A stretch of 63,439 nt of DNA, the filler included, from Atractiella rhizophila (Eukaryota): assembly GCA_021432655.1 (NCBI GenBank). It is 3 parts of 3 records of this genome, joined end to end, with 100 filler letters (N's around TTAATTAATTAA, not from the genome) between each part and the next. Parts side by side here need not be neighbours in the genome. Positions count along the whole stretch, not along the records: positions 51,216 to 63,439 come from MU271837.1; 2 more parts are not named here. One strand, given 5' to 3'. Position 1 is the first letter of the stretch. Each line of letters opens with the position of its first letter. Of this stretch, positions 1 through 63,439 are shown piece after piece. The notes under the pieces were generated by a model that worked only from the letters and a program-made list of their open reading frames with translations, ran no database searches and was not told the origin of the DNA. The position numbers were made by a program, and so were the translations under genes.

Positions 1-3000
1 TCTCCGTTATTATTGCTAAATGGTGAACAGGTGGTTATATCCAGCACATACGACCAGCAAAACGGTGCCTCGTCTTGAATATGGACACCCGCGTTGGAGT
101 CGTATAGTGCGCTGCTTTTTCAATCCCCCTTGTCACCAGAATGTTGATAATCTAACAATCGGACTGGTCGATCTCTCATCGAATTCATCCTCGAACTCCT
201 CAAAGATCCTCCTTCAGATCTTAACCTCGGACGGGCTAGCCACTTCACCGTTGACGGTCTGAGAGCTGACAGAATGGATGGCCAACTTCGGCTTAACATA
301 GGACGGTTGTTGCGAAAACGAGAGATTGAATATTGTCCACGAGAAGGGAATGTTGTCACAAGAGGAAGAATATCCGGCTTAGGATTGGTAGGGGCCGATC
401 AAGAAATGTTCGAGATTAATGAAGGTGGTAAAACAACTAGGATCAGTGTTGCGGTACTTTTTTTCCTGTGTCTGTGCCTCAAGTCCAATATTAACGAAAC
501 ATGCAGCATTATATTGAGCGCAAGTACAATCTGCGTTTACGGCACCCTCAACTTCCCTGCGTCACGATCAAGAACGGCAGCGTATCTCTCCCCATGGAAC
601 TCTGCGTACCTCGTAAGGTGGGTTCAAATCTTCATCATCGGATTCTTCAAAGTTAATCTGTGAGACAACAGGGTCAGTTGTTCAAAGGGAAAGCAGCTGC
701 AGGTTTGATTATGGAGATGCTCAAATTTGTCAGGGCAGGGTAAGTCCAATAATCTGTACACAACAAATTACCTTAATGCCACATGATAGGCCAGCTGTCA
801 GGATTGGAAAGGTCGTCAACATGTTGGACACAATAAAGACCATTAATGCGGCAAGTCCAGAGTAGGCTCCATCTCTCCCCCAGATCAATCCACTGATAAA
901 TTACCGGTAGCATGCGCCAATTGGGCATAGCTCCAACTCTCAAAGCCATTGAAATGGTAGCCCGAGTCCTATCAGCACCGCGATTAGCCTACCGCGGGTG
1001 TGCACTTCACCTTCTCCTCACATCTTGCTCATCCTCTTGTCAGTGCACCACTTCGAGGGGATCCTGCCAAACAACAGTCGGTTCATGTGGCCCCAGATGT
1101 GCATTTATCAGCAGGAGAGCATCGCGTGGTGAAGGGGTCGTGGAATGTTACCCAGCAAAGTTTCAGTGAGGTGGTGCAGTGTAGTGACTGGCACGTTGAA
1201 TATTTGATCTCAATGCCAGTTGTGATAGGCAAGGGCTTAGGATCTTCTTCTGTTTTGTCAACCACCACCGCGAACAAGAATTTCTTGGCTTATTGCAAAG
1301 AGCTGGGCCAGCTAGAGGGATGACCTTTTCTAGACCGCGTGTCGTAACGGGCAGACAAGAAAGTGGTAACAGAACCGCAATTGGACAGCAGCTTGAACGA
1401 ACCTTGCGGGATCATCTGTCCGCAAAAACGCAGTTGGTCCTTGTCGTGTTGGAAAGGAAAGATCAGATCTACCGTCCCTGGCTCAAGCGCTTTCGTGTGT
1501 CTTCTGATGCTGTCTCTATAGATTGCTAACGAGTTCTCTAGTTGACGGACAAGGCATTCCATCTCAATTTGTACTGTGGACAGAAAATAAAAGGATGAAT
1601 GACCAATATATGAACAATCTCCTTCTCAAAATTAACGTCAAATTAGGCGGATTCAATCACTTTTGTCAGGTCCACTGTTTTGCCTCTCTGTAGATTTATT
1701 GCTCAATCATTTCCAGCCGGTTGATGCGATGCTACCCGGGCAATTTACCATGGTCATGGGTCAGTTTCTTGCCAGCCAGCACGACTAGCACGCTCGAGGA
1801 GGCTGATTGTTGACTAGGTGCGGATGCAACCCACGCCTTGGGATTCGAGAAGCCCTCCATTGTTGCCGTCGTTGGGTCAGTCAACGAAGTCCTGACAAAA
1901 TACTCGGCAGAGGTTAGAGTGCAGCGGCTCTTGGAGGTGGATGTGCAAGGCTCAAGTGGTTCATCTTCTAGTTCTAATGAGACGGCTGAGATATGTCTAG
2001 GACGTGCGAAGAAGATGGACATAATCGAAGAGCTGCCTAGCATGGCCAAGGTATGCTTCAATTCTTTCTCTCACGCGCCGGCTTACATTGCATTTAGATC
2101 CTTCTCAAATAGATACTATGTGCGCAGGCCATTCCTATTTTCCTCAACCATCTAACAAGCTTTGTGCTCTAGGAAAAATAAAGGCAGATTTCCTCAACAG
2201 CTTGTTTTCTTCCGCGATGGTGACTTCGCCATCTCTCTATCCACGGCTTTCTGACAGACATCTTGCAGGTGTTTCCGAGTCGGAATATGTGGCAGTGATG
2301 CAGGTTGAAGTCAGAGAGCTTCGGGTATATGGTTTCCTTCTCACTTACAAGCGGGGTCTGACCATGAGCAGTTATTTTGAAAGCTGCTTGTGAAGAGCAA
2401 GTGAAGAGAAACGGGCTGAGGGAGATGATAGTGCGTCCTGTCCCGTTATAACCTTCAATCTCAAGGTGTGATAGCAATTGACCTATATTGTCTGCGGCAA
2501 ACGGTTCGTCAGTTGCACGCACATCCTTTCAGGATCTTAGGAGATTTTTGCTAGCCACAACTTCCGATTCGAGCCCCTCGACAAGGACCCGGAGTGCGTA
2601 AAGGATAATTGTCCCGCGGGTACAGTTGTTGATGACAAAAATTATCACCCCACGACGTTCGTATCCTCACTCATGGCTCCCCCTCATCATAATAAGCCAC
2701 AATCTAGTGTACGATTTCTATCTTCAGAGTCATGCGGCCATCCAAGGAACCAGTGCCAGCACGCACTATACGGTGTTGTGGGACGATCATAACTGGCAGT
2801 AAGGGTCTGGTCCTGTTTACTCTCTTCCGCCTTCATTGTTTTGTCCAGTCCGGATCGACTGCATCCTTTCTGCAATGGGCTGGCCAACAACTTTCAAAGA
2901 GCTACTCGCTCGATCTCGATGCCTGCACCGGTCTACTATGCTGACATAGGTACGTGTCGTTAGCCCTCTACCTGCTCTTCGAGTGGCGCTGATGGAAAGG

Positions 3001-3170
3001 CAGTTTGCACGAGAGCTCGCGAATGGTTTTTCGAAGAAGATGATCATGCTGCCACCCACACAACCCCTACCGCTCAGGAAAGGTTTCAGGATTTGCAAGC
3101 GTACCAAGCCCGCCTCGCCAGCATGCAGCAAGGGCTGAATGCTATGGCTTATAAGATGTGGTTCTCTTGA
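1..3170 (+). CDS. Argonaute/QDE-2-like protein (PAZ-MID-PIWI), 5'-partial, many introns
   Basis: Spliced translation gives PAZ end [34 protein letters not shown], and PIWI motifs GADATH (~1818), [59 protein letters not shown]; ends KMWFS* at 3170. Confidence 0.93.
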
Positions 3171-3704
3171 ATTCTTTGTTGTTTGAACAGATGTATCCCT
3201 GTTTCCATGTCGCAGCCTCGAATTTACAATTTGTTTTAGCTTACTTCAATTTCTTGCTTGATGTCTCTTATTCGCTTCGCAAAATTGGTGGATGTTTGCA
3301 CTCCTCGTGAAATATGTAGCCCATGATGATGAAAAATACATATTTTTTAGCAGAACAAAACACTGGTCTTCACCAATTCTTCACCAACCACGATAACTCT
3401 TCCTTCCCATCCTGAAAAGTACGATAATAAGGGAAAGAACGAGGGATAGAATCGCCCACCTGTCGCCAGAACTCACTATAAGTCTTCGTCAGCTAACATC
3501 ATGTCTCTACTATATTGTACACCAATATATCATGTTTAAGCTGTGATAAGAGCAAGGTTAGAGCACGTTCAGAAGTTCAGAAGTGCTAGTCCCAACTTGT
3601 TAATGCTTGACGTGAACAGTTAATTTGAAATTGGAAAGGAAAGAAACCAACTACCACCGAAGTCTTGCCAAACGCAGAAGCTAGAATATTCGAGGGGAAG
3701 AAAG

Positions 3705-5546
3705 ATGGTAGGCCCTTTTCGCGCCACGCTCCCCGTCTTTCGCGCCACTTCCGCCGCCAATTTCAACTACGCACGGCTGAAAGCAGACAACGCCCTCTTC
3801 ACCAGAACCGCCATCGTCTCAGGCAACAACGTCGCTTCCCACGCTCGCTTCAAGATCAAGACTCGCCGGTCATGGAAACCTAACGTGCAGAAGAAGACGT
3901 TTTATTCCGGAATCTTGGGAAGGAAGTTGAAGGTGAAGGCGACGAGGAGGACGTGGAGGACTGTAGAGAAGATTGAGAGGGAGATGGTGGAGAAGGAGGA
4001 GAAGGAGGGACAGTTGGTACTTGGGAAGGGACAGAGGAAGAGGAGCGCGGTAGATTGGTATTTTTGGAGGACAAGCGAGGAGAGGTTGGGACCGTGGGGT
4101 GCAAAAATGAAGGCAAAGGTGTGCTTTTCATTCTCTTGACGAATGGAGGCGGAGAGGGGCCCCACCTGTCTCTGTTTGATTCAGCATTATCCTGAGCTTA
4201 CAACCAGAGTCTTTGAGCGTCTCATTCTGTTCTACATTGTGGTGGAACATCCATATGCTCCCGCGAGCCTTGAACTGAAAAGAGGATTATATTCCTGAAA
4301 GATGGAGGCATTTATCAATTATTGAGGTTTTTCCTGTTCTCCCCTTGGAGCTGAATGGATGATAACCTTCCAGAGACAGGGAGGCTTGACACTCCTGTAC
4401 GCGGATGTGCTGAAGAAGGGAAGCCAATGGCTGATATCTGACTTGTGGACGGCTTCAATGTGCGACCACCTCGTTTTGAGTTAAAGTGTTGGAATTTGTC
4501 TTTCTTGTCAAAGGAGGGGAGCAAATGACCCATTTTTCGAAATAGAGGGCAGAGAAGGTCATCTCTATGTCTCAGAGGTTGCCTACTTCACAGCGTGTTC
4601 TGTCTAACTTTTTTTGTTCTTTGATGTTGATATGGAGCTGGCCAATGGCGGCGTTCTCTGGAGTGGAAGGGTAAGGCTGGACCATAATAAATGTGGCTAG
4701 CCTGAGTGTTGCTCAAGTTCTCCTTACCACCTCGTCCCCGATCCAATTACGAGCGACACTGTCCATGATATTCTTCTCTCCCTTTGAGGGAAACACAACA
4801 CCTGTAGCTCTGCCCTCGGTGAACCTTGCTGATTTCTTCTCTAGATCGCTCACAAAGAATGGAAGCTATCACCTGAAGGAGTGCTAGCGGCCCGTCAAAA
4901 TCGTCGACAGCTGCGAACGAAAGCAGCAGTGGAACACACAAAGCAGTCCCTCCTTTCTTACTACCTCCCGTCCCTCCTCCAATAGCCTGGACCATCCGAG
5001 TCAACCGTTCCCAGTCCTATCGTCCCATTGCTCCTCCCCCAGCACCCAGAACCGCCCCAACGCACCTTGTTCTTCCTCCCGCTCCCAGGACCTGAATCTT
5101 TCGTCGGTCGTCTCTCCTCTCGCGTGTTGTCGATGTTTGGTCTCGACAGGAGCGCGAAAGAGGACTTTGAGAGGATGGAGAAGCTGGCGAAAGAGGAAGA
5201 GGTGAAGAGGAGGGAAGAGAGCCCGGCTGAGAGGGAGAGGAGGATGAAGCAGGCGACGAAGGAGTTTGCGGATTCGGGCTTCTTTGCTCGTGAAGCAGAG
5301 GAGTTGGTCGGGGACGGAGGAGGAGGAAGGTCGTGCTTAATCCTTTCAAGAGGATTAGGATGTGGATGGAGAGTCGGAGACAGGATGTCGTACTTCAGTT
5401 CACCCACTCCATCGAATTCACTGGCGAGACCGGTTGGTGTGGATGAGTGGGCGAAGCAACAGGTGGATAAGGATGTGGAGAGGAGGGAGATGTGGAAGAA
5501 GAGACTTACAAAGCAGCCAGATGAAGCAAATGTCGGAGTCGCGTAG
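3705..5546 (+). CDS. Mitochondrial ribosomal protein bL28m-like (L28 family); 3' exon structure uncertain
   Basis: Exon 3705-4118 has the L28 signature GNNV..KTRRSWKPNVQKKTFYSGILGRKLKVKAT. Probable 726-nt intron 4119-4844, then the frame of ORF 5028-5546 (in-frame TAG at 4983-4985 needs a further intron or is the true stop). Confidence 0.7.
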
Positions 5547-5738
5547 GCTGGAGGGGTTTAATTGATAAAAGTATCGGTAGACTATTACTGCTCATTATTG
5601 CACAAACCTTCCTCACCCTTTGGCGATTCGGCATCCGAACAATCTAAAAGTACAGTCCAATTGCACAGGTACCACCAACACGGCCCAAAACCAAATAAGT
5701 TACAAATGGTCCTTTACATCTAATCTACGACGAAAGAT

Positions 5739-7538
5739 TTACCACTCCCAAACTTTATACAATCCTTCTTTCAGCGAAACCGAGAAAGGTAGCAAATTCC
5801 AGAGTCTCTTCCACCTCCCACTTCTCTCCACGCTCGCCACATATACCCCTACCACGACTACGCCAACGGCGACACCCACCAAAATCGTTCCCATTCCAAT
5901 CTCCCACTTCCCTTCCGTCCCCTTTCGCTTCGGCTTCTCTTCCACCGGAGGCGGTTCAGGCTTCACTATCCCTTCACCGGTCCGTATGATCGCGAGTGCC
6001 TCTGCATCTGATTTTAGAGACAAATCCCAGGTGTAAAGGACAGAGTTGACCTCCATTATACCGTCAGCAAGGGATGAGAGGGGATAGAGTTCCTCCAACG
6101 ACAGAGCAAGAGCAAATACGGTGGATAGAGAGGTAGAAGGTGGAGTTGGAGGTACTGTAGCTGGTCTTGTTTGTGGGGCGTCATCTGCGAGGTCGGAGGG
6201 TGAGATGGAAGCGGAGGGATCGAGGAGCATGGAGTCCGTATACTCTGAGAGGAAGGAAGAACGCTTGGGAGGAGGGGTGGGAGATGGGGTTGAGGGCGGA
6301 GGAGGAAATGGAGAGGAAGCGGGAGAAAAGGTTGGGAGCTTGGACATCTGTGCGTGAAGCATTGCTGGGTCATCATCATCTTCTTCGTATTCTTGAGAGG
6401 AGGAGGAGGCGGGAGGGGGAGGAGCGGAGTGGAGCTGGTCTTGTCTTGTGAGGATCATCTGTGTACAGCAGAGGTTCATATTAGAATGCGACAGATGACG
6501 AGAGAAAAGCCTTACGGCAGCACCTAGGTATATCACCATCCCAGGGCTCCTGGAGAGCAGAAAGTCAAAGGTCCATTTGACCATCTCCTCATCGTCGAGG
6601 TCGTGGCTCAGCAAGGTGAGAACCCAACTGATTGAAAAGTAGGGTAATCCGCCTACCCCTTCCAATTTCTCTCCTAATGACGGCCGATGCTTTTTGACAA
6701 CCTTCAATAGCATCCTGAGATAACCCATGGTGGGGAGGAGGGTAGTAGTGAGCGAGTCCCGAATGCGGTGGAGGAGGAGGAACCGGGAGGAGTGGTACAG
6801 CACGTTCCGTTGATGCCTCGTTGCAGGAGGGGACACGAGAGAAGGTGACGTGGAGGCAGAGAATGGGAGCAGGACGAGAAGCAGGACGGAGAGGATGTCG
6901 TGTAACCCTTGGAAGTAGTTCAGCTCCGGATTTCGGCGTAGTAGAGCAACAATGAGGTCGTTAAGGCGAGACTGAAGGGCTTCCTTCTCATTTGCTGAAA
7001 GACCTATGCCCCAACTCACTACCATTCCCTTCCTGTGAAGTAGAAATCAGGCTCACCGACTGGGAAGTGCACGAAACTCCTTCGAATGTCGAGCAAAACT
7101 TGATGCTCATCTTTGTGCTCTTCTAAAGCACTGACATCGAGTAAGTCCTCCTCCTCTTCCTCCTTGACATCCACGTCTTCTCCCTTCTGCTCTCTGAACC
7201 CAGACTCCATACGCTCCTCCTTTGGATGCTCAGCATGCACGAAGCTCTCAGCGGGTGACTTCTCGCTCCCCGCCGTACTGTTAGCGGAATCCGTACGTCT
7301 AGCAGCCTCCCATCCTTCCTTGGAGAGTAGAAATGGCCTATGCAGACATCGCCTACGTCAACAAAGGCGGTCTCTACCAGGGAGGTATGAGGGACACTCA
7401 CCAAATCTCACAGCGGGTGGAATCAATCACAAACCCTCCTGGGCGAAGGGCGAGATGGCGCAGACGCGCAAAGTCACGAGAGGGACTGTTGATGCCCAGG
7501 GAAGGGAGAGACGCAAAGGAGGATGACAGGGAAGCCAT
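5739..7538 (-). CDS. TBC-domain Rab GTPase-activating protein (Gyp8/TBC1D20-like) with C-terminal membrane anchor
   Basis: HKDEHQVLLDIRRSFVHFP, LNYFQGLHDI, PYFSISWVLTLLSHDL; hydrophobic C-terminal ILVGVAVGVVVVGVYV. Confidence 0.88.
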
Positions 7539-7704
7539 TGAGGTCGTCGTGGTGCGAGAATCAGGTGACATTTGCACTTCAGTGACCATGATTGACCAGG
7601 ACGATGATTTCTATAATACAATATATATTCGTTCATTCCATCAGTACCAGTACACAAGCAATTCCTACTTTACATTCTATATTATTTACGACATTGAATA
7701 TCCT

Positions 7705-9593
7705 TCAGACATCCACCACCTCAAATTTCGCCAACAGTGTCCCGTTATGTTTGCCCTTCATGTTCATCATCCTTATAAATCGCCATCCCTCCTGCAGATA
7801 AAGTACACGGGTGCAGAAGACCGCGACCTCGTCGTCTTTACCAAATACATCTTCCTTGATCGTTATCCTGTTTGCCAACATCAGCAAAAAAAATAAGAAA
7901 AAAAAGAAAAGACGAACCGGAGAAAGGTGAGTCCATCCTCTTCGAAGTACCACTCAAACTCTTCATCCCACCAAATGTTCGTTCCTCCCTCCTTTTCATC
8001 CTTTACTTTCAAATGTTTACTCTCCCAACTCTCGTTCTTGCCTCCGTTGGCAGGGAACAACTTCACTTTAAGATACGCATCCCACTTCTCTCCCCTCGCA
8101 TCACTAGTCGGTATAACCCCACTGACTCCTTTAAGAGAACCTCTAATTATCCTCCTCTTGCTCCCACCGTTCCTAAAATCATCAGGCTTAAGCACCCATC
8201 CGGGAGTCCCAGCGAACATGCCCTCGTTGAACTGCATCCCCAAATCGTACGTTTGCCAGTTGAGGGAAACGACGTGGGAGCCGGTACGCCAGTATTTGAG
8301 AGCGTTCGGGTTGGTGCTCTGGATGCGTGTTCCACGAGGGAAGATTCGGCGGAGGTTTTGGTAGGCGTGGGCGATTAGGTCCGTGAGAGAATGTGGGAGG
8401 AGAGAGGATAGAGTGGATTCTGAGACGTTGATAAGGATGTTTTTGGGGTCGAGAAATGCTAGTAATGTCATTCAGTCTAGCAAAATGAATGAAATGTTTG
8501 GCTAACTCTCAAGCTGCCATCCTGACTTGGGTTTCATACTCCTGCAATAGAGCCCAAGAGCAGCAAGTTCCGGTGAGATCTTGCCGTGATCATGTTTGCC
8601 TGCTTCGTCCTCCTTGACAATGTGCGGTCCATTCTGCACGTCTTCTTCTTCCTCCTCAGAAGAGGACGAGCTGTCGTCCTTATTGTCTGGAGGGTAATAT
8701 TCAACCTGTTCCAGCCATCCACATCATAGTCGCTTTCTTAGTGCAGCTCAAAGGAATTGAGAGAACGAGGAACGAACCATCAACACAATCCTTCCCCGTA
8801 ATTCTCGCGGGCTGACTCCATCTTCACTGACGCCCTCAATCTCCGTATCTACCAACTTCTGCCCCCATTCTTCCTTCATGATCCTGACCAATTCTCCCTG
8901 TCTAGCGATGCCCACATGACACTCCAAAGAGACCAATACCGGCCAATCATTGGGTCCGACCTGGGCTCCGATCGCTCGACAAACGTCCACGAATGGCACG
9001 CTCTTCGAAAAGGTGTGTCCATGCGTCACGATCAAGCCTTCAGTGGAAGGCCAGACGTCGATCTCCACGCAGCGGCCGTGACTATCCCACAACAATACGG
9101 TGAGTAGGGGGTACGGTGGAGAGATGGGAGAATGGAGGGGCGAACCGCATGAGGACGTGTGTGTATGAAGCAGCAGAAGACTTCCCCATGAGCTGGCCCG
9201 AGAGGAGATAGGTGTTATGCGACGACCTGTCAGTTCAATCCATAAGCAACGCGAAAGGCAGAAAGGAAGGGGAGAAAAGGGAGACACGGACGAGATGAAA
9301 TAGTGTGTAAGGGGTTTGCTGTCGTCCACAGGAGGAGGGACCACAGAAGGAGTCCGAAGAAGCTCAGCAGCATCCTGGTAGACCGACATATGTTAGCAAG
9401 CCCGCGAGCCTTAAAAGATTATATTTCAGAGGGAGGTACATACCAACCCTTCAGAATCCAAGAACTCTAGAACTGGCTCGCTCAACTTGACATCGCTGTT
9501 GGCGTTGGCTGGGGATACATTGTGCTCTGTCTGAAAGGCCACATCCGAATTCTTGAAGAGTTCGAAGGCGGCGCGCTTTTCTTCTTCGCTCAT
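7705..9593 (-). CDS. Phosphoinositide-specific phospholipase C (X box, Y box, C2)
   Basis: [42 protein letters not shown] (X box); [40 protein letters not shown] (Y box); C2-like tail. Confidence 0.92.
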
Positions 9594-11405
9594 TGTACCT
9601 CTTATTTGTTGGATGGCTGGATGAAACTCGTGCGGGAGCTGGTGAAGGAGATTGTTGTTGATTGTTGTTATCACTCACGTTCAACTATTGTCCCTGACCC
9701 TATTGAATTCCAGGGATATTGACTCATCACGGTTGTAGGTGCCATTTCTCAGTTTGTTATCGTGGAGATGATGGAGGATATGGGAATGGATTATTGAAGT
9801 TGATCATCGGAAGGTGAAGCGATTCTTCTACCTTTAAAGACAGAGCATCACCATGGTACATCGTATGAAGAACTGTTGGATGCTACACTTGTTGTTATAT
9901 ATTAATGCGAGTGCTGTTAACAAATTTAAAATCAAAAGAAAAAAGTTTAGCTTGCGAAGGCGTCTAGCCCAGACTATAAGAGCCAAAGAAAAGGGAGATG
10001 AAGCGGAATAGGCTATGCTCGTCAAAGAGGTGCTCCGTACTATTGATATCATTAATGTGCTTTCATTTCAGCCTTGGAAATGTGCTGCGAAGCAGCTTTC
10101 CTTCTACTTCTTTGTCCCTTGATTTCTGAACGCCATGACCGAGAACAATTATGTATCCAAGGTGTGGAAAGAAGCACCGACACCTGGATTTGCTCCATGC
10201 AGAACCTGCACCCTGCTTGCGTCATGAAAGAGACACTATCGCGCGTCCAACGTGGAGCGGAAAGAAATCCTCTTCACTTTTTGGGCATTGTGCATTCTCT
10301 TCTGCCATGATCAGAAAAAGGAACAAACAGAGACCAGGGGATTTCTTGCAAGCGCAACCTTGCGACGCAAAAGGTCTGTCGTTGCGAATGTATGGCGGCT
10401 CGGAGACAACGTTGAGGGACGAAGGACGAAAGCCGAAGCGACGTACAATGCCATCTACACAGCCTTTGGCAAACATGTAGATGAGACGGCTGACCAATTG
10501 CTGGTGCACCCGTCACGCCACAACTCGACATATTCAAATGGTGGCTCGGCAATAAGTCACGGACTTTGGAGTGCGGTTGCTCGAAAAACGATGAAGATAT
10601 GTGGTGAATTTGGACTTGTCTCCTCACGTCGAAAACAGATGGAGGATTGAAGGCTGGTGTATATCTCGCAACGAATACGGATGATTGCAACATTTCGATT
10701 CCCGTAATAAAAGGGAGTGTGCCACCTCTGCTCCTACTATCATTGGATGCGCGTTGAGAAACAGGATGCCTAGCACACTTCCACCGCCATACATTGCGAC
10801 TTCAGAACACATTAACACAGTGTCTGAGGTAAACAGAACCCGCAGTCTTCCACAGGAAACAGTCACTGTTCAACTAGAGTACAAACTCCTCTCCTCTTCC
10901 GCACCATCCCTTGCGGGCGACCTGACAGGCCGACGCGACGTGAAAGCAAAGAAATACAGGAAGCGATGGTGGATGCGCCTCTTTGCTCGCGACCGGCACG
11001 GTGATATAATTATCAAACGAAGTTCGTGCCTGCTATTTCCTCGTCCCATCATCTTATGCATTCACGTTCGACAGAGAGACCGCAACCCCATTCAATGGCA
11101 CATGGTGTGACTCCATATCCCAATAATCTTGGGAGAGGGCCATCTGGTGTGCGTCGTCGATTGAATATGCTCATCTTCAATCTGACATCGTTTGGACATG
11201 TTTCAGAATATGCACTTGCTGTGATAGATCTGCATTTGATACATATTTAGTCTTTGTTATGTAGTAACAAAGCATAGTAATCATGATACAGAGCAGATAA
11301 ACAAACTTTCTAATTGTGCAAATCGGAATGCGCCGAAGCCGCAGAGTGTTCACCATTATGTCAGCATTGTAATACGGATTTTAGTCGGCGAATAATCATT
11401 GCACA

Positions 11406-12941
11406 ATGGAAATCGCAGACGAAGCATCCGGCTATCCTGCCGCCCGGGAAGAGCTCGCGGTTTCCTTGCTCAATCTCTGTTCGCGGCAATCGCCCCCTCC
11501 AACGCTGTCCGAGGTGAACGCGTCCCTTGAGGCTGGCGCGGACGCGTGGTACCAGGATGTTAGTGGATGGAGCTCGTTGCATTACGTCGCTTCTCAGATG
11601 GAGACGGAAGAAACGGTGCAGATCGTGGACAGCCTTTTGAAGGGTGGAGCGATATGGAATTTGACTGATGAAGCAGGATATGTGCGTATCGCCTTACCTA
11701 CCTCTTTGATATTTAGTTCGTTCAGACAGAGGCTCATGTGTTTGTTTGTTGGATTTGGCTAGGAAGACGGCTGGCGATATTGCTTTTTCACTCAATTCTA
11801 AACAGATCTACGCTCTCATCTTGGACGAAGGAATCCGGTTTGTTCTCCACTCTGGCGACTTCTTCGAAAACTAACAGGCCTTTTTCATTTGTGAGGCAGA
11901 TCTGAAATGCTCGGCACGCTTCTTGACCGCATACCTTCCGATTCAGCGGACGAAAATTCAGCAACGAAGGACGAACCTGTTGCAGAAGAAGAGGAGGGGG
12001 ATGGGACAGAACCAGGACCAAAAAAGAAAGAAGAAGATCCGGCAACATCAAACGCTGCATTCCTACAATCTCAACTTCGATATCTCACTTCTGCTACAGG
12101 TCAACAAATCCTAGTAGACGAGCAAAAGAATGGGGTGATGATGGGCTGGGAAACGGGAATCATGCGAGAGACTGCTAAATTGCTCCTGGGGTCCGAAGGA
12201 AGCGAAGGGGAAGATGAAGAGGTCGCGGTTCTCAACGTTGGGTTTGGGCTTGGACTGGTTTGTCTCCTCTCATTATCTCCTTGCTCGTTTTGTTGAAATG
12301 CCGGGGGAACAGGTAGATAAGGCTTTTCAAGAGCTCAAACCGACACGACATGTCATCATAGAACCCCATCCTTCCGTCCTCGCACACATGAAATCCCAAG
12401 GCTGGTACGACAAGTCCGGAGTCGAAGTGTACGAAGGTCGTTGGCAAGATTACATTTCCGCGATCGAAAAAGGTAAGGTAGAAGCCGCTCTATTCGACGC
12501 TGTATACTTTGACACTTTCAGGTTTGTCCCTCCCATTCTAACGCTCCAGATTTTAATCTGAGGTCCTGATGTTCGATTTGGTGGACGAAAAGTGAACATT
12601 ATACACATTTGAGGGAATTCTTTGAACAAGTCCCTAATTTACTCAAGGACGGAGGAAAGGCGAAATTCAGCTGGTTCAACGGCATGGGAGGGTCGTCCAG
12701 GCTTTTCTGGGATGTCTACACGTTCGTCCTTCCATATCCCTTCCCCCAATCGTCCTCCCTGATATATTGGCGTGTTATCAGCTCCGTTGCTGAGCTACAT
12801 CTGAAAGAGATCGGCCTGACCACCAAGTGGTACAGCGTGAAGGTGGATGATGAAGGAGAAGAAACGTGGAGCGGAATCAAGAAGGTTTATTGGATGGTTC
12901 CGGGAGAGTTTAGAATACCTATATCTATGATGGAGTATTAA
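11406..12941 (+). CDS. RMT2: Protein arginine N-methyltransferase 2 (ankyrin + SAM methyltransferase)
   Basis: Ankyrin GADAWYQD..GWSSLHY..GAIWN; VMMGWETGIM, VLNVGFGLG, HVIIEPHPSV, FDAVYFDTF, FSWFNGMG. Confidence 0.92.
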
Positions 12942-13521
12942 ACAACACGCATTCGGACAGCAATTCTGTCGCCAGAGGGACATTTCACATCCTTCTTAGT
13001 GAAGTTCGCAGGCATACTTTACTACGTCCAATAACAACGAGAATGTTGATGAAAACAAGTGAAAAATAAAACAAAATAGTAGAACCTATCTTTTGGACGA
13101 GATCAAGGGAAAAGCGTGAGAGAGGACGTTGTGGTCTCTGCCAGCACCCTTCTTACATCCCCCAGACTTCCACCTTCTTGTATAAACTCATCAAAACTTA
13201 CCGATTTATACTACATAAGGGCTTTCGTGACGTCAACCTGCTTCAGCAGTTTCAAGCGGTCTCGCATCGCATGAGGGTAAACGGGACGATAGAACGATTT
13301 TGAAACGCGTAAATTTCGGCTGTAAATGAGACTAATGCAATTGACAAACTCTGTATGTGTTGTGAGACATATGCGACGTAAACTAGAACAGAAGGATGAA
13401 GGGAACAACAAAATGCAATTGAGGCAAAACAGAACGCAGTCACGAAGGGTAAGAAAGCACAAATGCCAAACGGGTAATCCAAATATTCTGCAAATTATGC
13501 ATCTCTGATACACATTCAATA

Positions 13522-14573
13522 ATGGATAAAGTTCACTCAATCGACGAGAGCAAGCCCCCCTCAATTGAGAGTCCAACAAAAATTTCAGTTAGCCAATCTT
13601 CGAACTCCTNNNNNNNNNNNNNNNNNNNNNNNNNNNNNNNNNNNNNNNNNNNNNNNNNNNNNNNNNNNNNNNNNNNNNNNNNNNNNNNNNNNNNNNNNNN
13701 NNNNNNNNNNNNNNNNNNNNNNNNNNNNNNNNNNNNNNNNNNNNNNNNNNNNNNNNNNNNNNNNNNNNNNNNNNNNNNNNNNNNNNNNNNNNNNNNNNNN
13801 NNNNNNNNNNNNNNNNNNNNNNNNNNNNNNNNNNNNNNNNNNNNNNNNNNNNNNNNNNNNNNNNNNNNNNNNNNNNNNNNNNNNNNNNNNNNNNNNNNNN
13901 NNNNNNNNNNNNNNNNNNNNNNNNNNNNNNNNNNNNNNNNNNNNNNNNNNNNNNNNNNNNNNNNNNNNNNNNNNNNNNNNNNNNNNNNNNNNNNNNNNNN
14001 NNNNNNNNNNNNNNNNNNNNNNNNNNNNNNNNNNNNNNNNNNNNNNNNNNNNNNNNNNNNNNNNNNNNNNNNNNNNNNNNNNNNNNNNNNNNNNNNNNNN
14101 NNNNNNNNNNNNNNNNNNNNNNNNNNNNNNNNNNNNNNNNNNNNNNNNNNNNNNNNNNNNNNNNNNNNNNNNNNNNNNNNNNNNNNNNNNNNNNNNNNNN
14201 NNNNNNNNNNNNNNNNNNNNNNNNNNNNNNNNNNNNNNNNNNNNNNNNNNNNNNNNNNNNNNNNNNNNNNNNNNNNNNNNNNNNNNNNNNNNNNNNNNNN
14301 NNNNNNNNNNNNNNNNNNNNNNNNNNNNNNNNNNNNNNNNNNNNNNNNNNNNNNNNNTGTCTCAGTCAACAGTAGTAACTCCCCGATTACCTCTGAACTC
14401 TTTTCGACGAATAGAGTACGGATCAGGCCATGGAAGCGAGGGACACGAGGAAAACGGGTAGGCACTAAATGAGATACGAGTAGAACCCATCTCTGACATG
14501 TCGTACTATTTTTCTCTACAGCGATTCAGATGTCATCGGCTTACAATTTAAGTCATTACCTGGACAGTTCTGA
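13522..14573 (+). CDS. Hypothetical protein spanning an assembly gap (most of the sequence missing)
   Basis: ATG-initiated S/P-rich frame enters the gap; open frame exits, followed by an intron-like GTAGGC..CTACAG (~14458-14521) and a short terminal exon. Confidence 0.25.
13610..14357. other. Assembly gap (748 N)
   Basis: Run of N. Confidence 1.
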
Positions 14574-15065
14574 AGGATAACTCGACATGTTCTCAACAGA
14601 TCAATGTTTCACATAGTATACTTCTTTCTAACCACGTTTATGTGCAAAGCAAGAAATAAGCACACCTTGTCAATGTCAACCGTTATTCGTCTAACAAGCG
14701 AAGACCACATGTACACAGAAACCCGGCTCTAACCAATCACTCTCTGTAGCACTGCACGTTGCTCCTGTCGACGCCGCATTTCAGCAAGTGCCATCTTTGA
14801 TACTGGAGTGTGGTGGAAAGATGGCTCCGACTTGCTGAAAAGTGATGGTAAGTTGTTCTTTTGTCATGGGTCATGTGATGTGACATTCAACAGTACACAA
14901 GCCACAAATTGCAAAGATTCCTTGAGGAGTTTGGGATGGAGGTATAGATATTAGACACCCGCTAGCTCTACAACACTTTTCAATCTATCTCACTTTGTGC
15001 AGGCGAGCAGCAACTCCTCCATACATCTGATCCGCCACCCTGTCCTCAGCAAAGTGGGGGCATGC

Positions 15066-16759
15066 TCAGAGCTTAGCGATGATAGCATCCGTGAATTGCT
15101 TCGTGGATGCCTTTCCACCCAAATCACCAGTGATAGACTTGCCCTCCGCAATGGTCTGTACCCCATTCCCGCATGTTAGATATAACACTTCTACCTTCCC
15201 ATAGGGTGACAAGAAGAAAGAAGATGATGAAGAAAGAGAGAGGGGAGAGCTTACGCCAAGGGCGGCTTTCTCGATCCTATCCGCATGCTCATAAAGCCTC
15301 ATGTGCCTCAACATCATCAAACTGCTCAACAACAACGCTGTCGGGTTCGCCTTTCCTTGTCCAGCGATATCAGGTGCGGATCCGTGAACGGCCTCAAAGA
15401 TTGACGCGTCCTTTCCAATGTTTCCGGAAGGAGTGAGACCCAGACCGCCGATGAGACCAGCGCACATATCGGAGAGGATGTCGCCGTACAACTATTTACG
15501 CGCCTTCGTCAGGAATGGAAAAAAAGAGGAGGGATAAAGGACTGACGTTAGGCATGACCATGACCCTGTCTGCATAAGGTGCAGGGTTCTGAACCACCCT
15601 CAAGCAGACCCTATCGAGGAGGTCCTCCTCGTATGTGATTTGGGGGAACTCAGCGGCTACCTTTCTGCAAGCTTGGAGGAAAGTACCGTCCGAAAGCTTC
15701 CTGCAAATCAAGATGACGATCAGAGAGTTGAACGTTGAAACGGGGGAAAGGCGCACATGATTGGCGCCTTGTGTACGGCGGTGACGTTCGACCTCTTGTT
15801 GTTCACTGCATAGTTGAATGCATATCGAGCAACTCGCTCGGAGGCTTCAAAAGTGATGAGTTTGATAGATTGGACGACACCGTCGACAACCTGTCCATTC
15901 TTACGTTCAACATCTTTTCTGATTCACAACAGGGAGAGAAGCACCTCGTGTTCGATACCAGAATACTCTCCCTCGGTATTCTCACGAATAATGACCGAAT
16001 CCACGTTATCATAGGGAGTCTTGTAACCAACGATGGAACGGCAAGGCCTGACGTTTGCGAAGAGGTTGAACGTTCGACGCAGGGTCAGGTTGAGAGAGAC
16101 ATGTCCTTTCCCAACTAAGCACATGTTTCAGCACCTCATCATGTGAAGGACAGAAAACCAACTTGGTGTCGCCAAAGGACCCTTCAGTGCGACGGTGTTC
16201 TTTCGGATGTTCTCAATGGCAGCGTCGGGAATTGTCTGCTTCCCATCCTTGATGACTGGCGCGACGTTGACCTCTTCCCATTCTACTGGGACCTTCCCGT
16301 CCAACCACATTTTTACAACCCTTCCGGCTGTGTAAGGCAAGAGAAACACACCTTTGCCTTTTCATAAATTGCTTGAACGGATTCCGAAATTTCAGGTCCA
16401 ATACCGTCACCAGAAATCAAGGAGACCTGTTGACTTCTCAGCTCGCGCTTCGTCCCACTAATAACCGTACAAAGTAATTGCCCTAACACCTAAATTAATA
16501 CCATGTTGTTTGGGAGCAGAAAACTCACCCTGGAGCTTTTGACACCCTTGAAATCACCCACCGGCGAGCTCTGCTCCGTATGAGGTTTGGCTTGGGTGGA
16601 AGCGTATCGCAGCTGGTACCTTTGCGTATTAGCATTATTTCCTATGAACACCCTAGAGCCACTAAAAGGCTCTAAGAGGAACAGAGGACGACACACCTGT
16701 GTTGCTGCCCCGCGGCTGAGGGAAGAGCGAAGGAGAGAGGAAGCACCGAGCAGGCTCAT
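15066..16759 (-). CDS. IDH2: Mitochondrial NAD-dependent isocitrate dehydrogenase, catalytic subunit 2
   Basis: Mitochondrial-type presequence; [86 protein letters not shown]. Confidence 0.95.
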
Positions 16760-17072
16760 CGTCGCAAATTTTGTGGCCCGTCATTGTCGGTGTCAGGTAC
16801 GTACACTGCTGAGGTCGGTTATACCGGTCATCTGTCCGGGAAGTCAACTGAAATCCATCAAAACCAACTGGACCACCTTTCGGAACTCTTTCTGTACTTT
16901 TGAGCATAGAAAGTGCTGCAATAACTGTGGGTGCTAGGCTTTGACGTGTATGGCTCCTCATTCCCTTTTTTCAGGTTGAAAACGGCTGACGCTTTACCGT
17001 GAATAACTTCCCCACTGCCAACATCTGACTTCACGCTGCAGCAACAGTTCAAAGGATTAATAAAGCACGAGC

Positions 17073-19366
17073 ATGTCTTTAGGAGTTGTAGCTACACGGC
17101 CCTACAAGCCAATAACTCGAGAAGAGGTGGCGAAACACAACAAGCGAGATGACTGTTGGATTATCATCGACACTTACGTCTATGTTCGTCCTTTTCTCCT
17201 CTACTTTCCTCTACATTACGACATCAGTATTTGATGCTTGACGGTATAGAACATTACTTCGTTCATAGATATGCATCCTGGAGGTGCCGCTGTCCTGTTA
17301 GACGCAACAGTTGCAGGGAAAGACTCTACCGACTCCTTCTTTGGCCTTCATCGCGCTGAAGGTTTGTCTACCCATATTTCACCCATATTTTTTCTGATTC
17401 ACGAAACTCTCTCAGTGCTGGAAAAGTATCCTCGCCTAATAATTGGCCGGGTACCCAACGAATCCACACGGGTCGTAATCCGTCACGCCGGAGAACTCTC
17501 TCGCGTTCCGCACGCTGAACCTCTCTGGCTCACCCCTGGTTACCATACGCCTTACTACAATGATTCCCACCGCGCTTTTCACAAAGCGTTGAGGAAGATC
17601 TTCGATGAGAAGCTGCGCAGGAAGGCATGGGAGATCGAAGAGAGTGGCAAGTGGGATCTGGGCCTTTTGAAGGAAATGAGCGAGTGGCATTTCCAGAGGA
17701 TGCGTTTGGGCCCTGGAAGTCATATGAAAGGTATAATTCTGCCTGGAGACCTGAAGGGAGAAGACTACGATTACTTTCATGAGTACGGTTGTCCGTCACA
17801 TCCACGCATGGTTTCTGAGGATTGCTGTGAACCAGGCTCATTTTCACGCAAGAGATTGGGCGAATGGGCGCAAGAACGATGTTTGATGGTGTACGCCGTC
17901 CTTTTCCTTCATCCACCTGTGTCATTAATTTGAACCCTGAACAGTTCGTCAGCGGTCTTTCCATTGGCCTTTCCACCATTTACAACTATGCCTCTCAAGC
18001 GGTCTGCATTTTACCTGGCATAAAAGCTAAATCACTGATGCATGGTGGATGCAGGTGAAGGACGAAGTGATGGAGCCTTGTCTCCGCTCCGACAAGTACA
18101 TCTGTCTCGCAATCACCGAAGGTCTATCCTCTCCTTTCCTACCTCCTTGCCTCTCTTAAATGCTCGTTACATAGCGTTCATGGGTTCTGACGTCGCTGGA
18201 ATTCGCACAACCGCCGAGAAGACGGCGGATGGAAAACACTGGATTATTAATGGCACGAAGAAGTGGATCACCAACGGAATGTTCGCCGATTACTTCGCAA
18301 CTTGCTGCAAGACAGGACCCAACGGACATCTTACGATGATACTTGTTAAGCGAGGAGAGGGAGTAGAGACGAAGCAGATCTCTACAAGTTACTCGACAGC
18401 GGCGGGTACGTTCATCATTGTTTGCTGATGGCTGGGTTTAACAGCTACTGGGTGATACAGGCACGGCATTCGTCACATACGATAATGTTAAAGTTCCCGT
18501 TGAGTATACGCTAGGGAAAGAAGGAAAGGGACTGAACGTCACCCTGAGCAACTTCAACCACGAGCGGTGTACGTATCCTTCCTTCCCGATCAGAGGAACT
18601 CTGCTCCTGAGATCATTGTGTAGGGATGATGAATTGTGGGATGGTCGCTACATCCCGCGTGATGGTCGAAGAATGTTTCAAGGTATGCCTTTAGCCTGAC
18701 CTCTTTTCACCAGGGTAGGGAATGCTGCTTAAAACCTGTTGCAGTGGTCCCATCAGCGTAAAGTGTTCGGCAAGCCCCTAATCCAACAACCCGTCATCCG
18801 CCAAAAGTTTGCGGCAATGTTTTCAAAGGTGGAAGTGATGCAGTCGTGGCTCGAGACGGTAACATATCAAAGTGCCATATTCATTTGACTACCCATGGCA
18901 CTATTTGATGTGCCCGATGTTTTTAGTGTGCACTATGAGCTATGAGGAGATGTCCGACCTCCTCGCGGGGCAGATAGCACTGCAGAAGATGTTCCTTACT
19001 CGGAACATCCAAGATATAGCAGATGATGCGGTGCAGATTTTTGGAGGACGGTACGTTTTGATTTTTTTGGCTACGGTGGGAGATTGATGGATATGGTCAC
19101 TTGACAGAGGAATCACAAAAACGGGGATGGGAAAACTCATTGAGAATTTCCAGAGGAGCTATAAATTTGAAGCAATCCTTGGTTCGTATTGATCTTGCCG
19201 TCGAATTTTGTTCTAAACTGCTGTTGTTTAGGTGGCAGTGAGGAAGTATTAGGTGACTTAGGAGTTCGACAAGCGATGCGAAAGGTACGTTTTCCTTTCC
19301 CCTCATTCTTTGCCCTAGAACATCTCTCAAACTGCTTATTATTAGATGCCTCGTGCTGTACTCTAA
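17073..19366 (+). CDS. Acyl-CoA dehydrogenase with N-terminal cytochrome b5-like domain
   Basis: ITREEVAKHNKRDDCWIIID, HPGG (b5 heme motif); GSDVAGIRTTA, INGTKKWITNG, SNFNHERW, QRKVFGKPLIQQPVIR, AVQIFGGRG, ILGGSEEVLGDLGVRQ. Confidence 0.93.
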
Positions 19367-19690
19367 ACAGCCTTTCGTTTTCAAGACACGGAAGACTACC
19401 TCTACTGCTTTCTCCTTCATGTTCGCGATAACGTCAGTTCAAGATCTTGCACACCGTAACCTTCTCTGCTTCTGTCACCACCTAGCTGTCACATCCCAGC
19501 GAGAAAATAGCATTTCTATTTCTCAGGCTGTGGGTTGAGCTGCAAGAGAATAAGAACACGTTCCACAAGAGGGTGAGGGCGTTAACTCATTGTCAAGGCG
19601 TTCAGATAAGTTTCAGTTAAGTACCACATCCCATTCTTAGCCGAGGGGAATGCCTAAAACAGACTCATAACCGAGTTGAACATGGTTGAA

Positions 19691-20098
19691 TTAATTCCCA
19701 TCATGCGCCTCCACCTCAACTTCGATCTTCAGTCCACCAAACAAAGCAGCTACTCCGACTACAGTCAATAGCGGCCTATGCTGCGGGCAGTATCTCCTCA
19801 GCAACTTCACACAGGCCTCCGCTGCTCTCTCTTCCATCTTCTCCCCCACCAGGTAAATGCGAACTGAATAGACGTTCTCCCATCCTTGCAATCCAGCTGC
19901 TTTCAACGCTTCTTCCACGTTCTCAAACGCTTTCTCTGCTTGCTCTACCAGGTCGGAAGAGCTCTCCCCGGAGGCTGACATGCCGACTTGCCCAGACAGC
20001 TTCACTATGCCTCCGGGGAGACGGACGGCGGCGGAGTAGTGGTGAAGAGAGCCTAGCTTTTCGCCAATGGAATGATTGAAATAAGAGAGCTGGGACAT
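19691..20098 (-). CDS. Rid/YjgF/UK114-family protein (YjgH-like), intronless
   Basis: HYSAAV, LSGQVG, QAEKAFENVEEAL, HRPLLTVVGVAAL..KIEVEVEA. Confidence 0.88.
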   Translation of the reverse strand: MSQLSYFNHSIGEKLGSLHHYSAAVRLPGGIVKLSGQVGMSASGESSSDLVEQAEKAFENVEEALKAAGLQGWENVYSVRIYLVGEKMEERAAEACVKLLRRYCPQHRPLLTVVGVAALFGGLKIEVEVEAHDGN

Positions 20099-20883
20099 GG
20101 TCTCTTGTTTTCAAAGTGGTCGTGGGGATACTGGGGTAAAGCGGGGGTGAATGATGATGGCTTGATTTGCCCAATATTTCTGCTGCCGCGTCCAGTCAGA
20201 ACGGCTTAAAGGCCCCCAAAGCACTCACATTTGATGATCTAGCAAGAGTGATGTTCTATCCCTCGTGTCAATACCATTTTTATATGGTCCTCTCTCTTTC
20301 CCGTCGTTCCCGACAGCTCTTGGTAGCCAAGATCTGGCGGAAAGAAATTGTTGGCATAACGAGTCAAAGACAGTTACCCTAACGCTAAGTTATTAAGTCT
20401 TCTAAACTACTCTATTATGAGGAGGAGAACACCGAGAGACCTCCCTTTATCCTCCAGTGAAGGCGGAAGATTTGATGAGCATGACCACCTGCCAGTGGTT
20501 ACTGGTTACTAAGAAGGGGTCCCTTAATACTTGCCCACCGAGAATACCACCAGTCTACGTCCTCGCCTCAATACTCAATGATGTACTAAGTGTCTCGACC
20601 TAAACTTGGCTAGAGAAAAACGAAAGTGCATTAAGCCATTCGGTACCCAGTCCCAGTCAAGACCAGTCCAACATGAAGTAAAAAGAAGTCAAGAAAGACC
20701 AGAGAGGTCTTGATCTTCAACATAAAACGTTCAACGATGTGGCCACCAGCATGTAGTGGCAAGATTTAACCAGGCAATGATTACGACAAGATAGGAAGCG
20801 GAAGCGGAACGGAATGAAAAGGCCAGGTTGAGGAAGGTATCCACAACGAAATAATGATAGGGGCTCCCGATGGAAGCGAACTC

Positions 20884-22144
20884 CTAGTTCTGCACGAACG
20901 CGAATGTCTGGAGAGCTTCATCAGCGACAGAAGGGATGCGGGGAGAAGAAAAGACGTACGAGGACATCATCGCTCACCGATTGCTGGTAATGCTCTTCCG
21001 TCTGACCGATGTCCCCCGAGACGAAAACATGGTCTTGGAGGAGGAAGAATTGAAGTTTGGCTGTGCCACACACGGAGTGAGACGACTAGGTTAAGAGGGG
21101 GGAGGGGGGAAGGAAGACATACAAGATCCCCATGATCCCGTCAAAGCACCGTTTGACGCTTTGAGCGTCCACTACATATGGCTTGTTAATATTGCGCTTT
21201 GGAGGAAATGCTGAAGAAAAAACGTACACAAGACGATGTGCTCTCAGTATCTTTCTTCGTAGCCAAGTTACCCACGGCCGCAGGGGAGTCGGCTATTCAA
21301 GGTTGATTCAATAAAACAAGGAATACGAAGGAAAGAAAATTAGGAAACATACACTTCTTCGTAAAAGTGAGCGCTCCAATCTGAGCTGATCCCTTTCCGA
21401 TATTATCCGACACTGTCTCGTCTCCCACGCTCGCGATGCCAAGCACAGGATAATTGGCAGCCTGGGCAGAATTCTACATACCCACACAAACCAGTAAGTC
21501 TCTATCTGAGCGCAGTGATGCAATGCAAGGGTGCAAGAAAGGGGATGGGAGAGGAGGAGGACCTCACCCAGATTCTCAGCTCATTATTCTCCGCCACATA
21601 TCGCACCGTTAAAGCGCTTGCTGCCTTTGTCGTGAGGGAAACGACTCCGCTCCCTGTAGTAAAAGAGTTGGCGAGGTAGCCGACTGAATCTCCATCTGCA
21701 CCGGTTAAGTATTCAGTCGGGGGAGGACGAGGTATCAACTGAGGGGAGCCGGGACATACTCTGGAAAACTTGAATCTTCCCTACGACGTCGCCTGGTGTT
21801 GCTCCATCCGTCGTAGAGTTCGATGACGATCCTGACAATAGATCTACGCCATCATCGACACATTAGCAGGTCAATCTAGGGAGGGAGATCGATTCCGTCG
21901 ATCCTCTCGTCATTGGAAGGTTGCAGAACATTGGCGCATTTTGAAGCAGGGTGGAGAAGGCAAACGTACCATCTACCAGCCCCTTCTTCACCACTTGCAA
22001 CCTTGCAGCGCGTGCTTTATGCGAGCTCTGGACGAATCTCCTCTCAACCAGGCTGGTAAGGGAGCCTGAGTTGGGACGTGCGACGGCCGAGGTGACCGAG
22101 GAGAGGATGAGGGGGAGGGACAGAAGCGCGGTGAAGAACTTCAT
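20884..22144 (-). CDS. Hypothetical secreted protein, multi-exon (3' end approximate)
   Basis: Signal peptide MKFFTALLSLPLILSSVTSAVA, propeptide with dibasic site VERR; series of short exons bounded by GT-AG. Confidence 0.55.
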
Positions 22145-22510
22145 GGTTGTCTGGAATGATACAGTAAAAGAGTGAAGCTGAAGCCGAAGGGCGTAGAAGT
22201 TGGGTATCTGTGAGATATAAACTTGCGTCTGAATTCCTTCGTCGTCCTGAGGTAGCCGCACCGCGGGAATGCGGATCTCGTGATTTTTTTCACCTTATTT
22301 TCGAAAACGAGCACTCTGGTGTCATATACATAATGTGCATAATACGTGATGCGATGCCAAGTTTTGCACGCTAAGTGGATGTCATCAATATTGCGAGATA
22401 ATGGCATTCTTCACGGGCTACCGAATTTACATGGGTGACAAAGAACAGTGAAGACATACAAGCCGTCTATCTCGAATCACTTTCCCTGCTGCCTCTTCCG
22501 AGTATCACAT

Positions 22511-22900
22511 CTAGGAGCGGAACTCATCCTTGATATCGTATGTCTCAGTCTTCTCGCACAAGCTGAACAAATCTCGCCCACGTTTGAGAGACCGAGCACT
22601 TGTTCTTTCCCCTGATGATCCATTGTCACCTGTCAAATTTAGCTTTATTGTAGACCAGAGAGAATCACTTACAAAACACACTGAAATATTCACGTAAATG
22701 GTTGGTGCACTTATTGGAAACCGCACCGATTTCTGATTTTGTTGGGGTATATGCATATACCTCGATGGCACCAGAAAGTGCACGAGACCAGGAGAATTCG
22801 TATGCAGTCTGCCTCAGTATTGTAATACCTTCCATATTGAAGTACCTTCGTTGTGACCCTCGGTTAAAGATACGGCATCAATGACGCAAAAATGAGCATA
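22511..22900 (-). CDS. Possible small hypothetical gene or gene relic (5' extent unknown)
   Basis: Terminal exon GDNGSSGERTSARSLKRGRDLFSLCEKTETYDIKDEFRS* preceded by intron-like sequence; no recognisable domain. Confidence 0.2.
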
Positions 22901-23575
22901 AACGCTTCATGAGTGGTTGCATAGCAATTCATAATTTCTTTCTGATATCCCATCCCTACCAACAGAAAATGCCAACAGACGAAAAAATAGGTAATAAATA
23001 TAACCCCGCAAGTAGTACCTTCAGACCACAACCTGATCTTCAAGTGTGGAAGGGGGTCCCTTCATCTCAAGATTGATCTCCCAAAAGCGCGTTAAGCAGA
23101 ACCTCTACATTAGATGCCATAATGATACATGTGTTGAACATGAATCGGCGGAGGACTCCTAGGCGTAGGCTTTTGGGATAAAACGAAAGAATAAAAAAAT
23201 TTCAAACAACCCTCCCAACCAATCCCAACCGAAGCCGGGAAAGGAAACGAGCTCGCTCACGGAGACAACACGAAGTAATCCGTTTGAAAGAAGCCCCCAT
23301 AGTGTTTGTCAAAATAGAGCTACATTGATAAAGTCGAGCCTAGTATCAGCACTGTTGTATTGGGAAGGAGCTCCTTCCTCCAACTTCCTATTTACTCGTC
23401 GCAAAAATTTCGTGTCGATGCTTTTATAAGGGGTACTGCCGCTGTACGCATTGTACTTGCGCATTCCACGGAACATGCCGCTTTTACATCAGCCACTTAT
23501 ATTATATTTCTTCAGCAATCCCATATTTCATAGTTTCATAGGTCCAGTGTTTACGTTGCAGCACAACCACGCGAC

Positions 23576-25216
23576 ATGCCGGCCTCAGAATACTACTCAC
23601 CGCGCACCAGACGTCCTACCGCCAAGTCCAAGGTCAACGCTAAACGCGTTCCATCAGACGAAGAGTCGTCACACTCTGAGGGCGATCATTCCGAGTTCTC
23701 TGCCCATTCCGATGAAGAAGAAGATAAGGAGAGCGTGGCAAGTGAAGACATAGACGCGAGTTCGGATGGAGGAAAAGGAAAGAATAAGAAGCGAAAGAGA
23801 GCTACGGCAAGGGATGACGGGAGTGCGAAGAAGAAGCTAAAGGGTAACGGAAACGGGAGGTCTACTCCTACAGGGAAGGGGACGAAAGTCATTAAGGAGG
23901 TGAAACAGGTTGAAGCTCCTCGAAAGCAAGGTGGGTGTAATACCTTTCCCAATAAGGACATTTGGGAATTCCTCGTCTTGTGTCTTCAGCACCACCTGGA
24001 CAAATTGCCCGAACCACCATGGACTTTCTCTCAGCGCTCTGCGACCCTTCAAAGAATGACCGCGAATGGTTTGCGATTCACGAACCCTTGTATAAGCACG
24101 CGCTCGCAAACTGGCATGCGTTTGTCGATGCTCTTCAGCCTCTGTTGGTCGAAGCCGACCCAACAATCCCGATCCTTCCCAGCAAGGATTTGGTGCATAG
24201 GATCTATAGAGATGTTAGGTTCTCCAATGACAAAACACCGTATAAGAAGAATATGTCAGCTGCGTTCTCGAGGGCGGGAAGAACAGGAGCATTCGCATCG
24301 TAAGCTTCTCTGCTTTTCGTTTGTTTCAGAAGGTGCTATTGGCAATATCACGCCAAGTATCTAAGTCGCGTACACAGCGATGTCATTCGGTATATTGTTA
24401 GGGCTTGTTAGCTAGTCTATAGGTTTCATCATAGCTTGCATATTGTGTTCAACCAAACAGAATACTAATCCTCTTTCCTGTCATAGATATTACCTGCACA
24501 TCCGTATGCGTTCCTTTTCTGCCATCACCGACTTCTAATTTTGCTTCCCAACCCAACAGAACCTGGCGACGGCTCTCTCCTTGCGTGTGGTCGATGGTCC
24601 CCACCCTCTTCTGAGCTTATCACGCTACGTCACTCCTTCCTCGACCCCGTTAAGAACAAGAAGTTCCGTCGAATAATCAATGAAGAAAAATTTGTCAAGT
24701 TCTTCGGGCCGGCGAAAGCAGGACGGAAGGGGAAAGGGAAGAGATGCAATGTTTTTGGGCACGAGGATTATTTGAAGAAGGCACCTAAAATGCAGGGAGT
24801 CACGAAGGATCATAAGGATATTGATTTGTTGAGATTGAAGACGGTGGGAGTGAGCATGACGTGCGTTCCATCCTTTCACGCCCGCTATGTGCCGTCCCAT
24901 CAATGAGCAATGGATTCACGTCTGAGTGTAGGTTCAAAGATGAAGAAGTCTTGTCACCGGAGTTTAAGTACATTCTTTTCGAGGTATTCAAGGCACGTTC
25001 CCTCTTTAGCCATTGGTTGAAATTTTGTACCTTGAACTGAAGGACGAGCAGGTCATGTCCCCCTTTGTCCGCTACCTTAACGTGCTCCTCCGTCCGCGTT
25101 CGAGGGATTCCTCTGATGATGACGAGGATGATGACGACGAGGACGAGGAAGCTAACGATGAACAACCACAACAGGAGGAGGAGGAGGAAGCCGAGGAGGA
25201 TGACAACGTAGTGTGA
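23576..25216 (+). CDS. DUF2461-family protein with acidic/basic low-complexity termini
   Basis: NDREWF, HRIYRDVRFSNDKTPYK, YYLHI, LKKAPK, HKDIDLLRLK. Confidence 0.88.
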
Positions 25217-25381
25217 GGCAATCCCATAGGGAACGATCGTGAAGTTTGGCTTGTGTAATGTAACTTATTCTTTGATGTATGCATATTCATCTCCCTTCCG
25301 TTCAGCATCGAACCTCAACCTGTCAATGCACCACATTGTCCAGACTTATGAAGGAACCCAAATAGATTAGGCTGTCTTTCT

Positions 25382-25540
25382 CTAATTGTACACCTGATAC
25401 AAGCCCGTAGACGAGAACTTGCTGCCTTGACGAATAACCTTGTCGATGGCATCCAAGAAGTCCTTCTCAGAGCAAACCTTCCTCCTTGCACGGATGGCGA
25501 ACATCCCAGCCTCGGTGCACACGCTCTTCAGCTCCGCTCC
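25382..25540 (-). CDS. RPT1: 26S proteasome AAA-ATPase subunit Rpt1/PSMC2, C-terminal fragment only (cut by gap)
   Basis: [52 protein letters not shown]. Confidence 0.88.
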
Positions 25541-25640
25541 NNNNNNNNNNNNNNNNNNNNNNNNNNNNNNNNNNNNNNNNNNNNTTAATTAATTAANNNN
25601 NNNNNNNNNNNNNNNNNNNNNNNNNNNNNNNNNNNNNNNN
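25541..25640. other. 100-nt scaffold gap with TTAATTAATTAA linker
   Basis: Ns flanking TTAATTAATTAA at 25585-25596. Confidence 0.98.
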
Positions 25641-25885
25641 TCGGCACCCGAGCCACATTGCAACGAAACCAACACCCAAGACAGTCATCTCACGAGGTGG
25701 CGCCCGAGCCGCTTTGCAACAAAACCAACACCACAACTCGCCGGACAGCAGTCGCGAGGCGGCACCCAAGCCACTTTTCAGCGAAACCCACACCAACACA
25801 TCCATCCGACAACACTCGCGAAACAACATGCGAACCAACACCCACACGACATCCCACAGCACTCGCGAGGCGACACGTGAACCAG
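25641..25885. repeat. Degenerate ~55-bp satellite (family A)
   Basis: Recurring ACTTTGCAACGAAACCAACAC..CCGACAGCACTCGCGAGGCG; same family as 27120-27900. Confidence 0.75.
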
Positions 25886-26053
25886 TGTCTGAAAAGGAAT
25901 GTGTGGACAAAATACCCAGCTCTCATACCTCAAAAATTGCAATTGCTCATTACTTCGCCCCATGCAATTTTAGATGTAAGTAGCATGAATAGGAGGTCAG
26001 AGATGTAATTTCAACGATGTTAATGTGTATTGACAATGAGTGAATATTAAAAA

Positions 26054-27115
26054 GTGTCTCGCGAGTTACCTGCTGTTTCGCGAGTTACCTGCTGTTTCGC
26101 GAGTTACCTGCTGTTTCGCGAGTTACCTGCTGTGCTGTCTCGCGAGTTTGCTGCTGTCTCGCGAGTTTGCAACTTAGTGTTTGGGTTCACCTGGCCAGTT
26201 TACTATCTCGCAAGTTGGCCATCAAGTGAGTTTGCTCTCTCACGTTTGCAGTCTGGCGAGTTTGCAGTCTGGCGAGTTTGCATTCTTGCAAGCTCACATT
26301 CTCGCTAGTTGGCCGTCTCGCGGGTTTGCCGTCTTGCGAGCTGGCCGTCTCGCGAGTTTGCAACCTAGCGTTTTGGCTCACCTCGCTAGTTTGCTATCTC
26401 GCGAGTTGGCCGTCTCCCGAGTTTGCTCTCTCGCGTTTGCAGTTTCTCGAGTTTGCATGCTCGCCAGTTGGCCATCTCGCGAGTTTGCTCTCTCGCATTT
26501 GTGGTCTCGCGAGTTTGCATTCTCGCTAGTTTTCTCCCTCGCGTTTGCTGTCTCGCGAGTTTGCATTCTCGCTACTTTCCTGTCTCGCTAGTTTGCTGTC
26601 TCGCGAGTTTGCATTCTCGCTAGTTTGCATTCTCGCGTTGGCAGTCTCGCGAGTGGGCATACTCGCGAGTGGGCATGTGGGCATGCTCGCGAGTTTGCAT
26701 TCTCGCGAGTTTCGAGTTTGTTGCAGTCTCGCGTTTGCAGTCTCACGAGTTTGCATTCTCGCTAGTTTGCTCTCTCGCATTGGCAGTCTCGCGAGTGGGC
26801 ATGCTCGCGAGTTGGCCATCTTGCGAGTTTGCTCTCTCGCGTATTCTTGCTAGTTGGCCGTCTCCCTGGTTTGCTGTCTTGTGAGTTGGACGTCTCGCGA
26901 GTGCTCTTCGCTAGTTTGCTGTCTCACGAGTTTGTTGCTCTCTTGCGAGTTAGCAACCTAGCGTTTCGCCTCGCTAGTTTGCTGTCTCGCGAGTTGGCCA
27001 TCTCGTGAGTTGGCAGTCTCGCGAGTTAGCTGTCTCGCGAGTTTGTTGCCGTCTCGCGAGTTTGCAACCTAGCGTTTGGGTTCGCCTCGCTAGGTTGCTA
27101 TCTCGCGAGTTGGCT
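26054..27115. repeat. Minisatellite of ~15-19-bp units built on the palindrome CTCGCGAG
   Basis: Dozens of (G)TCTCGCGAGTTTGC units with CpG-decayed variants. Confidence 0.95.
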
Positions 27116-27183
27116 GTCACCCATATCACATCCGACAGCACTCGCGAGTTGACATGCGAACCACTCTGCGAAGTGGCACCCGA

Positions 27184-27863
27184 GCCACTTTGCAACGAAA
27201 AAAGCATCCAAATAACTCAGCCCAACAGCACTTCCGAGATGACACACAAACCACTGCAATGAACCAACACCCGCTGAACTCATCCAGGACCACTCGGGAG
27301 GTGGCCCCAAATTACTTTGCAATGAACCAACAGCACTTACGAGGCAACATGCGAACGACTTTGCAATGAAACCAAAACCCATACAACTCCATCCGACAGC
27401 ACTCACGAAGCGAGATGCAAACCTCTTTGCAACGAAACCAACACACATACAACTTCCTCCAACAGCACTTGCAGGTGGCATTGACATGTGAACCACATAG
27501 CATAGCTGCATCTCAACCACTTTGCAACGACGAAAAAAGCATCCAAATAACTCAGCCCAACAGCACTTCCGAGATGACACACAAACCACTGCAATGAACC
27601 AACACCCGCTGAACTCATCCAGGACCACTCGGGAGGTGGCCCCAAATTACTTTGCAATGAACCAACAGCACTTACGAGGCAACATGCGAACGACTTTGCA
27701 ATGAAACCAAAACCCATACAACTCCATCCGACAGCACTCACGAAGCGAGATGCAAACCTCTTTGCAACGAAACCAACACACATACAACTTCCTCCAACAG
27801 CACTTGCAGGTGGCATTGACATGTGAACCACATAGCATAGCTGCATCTCAACCACTTTGCAAC
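27184..27863. repeat. Near-identical 335-bp tandem duplication made of family A subunits
   Basis: Identical ORF-track peptides offset by 335 nt (27312/27647; 27415/27750). Confidence 0.93.
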
Positions 27864-28091
27864 GGTACCAACACCCACTTCAACATAACTCCACTCGGCA
27901 TCGCTTGCACGGTGAGAACCACTTCACAACGAAATCAGCATCCGGTGCACTTCAATGAGTGCGAATGCCATCTGACCTAACCTCTTCACCTTACCCAACT
28001 CACCTGGCCTCCTTCTCCTCGTTCCATTCACCTGCTTCGAGGTCACAAGGTGCAGGCACAAGTCATTTCAGCTCCCTACCCAGTCATTGCT

Positions 28092-28800
28092 ATGGGAGAA
28101 AGAAGTGGACGCATAGGCTGCCTGGATCGATCCCAATAGCAAAATCTTGAGCATAGGATAACCTCTGAGGTCTAAGTCCCGCCACAAGTACCATCTAAGC
28201 CTGCGGATGTGCTGAGTATCCTGAAGCCTTTAGTTATTCATGCAAACTGCCTGTGCTGCCTCTGAACAGTGCCTGCCCACTTCTGACACCCAAACCCCTC
28301 TTGAGAACTTGACCTTCCTTTTACCATGGGAGAAAGAAGTGGACGCTTAGGTCGCCTTGATCGATCCCACAGCAAATCTCAGGAACAAGTACACTTTCAG
28401 GTTTTGGGTCTCCTAAGCGCACACTTCGCTTTCTGCCAGTAAGATATATACAAAGTGCCACAAGATGCTCCTCCGAAGACCAAGAACCCACCTTCAAAAC
28501 CCAAATCATTTTGAGCGCCCGACCTTTGGCTCACCTTGGGAGAAAGAAGTGGACGCATAGGTCGCCTTGATCAATCCCACAGCAAACCTCAGGAACAAGT
28601 GCACAGTCCAGCTTCGGGTCTCTCCAGCAAGCACCTTGCCTTCTGCGAGCAAATGTGCAAGGTGCTCCAGCTGCCCCAAAGAGTAAGTGCCCACCTCAAT
28701 GACCCGAACCCCTTTTCAGCGCCAGCCTTTGGTTTGCCATGGGAGAAAGAAGTGGACGCATAGGTCGCCTTGATCGATCCCACAGCAAACCGCAGGACCG
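28092..28800. repeat. Four-copy repeat with a conserved ~50-bp core every 203-234 bp
   Basis: TGGGAGAAAGAAGTGGACGCATAGGTCGCCTTGATCGATCCCACAGCAAA at ~28093, 28327, 28537, 28740. Confidence 0.9.
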
Positions 28801-29024
28801 AGTGCTGTTTGAGGATTCAGATCCTCCAAGTGAGCACTTTACCTTCGGCCAGCAAGAGCAACGAAAACACAGCAGGGGACAAATTCGGACAAACACTTAC
28901 CGGTGCATTTCTTGGGGGATCCTGAGAGGAGTCAGCCTTATAAGGACTTTCTGAGAGCCCCTTCGGGGAAGTAGAGCCTCAGGGGCTTGGGATCACTTTG
29001 GGGGGCTCTGGTTCAGGTTCACTC

Positions 29025-30000
29025 TTGCGAAGCCTAGCTCGCTTCAGCAAAGGTATGTTCGTTGCCATGAAGTCAAGTTCACTCCAACAAAGACAGGCTC
29101 GCTGGGACTAAGTCAGTTCGCTCTCGCGACCTCCTGTCACTTCAATGAAGCCAGGGCTACTCAAGCGACGCAAGACTACTTCCTGTTCGCTTCAGCAAAG
29201 GCAGACTCGCTGGGGCAAAGTCAGTTGACTCCAACAAAGTCTGGCTTGCCTGGGCAAAGAGCAGTTCGCTGGAGTGAAGCAAGCCAGACTTGCTCGGGTG
29301 AAGTGCGTTCGCTCCAGCAAGGCCAGGCTCACTCCTGCGAAGTAAGACTCACTCGGGCGAACTGCAGTTTGCTGGAGCAAAGTCAGACTTGCTTTGGCAA
29401 AGCCAGTTCGCTTCAATGAAGTGCAGTTCGCTCTAGCGAAGCCAGGCTTGCTGGGGCGAAATCAGTTCGCTCCTGCGAAGCCCAGCTCGCTCGGTGCAGT
29501 TCGCTCCTATGAAGCCCAGCTCGCTCGGGCGAAGTGCAGTTCGCTCTAGCGAAGGCAGGCTCGCTAGGACGAAGTCAGTATGCTCCTGCGAAGCCTGGCT
29601 CGCTCTAGCGAAGTGCAGTTCCCTCTAGCGAAGCCAGGCTCGCTGGGACGAAATCAGTTCGCTCCAGCGAAGTCAGGCTCGCTCCAGGGAAGTGCACTTC
29701 GCTCTAGCGAAGGCAGGCTCGCTAGGACGAAGTTCAGTATGCTCCTGCGAAGCCCAGCTCGCTCGGTGCAGTTCGCTCCTACGAAGCCCAGCTCGCTTGG
29801 GCGAAGCCAGTTCGCTTCAGTGAAGTCTGGCTCGCTCCGGCAAAGTGCAGTTTGCTCCTGCGAAGCCTGGCTCGTTCCAGCGAAGTGCAGTTCGCTCCAG
29901 TGCACCTTGGCTTGCTCAGGTGAAGTGTAGTTCGCTGGGTTGCGGCCAGACTTGCTTGGGTGAAATCACTTCGCTCCTGCAAAGCCTGGCTCGCTCTGGT
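29025..30000. repeat. ~20-bp minisatellite of small inverted-repeat units
   Basis: Alternating GCGAAGTGCAGTTCGCTCTA / GCGAAGCCAGGCTCGCTGGG units. Confidence 0.9.
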
Positions 30001-30351
30001 AACCTCCTGTTCACTGCAGCAAAACTGGGAGTGCAGATGCAAAGCCAGTCTCACTCTCACAACGTCGTGCTTCCTTCAGCGAAACCAGGAGTGCTGAAGC
30101 GAAGACGGTCTCGCTCCGCCAAAGTCCTGTTGGCATTTGTGAAACCAGGACTGCTGCAAACTTGCATTTGGATTCACGTCACAAGTTTGCTCTCTCACGA
30201 GTCTCGCGAGTTTGCTATCTCGCGAGTTTGTCACAGTCTCGCGAGTTTGCATTCTCTCTAGTTTGCTCTCTTGTCTCGCGAGTTTGTTGCTGTCTCACGA
30301 GTTTGCAACCTAGCGTTTGGGTTCACCTCACTACTTTGCTGGCTCCCGAGT

Positions 30352-30816
30352 TGGCCGTCTCGCGAGTTTGCTCTCTCGTGAGTTTGTTGTCCCGCGAGTT
30401 TGCTCTCTCGCGCATCTGCTCCCTCGCAACTACAGGGGCATTTCGCACGTTGCAACCCTGCAACCCATCGCTGAACCAAACTTCACCTTTCGCGACTGGA
30501 AGGCACTTCGCACGTTGCAGCCAGCCAGCGACCCGAAGTGCCAACTTCGCGACTGGTAGCGAACTGGGCCCCCTCGCAATGAACCTCGCATGTTTGAGCG
30601 GGTTCGCTTCGGGGCTGATCCCACCTTGCGAACCATTTTGGCTGTCGCGTCCGAGCTGACGGGACTCAACGGTGCGTTCCGTCCCGTCAGGTTAGTTCCG
30701 TCAGTCAGAGCCTCGCAACTAGGCTGACGGGACTCACCCTGGCCCTGGCCCTAACTCCGTTCCCCAGCCAAATTTGACTGACGGAACAGTTCCGTCACGA
30801 AGGAATAGTAGTAGTG
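30352..30816 (+). mobile_element. Transposon-like terminal module, copy 1 (Helitron- or CACTA-like)
   Basis: Inverted CTGACGG(G/A)AC motifs, perfect hairpin TGACGGAAC-A-GTTCCGTCA, end CGAAGGAATAGTAGTAG(TG); recurs at 33842-34263 and 41368-41480. Confidence 0.55.
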
Positions 30817-30962
30817 GCTTTTGCGAGGCCAATGCAGTGAATACAGCGTTGAGCAGGGAGGTGTGACGGCAGATGACCCCATGACAGCTCATTGACATTT
30901 TCCTCGAGCCGACCGACCATCTCTGCGCACAGCTGGTGATTCCCAACAAGTTTATTAACGAT

Positions 30963-31450
30963 TAACCCAAGCAGTCTTCTTTGAGATAGTGTCCGTCGTA
31001 ATCCGCTGGCTTAACCTTCGCATGGCAGATTTGGCAACTCTGGTCACCCCGCGACAAGATCGCACTTACCTTGACTAGTTCTACTCTTGAACTGTTACCA
31101 CTTATACCTTTTTCCCTAGTACAACTCAGCATTTCACTGCCCTTTCCAATGTCAGACCAGCTCCAGTTCTCACCAAGCTTCCCTTGGTATATTCAGGCAA
31201 TCCAGGGTTGACAGCGTTCGGTGCCTTCTCATACGCCTTGTACTCCATATCCACAGTCTTGACCCAAAGAGTTTGTTGGTCCCTCATGACCTGATTACTG
31301 GCCACTACGACTTTGAGAAGTGTGAGGGCTTGGTTGGAGTCCAATGCGAGGTTAACTTGTTGATTTAACATTTTGAAGAAGATGACGGAGCCAGTCAAAG
31401 AGTATTTGCTGTCGGCATCTTTGCTGGGCTCAGCTTCTCGATCTGTAAAG
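30963..31450 (-). pseudogene. Frameshifted gene fragment ending in a CxxC..H..C zinc-finger-like motif
   Basis: ORF 31126-31398 plus a shifted frame ending CQICHAKVKPADYDGHYLKEDCLG*. Confidence 0.3.
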
Positions 31451-31592
31451 CTTTGGTTTCAGTCTTCATCAAGTTATTGTTCCATTCAGTCATCTTCTTG
31501 ACAATCACATTGAGATCTCATGGATGACTATCTCAATGTGATCAGTGTGATCAGTTTTCAGTGCAATCAGTTTTCTCCGCCCGGAGCGGCAT

Positions 31593-32326
31593 CGGAGCGG
31601 CGCTTTTGGATCAGTTTAAAGTTACCGTGATCAGTTTTCGAAACTGATCAGGTAGCCGGTAACCGACTCATGCCGTTAACAGTTTCTTGGAACGAACGAA
31701 CGACGAGGTTGAGCACCACTGAAATAGGGATAGGGAATAAGGAGAGTATTTTGAGTACGGGGAGATATTGATTTGAGTGATTTCATGTTGGAGAACGTTT
31801 TCGCTTAGGCAGAGCTGAGGTATTTGTTCCCGATTCTGGTGGATACGGGTGTAAGGCTTCTCTTCTGTTCCTTTCTTCGCTCTACGATGGGAGAAAGTTT
31901 GAAGATTTCAACTCGAAATGTGGACTCTTGCCTCCTATGCTTTTGCATTAACGCACCCAATCCGGAGATCAAAGACAATCCAGATTCGATTGATTGACGA
32001 ACCGCCGAATACCAATTCGAAATAACTCGAAATCACCACTGATCAAGTTACCAATGAAACTGAGCTTCTGGGCTATCACAATGTCTTGATGGATTGTTAA
32101 TGGTGTCGACTTGAAGTCCCTCCTCTAACTATCTCAAGTCGTCGAAACACATCGGGTTGAGAATGGAGGAGCGAGAGTGATGGATCTACTACCGAGTGAT
32201 AAGAGGGGAAGGAGAAAGTTCGAAAGCAAGAGTGGGAGAGGGCAGCGAGAGGGGTCAGCACTTGTCAAGAATCGGGTCTTGCTTTCCTCTCGACTTTCGG
32301 GGAGATGAAAGGACATGATTGATCTT
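31593..32326. repeat. 734-bp block, copy 1 (duplicated at 34266-34999)
   Basis: Near-identical sequence from CGGAGCGGCGCTTTT to GATTGATCTT; TGATCAGTTTTCGAAACTGATCA palindrome near its start. Confidence 0.95.
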
Positions 32327-33748
32327 AGAGAGGTGCGAGTCCCAGTGGAGGAGGATGTTGAAGAGCGACCTTCGGGACTGCTGCCCTTCGGCCAGGTGTT
32401 CGGGTCGAGCCTCGCTGTAGGAGACCTGGGCGAGGGTGGGCACGGGGGGTTCCGTCCGTGCTTGCTGCTGGCTCGTTTCGGGCGGCTGGACGTGAGCGAT
32501 GATCTTTTGGTTTCCTTTGGAGCCGAGGTGATGGTGGTAGACGAGTTGGACGTGGCAGCGGTGGGCGGACGTCGACCTCGGCTCGTCCACGTCTCGGTGG
32601 TGCGCCTGGCGGTGGTCTCGGACGGCGGAGTGGGAGAGGAAGAGTTGGAGGCAATCGCCGTGGTGGCAGTGGTAGCCGTGTTGGACGGGTAGCGACGGGA
32701 GCGGCTCGGGTGGTGCCGGTTGGAGGGTGCCTGGGTCACGGTCAGTGGACCCGAAGCGGAGGGTCTCTCGCCCCTACCTGTCAGATACCTCTCGGGGGGT
32801 TCGATGGGCTCCGGGAGACGGCGGATGGCTCGGGCGATGTGCTTCTTCGTGTGACCCGCCAGTTTGTGGCTTTTCTGGGTGAAGTGTTTCTCTTTCGCCT
32901 CGGGGTGGACGTAGACCTGGTGGTTGCGGCAGTAGAGGTAGCCCGGCGGGAGGACGAAAGCGCCCAGATCGCTCGGGGACAGTTCTGTGGTCTCGTGAGG
33001 GGGATGACCTGCTCTGGGATGCTTACTTACCTGAACTGCTGGAGGACATGTTCTGCTGAGAGCTGGAGGGGGATGATGCCTGAGTAGATGGTGGTTGATG
33101 GATTATTTCCCTGATTAGCTTCAGCGCATGGTCGGCTTTACATTTGGGCGCCGCATGCGCCGGTGCACCAGGATGTCCCCACAAAGCGGGGCTCCAAAAG
33201 GCTCTACTTTGATCCAAGGCCTTCATAGGTTCATGTTTTAGGGTAAGGTTCGCATCTGGGAGGCCAAAGTCACGCATGGGCCTCATGTTGGCCTCGCTGG
33301 GTTCTGGTATGTATTTGAGGACCTAGCCCCCTAAGGGGCCACGAAGTGCAGACCCGAAGTGGTCCTCATCAGCTCACACGAAGCGAAATTTTGGAGGGGT
33401 GGCGAACTTGACATGTTTTAGCTAGTTCCTGCACAAAAGTGATTATCTTGCAAAACAGGTGAATTTTGCACGTTGCAGACCCATAATAGCTACTTCGCGA
33501 CCGGGGGTAGGTCACAGCCAGTCGCTGACCCGAAGTGGTTATAACCCACCTGGAGGGCACTTCGCAGTTGTGGCCCATTGAAGATCCAAAATGTAAATTT
33601 CGTGGCTGCAGTTGAACTTCGCAGGTTGCGGCCTGTTGCTGATCTGAAATTGCTAATTCGCTACTGGAGGTGCACTTCGCAGGTTGCAGCCAGCGGGCCG
33701 CCCTAAGTGGCCATTTCGCGACTGTAGGGTTTACTGTCCCACGAGTGT

Positions 33749-34263
33749 GCTCTCTCGCGTTTGCAGTCTCGCAAGTTTGCAGTCTGGCGAGTTTGCATTC
33801 TTGCAAGCTCGCATTCTCGCTAGTTGGCCGTCTCGCGGATAGGCCGTCTCGCGAGTTTGCTCTCTCGCGAGTTTGTTGTCCCGTGAGTTTGCTCTCTCGC
33901 ACATCTGCTCCCTCGCAGCTACAGGGGCACTTCACACGTTGCAACCCATCGCTGAACCAGACTTGACCTTTCGCGACTGGAAGGCACTTCGTACGTTGCA
34001 GCCAGTCAGCGGCCCGAAGTGCCCACGTCGCGACTGGGAGCGAACTGGGCCCCCTTGCTATGAACCTTGCATGTTTGAACGAGTTCGCTTCGGGGCTGAT
34101 CCCACCTCGCGAGACAATTTGGCCGTCGCGTCCGAGCTGACGGGACTCAACGGTGCGTTCCGTCCCGTCAGGTTAGTTCCGTCAGTGAGAGCCTCGCAAC
34201 TGGGCTGACGGGACTCACCCTGGCCCTGACCCTAACTCCGTTCCCCAGCCAAATTTGACTGAC
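33749..34263 (+). mobile_element. Internally shortened second copy of the satellite/terminus element
   Basis: 33749-33838 matches 26233-26322, then 33842-34263 matches 30352-30783; truncated within the terminal hairpin. Confidence 0.6.
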
Positions 34264-34265
34264 GA

Positions 34266-34999
34266 CGGAGCGGCGCTTTTGGATCAGTTTAAAGTTACCG
34301 TGATCAGTTTTCGAAACTGATCAGGTAGCCGGTAACCGACTCATGCCGTTAACAGTTTCTTGGAACGAACGAACGACGAGGTTGAGCACCACTGAAATAG
34401 GGATAGGGAATAAGGAGAGTATTTTGAGTACGGGGAGATATTGATTTGAGTGATTTCGTGTTGGAGAACGTTTTCGCTTAGGCAGAGCTGAGGTATTTGT
34501 TCCCGATTCTGGTGGATACGGGTGTAAGGCTTCTCTTCTGTTCCTTTCTTCGCTCTACGATGGGAGAAAGTTTGAAGATTTCAACTCGAAATGTGGACTC
34601 TTGCCTCCTATGCTTTTGCATTAACGCACCCAATCCGGAGATCAAAGACAATCCAGATTCGATTGATTGACGAACCGCCGAATACCAATTCGAAATAACT
34701 CGAAATCACCACTGATCAAGTTACCAATGAAACTGAGCTTCTGGGCTATCACAATGTCTTGATGGATTGTTAATGGTGTCGACTTGAAGTCCCTCCTCTA
34801 ACTATCTCAAGTCGTCGAAACACATCGGGTTGAGAATGGAGGAGCGAGAGTGATGGATCTACTACCGAGTGATAAGAGGGGAAGGAGAAAGTTCGAAAGC
34901 AAGAGTGGGAGAGGGCAGCGAGAGGGGTCAGCACTTGTCAAGAATCGGGTCTTGCTTTCCTCTCGACTTTCGGGGAGATGAAAGGACATGATTGATCTT
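34266..34999. repeat. 734-bp block, copy 2
   Basis: Matches 31593-32326 (one A/G difference seen). Confidence 0.95.
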
Positions 35000-35663
35000 C
35001 TGGCTGTTAATCCTTTCTCGTTCCCTGGAGGCGTTCTTGCGCTTGTCTTTGCTTCGAGAGGGACACCACAGACTATCAAAACTGATGGGTATTGAGTCCC
35101 TCCATCCCTGAGACGGAAAGAATGATTCGTTGAAATTCCAGGAAGGAGATGCGCTCTTCATCTTCTTGACGATGAATCCTCGGTATGTGGAGGGATGAGA
35201 ACGCAGTGGAGGGATGCCCCTGTAGCAATTATCGTTTGTCTCCCAGTGTTTCTACAAAGAGGAAAGGTCCCTCCTCCCTCTTTGGAAAATTGGGGAGTGA
35301 GCAGAATTGATATGCCCCCAAAGAAACTAACATCACTTACCTCCTGACATATTGGTGGAGAGGAAAGCGCATCTGGTCGTCTTCTGCATGGATGATTCTT
35401 TCTCGCTCCTTAAAGCAGCAATCTGGGAATGTGTGGTCGAGGAGCATCAGAGCTTCCTTGACAGCATGTCCCCTTTCGGATTGTATTGTGCTTCCTCCAT
35501 TATATTTACCAGCATCTAAATATCCATTCCACGCACTCTCCAAAACAACATTCATACTGAACCACTTCTTCGGATAGATTTCAACTACCCCTCATCGACT
35601 CCACCCAATCACCACCCTCACTTCGCGCATATCGACAATCTCCATCATCCCATCATCACCACT

Positions 35664-36154
35664 ATGTCCTCAGTTTTCTTTCGACAGGGGGACAATGAAG
35701 GAGCGCTGGCGGCATTGGAGGAGGCTAGGAGGAACTTCGTGGCGATAGGAGATCCTCTGGGAGAGGCGAACTGCATCCAATCGAAAGGGGACATCCTCTT
35801 TCAACAGGGGGAGAACGAGGGAGCGCTGGAAGCATTGGAGGAGGCGAGGAGGAAGTTCGTGGCAATAGGAGAACCTGTGGGGGAAGCGAACTGCATCCAA
35901 TCGAAAGGGGACATTCTTTATCGACAGGGGGACAACGAGGGAGCGGTGGCGGCATTCGAGGAAGCGAGGAAGAAGTTCGTGGCGATGGGAGATCCTCAGG
36001 GAGAGGCGAACTGCGTCTTATCGAAAGGGGACATCCTCTTTCTACAGGGGGACAACGAGGCAGCGCGGGCGGTATTCGAGGAGGCGAGGAAGAAGTTCGT
36101 GGCAATAGGAGATCCTCTGGGAGAGGCGAACTGCGTCAAATCGAAAGGGGACAT
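35664..36154 (+). pseudogene. Orphan array of four 40-aa TPR repeats (fungal NLR-type), truncated by a telomeric tract
   Basis: 120-bp units encoding QG(D/E)NEGALAALEEARRKFVAIGDPLGEANCIQSKGDILF; no NACHT/NB-ARC visible upstream. Confidence 0.8.
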
Positions 36155-36155
36155 A

Positions 36156-36250
36156 AACCCTAACCCTAACCCTAACCCTAACCCTAACCCTAACCCTAAC
36201 CCTAACCCTAACCCTAACCCTAACCCTAACCCTAACCCTAACCCTAACCC
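36156..36250 (+). repeat. Interstitial telomeric repeat AACCC(TAACCC)15
   Basis: Perfect hexamer array 36161-36250. Confidence 0.98.
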
Positions 36251-37591
36251 CAATGACGAGTTGGATCACTTGTCCTCACCACGTACAAACTGGCAGGGAA
36301 GGCGGCAGCAGGGGTAATGTGACCAAGGTGGTGGGCAGATAATAGCGGAAACGCGAACGAGACGGTGGAAGCGGAGGCAACACAGAATGCGGTACGACGA
36401 AGGAGGCACCACACTTAGTCGGAAGGGGACAGGGGGAAAGCAGAAATTATAAGAATGAAGAAAAACAAGTCGGAGCGTGCCTCGAGCTTCAGCTCATTCG
36501 CGAGCTAAATTGTCTAGTACACGTATGTGTGGCAGCCGTGCCTGTACGCATCGAAAGCCATCCATTAGAGCAAGGAAAGAAAATGTACATTCTTCTGTAA
36601 CGAACACTGGACAGGCTCCTAAGCTCCTTGCTTCTGTGCAACCCCGCAATCACCCTGAACATCCACAACACACCAGACGGGAAATTCAAGGTTACCAACA
36701 TGCTTGACGGCATATGGAACAGAGAGGGGATAAGCAGATGTAGCGGGGAAGGGTGACTTACTGGCCTGCTGGAACTCCTGTAACCTCGTAATCCTCACCT
36801 GTCACTCTCCTCTCCATCCTACACCCTTTCCCTCTCTTCTTCCGCCACAAGCATCCTCCTCTCAATAACCTCCTTGCTCACCCGTGCGCATCTTGTTCCG
36901 AGACTCCTCCAACTCCTCCTTCAACTGACAACCATTCCGGAAGCATTCCAGAAGTTCGACTTGGATTGGGAGGTGAAGAGCGGAGAGCGGAGAAGCATGA
37001 AATTGGAAGGACAGATGGAGCTTGGAGGTGACCGTGATGGGGTTCTCGCTGTGGAATGTCGACATGTTGCTGTCGTCGTCCACACTTTCGAGTTGTAGGT
37101 AAGATGGGAGGAAGTCCGCTCGGCGGCTAGTTAGCGCTAGTTGATGTGGTAAATGTGAAACATCGCGGAAGTCCACAATCCACCTTCGCTGAGACCTTTA
37201 AAAGTGCCACAGAGAGCTCACAAGCCATCGCAACACCAGGGAGGGAAACAGCATCACTTTGACAGCAATTGCCGCAGGTAAGACGTTCGGCTCCGCTAAG
37301 CCCGGCCAAAGGCCGGACGCCCGACAGGTGACCGGAACTTGTTTCTAAGTGGCCAAAGTGGTGGCCGTGACAGCGTGGTCGCGGAGGTAATTCAAGTGCC
37401 GGTCGCGGAGCTTACCTCCGCGACCCGGAAATCCTGTCCGCGGAGGTAATTTTGCCCGTCGTGCAAGCTCTCAACAGTCGGAACAGCTCCTTTCCGCAAC
37501 GCCGCTGAAGTTTACTACTGACGCGAGCGCACGCTACTCGTCTTCATCTTCGGCCCAACAGAGGCCCGCCTATGTTCGTGCTGAGTTGGAT

Positions 37592-39460
37592 ATGGCTGGG
37601 AAATTCAGGGAGGTTCCTGTGGAGGAAATTTTGAACATGCTACCGAAACGGCGTTTCAAGCGCGAGAGGCTTAACATTCCGAAAGCTATAACTGGCGACC
37701 AGGAGAAGGCCCAATACGGTCCCCTCGTGAGTCCTCGCGAATTTGTAGAAGGAGGCCGACGTTGAGAATGAGAGCAGGTAGACGGTCTTCAATCTTTCCT
37801 AGCGCCAGGCTGGGAGCTTGTGAATACGTCGGTCAATGCCGACCACAAGATAGAGAAGATTTACCAGCAGACGGCAGTCAAGCCTGATCTTTCTCTCTAT
37901 GCTGAGACAGGCTTTACTGCCTGTAATATGAAGAAGCTAGAACTTTTCGGAGAGGTGAAGCCAGGTTCCGCCAGCCCACCTTTTGACTCAAGAGATAGTC
38001 ATAAATTCGAAACCCAGACGGATGATGCGAAGGATACTCGAGGGCAGGTGACTCTCTACCACACTGCTGTTCAAGTCATGCAACCACGAACTCGCGTCTT
38101 TTCGTTCTACGTTCAGTCCACCTCGGCTCGTCTACTATGTCATTCACGAGCTGGAACTGAAGTATCGCATGCCTTTGACATCAATGGCCCGGAAAATTAC
38201 CTTGGCGAATTTCTCTGGCGCTTCAGCCACGCCCCAAAGTCTAACAGGGGACACGACACCTCGGTTCAGCCTGTAAAGCGAAAGACGGCTGCTGCGACCG
38301 CGAGGAAAGCTCTGGGATTAGAGGAGGAGGCTGATCTCTTTCAGGTCATTGTGGATACCGAAAAATTTATCTTTGCACAGCCTTTCACAAGTAGTCATCG
38401 TTGGCCCGTCGGTCGCGGTACTCGTTGCTATCATGCTTACTGGGTCGAAGAGAAGAAGGTCGTTCTCCTAAAGGACACTTGGAGGAAGGAGGAATATGGG
38501 AAGGAGGGGGATGTCTATGAAATTTTGAGATTGAAACAAGTAAGGAACATTGCAACCGTCATCTGTCACGGGGACGTGGATGACCAGAATCGTTTCCAAT
38601 TTGCGGAAGGGGAGGGTGGTCGAAAGCTGAGACACTATCGGATAGTATTAGAAGAGGTGGGAGAGCCCTTGAATCGGTTTAAGTCGACATGGGAATTGGT
38701 GAAAGTGATGTCTGATGCTTTCACTGGTATGTTTCTGGTTGCCGGATTATATAGACTAATGTTGATGAACTATAGCTCATCGCGACGCGTTCGAGAAAGC
38801 GGAGATTCTTCATCGAGACGTCTCCTTTGGAAACATACTCCTCATCCGGTCTGGCGACGAGGCTCGTGGACTGCTTATCGATTGGGAATTCTCAAAGGTC
38901 AAAGATCGCGTTGACGCACGGGCCCCGGAGAGAACTGTGCGTTCCTTTTAGCTGAGTGAGGACAAATGCTTACGATGGTTTAGGGCACATTCCAATTCCT
39001 GTCTCTCAGACTGCTGAAGGACCATCGTTCTACGCACCTTGCCAGCGACGACATCCAATCATTCCTTCACGTCCTCGTATGGGCAATCCTCCGGCACGTA
39101 CCTACCGCTCTAACAAAGGGCGAACGTGCCAGTCGGCTCAAATCTTTTGATCCCAAGGATACCCTCATGGACACGTACACAGCCAAATTCGATACATTCA
39201 GAGGCGACTTATCGCGAACCCTACGTGTAACCACCGCACCATTCAGGGAGCTCCTATTCGCGTTGTTGTCGACTCTCAGTCACGCCATCAACCATGAACA
39301 TTTTTTAAACGACAATCATATGCCAGAGCGGCAGGAGGAGAGGGACGCGTGGGAGATGATGACGACTCATGACTTTGTGGCTAATGCAATGGAAGAGTCG
39401 TTGAGAAACCTGGAGTGGAAGGAAATGGAGGACTCAGCAGTGAAGTATGTAGACGATTGA
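37592..39460 (+). CDS. Fungal-specific protein kinase (FunK1 / Pkinase_fungal)
   Basis: [83 protein letters not shown] across three introns; start uncertain. Confidence 0.9.
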
Positions 39461-40150
39461 GAATGGTTTGCTTTGATCAAAGTTCAATGTTCAAAATGTA
39501 GATATTCGAGTGAGATGGTTTCTTATTAAAATTAGCATTAGATGACCATTTGGCGGTTCATGCATCATGCGTGTTCGAGCTGAGAATAAGGACCGCTCAG
39601 CACAATTCACATTTCGAAAGCTGATCTGAGCTGAAGCAACTCCTGGATCCTTGGATCCTGCTACCAACCTTGACCCACTCTGTACCGTCTACCGGATTGA
39701 TGCACACATATGGCCCTTCACTAGGGTTATGAGCCTAACGGGGGTGGGAAGCTATAAAAGTGCATGTAAGTCGCCAGCATCACAACGAGTGGAAATTCAT
39801 TATCTCCTATCAAAAAGTACAATCTGCTCGCCCACAGGCTGGTGGAACATGATAAGCAGTGATGACCTGAGAGATCCTGCACATAGGAACAGGCAAGGAG
39901 CTCATGGGGGCTTTTCCCCAAGATTGACAAGATGCCTACCATTATTATTATTACTTCGTGACGCTGTGTTTCCAGAAGTGAGGAACAAACGCCGGACAAC
40001 CTGGTCTTTGAAAGAGTTCCGACGGTGGTGGAAGAAGTCCTCAACCGCCACCTTAGCATTTGCGTTAGCCTAAGCAGCGCTCAGTCCCTTAAGGCCTGAG
40101 CACACCTCTCCTTCACCAAAATCTTTGATTCTCCCTACCCACCAGAAAGA

Positions 40151-40879
40151 ATGGCCGATCCTGGAACCCCTTGTCTTAGAGAAACGCGAACTGGCAGCCT
40201 TCAGCCCCCCTTGACCCGTTCCCGTACATCCAATTCCGTCAGCTCTGGGGTCAATGCCACCATCTTCTACTCCCTCCTCTCGAAAGCCCTCAACCTTCAA
40301 AACATCAACTTGAACCACAAGCCAATGGAGGAGGCATACAGCTCCAACTTAGCTGAATTCTTGATGAACTGGTCCTGGTTCATGCCGTCTTCAAAGTGGG
40401 TTCCCAGGAGCCTACCACCCATTGCCCGACCCACGTTCCAAACTCCTGCGGCCGTTTCCTCCCAGTCCACCTCGCTTCAACCTCCCCCACCGTTCCGAAA
40501 TCCCCCAGCCGAGACAAGAAGCAACCCCCTGTTCATCATCAAAGGTGGCTCCCCCGAAGGTTCTGTCGTAACAGAAGGCCTCGAAGCAGAAAGGGTCCTC
40601 CTGGACAAGGGGAAGCGCCGTGAACAAGCGGCAGAGCCCGTCCCCCCATGTCGTAGGAACTCAGTCTCCCGCCTACCGGAAATGGAGGACTTGGAAGGGG
40701 GTGTTTCGTCGAGTAACCAGTTCGCGGAAGCATTAGTCGAAACCTTCTGTCACGACCTCTCTCAACCAATTCGAATCATGACTTCGGGAATGGAATGTGT
40801 CCCAAAGGTGGCTCTGGAACATCCTCTGGCTTGTGAAAGCAAGTTGCATGAAGGAAACAGACACAGTCTCCAGGAATAA
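40151..40879 (+). CDS. Hypothetical P/S-rich ORF within the repeat island
   Basis: 242-aa ATG-initiated ORF, no recognisable domain. Confidence 0.3.
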   Translation: MADPGTPCLRETRTGSLQPPLTRSRTSNSVSSGVNATIFYSLLSKALNLQNINLNHKPMEEAYSSNLAEFLMNWSWFMPSSKWVPRSLPPIARPTFQTPAAVSSQSTSLQPPPPFRNPPAETRSNPLFIIKGGSPEGSVVTEGLEAERVLLDKGKRREQAAEPVPPCRRNSVSRLPEMEDLEGGVSSSNQFAEALVETFCHDLSQPIRIMTSGMECVPKVALEHPLACESKLHEGNRHSLQE

Positions 40880-41367
40880 GCGCCTTCGATTCCTGGGTTG
40901 AGGCTTGTCACCGGGCAGAAAGATGAGTAGGAGAGTTGCAGAGGGAAGTGGACAAGCTCAAGATGGAAAAAGATGACCTCGAGGAGGAGATGAGAGCAGT
41001 AACGGACGAAGGAAACAACCTGCATAACCAGCTCGTCAGCTTCAGGGTCCCTACCGATGGCCGTCCACCTCCGCACAATCGCCCTTTCCCCCCCTAACCC
41101 GCCCCCCTCCGATCGAATCCTCCGGTCTTGCTCCCCAACCCCAGCACCTCCATCAGAACTTTAAACCTCAATCTACCCATCCCCAGAAGCGACCATAGGA
41201 GGAAGATGGAGAGGCGGAGCTCATTCAGCTGGCCAAGGACAGGAGCGCAGTGTTAGGGCTGGTGTAGAGGGGGTCACTGCAGGGCAATTTTGTTGAAAAC
41301 ATCCCCAGTCGATAGGTTATCGACACTGGTGTAGAGGGGGTGTGGAAAGTGCAATTTCGCTCAAAAA

Positions 41368-41480
41368 CAGTGAGAGCCTCGCAACTGGGCTGACGGGACT
41401 CACCCTGGCCCTGACCCTAACTCCGTTCCCCAGCCAAATTTGACTGACGGAACAGTTCCGTCACGAAGGAATAGTAGTAG
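41368..41480 (+). mobile_element. Transposon-like terminal module, copy 3
   Basis: Matches copies 1 and 2 including hairpin TGACGGAAC-A-GTTCCGTCA and GGAATAGTAGTAG end. Confidence 0.6.
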
Positions 41481-41723
41481 GATTCAGCCTGGATCTCATT
41501 CCTGAAAGAGCCAGGGTTGAACCCTAAAGTACCCTTAGTAGTATTGTCTCAGTTTGGATATGTCTAGCAAACTGACTCCACAAGTCACCTCGCTTGTTTA
41601 TTAGCGTCCGCGGGTATTTCTTCATCACTGAGAGTGATGTAGATTGTGGAGTGTTACATGTCACCTCGAACTTGGCATTGGAATCAGACTGTGCCTTTTC
41701 CACTAATCCTTCCCCTCCCTAGC

Positions 41724-43370
41724 CTACCAAACACCACCCTCCCTCCCATCCAGTGTGTACTCTCCTATCATCCTCCTTGCGGAGACGATTTCCTCCTCGC
41801 TCCACTCTCCAAAGAATAAACGAACCTCAAGACGTCTCCCCATTGGCACGGGTTTCATCTGCATACAAGCTCCTCTCACCTTCCAATCCCCGAAGAACCA
41901 GTGGATAAATTCTGGAAATTCGGGCGAAACCACTACGCAGTACTCGAGTGATATAAAACGTATCATCGTTACATTTTTTAGGGTGCTGAAGAACCAAGGG
42001 GAAACGAGGTTCGACGTTTCTTCGCCGCCGTCGAGGTCCATCTGGATGAGGTGTGTGAGGTGCGAAAAGTCTAGCGGAGTATGTAGGATGGAAGTGTTTC
42101 CATCAGTGGAGAAGGGGACAAGCTCGATTTTTAGCCTTTCCAGAAGAGGCGGCAGAGGGTATTCTGAGATGCAGGAAGGGAGGGGACATACGTTAGAGAG
42201 ATGCAGGTAGCGGAGAGTTTGTGGGAGGATCAGTGATGGGAGAGGTGGGTACTTTTGAAGGATCAGGGTTTCAAGGCAAGAGGATAAGTGAAGACCTGCT
42301 GATACCGAAGAAACGGAGTCCTCTACATTGTAGGCTGCGAACTTTTTGATCCCGTCATGCATAAAGTTCTCGATCTCCTCCCTCCTCCACTTTCTTAAAT
42401 CCACATCTGTAAAGGATATGTCATCCAGCCGTTTCAAGCCTTCGATCGCATTCAACACAATCCTTGCCTTCTCTTCATCCGAAAATGCATCCATTCGCAC
42501 TTCCGTGACATTCGGCGAGCCCGTGATGACGTCGTTCACCATCTCAACACAGATATCGTCATCAAAAAGCAGCCTTTTCCACAGCCGTCCGGCACCAGGA
42601 CTAAGCTTCAAGCGAGCGTACCCTTCGGTCGCACAAATAACTTCATCCCAGTAAGAAACTGAATGAACCTTCCAGAGTCGGCAGACAAAGGAGAGGGTGC
42701 GAGCGGAGGCAGTTCCAACAAAACCGAATATGAGAGTGAGGAGTTCAACAGGCAGGCATGAGATTGAAGGTGGAGTAGTGCCTGAAGGTGGGGAGACTGA
42801 GAGTTGTACAATGTTCACCTCGTAGTCTGGGCGGAATGGGAGATATGGCCTTTCATCAGGGATGAAGCGACCTTCCCCTGAAGAGTATACCGCTATGGGC
42901 GCAAAGATGGCACATCCTGGACGTAGAAGAAACGTGCGAGGATAACGATATCCAAATAATCGATCAAATGAGTTGACATCTCCTTGGAGATCTACTTTGA
43001 GATCATTTTCGGCAGCGGACGCAGTAAAGGTCACATGGACATATTCGGGATTGATGGTGATACAAAGATTGATTACACCTTCGACGTCGACAGCATTTTC
43101 AAAACAATCGAGTGATAGATTTGACAATTTCGAGGACATTTTGCTAGGCTTCCAATCTCTCGTCAATTGACGAGATAAGAGAACAGAGACCCGGAGGGTG
43201 CGAATGGATGGCGGTAAGTGAGAAAAGAAAGAGGGAAGAATAGAGACGTAGATCGATGTGTTGGCATATGGGAATGGGGTGACGAAATTGACCAGTGCTC
43301 TCAAGTTTGGTTCCTGAAACTCGTGGCATATGCTCGATGTTTGTTGCTCCGTCATCTCTTGAGAAGGCAC
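41724..43370 (-). CDS. F-box protein with LRR-like C-terminal region (single long exon; start uncertain)
   Basis: Internal F-box ISCLPVELLTLIFGFV..LSFVCRLWK followed by LxxLxL repeats (LETLIL, LRYLHL, LERLKI). Confidence 0.75.
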   Translation of the reverse strand: MPSQEMTEQQTSSICHEFQEPNLRALVNFVTPFPYANTSIYVSILPSFFSHLPPSIRTLRVSVLLSRQLTRDWKPSKMSSKLSNLSLDCFENAVDVEGVINLCITINPEYVHVTFTASAAENDLKVDLQGDVNSFDRLFGYRYPRTFLLRPGCAIFAPIAVYSSGEGRFIPDERPYLPFRPDYEVNIVQLSVSPPSGTTPPSISCLPVELLTLIFGFVGTASARTLSFVCRLWKVHSVSYWDEVICATEGYARLKLSPGAGRLWKRLLFDDDICVEMVNDVITGSPNVTEVRMDAFSDEEKARIVLNAIEGLKRLDDISFTDVDLRKWRREEIENFMHDGIKKFAAYNVEDSVSSVSAGLHLSSCLETLILQKYPPLPSLILPQTLRYLHLSNVCPLPSCISEYPLPPLLERLKIELVPFSTDGNTSILHTPLDFSHLTHLIQMDLDGGEETSNLVSPWFFSTLKNVTMIRFISLEYCVVVSPEFPEFIHWFFGDWKVRGACMQMKPVPMGRRLEVRLFFGEWSEEEIVSARRMIGEYTLDGREGGVW

Positions 43371-43638
43371 AGCAGACTAGAACCCATAACCGACGTTAGA
43401 TGAAAGAAAGTCAAAAGGAGATGAAATCATGCTCGAGTAGTCTCATCATCAGTTGGCGCTATCCTCCTAACCCTTCTCAGCCTGACACGATGGAAACTAA
43501 GGCACAGCAGACTAGAACCCATAACCGACGTTAGATGAAAAGAAAGTCAAAGGGAGATGAAATCATGCTCGAGTAGTCTCATCATCAGTCGGCGCAATCC
43601 TTCTCCTAACCTTCTCAGCCTGACACGATCGAAACTAA
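43364..43638. repeat. ~135-bp tandem duplication at the 5' end of the F-box gene
   Basis: AAGGCACAGCAGACTAGAACCCATAACCG at 43364 and 43499. Confidence 0.9.
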
Positions 43639-45412
43639 GCAAACCAAGATTGTCGAGAAAGTTGAACCAAGGCCCGTCAGACTACCGAGATGACCAGAAA
43701 CGTTTCGTGGGAGAATCAAGGGAATGGCGAGATCGCTGGATCTTTTGGTTGCTGGGATAAACGTTCTATGCCTTTTATGATGCGGAAAACTCGGACGTCG
43801 AGGAGGACGACAAAGGTTGTCACAGTGCAGGCAAAGAATTAACAACCCTCTGTGAATGAATGAAGAAGCGCAAGCGGAGGATGTGGGGAACAGACGCGGA
43901 TCTGGCTGTCTGCAGCTAGTTGGAATCAGTGAGTGATATTTCAAAGGAAGGGGTCCGTACCTACAGGGTTCCCACGCTCCAAAAAAAAAATAGCCACCTC
44001 GGTCAAAAATTGTTCGTGGAGGGCAGGAACGCGATGATGACAGCCGCTCCCGTTCCCCTGACAGATAGATGTGCCCCTTGCGGATGACAAAAGGGTCAGA
44101 TGACGGAGTTGAGAGACTCAGAGTCGTTCGTCAGGCTAGAAATACGGAGGGAATGTCAATTTGGGCTTTGGTCTTGAGAGAAGTGTGTCCGCGAGATATT
44201 GGAACCTAAATCACTCACCCATGACATCCAGCAGAAGGCTCTCCGACTCCGCCCCCTTTCTCCCGTCCCGTTTCCCGTCAGCCGCTCTACCAATCGCCAT
44301 TTCTCCAGTTGTATCTCCCATCGCTTCCGTCGTGCTCCGCCACTCACCGTCTTGCATTCGCGACCCAAGTATAAGCTGAGATGGAGACTCCAATTCGTCA
44401 CTCTCCTTCCCACACTTCCCACTTCCCTCTCTTAAGCGGGTGAGCCAGAAGAGGGCAAATGGCACTCCTATTGCGGCCGCAGAGGGCGATAGAGAGGAAG
44501 AGGTCGTCGTTCGATCGAGCCTCTTCATTCTTTCTCGTTTCAGGCCAGGGAGCCACGTGGTCTTTCAAAGGGAACAAGGTATATCTTCTCCACTGACAGT
44601 GTGCGAGGCCATTGCAAAGTACTAAACGCAGCGTGGCAGGGGATTGCTGCGTTTTGATGGGATTTTCGGTGCATGGGACTGAGTTGTGTGTGCTTATGCA
44701 TATCGATAAGTGAGTAACGCTTGAACCCTTCAGTGGTATCAGAAACCGTAAGACGTACCTCTGTTCGAATCGCCCTCGGATGGTCAGCTTGCCGAGAGTC
44801 TGAGTCCTGCAGCCATCATCAATCTCTACTTGTCTAACCAATGGAACGTGTACGACCCGTGGTTTCGTCTTTTGATACTCTCACGTCACCAGAGACGTAA
44901 AATTCTGCAGGAACGCTGCCTTGCTTAAATAAGGCGCTGGTCGTCCCCCTTTGGATAACTGGCACAGCTTTGACAACGCCACACGTCCTGCTTCGTGCTT
45001 TATATATAAGGATGTGGGAGTGCCCTCGTTTATGTTCGGGATTCGCTCTCGCTCGAGTAGGAAATAACATCTAAACATTTCATTTCTAGTACGTTTACGC
45101 CAACCCGTACGACCTCTTCTTTATCATTTACATGTCCCAAATTCAAGCTTTCTTTGTGTGAGGATTACGAGGTGGGAGCATCTGCGGAACGAACGGAATG
45201 ACGGAACGGCGGATGGAGTGGATACGAGTGATGCGGGACATGAGGAATTGGCAAACGAAAAGGTAAGTTCCCTTGTAAGCAAAAAGAACGTAATTCTGTA
45301 TAAAGCTAAGAGCACACTGGAACAGCCGAGGCAAAAGTGTGGCAACGCCACGAAAGAAAAGGAATGGAGGTTGGAAATAGAACCCTAACTATCACGCATT
45401 GTCCATCGCGAC

Positions 45413-47887
45413 TTAATTACCAGCCCAAATACCCCAAGGTCCATTGGTCAGGGTACCATCCCATAGCAATCCTTGTCTCGTGTCTGCAGGTCTGTGAGGC
45501 CAGGCGTTGATCAATCCATCCAAAAGTTCCACATTCGAAAAATGAACCGTGGAATTAGCTCCTCCATTTTGGACTAGGAATCCGACGCCTTTGGAAGCGA
45601 GTAACCAAGGATAAGCACGCGTCGTAATTACTGTAACGTCGTTTGCATACACTTCCACGACGGAATTGTCGACGACGATGGTAAGATTGAGACTCTGTTG
45701 GACAGTCGTACCGCCCGAAGCGATATTCCAGAGTCGCAGCTTTCCGTACTCCGTCTCGTTTCCATCTGTTATCAACGAGTAATTTTATGAGCAACAAGAA
45801 CGGTCATCGTGAAAAAAAATTGGATACGTACAACTTCTGACCAGAGTACTATGGCTTCTATTGATGACGAGCGTCTCGTTTTTTGGATCGTAATAAATAT
45901 CCGTATATTCTTGATCACTGGCCAGTACCCTGAATCCAGCCTGAGCCAGGGAAGACGTATCGCCTTGGAACTGTAGAGTCGCATTGATCGCATAGTGCCG
46001 ACCACTTGGTTGAGTTCGGAAGGGAACATAACCAGCCGTTCCAATAAGAGCGACAGCAGGTGGACGAGAGATTGTCGAGGAGGAACGATATGCCTGAATT
46101 GTCTCAGGAATGATACGTTGCCCCACCTATTAAGAAGAAAAATGAGAACGATATGACCACGATCATGCAATAGCGCACCGTGACCACAGAAGTAGTGCCA
46201 TCCTTCTCATTCCAAACCTTCCAATTGCCGGGGCCATGCAAACCAGGAGTATTGGGGTCAACGTTATGTATCACTTTGAGGAAAAGGTCTCGGAAGAGAG
46301 TAAAGGCTCCTTGATATCCTCTCTGTGCGGTCAGAACCAGATCCTCGTCGTCCTCCTGTATACGATTCTTATGTCAGCAATTATCCCATAATTGAATAAA
46401 CTGCCTACATAAGTCCATCCTACCAGTACGGAGCGGTTTCCAGACACGGGGAAGAAGATGGAGGCATATACTCGTCCCCAATCGACGACACCAACAGCAT
46501 CTAGTGTTGAACTGATACCATCTCCTTCATTGTGAAATGTAGCAGCGGCCCCTCAAGAGAAGCTTCAGATAGCACGAGCAACGCTAAACAGGTACTCACA
46601 AAGTGGCCAATGATTCTCGTGGCTTCCATTCCTTCCTTGCTCTGTGCCCATTCCAATAATATTCAACGCCCTAGAGTCACTCCCATCGTCATACGCCATC
46701 CCATTTTCATTCAAACGCGTGATGCCACTCGTCTCGAAATTGATCCCAAAGTTCCCACTCCATTCGGAAAAGCTGGAGAGACCGGGTTGAGATACAATGG
46801 GTCCAAGATACTTCCAGCTGAGGAAATCATGGTCCGCCGCTTGACGATACAGGAGCAGTCGTGGTCCGCTGCTGGATTGGCCAGAGTTTGCGCGAATGCC
46901 ACCGGAGATGGTGAGAAAATTGGAGCCGGTGACATCATTTGATACTCCCTGAAGCATCTTTGACAGAATGGCAGACTGGAACGCGTATGGGTCGCGGAAT
47001 CCAGTCATGTTTTTCAGTGGCCATTCATCTAGGAGTTGTTAGCAGGAGCAAAAGAAAATAAGAGATCACAAACAGATGACTGGGTTTCCGCCCGTACCAA
47101 ATTTTAGTTTGATCCAGCTCGCTCCCCCGTCCTTTGTGTACGCCAAGCTTTGCGTTTCTGTGCCTTCCTGCTCAGGTGGAGAACTGGTGGCGCCGAGTGG
47201 GCCGGGGAATACAGAGGTGTAGATCGTAGTTGGGTAACCGTTCCATCCGTGTTGAATGATTGAGCCGTCGAATACACCCCGAATATCGTAAATTTCCGAA
47301 GGATACTGATGAAAAATCGGTTCAACAAGAATCAAGGTACGAACTGCAATCTTACAAGTGTCTTTGGATTCTCCCATCGGTTAGCTATACAATATCCGAT
47401 CATGAGTTGGTCTCGGAAGGCTGCTAACACATACCATCTCGCCAATAGGTCAGATCGTTTGAGAATGCCGAGCACTGCGATATATTGCCCCATTGGTAGT
47501 GCTAAAAAGAAATTTAGACTCGGAAATATAATGTAAAACTGACATACTTGAGGGTGGCATTGATACCCAGCGTGGAAAGAACCATCGCTCCTCTGAAAGA
47601 GTCCTATAAACAAATCAGTGGTTGTTGGAGCGGATACAAGTTCGATCCTCACCTTGCGGGTCATTCATCCATCCTTCAGGCGCGATCAATCTGGCCTGCG
47701 GCCTCCAGACAAAGAATAAAGTCGAATTGCCACATTGCGTCAAATCGCCAGGAGCAGCATTTTGATTGGCAACGCACGTGCTCGACGGGTACTGATGTTT
47801 TTCAGTCCCATGGAGAGGTGACGAGAAGCTGGCCGCGACTAAGGTCGAGGCGATAGCGAAGTTCGGATTGAACTTGAAGAAGTGCAT
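45413..47887 (-). CDS. Secreted glycoside hydrolase family 32 (invertase / beta-fructofuranosidase)
   Basis: Signal-like N-terminus; APEGWMNDP, GVFDGS, GFRDPY, GINFET catalytic motifs; C-terminal VVDNSVVEVYAN beta-sandwich. Confidence 0.93.
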
Positions 47888-50351
47888 TGCGTGAATGGGG
47901 ATCTTGGGACTTGATCGTGTTCATGTACATATATACATATATACTCGGGAAGCACGAATCGTTTTCGTTTATGAACTTCGGCTTACCCGCCCCACTTTCT
48001 TCGAAGGACCATGCTGTCCCCAGCCACTCGTTAATTTCTCGTCACAGAATTCCCGTGCTATACGACTACGTTACCAGACAAAATCGATCTCTAATTATTA
48101 TATTTGATCAGCAACTTTTGAGATCAAAATTCGATTCTATTTCAGGAGACATATCTCGCTTCTGTCCTTGGAAAAAGTATTTTGCTTCATTTCATTTTAC
48201 AGTTCATACCCTCACTCTTCCACATGCTTCCGCGCACTTCCAGATTACCTTGGACAACAAGATATCATATGCATGTGGATTGGACCTGGTGCACGTTGCA
48301 TACAGGCACCTTTGTTAAGGATTACCTGTGCAGGGGGCTGGGGAATGTAATCCCAATCTTTGAGATCTTTGCACCACCTCAGAATTCCGCGGGATTTTTC
48401 ATTTAATCGCGGAAAAGTTTGGCAAAGTCGCCCCCAGAGGTTTGCGCAAGCGGCCGGAGGTTACAATCGAAAATGGTTTTGCGCTTCAATTTTGAGAAAA
48501 TTTGCAGCCAAAAAGCAGGTCAGCTTTATCGCCGACCATCCCCTGGAAAAAAGCGATGGTGCGGGATAGTGTTCCACTGGTGGTTGTGTTGCTCCGATAG
48601 GGTGGGGTTAGGGTTTGGTGTTTGCCTGGTGGTAGGATAGTGTTGAGGGAAATGACGAGTCGAAATCGAAATCTTGAATATTGAATTGAAAACCGAACCG
48701 AACATAAAAAGCTGTTGGTAAAAGCAAAAATAAGTCCGGCCCGTGGCCGGATCATGAGTCACTGTTCGAAAGGTCTGAAAATTATCTCCCACCACCAAGG
48801 TACGTCAGAGGTCCACCCCCCCTACCACCATGCCCAAAACGACAAAGTTGACAATTCGTTCCTCAAGTTCACGATCGACGCGTCAAACTCCTCCCACAGA
48901 CTCAGATACCTCTGTAGACTAAATTGGGATGGCAGCGACATTCGAAACACGCTCTTTTCCATGTTTCACATTCTTAGGGTCTCATCCACACGACTTTGTG
49001 CACGCGTCAATTTCGTCGAAACGCGTTATTTTGATACCAAATTCTGATATGATTCTCTCTGAGTGGCTATACACGGGATAGGATGGGTCTGAATCGACGT
49101 GACGGTCATCCTAAGTCAAAAAGTTAGTTTGTTTTTCTTTCAGGATGATCGGCCTTTAGAGGGGGATGCTACTAGGGAATCGATAGCACAGTGGCTCGTC
49201 TTGCTGCCTGTAGAGGTACGTAGCCGCTCCTTAGCCAGTTAGACGCGTTCTAATCCCATTTGTTGCCTCTGTCAACGCGCGATTTGCCCCGTCGTAGCTT
49301 ATCGGAATGAGTCGACGCGTCGTGACTTGTGAGTGTTTCCTTCCCTCTTTACATGCTCACAACTGATCTCCTTCTGCTGGGGCCATGCAAGGTACGTGGT
49401 TTCCCCGGCTTTCTAGGGTGTTTTCTCTTCTCCCTTTTCAGTGTGTAGAGCTAACAGTTTGTTTGGGTTCTTAGGTCGCCGTCTTTCCTCATCTCCAGCA
49501 CTCAAGCGCTCGACTGGTTGCTCCCTTTTGCCTTCATCCGTCTTATAGGAGCTGCATCGCATGGAACTCCAGAAAGGAGGATCTATTAGAGGCCCAGTCT
49601 CGCCGGTTGTTGACCCTCCCGCCTTTCCTCTCTTCCCTCTCCCACCTCTCCTGTCGGCCGCCTCACGACGCGACACGATCGTCCTCGTTATCCTACACCT
49701 TCTGCAAGTTCGCTATACTGAAATCCAGCTTTTACCCGGCAAGACGTGCTTCAAGCCATCGATAGGAGCCTTCAAAGCGACTCGTCTATTCGACTTTTGC
49801 CAAGTTTGGTGTGGGTGACGGGAGGATTGGAAGCAGTGGAACCTGGAGAAGAGCTTGGGTTGTCCTTACCAATAACGAGCGGAGGGAGAGGAATGGGGAG
49901 GCAGTAAGATATAAGAATATGCAGTAATATGATTACTTTCAAAATAATAACACTATTTGACCCAAAAGCAAACCCTACCTGAAGAAAACTCCAACCTAGA
50001 GAACGCTAAATGGACGAAAGCGGAACGAAACAAGAACACCATAAATACCCTATCCAAAGACCATTGAACGAAATAGAGAACACTATCCTAACACTACTTT
50101 ACCACTATCCAACGTCATTAATGACCTCAAGTAGCGCCGATTTGATGTTGTTGGATGGTGTTCGAGTGGTGTTATTTTGGCCAAGATTTAAGCCACTTGA
50201 GCACCGACCCCCTAAGTCAACACCACGCGACCGCCAACTAAAGGAAGTGCGTTATTCCAGGGGACCATCTCCGACCCCTTGGGCGACGGGGTCTGCTGGG
50301 AATCTTACCTGTGGAGAACAGCCCAACGCGGTTTTGTTCCTTTGTCGCACC

Positions 50352-51115
50352 TTACACCAATGTTAGCGTGACTACAAACATGTAATCGTGGGCCGTAATT
50401 GCATCCATATCGATGACTTCTCTTGCTGAAGAATTGTGCGACCCCTCCCTTCTTTCAAACCATACTTTGTATGCACCAATGTGCTTATGGATAAGCGATG
50501 TGACAAGGACGATATTAGTGGCCTGATCGCAGTTCTCCTCGTGGCAGTCGGCCCCAAAGATGGTTGATATCCACGACCAAACCTGATCTCCATTAATCAT
50601 TACCCAACGCAGAAATGCTTGAGGACAAACATCCAAACTCCAAGGTAACAGATGCCCTGCTTGGCACCGGGTCACCTTCCCGTTCAAACCACTCAGTCGG
50701 CAAGTTCCACTATCCCTCTCCCAGACCTAATGTCTCATTTAGCGAAAACTGTGCACTGGAACAACATGGAACAACCTTTTCTACTTCTCCTTGTTTCCTG
50801 CCCGTCGGTTCCTGAGCGAGTAAACCAACAGCTCTTTCGGACGGTGTACCGGATGCTGTTTGAGAATCCAGCGAGGGAATAGGACCACGAACTGCTTTCA
50901 CTACCATCCCTTCCATTCCATAACCATTCCACATCGTGAGACGCAGAGAACCCACTTGGTGCAATTAAAAACGCCCTCATGTCACGTATCCAGGACCATA
51001 CTCGGTTCCTCTGTCTCAAAACCTCCAAACAGAACCTGTTTTGGCAATCTTCCGCCGTACGAGGAGAGTTGGGATTGCGCTTCGTCCAGTCTTCCGCTAC
51101 CAAAGTCCTGTCCCA
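50352..51115 (-). CDS. HNH_2-type endonuclease-like protein, partial (5' end in gap), possibly degenerate
   Basis: VRKSCWFTRS..RCQAGHLLPWS..DQATNIVLVTSLIHKHIGAYKVWF resembles the fungal C-x-x-T / AHxxP / N-x-x-L-x-x-x-x-H pattern. Confidence 0.55.
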
Positions 51116-51215
51116 NNNNNNNNNNNNNNNNNNNNNNNNNNNNNNNNNNNNNNNNNNNNTTAATTAATTAANNNNNNNNNNNNNNNNNNNNNNNNNNNNN
51201 NNNNNNNNNNNNNNN
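51116..51215. other. 100-nt scaffold gap with TTAATTAATTAA linker
   Basis: Ns flanking TTAATTAATTAA at 51160-51171. Confidence 0.98.
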
Positions 51216-53213
51216 CCCCAACGTCTAGTTTCATTTTAGCTCCTATTCGACTTCTTCGATCTTCTCTGCAGCTTCTTTAACTTTCCACTTGAACTACTTC
51301 CATACAGATACGACGGAGCAGAAGCAACTACATGTACCGGGTTACCAAAGTGTCGAGCACCCTTTCTTTTTAGTGAGAACCTAGTTTATCTTCGTAATTT
51401 ATCGTTCGAGTTCCTACCGCTCCTACGAGTTCGTTTTGAGTTTCCGCTAGCACGGCTCCACCTTTTAGCAGAGTTACTTGAGGTTCGCGCCAAGTTGCTG
51501 GACCTTCGCTTCGTGCTTGTCCATTGCTTCCTAGAGTCACTGCGTCACCTACTTTCCAGTGCAAATTACCGCCTCTTGGTTGTCTTCCTCCTAGTAAACC
51601 CACTTGATCTCGTCCTTTAAGTTCGCACCTCTCTAGTTCCATCTCAGAGAGGTCAACAAAGAGGACAACCAACCTGACTTAAAAGCGTGTAGTCGTGGGT
51701 AACTGCTACTACGACCTTCGCTTTCGCTCGATTGGGCCAAATAACTGCTAGTTGAGTTTCTTAAACTTTTCGATCTTTGGCTCATGGTTTTCGTTGACCG
51801 AGCTGCACTACCACTGGAGCAGCAAGAGGCTCTCTTTTTACCGCGAGAGACACTGCTTGACCTTCTTTTCGCACCGGCACACGAGCTTGACCTCGTCCTC
51901 TTGAGATTTAGGCAAGTGAGGTACAGCGATGACCAGAGGCTCTAGCTTTAGTTCTTGTTTCCCCACCTCTCATAATAAGCATCGGATAAGCTCGACGCAC
52001 CTCAATAGTCGTAGGAGCGACTTCTTTCACTCAATACAATACAAACCGGCACGGCGCTAGATTAGTAGGGGCTTTCACTGCCTTGCGCTGGCTTTCTAAC
52101 GGAGAGATCTTCTGGTCGATGTCAGCCAACAACGAGTTCGCCTCTCACTTGCCCCACTGGCGGTCTTCGTGGACCTTCGGAACCTCAGTGTCGAAGCTTG
52201 CAAGTTCCTGTTGTACTGGCGGGAGTAAAGCCTTGACTTGCTATAGCAGCGAACGTTGAGTTTGCATAGGAGAGGTCCTCTTTTCGGAAATGGAAAGGAT
52301 GGGAACTGACCGCGCGAGCTGCTGTTACGTTCGTAAAATGCGTAACTTGTCCGACATGCACAGTCTTACCCTTTAGACTTTCTTAGCTAGTAGTGAGCTT
52401 TACGGTGCTACCTTCTGTTGTAAGTTCTTTAGCGGTTTGAGTTTTGTTGTCCACTACTGGACTTCTCCATACAAAAGGTAGCTGATGACTTACTACAAGT
52501 GCGATCCGCAGTCAGCTGAGCTTCGTCTTTGCTTTCTACATCTCGCCGAGTTTTCGCTTCAAAGGTTAAACGTCCGCTCAGAGCTCTCGAGGTTCTTCCT
52601 CCCAGAACTATTCCTGTTCAGGTAGTTTTGGGAGTTGTTTCTGGAGCTTTTTAGAGCGTTCGTTTCGCTTCTAGAGTGACCTTTCAACCTTTTCGTTGTT
52701 CCTTAGAGTCTACCGGATTCGTTCCTTTTTCCCCTGAATTTTTGGGTCGAGGTCCATGTGAACATAGTAAATAGGACCAAGTTTTCGAGATTGTAACTTA
52801 CACGTCTGTTTTTAGCCACTCGAGCTCTGTCGAAGTAGACTCGAACTACGACGTGCAAGGCTCACCGTACTGTTCCTCTTCCTTGACGAACTCGCCATCC
52901 GTCAGGAGAAGTGGTGACTGTCGTTAGATTCGTTTACATTTTGTCAGAGGACCTGCTTGTCAGACGATCTTGATTTCTTTTTCGCCTTCCCCTTCTTTTC
53001 TAGGCTGTCGATTTCTTGGAACACCTAGCGGACCTTTGCTGCAATGCTGTTCTCGCACGTATGTTCCGTCTCTACCTGCGTGCACACGCTCGACGTTCCC
53101 TTCTTCCAACTCAAAGTAGTAAGACGAGTGTAACGGAGATAAGTGAAGATAAGGAGTGCGAAATCTAGAGTTGGCGGAAGCTAGTGGAGTCGAGCTAGAC
53201 ATGCGCCGCTCCC
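51216..53213. other. Mirror-reversed (reversed, not complemented) segment holding the 3' exons of the adjacent coiled-coil gene
   Basis: No sensible ORF on either real strand; the base-by-base complement read left to right gives GVADQSKIEDKLKKLEETSKKLKGELDE.. with canonical introns. Confidence 0.93.
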
Positions 53214-56200
53214 TTTTGATTCGATCTTCGCTAGGGCGTCCCCTAACTGAGCACCCAGATCTTTCACCTTCTCATCCATTTCACGTCCCCTCTGTTCGAA
53301 CTGCTCGACCGCCGTCTTGGATAACTGAAGTTCAGTCTGGAGGCGTTCAACCTCTGCGTTGTTTGTCTCTACGGCAAAAGCTTGTTTCACCTCCATATCC
53401 GCAACGAGCTGGACACGTATGTCAGACTCGACTTAACCTGCACAGCTCATACAACGAGACACTCACCTCCAAACCACGATTACGAACGTTGTCCAACTCC
53501 TGGAAAGCAGCTTGCATTTCACCCAGTTTGAGCTTAAAGTTCTGCAGCATTGCGTCTCGTCGAACCTTCCTCGCATCTTCTTTCTCTAAGAATTTCAGGA
53601 TGGGCTCAGAAAGACGACGAATAGCTTCGTGAGACCTGTACCGGACATATCAAAACTTGTGGCCGTAATGGGTAAAGGTTTTGTACCAATTAAACTTGTC
53701 ACTTGCTTTCTTGGCCGTACTTTCGTAAAGATTGACCATATCGTCAACATACTGGCGAAGCTCGTCGTTCTCTTCCCTTAGTTCCCGTTCCCGCAGTTCC
53801 GTGTTCGGAGAAAGGCTTCGGGGCTACCAGTCATCGTTAATATCTAGCCAAACCACCGTCATGGAAGCTCACAATCAATTTTTCTCTCGTAGGCAAGTCG
53901 TTTAGAGCCGTTTCGATCTCGAGATGAAGCTGGTCCAATTGGGTAACTGCGCTCCGAGCTTCCGGAAATCCAAGTGAGTGCTCTGACGCTCTGCGTGCCT
54001 CGTCTTCCATCGCGAGGTAAGATGTTTCCGCCTCCTTCATTGCGTTTCTAGTAAGATCCGTGTGTGCGTTGATGTCTTGCGACCGACCTCGAAAATCTGT
54101 TGCATCTCGCTTGACTTTACCTGAGGCAAAGAGTACGGAGGATGTGGGAGAAATGGGATCGGCTCCGACCACAGGAGCTCCCATTGAAGGAAAGAGGGGT
54201 TGTTCTCCGGAAGCAGGAGTGGCTGGAAGCTGTACCGGGGTATTCGCAGAAGTTGAGATGTCGGTGACTACAGGAACTGGAGATGGAGGTACCTCTGCCG
54301 CAACAGGTTGCAGATCTTCTGTCGCCTGGCCTTTGCCTTTGCCTTTCTTCCCCTTCTTCTTGTTTTGGCTTTCTTCTTGTTTCTCAAGATCACGAGGGGT
54401 GCCTTCCAGCTTTCCAGAATTATCAACCTGCTTCTCCGAAGCCACCACCTTCACCTCCTCCGGCTCCTCTTTTTCTTCCTTTTCTCCCTTCTTCTTCTTG
54501 TCCTTCTTCTTTTTGTTTCCCTTGCCCCCCCTCTCGTCGCCCTCAATGATGGGTTCTTTAGTCACTGCCGTTATCGCATTCACAGCCGCCGCATCAAGCG
54601 TTGGATCCAATGCTACTGCTCCATCAACCGTAAACTGCGCTTCAACAGTAGTTTTCGGATCTTGAGTCGTAGGATCAAGTATCGGGTCGACTATAGTATC
54701 TGTCCTCTCGGGAACCGGTTCTACTGACACGTCCCCTGGAGGAACAGTTTGGACTGGCTCTGTTTTAGCCTCCTGTGTCGACGGAGCCTCAAGCCTAGGC
54801 TCTAATACCTCTTCTGGTGCAGGTGCTGTCGCGACTTCCTGACCAGGAGGAGGATCAAGTTCTGACGTATCATCCACAGCAGGAATAACAAATGTGGATG
54901 CTGTGTCTTCCGTCCCAGGAGGAGCAGGTGTGATGGCAGCAGCATCCACAGAGCTTTGTGCCGCTTGATCGTCAGCAGATTGTCCTGTCGTCTCCCCTTC
55001 TACAGGATTGACTTCCCCAAGAGCAGCGAGAGGGACCGTATCACCTGAAGGTTCATTCCGCGGAACAGCATTCGCATCAATACCATTGTCAGTCGGGACA
55101 GGTATGCCTTCTTCTGGATTCCCCTGAGCAGCGGCTTGATTATCGTCTATCGCAGCCGCACCTTGCTCATTCAGTTCGCCTTTCGTTGCATCCTGATCAA
55201 AAAATGATGGATCTTCTGCTGCTGGAGTCGTGAAGCCAGTCTTAGGTGTTGAAGGGGTGGTGGGAGGACTTTTCCAATCAAAGTTATCGACTGACTGGCT
55301 CCTCCCCTTCTTCTTCTTCTTCTTCCCCTTCTCTGTTAAAGACGTCGAATCCCCCGGATCCACCGTATTTCCATCCGTAGTCATCTACGAGCGGTTAGCA
55401 CAGATGGAGCTTGGTTGAGTGCACTTGCCAGTGTAGTGGCATCGGGACCAGCCGCCACATCCGTCACTCCCTGGCAGTCTCCCGCGACTTTCGATTCGTC
55501 CGCCTCACTTCCCGCAGCGTTCGATTCAGCTACACCAGCTCCCGAAACTTTCGTGTCGTCTTTGTCATCAGGCGTCTTAGGAGAAAGCTCCTGATTCTCC
55601 TGTGTAGGGCTGCTTGGACGCGTCGTCGTCGTACTCTCCGTCCCTCCTTTTCCTTTCTTCTTTTTCTTGCTCTTTGAGGTTGCCACCATCGTGGCTACTT
55701 TCCCGTCCGCAGCATCCATTATCTCAAGAATCGGCTTCTCCTCTTGTTCCCCTCCTGTAGGAGCAGGAGTCGTGGAGCCCGTAGCACCGGTGCTATTGGC
55801 TCCGTCCTTCCCCCTCTTCCCCTTCTTCTTCTTCTTCGAACCCTCGTTCCAATTATCTTCAGCGAAATGATTCTCTTCCCCTCCTTCTGCTTCCTGTTCT
55901 CCCAACTCTGGTGCAGCCTGAACACCCACCGTTTTCTCGCCATCGTTCGACTCTTCGATAATAGTAGCCGAATCCTTGGTGATTGGTGTGGTAGGATTCT
56001 CGACTTCCGGTTGCAAGGCTTCCGCATTCTCTGTCTCCCCGACGTTATCCTGGACGGATGTGGATACTTCTGGATTGTTCTCAACTTCCGGTTGCAAGGC
56101 TTCCGCATTCTCTGGGGTCTCCTCGACCTTATCCTGGATGGACGTGGATACTTCTGGACTAGTCGGCTCTGCTTCTCCATCAGCCTTCACTTCATCCTCT

Positions 56201-58874
56201 GCAGTCGCATCGGCAGCTTGACTAGTACGGTCTTCCGTTGAGTTGCCTGTTGAAGACCCTTTCTTGTTCTTTTTGTTTTTCTTCTGCACATTAGAAAACG
56301 CGAAATCCTCATTTACTTCTTCCTCTGGCTTGTCTTGGGGGTCACCGCCATCTTGATCTTGCGGCACAAGCTGAGCAAGGGCATTTCCAGCCGGAGTGCT
56401 TGGCGCCGTCGCCTCTTTTTCTTGTCCACTCCCCTTCTTTCCCTTCCCTTTTCCCTTCTTTCCTTTCCCAGACATCGGCTTCGCGCTCGAGTTTTCAACA
56501 GCAGGAATTACAGCAGCAGGAGCAGGAACGTGGGGTGTACGTGGTGGAGAGATTGGCAAAGAATCAGTAGTAGGCAAAACAGTCGACTCCTTTACTTCAA
56601 CGGTGGCGGTTTTCCCTTTCGATTTCGATTTCGCCTTCGCCTCACTGCGAGGAGAAAGAGGCGGTGAGATAGGCAATTCCTTTGGAGGAGTCTTGTCCTT
56701 TTCCTCCTTGGAGTCAGCAGCAGCTCCGTTGACGGCAACTGTTTCGGGGGGAGGTTGCCCTGGAAGTTGGTCTGGAGGAGGGAGGGGAGAACGTGATGGG
56801 GTATCGTTCGTCGGTTCCGGCCTGGTGGGGATTGGAGGGACTGAGGCGGCGGCCCAGGGATTGGCGGGAGGTACGAAGGATGATTGGGGTCGAGGGAGGT
56901 CTTCGAACGGATTTATATCTCGATTGAGGTCGAGGGGAGGGATGGAATCGAGCCTGGTCCTTCTAGCTGCCGCTGCGCTGGCACTGGCACTAGCACTGGT
57001 GGCGGTTGTCTGGAGCTGTTGAGGGGGAGTGGATGTGGTTGAGGATTTGGCGGATGAGGAATTCTTCAAGATGGACTTGCGCGTCTCCCTCGCTGCAGCT
57101 TGCGCTTGGGCAGTCTTTGAAGTGGTCGGAGCTCCGAAATCTTTTGTTCCCAAGGCACGGGGAGAGTATGCGAGTTCTTCGTCCGGCTCCGGACTGTGAG
57201 GGAGAGGGAAATCCTTTGGATCCCAATCCTGTCTTGCTCCACGAAACGACGCAGCAGAAGACCTCTTCGCCTTTGCCGTTGGAGAGGTCGTCTCGATCGT
57301 TCTTTGACCGTCAAGTTCCCTTGACTTTTGTTCGAGGTCGGCTAGAATTGCCTTTTCCATCAGGCTCAAAGTTCCGATGGGCTTGTTTTTCTCCGAACCA
57401 TGCGATTGAGTTTGATCCAAACGGGTCAGCTTGGGCATCAAAGTGGTTGGATCGTGATTGTCGATGTTGAAACTGGGGGAGGAAATGGAGATGGATTCGG
57501 ATGGGAGGGTGAAGGCGGGGTGGGGAGGGTCCAGGTGCCAGCTAGGCGAATCCTGGGTGATACTAGCTATAGCTGAATTCAAAAATTAATTTTCATCTTC
57601 ATCCATTGGGAGAGGGAGAAAACGCAGGGGGAAGGCGTGAAACGTACAAGTAGATATAACACTGCTAAATCGCTGATCGAGTTTTTGTTTGAAATTGGCA
57701 TTCCTCTCCATTCCTTCTCCCCTGCCCCTCCCCGCTCCCAAACCTCCAATCCGAGGGCTAGCGAACCCTCCCAATGTTCCTCTCGAAGGGGAACCAAATC
57801 CGGGAAAGGGAGACGCAGGTCTCATAATCTCACTGGCCCTTCCCAGCCCTGGCGCCGCCGCTCCTAAGCCGCTGGCGCTGATGGCAGGGCTCTCCATATC
57901 CGGTATAGTCTTGCCAGTGCTCGAGGGTGTATCTGTCCGTTTGAGATAGTGAGACAAATCTGGGGTCCGAACTGGACCTCCAGCAGAGAAAGGGATGGAT
58001 TGACCGAACGGATTGGAGGAACGAGATGTGGATGGACGAGGAGAGGCGGCCGAAGCAGACGCGGTGTTGAAGAGAGGGTTCGACGGATCGGGTGGAGCTG
58101 GAGAATTGGCCAAGGAGGGGATGAGGGAAGAGCGACCGTCCCTCGATCCGGGGGAAGGTAAGGAGGCATACATGTTCATGGCGGCCACCGCGCCAGCGAT
58201 CGCACTCGTACTAGCGGTCGACGATGACGATGCAGTTGTTGGCTCCTCCCCTTCATTCGAAAGCACGCTAGCGGCTGAAGAAGCCTTATCGCTCTCGTCT
58301 CTCTTGAATCTCCAGGTCTGGCTGATGGGTTCGTTCGGAAACCTGACCCTCCTCAGTCCTGCATCCTCAGCGGCGGATCCGGGCCTGGACGGCGTTCTTG
58401 AGCTCTGAAGTTTGGTTTGCTTGAGGGCCGGGATGAGGACAGGACGGTCTTCACCAAGCGAGGACAAATTGTTGTTGAGCATTTGGGGGATCGATGGACG
58501 GAGGGCTGAGGAACTGGAAGGTTCGAAGGAATCGAAGGCTTTCTCGGACGGCGTGTCTTCTCCTGGAGCGCGATTGGGTTGGGAGACTAAGGAGAAGGAG
58601 GTGTGGCCATCCGGTCGCTTGCTGCTGCCCCCGTTGGATGGGGAGAAGGTGGTGGTTATGGACGAGTGGAAAGAGGAGTCTGGGCGTGCGCCTTTGCGAG
58701 ATGTGGATTCGTGGGTTTCCAATTCTTCGGAAGCGTTCAAGCTCGTGAAATGCTACGAGATAAACACCATTCATCAACGCCTTTCTAAACAACTGGCAGG
58801 CAAGCCGTGAGGGGTCACGGAAGGGAGGGGTGACTGACCTCCTGAGAGAAGTTGTTCCCAAATCCAATAGGCAT
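53214..58874 (-). CDS. Very large low-complexity / coiled-coil protein of unknown family (continues into the mirrored segment)
   Basis: Long exons 57586-58740, 55381-57582, 53837-55384 joined by short introns; S/P-rich N-terminus, KKKKG patches, then E/K/L heptad region; start approximate. Confidence 0.8.
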
Positions 58875-59336
58875 GATTAAACGATAATTCAGACAATTAC
58901 GATGCACAATATTCGCTGGTGACCGTACAAGAAACGCGTAATGTCCTTTATGGCAGAGAGAAACGTCGGAGCTGTCAAGGGCGGGTTGGGCGTGTTTGGA
59001 CGAGTTGAGATCTTGAAAGTTGGGCGAATCGCTGCGTTCAAGATCATCGACGCATCCGCTAGCAACGAGATTATTCAACGAGTGCCATCTAAATTGATCA
59101 AGCTTCTGATATTAAGCAATGCTCATCCAAACCGTGTTGTCCTCAAACCGCCTTCCAGAGTTCTGCTTCTGCGTCTTTGTTCTCAACCTTTTGCTCTTTA
59201 CACTAAAGTTACACTTTATCTGGTGATTCAATACTACAGGTCAAACCACAAGTGCTGTCACGACGCCACAGCCTAGCATCATCCTCACTAGGTAAGTGCA
59301 CAAGTGTCAACTTCTCCTTGGACGCCTCACATTAGC

Positions 59337-60626
59337 CTACTCTGCATGAAATGGTGCAACATCCTTAACTCTCTCCCAAAGTTTCTCCATCGCTTCCAAA
59401 ATCCAGACATCCAGGGGACCTTTCTCCACCCATTCCAACCCCTCCTCAAGATGGCTCTTCCTACTAGTACCTAGAATGACAGCATCCCCTTTCCCCCCTT
59501 GCAGGGCAGAATGATACACAAGCCATCGCGTTGCGACTTCGGAAGCAGTGGGTGAGTTAGGATGCGCTTTGAGCGTCGAGTGAAACTCCTTGAGTGCAGA
59601 GAAGTAAGCGGGCTTGTGGAACCAGCTCCTGTATGCTGTTGCCAAACGAGAATCTCCCGCGAATCTGCAACGTTGTTAAGTCCACTGAGGTTGTGCCATA
59701 GAAAGAAGGATCATACCTTCCCGATGCGCTCTCGTCCAGGATATGTTTTTCTTGAAAGAAACCACCAGCAGTAGGTGAGTATGCGAAGAAGCTTATGTTG
59801 TGCTTTTGGAGCACGGGAAAAAGCTGCGACTCGACATTCCTGCCAACAATCCAGTCAGTATCCCCCATATTGATATGATCTGGGATATACCTCGCCAATC
59901 CATTATATTGTCCTTGATATACCGAAACCTTGACGAGATTGTGCTCTTGTGAAAGTCTGATCAACTCCTCGACCTCATCTACATGAAAATTCGACACTCC
60001 AAACTGAATCACCATCAGAGAGAGTAAAAAATGTTACTAGCAACATTTGACGAACTCACCCTCTCAAACTTTCCTTCTTTGTGCAATACATCGATTGCTC
60101 TCAATTGTTCGAGAAGAGGTGTTGACCTTTCGGGATGATGCAGATAAAAAGTTCTCACTTTAGAAACATTCAAGCTAATTCTCAACGTCAATACATCTCC
60201 CACAAGTCACGCGGATAAACTGACCGTTTCAAACTGCTTTCTAAGCTGTTCCTCAAGTTCTCCAAGTTATGGGCATTGGGTAACGCATAGTTAGCCTTGG
60301 TGTCTATCTTCCAGCCCTTCTCAGCCGCTTTCCACTGGCCAAGGAGCGCTTCGGAAGAGGTAGGAGCTCCCGGGGCATAAACGAATGCGGTGTCCTGAGC
60401 ATTCATCAGCTGCAGACAGTACTTCCAAATCTTTACTGACCACGCTCTTGAAACCTTTGGAAGAATAGAGCGGCAGATTCTCATCGAGGGCATCTAGCGT
60501 ATTGAGCCAATAAGTTCCCCCAATACTTCCTGCACTCCGTCGTCTTCAGCTTAGGACCGTCTCATCAAAGACATGGCACAACGCACCTCCACCAAATACA
60601 ATCTCGACAGGAACTTTGCTAGACAT
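59337..60626 (-). CDS. Aldo-keto reductase (AKR7 / aflatoxin B1 aldehyde reductase-like)
   Basis: DTAFVY, SEALLG, IDTK, FYLHHPE, FGVSNF, VYQGQYN, FFAYSPTAGGF, RWLVYHSAL, GDAVILG. Confidence 0.92.
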
Positions 60627-61887
60627 TTTACTTCTTTCCTGCTTCTTTCACTTAAGATAAGAACAAAATTAAATTCAACACAGGTACTTTATATGTTATT
60701 TGCAACCCTCGGACGCTTACAATGCAACGGCTGACCATTACCTCACTGCGTCCTCCCGCGGGACAGATAGCAAACTAGAAACGTAAACGCTGACCAACCC
60801 CAATATTACTGCATGATATTTTCCCATCAGGAGAAGTAGAGAAGAAGAGATATCTCCATGCGAAAGCTTCCACTTGCGCGGCAAACAATTATAGTGTCAG
60901 CAAACCGTATTTTGGACGGTAGCCCTATGAGGACCGCGACATGAGGGTAGTTACGGATAACCCATACTTGCGAAGATGTATGACAGGGTGTGGGGTATGG
61001 GATAGAGAAAGTCAGCGTCTCGACATTGCACAAGGCGAGGACGGCCAGGATCACAAGGCACACTTCGGTGACAACTCTGTAAATCTGTACCTGATGACCT
61101 AGGCAATATGTTAATAATTTGTAGTGGCGAGGTCTTTTGAATGGCGGAGGATCTTCTTCGAGTTTCTGGATCCTTCCTCTCAGCCATGAAGTTGCATAAA
61201 CGGGACAACTGTCTTCTTCGTCTCATCACTCCGAATAAAAGTGAGATATCTGCACGACTCTTTTTGGTTATTAATTGAATAACCATTTCTGCAATTGAAG
61301 GGGTCTGCCCTTCAACGCTCCCATACCTCATGCATAAACATGCAACTCACAAGTCCCCTTCTTGAGCCTACTGGCAAATCCTTCTTCATCATTTCTCTCC
61401 CGTGGTTCACGTTGACGCTCACCTGCTCGCTTGACTGCTGGAGCTCTCCTTCGCTAATTGGTCTGCTGTTTACAGCGTTAGCTGGTATTAGCCTTTCTCA
61501 GCAAATGGAAACCAAATATAAAACTAAGATGATCGTGAGTGCTGCGCGATTTCCTTGTTGCCAATGATTTCCAAATACCCGACCAACAAAAATACAACAA
61601 GTACTTGATATGCTTCGACTTCGGTAGGATTGGGCCGGGATCCGCGAAAACGGAATCCTTTTGTAGTGTGAGTGTGGAATGCTCAGGCAAGTGCTTTCTC
61701 TCACCAGCGATGGGTTGTCTTTTCCTCCCGAACTGCTCGAACTGCCTCACAGTTTCACATCCTCTCACATTGTACAATATTGTGTACCAGGTATAATGCC
61801 AGAACCGCCTTGATTACGTATTCCCATGCAGATGTTATTAAACTCAGAACGTTCCTTCATACATTCTGGCAGCCAGCCAAGCTGATT

Positions 61888-63131
61888 TCAATTCAAGCTA
61901 TTATAGGTTTGTCCCCCTTGGTTCAAATTACCGTTGTCATCCAGAAGAATCCCTTTGAACGCCCCAAAATACCTATGGCGCATATGAAAATAGTCAAAGA
62001 AAATAAACATGCTTACGCGTATCTTTCAAGACCAGGGAGATCCTCCAACCAAGGGATCATGGTGTTTAAAAACGTTGTAGTGTCGGCTGGTGTTGCACCC
62101 CAACCGGCCCACTAAATGCTCTTAAGTTAACTTTGTCTGCGATGAGGTAAATGCCCACCTCGGTCATCCAGCACTTCCTAGGTGCATAGTGCGTGACAGT
62201 ATCGTTGATGTAACCTTGAAAGTATCCTACGTTCCACGCCTGGTCATAGATGCTGGTATGAGGCAGTTTATAATCATTATCGATGAATCAAATGTACGGG
62301 ACCGCTTACTGGAAAGCAATGACATCTATAGTGCAGCCGGTGCAGGCGGCAAGGAATCTGTCAAGCCAATCCTTTCCCGTTGGTGGGCCACCATCTGCAG
62401 AATTTATTTGAGGTCTCTCCGGAAGACTTCGAAATCGAATCAAGTAGACGCACTGGTCACAGCTGGAGAGACAAGCTTGACTCTTCCAGCATAAGGTTGC
62501 ATGTACTTCCGCCACGCTTTGCCTTATATCAGCTTAATAGCCAATAGGTCTTACTGTACAGCACCTGTGACCGCTCGATCAACGTCCATATTAGCCTGTT
62601 AGTTTTGTTGTTAGGTTCCGCTTATAAGGAAAGAATGACGGTACTTGTTCCGCCAAATCCGGTTCATTAAAGCTGTGCGAATTTCAGACACAGTTTACAA
62701 TGAAGCACGCAGAGAAGGAACAAACTCACGCAAGGAGATGTGTCGCACCAGCCGCGATTGCCTTTTCGACATTTGCCTGCCACTCGGCGAGAGGCGGAGC
62801 ATCATTCCAAATCATGGGGATAAACTGCTTTCCAGTCAAACCGGAGGGAATTGCAGAACCCCTTGGTGTTCCTTTCAGTCAGTCCCACGTTCGACGTAAG
62901 CAGAGTTAGCTAACCAGTTGTAGGCCCATTTTACACTGTTTGCATCAATCAGGCTCTGAACCTTTGCTTCAAAGATCAAATCACTCACGACGAACCAAAT
63001 TTGTTCGCAAGAGCAACTTCATTGAAAGATATTCCCTTCTTTCCCGATCCTTGTCGTTTTTCCACCTCTATGGGGTTTGCCGCAGTTGTAGCGATAGAGA
63101 CTGCAGTGATGAAAGCGAAAAGACCTTTCAT
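61888..63131 (-). CDS. Secreted glycoside hydrolase family 128 (beta-1,3-glucanase-like), ~10 short exons
   Basis: Manual splicing: MKGLFAFITAVSIATTAANPIEVEKRQGSGKKGISFN, KWAYNW, FIPMIW, AFNEPD, KLVSPAVT, WLDRFLAACTGCTIDVIAFHIY, WMTE, LERYAYFG, GQTYNSLN*. Confidence 0.88.
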
Positions 63132-63439
63132 GGTGTTTGTGTGGTCATTCCCGACTTCGAGAGAGAGAGGAGGTGGTCCTCTTATGATCTATCCGGGCAG
63201 AGGAGCCTCATGCAGCTCTCACGCTGCTACCTTCTAATCGATTGATCATGAATCTCAATCAATCTCTGGCATTTTTGTCCACCGCGCTCAACGTCGCGTT
63301 AGCCTCCTTGGAACGAACTCACTCGCACTTCACAGGCACAAGCTCTTGCACATCGATCAGACGGTCCAGCGGGGCGACCATAAGTCTCGGGAGCACTCGA
63401 GGCGTTTGAGACTTGAGGATCCTCCGTCCTGCCTCGCTT

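Follow-up and report, generated by a model that had tools for sequence, protein, structure and literature searches.

The locus

The window analysed here is the whole stretch of 63,439 nucleotides of Atractiella rhizophila DNA, filler included. It consists of three contigs held together by artificial joiners at 25541-25640 and 51116-51215, which are identical and have the form N44 + TTAATTAATTAA + N44. Since the second joiner occupies 51116-51215, position 51216 is the first base of the third contig, and this is also where the block of interest, 51216-53213, begins. The first-pass annotation of this DNA had placed the start of the block at a contig edge, and the position of the joiner bears this out. 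It had also described the edges as ambiguous by 3 nt, in agreement with the runs CCCC at 51216-51219 and CCC at 53211-53213. The length of the block is 1998 nt or less and is not a round 2000. Elsewhere in the window, a scaffold gap of 748 N is found at 13610-14357, inside the first contig. The features of the locus are collected in Table 1.

Table 1. Features at the start of the third contig and in the adjoining gene. Mirror exon pieces and mirror introns are those modelled in the complement of the block read left to right.
Feature	Position	Strand	Remarks
Contig joiner	51116..51215	.	N44 + TTAATTAATTAA + N44; block begins at next base
Reversed, non-complemented block	51216..53213	.	1998 nt, edges ambiguous by 3 nt; true sequence end for end
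Mirror exon piece 1	51216..51300	.	85 nt; extends real exon 53408-53214; overhangs of read contigs cover first 29 nt
Mirror intron 1	51301..51354	.	54 nt, GTATGT..TCACAG
Mirror exon piece 2	51355..51639	.	285 nt
Mirror intron 2	51640..51694	.	55 nt, GTAGAG..CATCAG
Mirror exon piece 3	51695..52027	.	333 nt
Mirror intron 3	52028..52076	.	49 nt, GTGAGT..CGAAAG
Mirror exon piece 4	52077..52467	.	391 nt
Mirror intron 4	52468..52513	.	46 nt, GTATGT..CGTCAG
Mirror exon piece 5	52514..52754	.	241 nt
Mirror intron 5	52755..52806	.	52 nt, GTACAC..GTGCAG (model only)
Mirror exon piece 6	52807..52895	.	89 nt
Mirror intron 6	52896..52945	.	50 nt, GTAGGC..AAACAG (model only)
Mirror exon piece 7	52946..53106	.	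161 nt
Mirror intron 7	53107..53165	.	59 nt, GTTGAG..CTTTAG
Mirror exon piece 8	53166..53213	.	48 nt, open at 53213
TTTT at join	53214..53217	-	contigs of three runs have one letter; 3 extra nt, one Lys codon
Last correctly printed exon	53214..53408	-	65 codons; read contigs cover 53218-53408
Intron	53409..53466	-	58 nt, GT..AG; spliced out in X3, X4 contigs
Exon	53467..53633	-	sequence, P0001 and read contigs
Intron	53634..53684	-	51 nt; spliced out in X3, X4, X7
Exon	53685..53823	-	sequence, P0001 and read contigs
Intron	53824..53872	-	49 nt; spliced out in X3, X4, X7
Large exon	53873..55384	-	disordered, Lys/Glu/Pro-rich stretch
Intron	55385..55428	-	44 nt, GC..AG; spliced out in X4, X7 contigs and in P0001
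Upstream gene part	55429..58764	-	P0002 match to 58764; at least one further intron near 57.6 kb

To the right of the block lies a gene on the minus strand. Spliced contigs of public reads confirm four of its introns, all of them to the right of the block, and the presence of such contigs in the runs X3, X4 and X7 shows that the gene is transcribed and that these introns are real. Two public proteins correspond to this gene. The first, P0001 ('hypothetical protein BT69DRAFT_956677 [Atractiella rhizophila]', 920 amino acid residues), is 100% identical to the 515-codon exon. At its end it reads into the intron 53409-53466 and stops at about 53425, which is about 210 nt short of the block. It starts near 56384, while the open frame and the second protein, P0002, run on to at least 58764. 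The P0001 model thus looks truncated at both ends. P0002 (1491 residues) is near-identical in the N-terminal part and ends before the coiled-coil part, and its match indicates an extent of the gene to at least 58764. A minus-strand stretch of 25 codons at about 57572-57646, with an in-frame stop at 57586-57588, is missing from P0002; it is probably an intron of 75 nt. The predicted product is a hypothetical protein that is disordered in its N-terminal half and has a coiled-coil-like tail rich in Glu, Leu and Lys.

Reading frames in the block

It is important to compare the reading frames of the block on the two real strands with those of its complement read from left to right. The longest stop-free frames are 126, 66 and 63 codons on the printed plus strand and 102, 52 and 102 codons on the real minus strand, while the complement read left to right has stop-free frames of 124, 179 and 181 codons. 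These values uphold the earlier proposal that only the left-to-right complement codes and that neither real strand does. The peptides quoted in that proposal are present in the complement reading, and its translation is a Glu/Leu/Lys-rich, coiled-coil-like text.

When the real exon 53408-53214 is followed by the spliced complement reading, 609 codons with 0 stops are obtained. The mirror-coded share of this reading comprises 8 exon pieces with a total of 1633 nt, or 544 codons. The join to the minus-strand gene at 53214 is in frame, as had been claimed, with the peptides ..KIESK and GVADQSK.. meeting there. The first-pass annotation had also named a check, namely that reversal of the block should give a continuous spliced open reading frame into 53214, and this is what was found. 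Its four introns are all present in the complement reading; as a set they were incomplete, since the block model has seven, with 52468-52513, 52755-52806 and 52896-52945 added. In the sequence model all seven mirror introns have GT..AG ends and sizes of 46-59 nt, and their removal keeps the frame. These modelled sizes agree with the 58, 51, 49 and 44 nt of the introns confirmed by spliced contigs to the right of the block. The intron model was checked by hand and replaced a search for introns of maximum length, now superseded, in which some of the introns chosen were wrong (51522-51609 among them).

At 53213 no stop has yet been reached. After correction this position is the true end of the contig, and the 3' end of the gene is therefore absent from the assembly.

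The longest spliced open reading frame was also determined under permissive conditions, in which any GT..AG of 45-60 nt could be removed, with 100 dinucleotide shuffles as a control. The complement reading gave 1657 nt versus 1345 and 1377 nt on the real strands. The maximum among the shuffles was 1518 nt, and 0 of the 100 reached 1657 nt. This test discriminates poorly, and little weight is given to it.

The lengths reached by the real strands under permissive splicing could be taken in favor of a different explanation, in which the block is an ordinary inversion (a reverse complement), or is non-coding DNA with a complement that is open by chance. Misassembled inversions at contig ends are common, which also speaks for an inversion. 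However, the open codons number at most 102 on the reverse complement and 126 on the printed strand, and the gene is not continued on either. Together with the word polarity and the read contigs described below, this makes an ordinary inversion or a chance reading extremely improbable.

Several searches for relatives of the gene and of the block were made. A phmmer search with P0001 as query, made against 1.84 billion representatives, returned only two proteins at E <= 0.001, namely P0001 itself and P0002. A tblastn search with P0001 and P0002 gave no match within the block in its printed or in its reversed form. When the 65-residue exon 53214-53408 was used in a word search of proteins of 115-2000 residues in a collection of 5.8 billion proteins, 103 candidates were obtained, of which 0 match. 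An exact 30-nt pattern had 0 matches in metagenome contigs, and the 595 stretches matched in a protein-pattern scan included no relative. No homologue over the mirror-coded part was thus found by the protein, metagenome or pattern searches. In Pfam, P0001 and P0002 belong to 0 families, and the 65-residue exon gave matches to seven coiled-coil-type families, all below the cut-offs and none above the gathering score.

Word polarity

The direction in which the block is written can be assessed independently of coding by a k-mer polarity test, in which the log-likelihood ratio of each word against its letter-reversed form is calculated. The model was trained on the rest of the window with both strands pooled, and it is therefore strand-symmetric. 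With k=5 the block has a polarity of -214.7 bits, while the adjacent 2 kb, 53214-55211, has +161.3 bits. The 58 other tiles of 1 kb have a mean of +92.7 with a standard deviation of 38.8 at k=5. The number of positive tiles among these 58 is 57 at k=4 and at k=5, and 58 at k=6. The only negative value elsewhere at k=5 is that of the tile at 36001, which is repeat-rich and has -26.1. The block 51216-53213 is the sole strongly backwards-written stretch within the window.

The reversed polarity of the words is difficult to combine with an ordinary inversion, because a reverse complement would leave a strand-symmetric model unchanged. A test of this type detects reversed blocks without a gene model and could be used to screen assemblies.

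Two repeats lie in the neighborhood of the negative tile. A 120-nt unit is repeated four times in tandem at 35677-36154, within an open reading frame on the plus strand. At about 36036-36563 there is a simple repeat which gives (GL)n in one reading; it belongs to the one tile besides the block with negative polarity.

A scan for other mirrored blocks by codon usage flagged the region 25-31 kb and a few single tiles. These candidates were rejected, the region being tandem-repeat DNA of normal polarity. The scan is biased, as the low-complexity gene at 54-57 kb dominated its training, and at 25-31 kb it was misled by the tandem repeats in 26244-30000. This section, the start of the second contig, is densely filled with tandem repeats, whose periods are 16, 40/79, 171/335 and 210 nt; at 27195-27864 a 335-nt unit is repeated perfectly in two copies. 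The word polarity of 26244-30000 is normal.

Public reads across the join

Four public runs (X1, X3, X4 and X7) were compared with 51216-57215. The runs X1, X3 and X4 represent three samples from two named studies and one run without a study, and each of them has a different organism label. Reads cover 20 of 20 bins to the right of the block in X1, X3 and X4, and 12 of 20 in X7. Within the block the depth is 0 in 10 of 10 bins in all four runs, a zero cover that carries no evidential weight. The word shares of the best runs (0.56, 0.55 and 0.51 of 643) fit a stretch of which one third is absent and are likewise not counted as evidence.

The evidence comes from the contigs that reach the join. 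One contig each in X1, X3 and X4 fits the window from 53218 rightwards and then continues to the left in an overhang that disagrees with the printed letters. This overhang has a length of 101 letters in X1 and 222 in X3; in X4 it is longer than 255 letters, with 1276 of the 2833 letters of a spliced contig (record 15) lying beyond 53218. A 30-letter consensus of the overhangs was compared by eye with the printed letters from 51244 to 51216 taken backwards, that is, over 29 nt of the 2-kb block. It agrees at 28 of 29 positions in X1 and X3, and at 28 of 29 in X4. The lone mismatch is at 51233 in X1 and X3 and at 51224 in X4.

The first-pass annotation had proposed that reads would fit the corrected order if the block were an artefact. 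All three runs that reach the junction do continue in the order of the reversed block over the 29 nt compared. The match of 28 of 29 letters cannot be a coincidence, as a chance reading of non-coding DNA would require, and it is a plain reversal, rather than a reverse complement, that gives a join with a restored frame and in agreement with the reads. The conventional order exists in the DNA or RNA of three samples, which are those of close relatives or alleles and not formally the source molecule. Because the overhangs of X1, X3 and X4 match the reversed start of the block, the real DNA and RNA are in conventional order at the junction and the printed order is almost certainly a string reversal.

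The break had been expected at 53213/53214. The fit of the reads ends at 53218 and not at 53214. The four letters at 53214-53217 are replaced by a single letter in the contigs of the three runs, which is C in X1 and X3 and G in X4. The reading frame holds with or without the 3 extra nucleotides, which may be an allele or a scar of an in-silico join. The three runs also differ from the window at 53377 and 53400.

Some other features of the runs were observed. At 53930-54197 X1 and X3 have two contig versions, one with 0 differences and the other with 8-13, at a depth ratio of about 2:1, which suggests two haplotypes or strains in these samples. The runs X3 and X4, labelled '?' and 'DNA?', have intron-free contigs. 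As introns are removed in them, X3 and X4 contain RNA or cDNA.

The reads also bear on the possibility that the isolate which was sequenced physically has the block in its printed order, the tail of the gene having been plainly reversed by an unknown copying chemistry. The sequence is printed in this way, and the runs compared are not proven to be those of the source isolate. However, all three junction-reaching runs continue in the conventional order, and the block lies at an edge of the assembly. In addition, splice signals and an open frame are intact in the reversed reading, although a stretch that cannot be expressed would have no use for them. If true, a physical reversal would need copying that reads 5' to 3' while writing 5' to 3' without complementing. 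We know of no polymerase or recombinase that gives a non-complemented reversal, and this was counted against the idea. A physical reversal must be considered vanishingly improbable.

Origin of the printed order

The strands of DNA have polarity, and every physical inversion is a reverse complement. A plain reversal is therefore without a known biological route. The block 51216-53213 is almost certainly an in-silico artefact and not a real biological feature. This is in line with the first-pass annotation, which had considered an artefact of assembly, gap-filling or in-silico handling as most likely, and it is supported by the overhangs of X1, X3 and X4.

The organism itself would have conventional DNA at this locus. 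The minus-strand gene would run from at least 58764 to 53214, continue through the letters printed as 51216 to 53213, and leave the contig at its end. The first 1998 letters of the contig would have been written in the opposite order without complementing. An equivalent route would be that a piece of the opposite strand was complemented but not reversed, and was then placed to the left of the rest. The step at which this happened could be the patching or finishing of a contig end in the public assembly, later handling of files, or the planting of a decoy.

It is possible, although the less favored alternative, that the reversal was introduced after the public assembly, through the handling of files during construction of the window or as a deliberate decoy or control. 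As far as the figure legend in PMC3531169 describes it, reversal without complementation is a standard recipe for decoy DNA. The window is itself a construction of three contigs and artificial linkers, and the block starts exactly at the start of a contig and is close to 2 kb long. On the other hand, P0001 breaks off some 210 nt short of the block, in an intron that is read through, and the exon 53214-53408 occurs in no public protein, as is expected if the public scaffold was already defective. The length is also not a round 2000 nt. These points are not decisive. The early stop of P0001 and the absence of the exon from public proteins lead us to lean towards an origin in the public assembly, which we favor moderately over a later introduction.

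The biological significance of the block is none, and its value is for curation. The defect conceals the 544 mirror-coded codons from finders of open reading frames and from homology searches; their 1633 nt are close to the roughly 1.7 kb of hidden exons estimated earlier. It also leaves the gene with a public model of 920 residues whose end lies within an intron. With 51216-53213 reversed, the gene could be annotated up to the end of the contig.

Relation to known systems

In the literature on reversed sequences, only uses as designed controls were found, and no paper found describes such a defect in assemblies. According to the legend of figure 1 in the Dfam paper (PMC3531169), reversed, non-complemented DNA serves as a decoy ('overextension trap'). 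The block resembles benchmark decoys, as presented in that legend, in being the product of the same string operation, by which the composition is kept while homology on the real strands, open reading frames and word polarity are destroyed. In contrast to such decoys, the block adjoins, in register, the sequence that genuinely continues it, within a presented genome contig.

The block can also be compared with the inversions produced by misassembly at contig ends. It shares with them the location at a contig edge, the broken gene model and a breakpoint without read support. After a misassembled inversion, however, the gene can still be read from the opposite strand, while here neither real strand codes.

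The gene differs from members of named families, as P0001 and P0002 are without a Pfam family and the 65-residue exon has sub-threshold coiled-coil matches alone. The corrected locus is nevertheless similar to fungal short-intron genes for long coiled-coil-like proteins, being composed of multiple exons separated by GT-AG introns of 44-59 nt, with one GC-AG intron.
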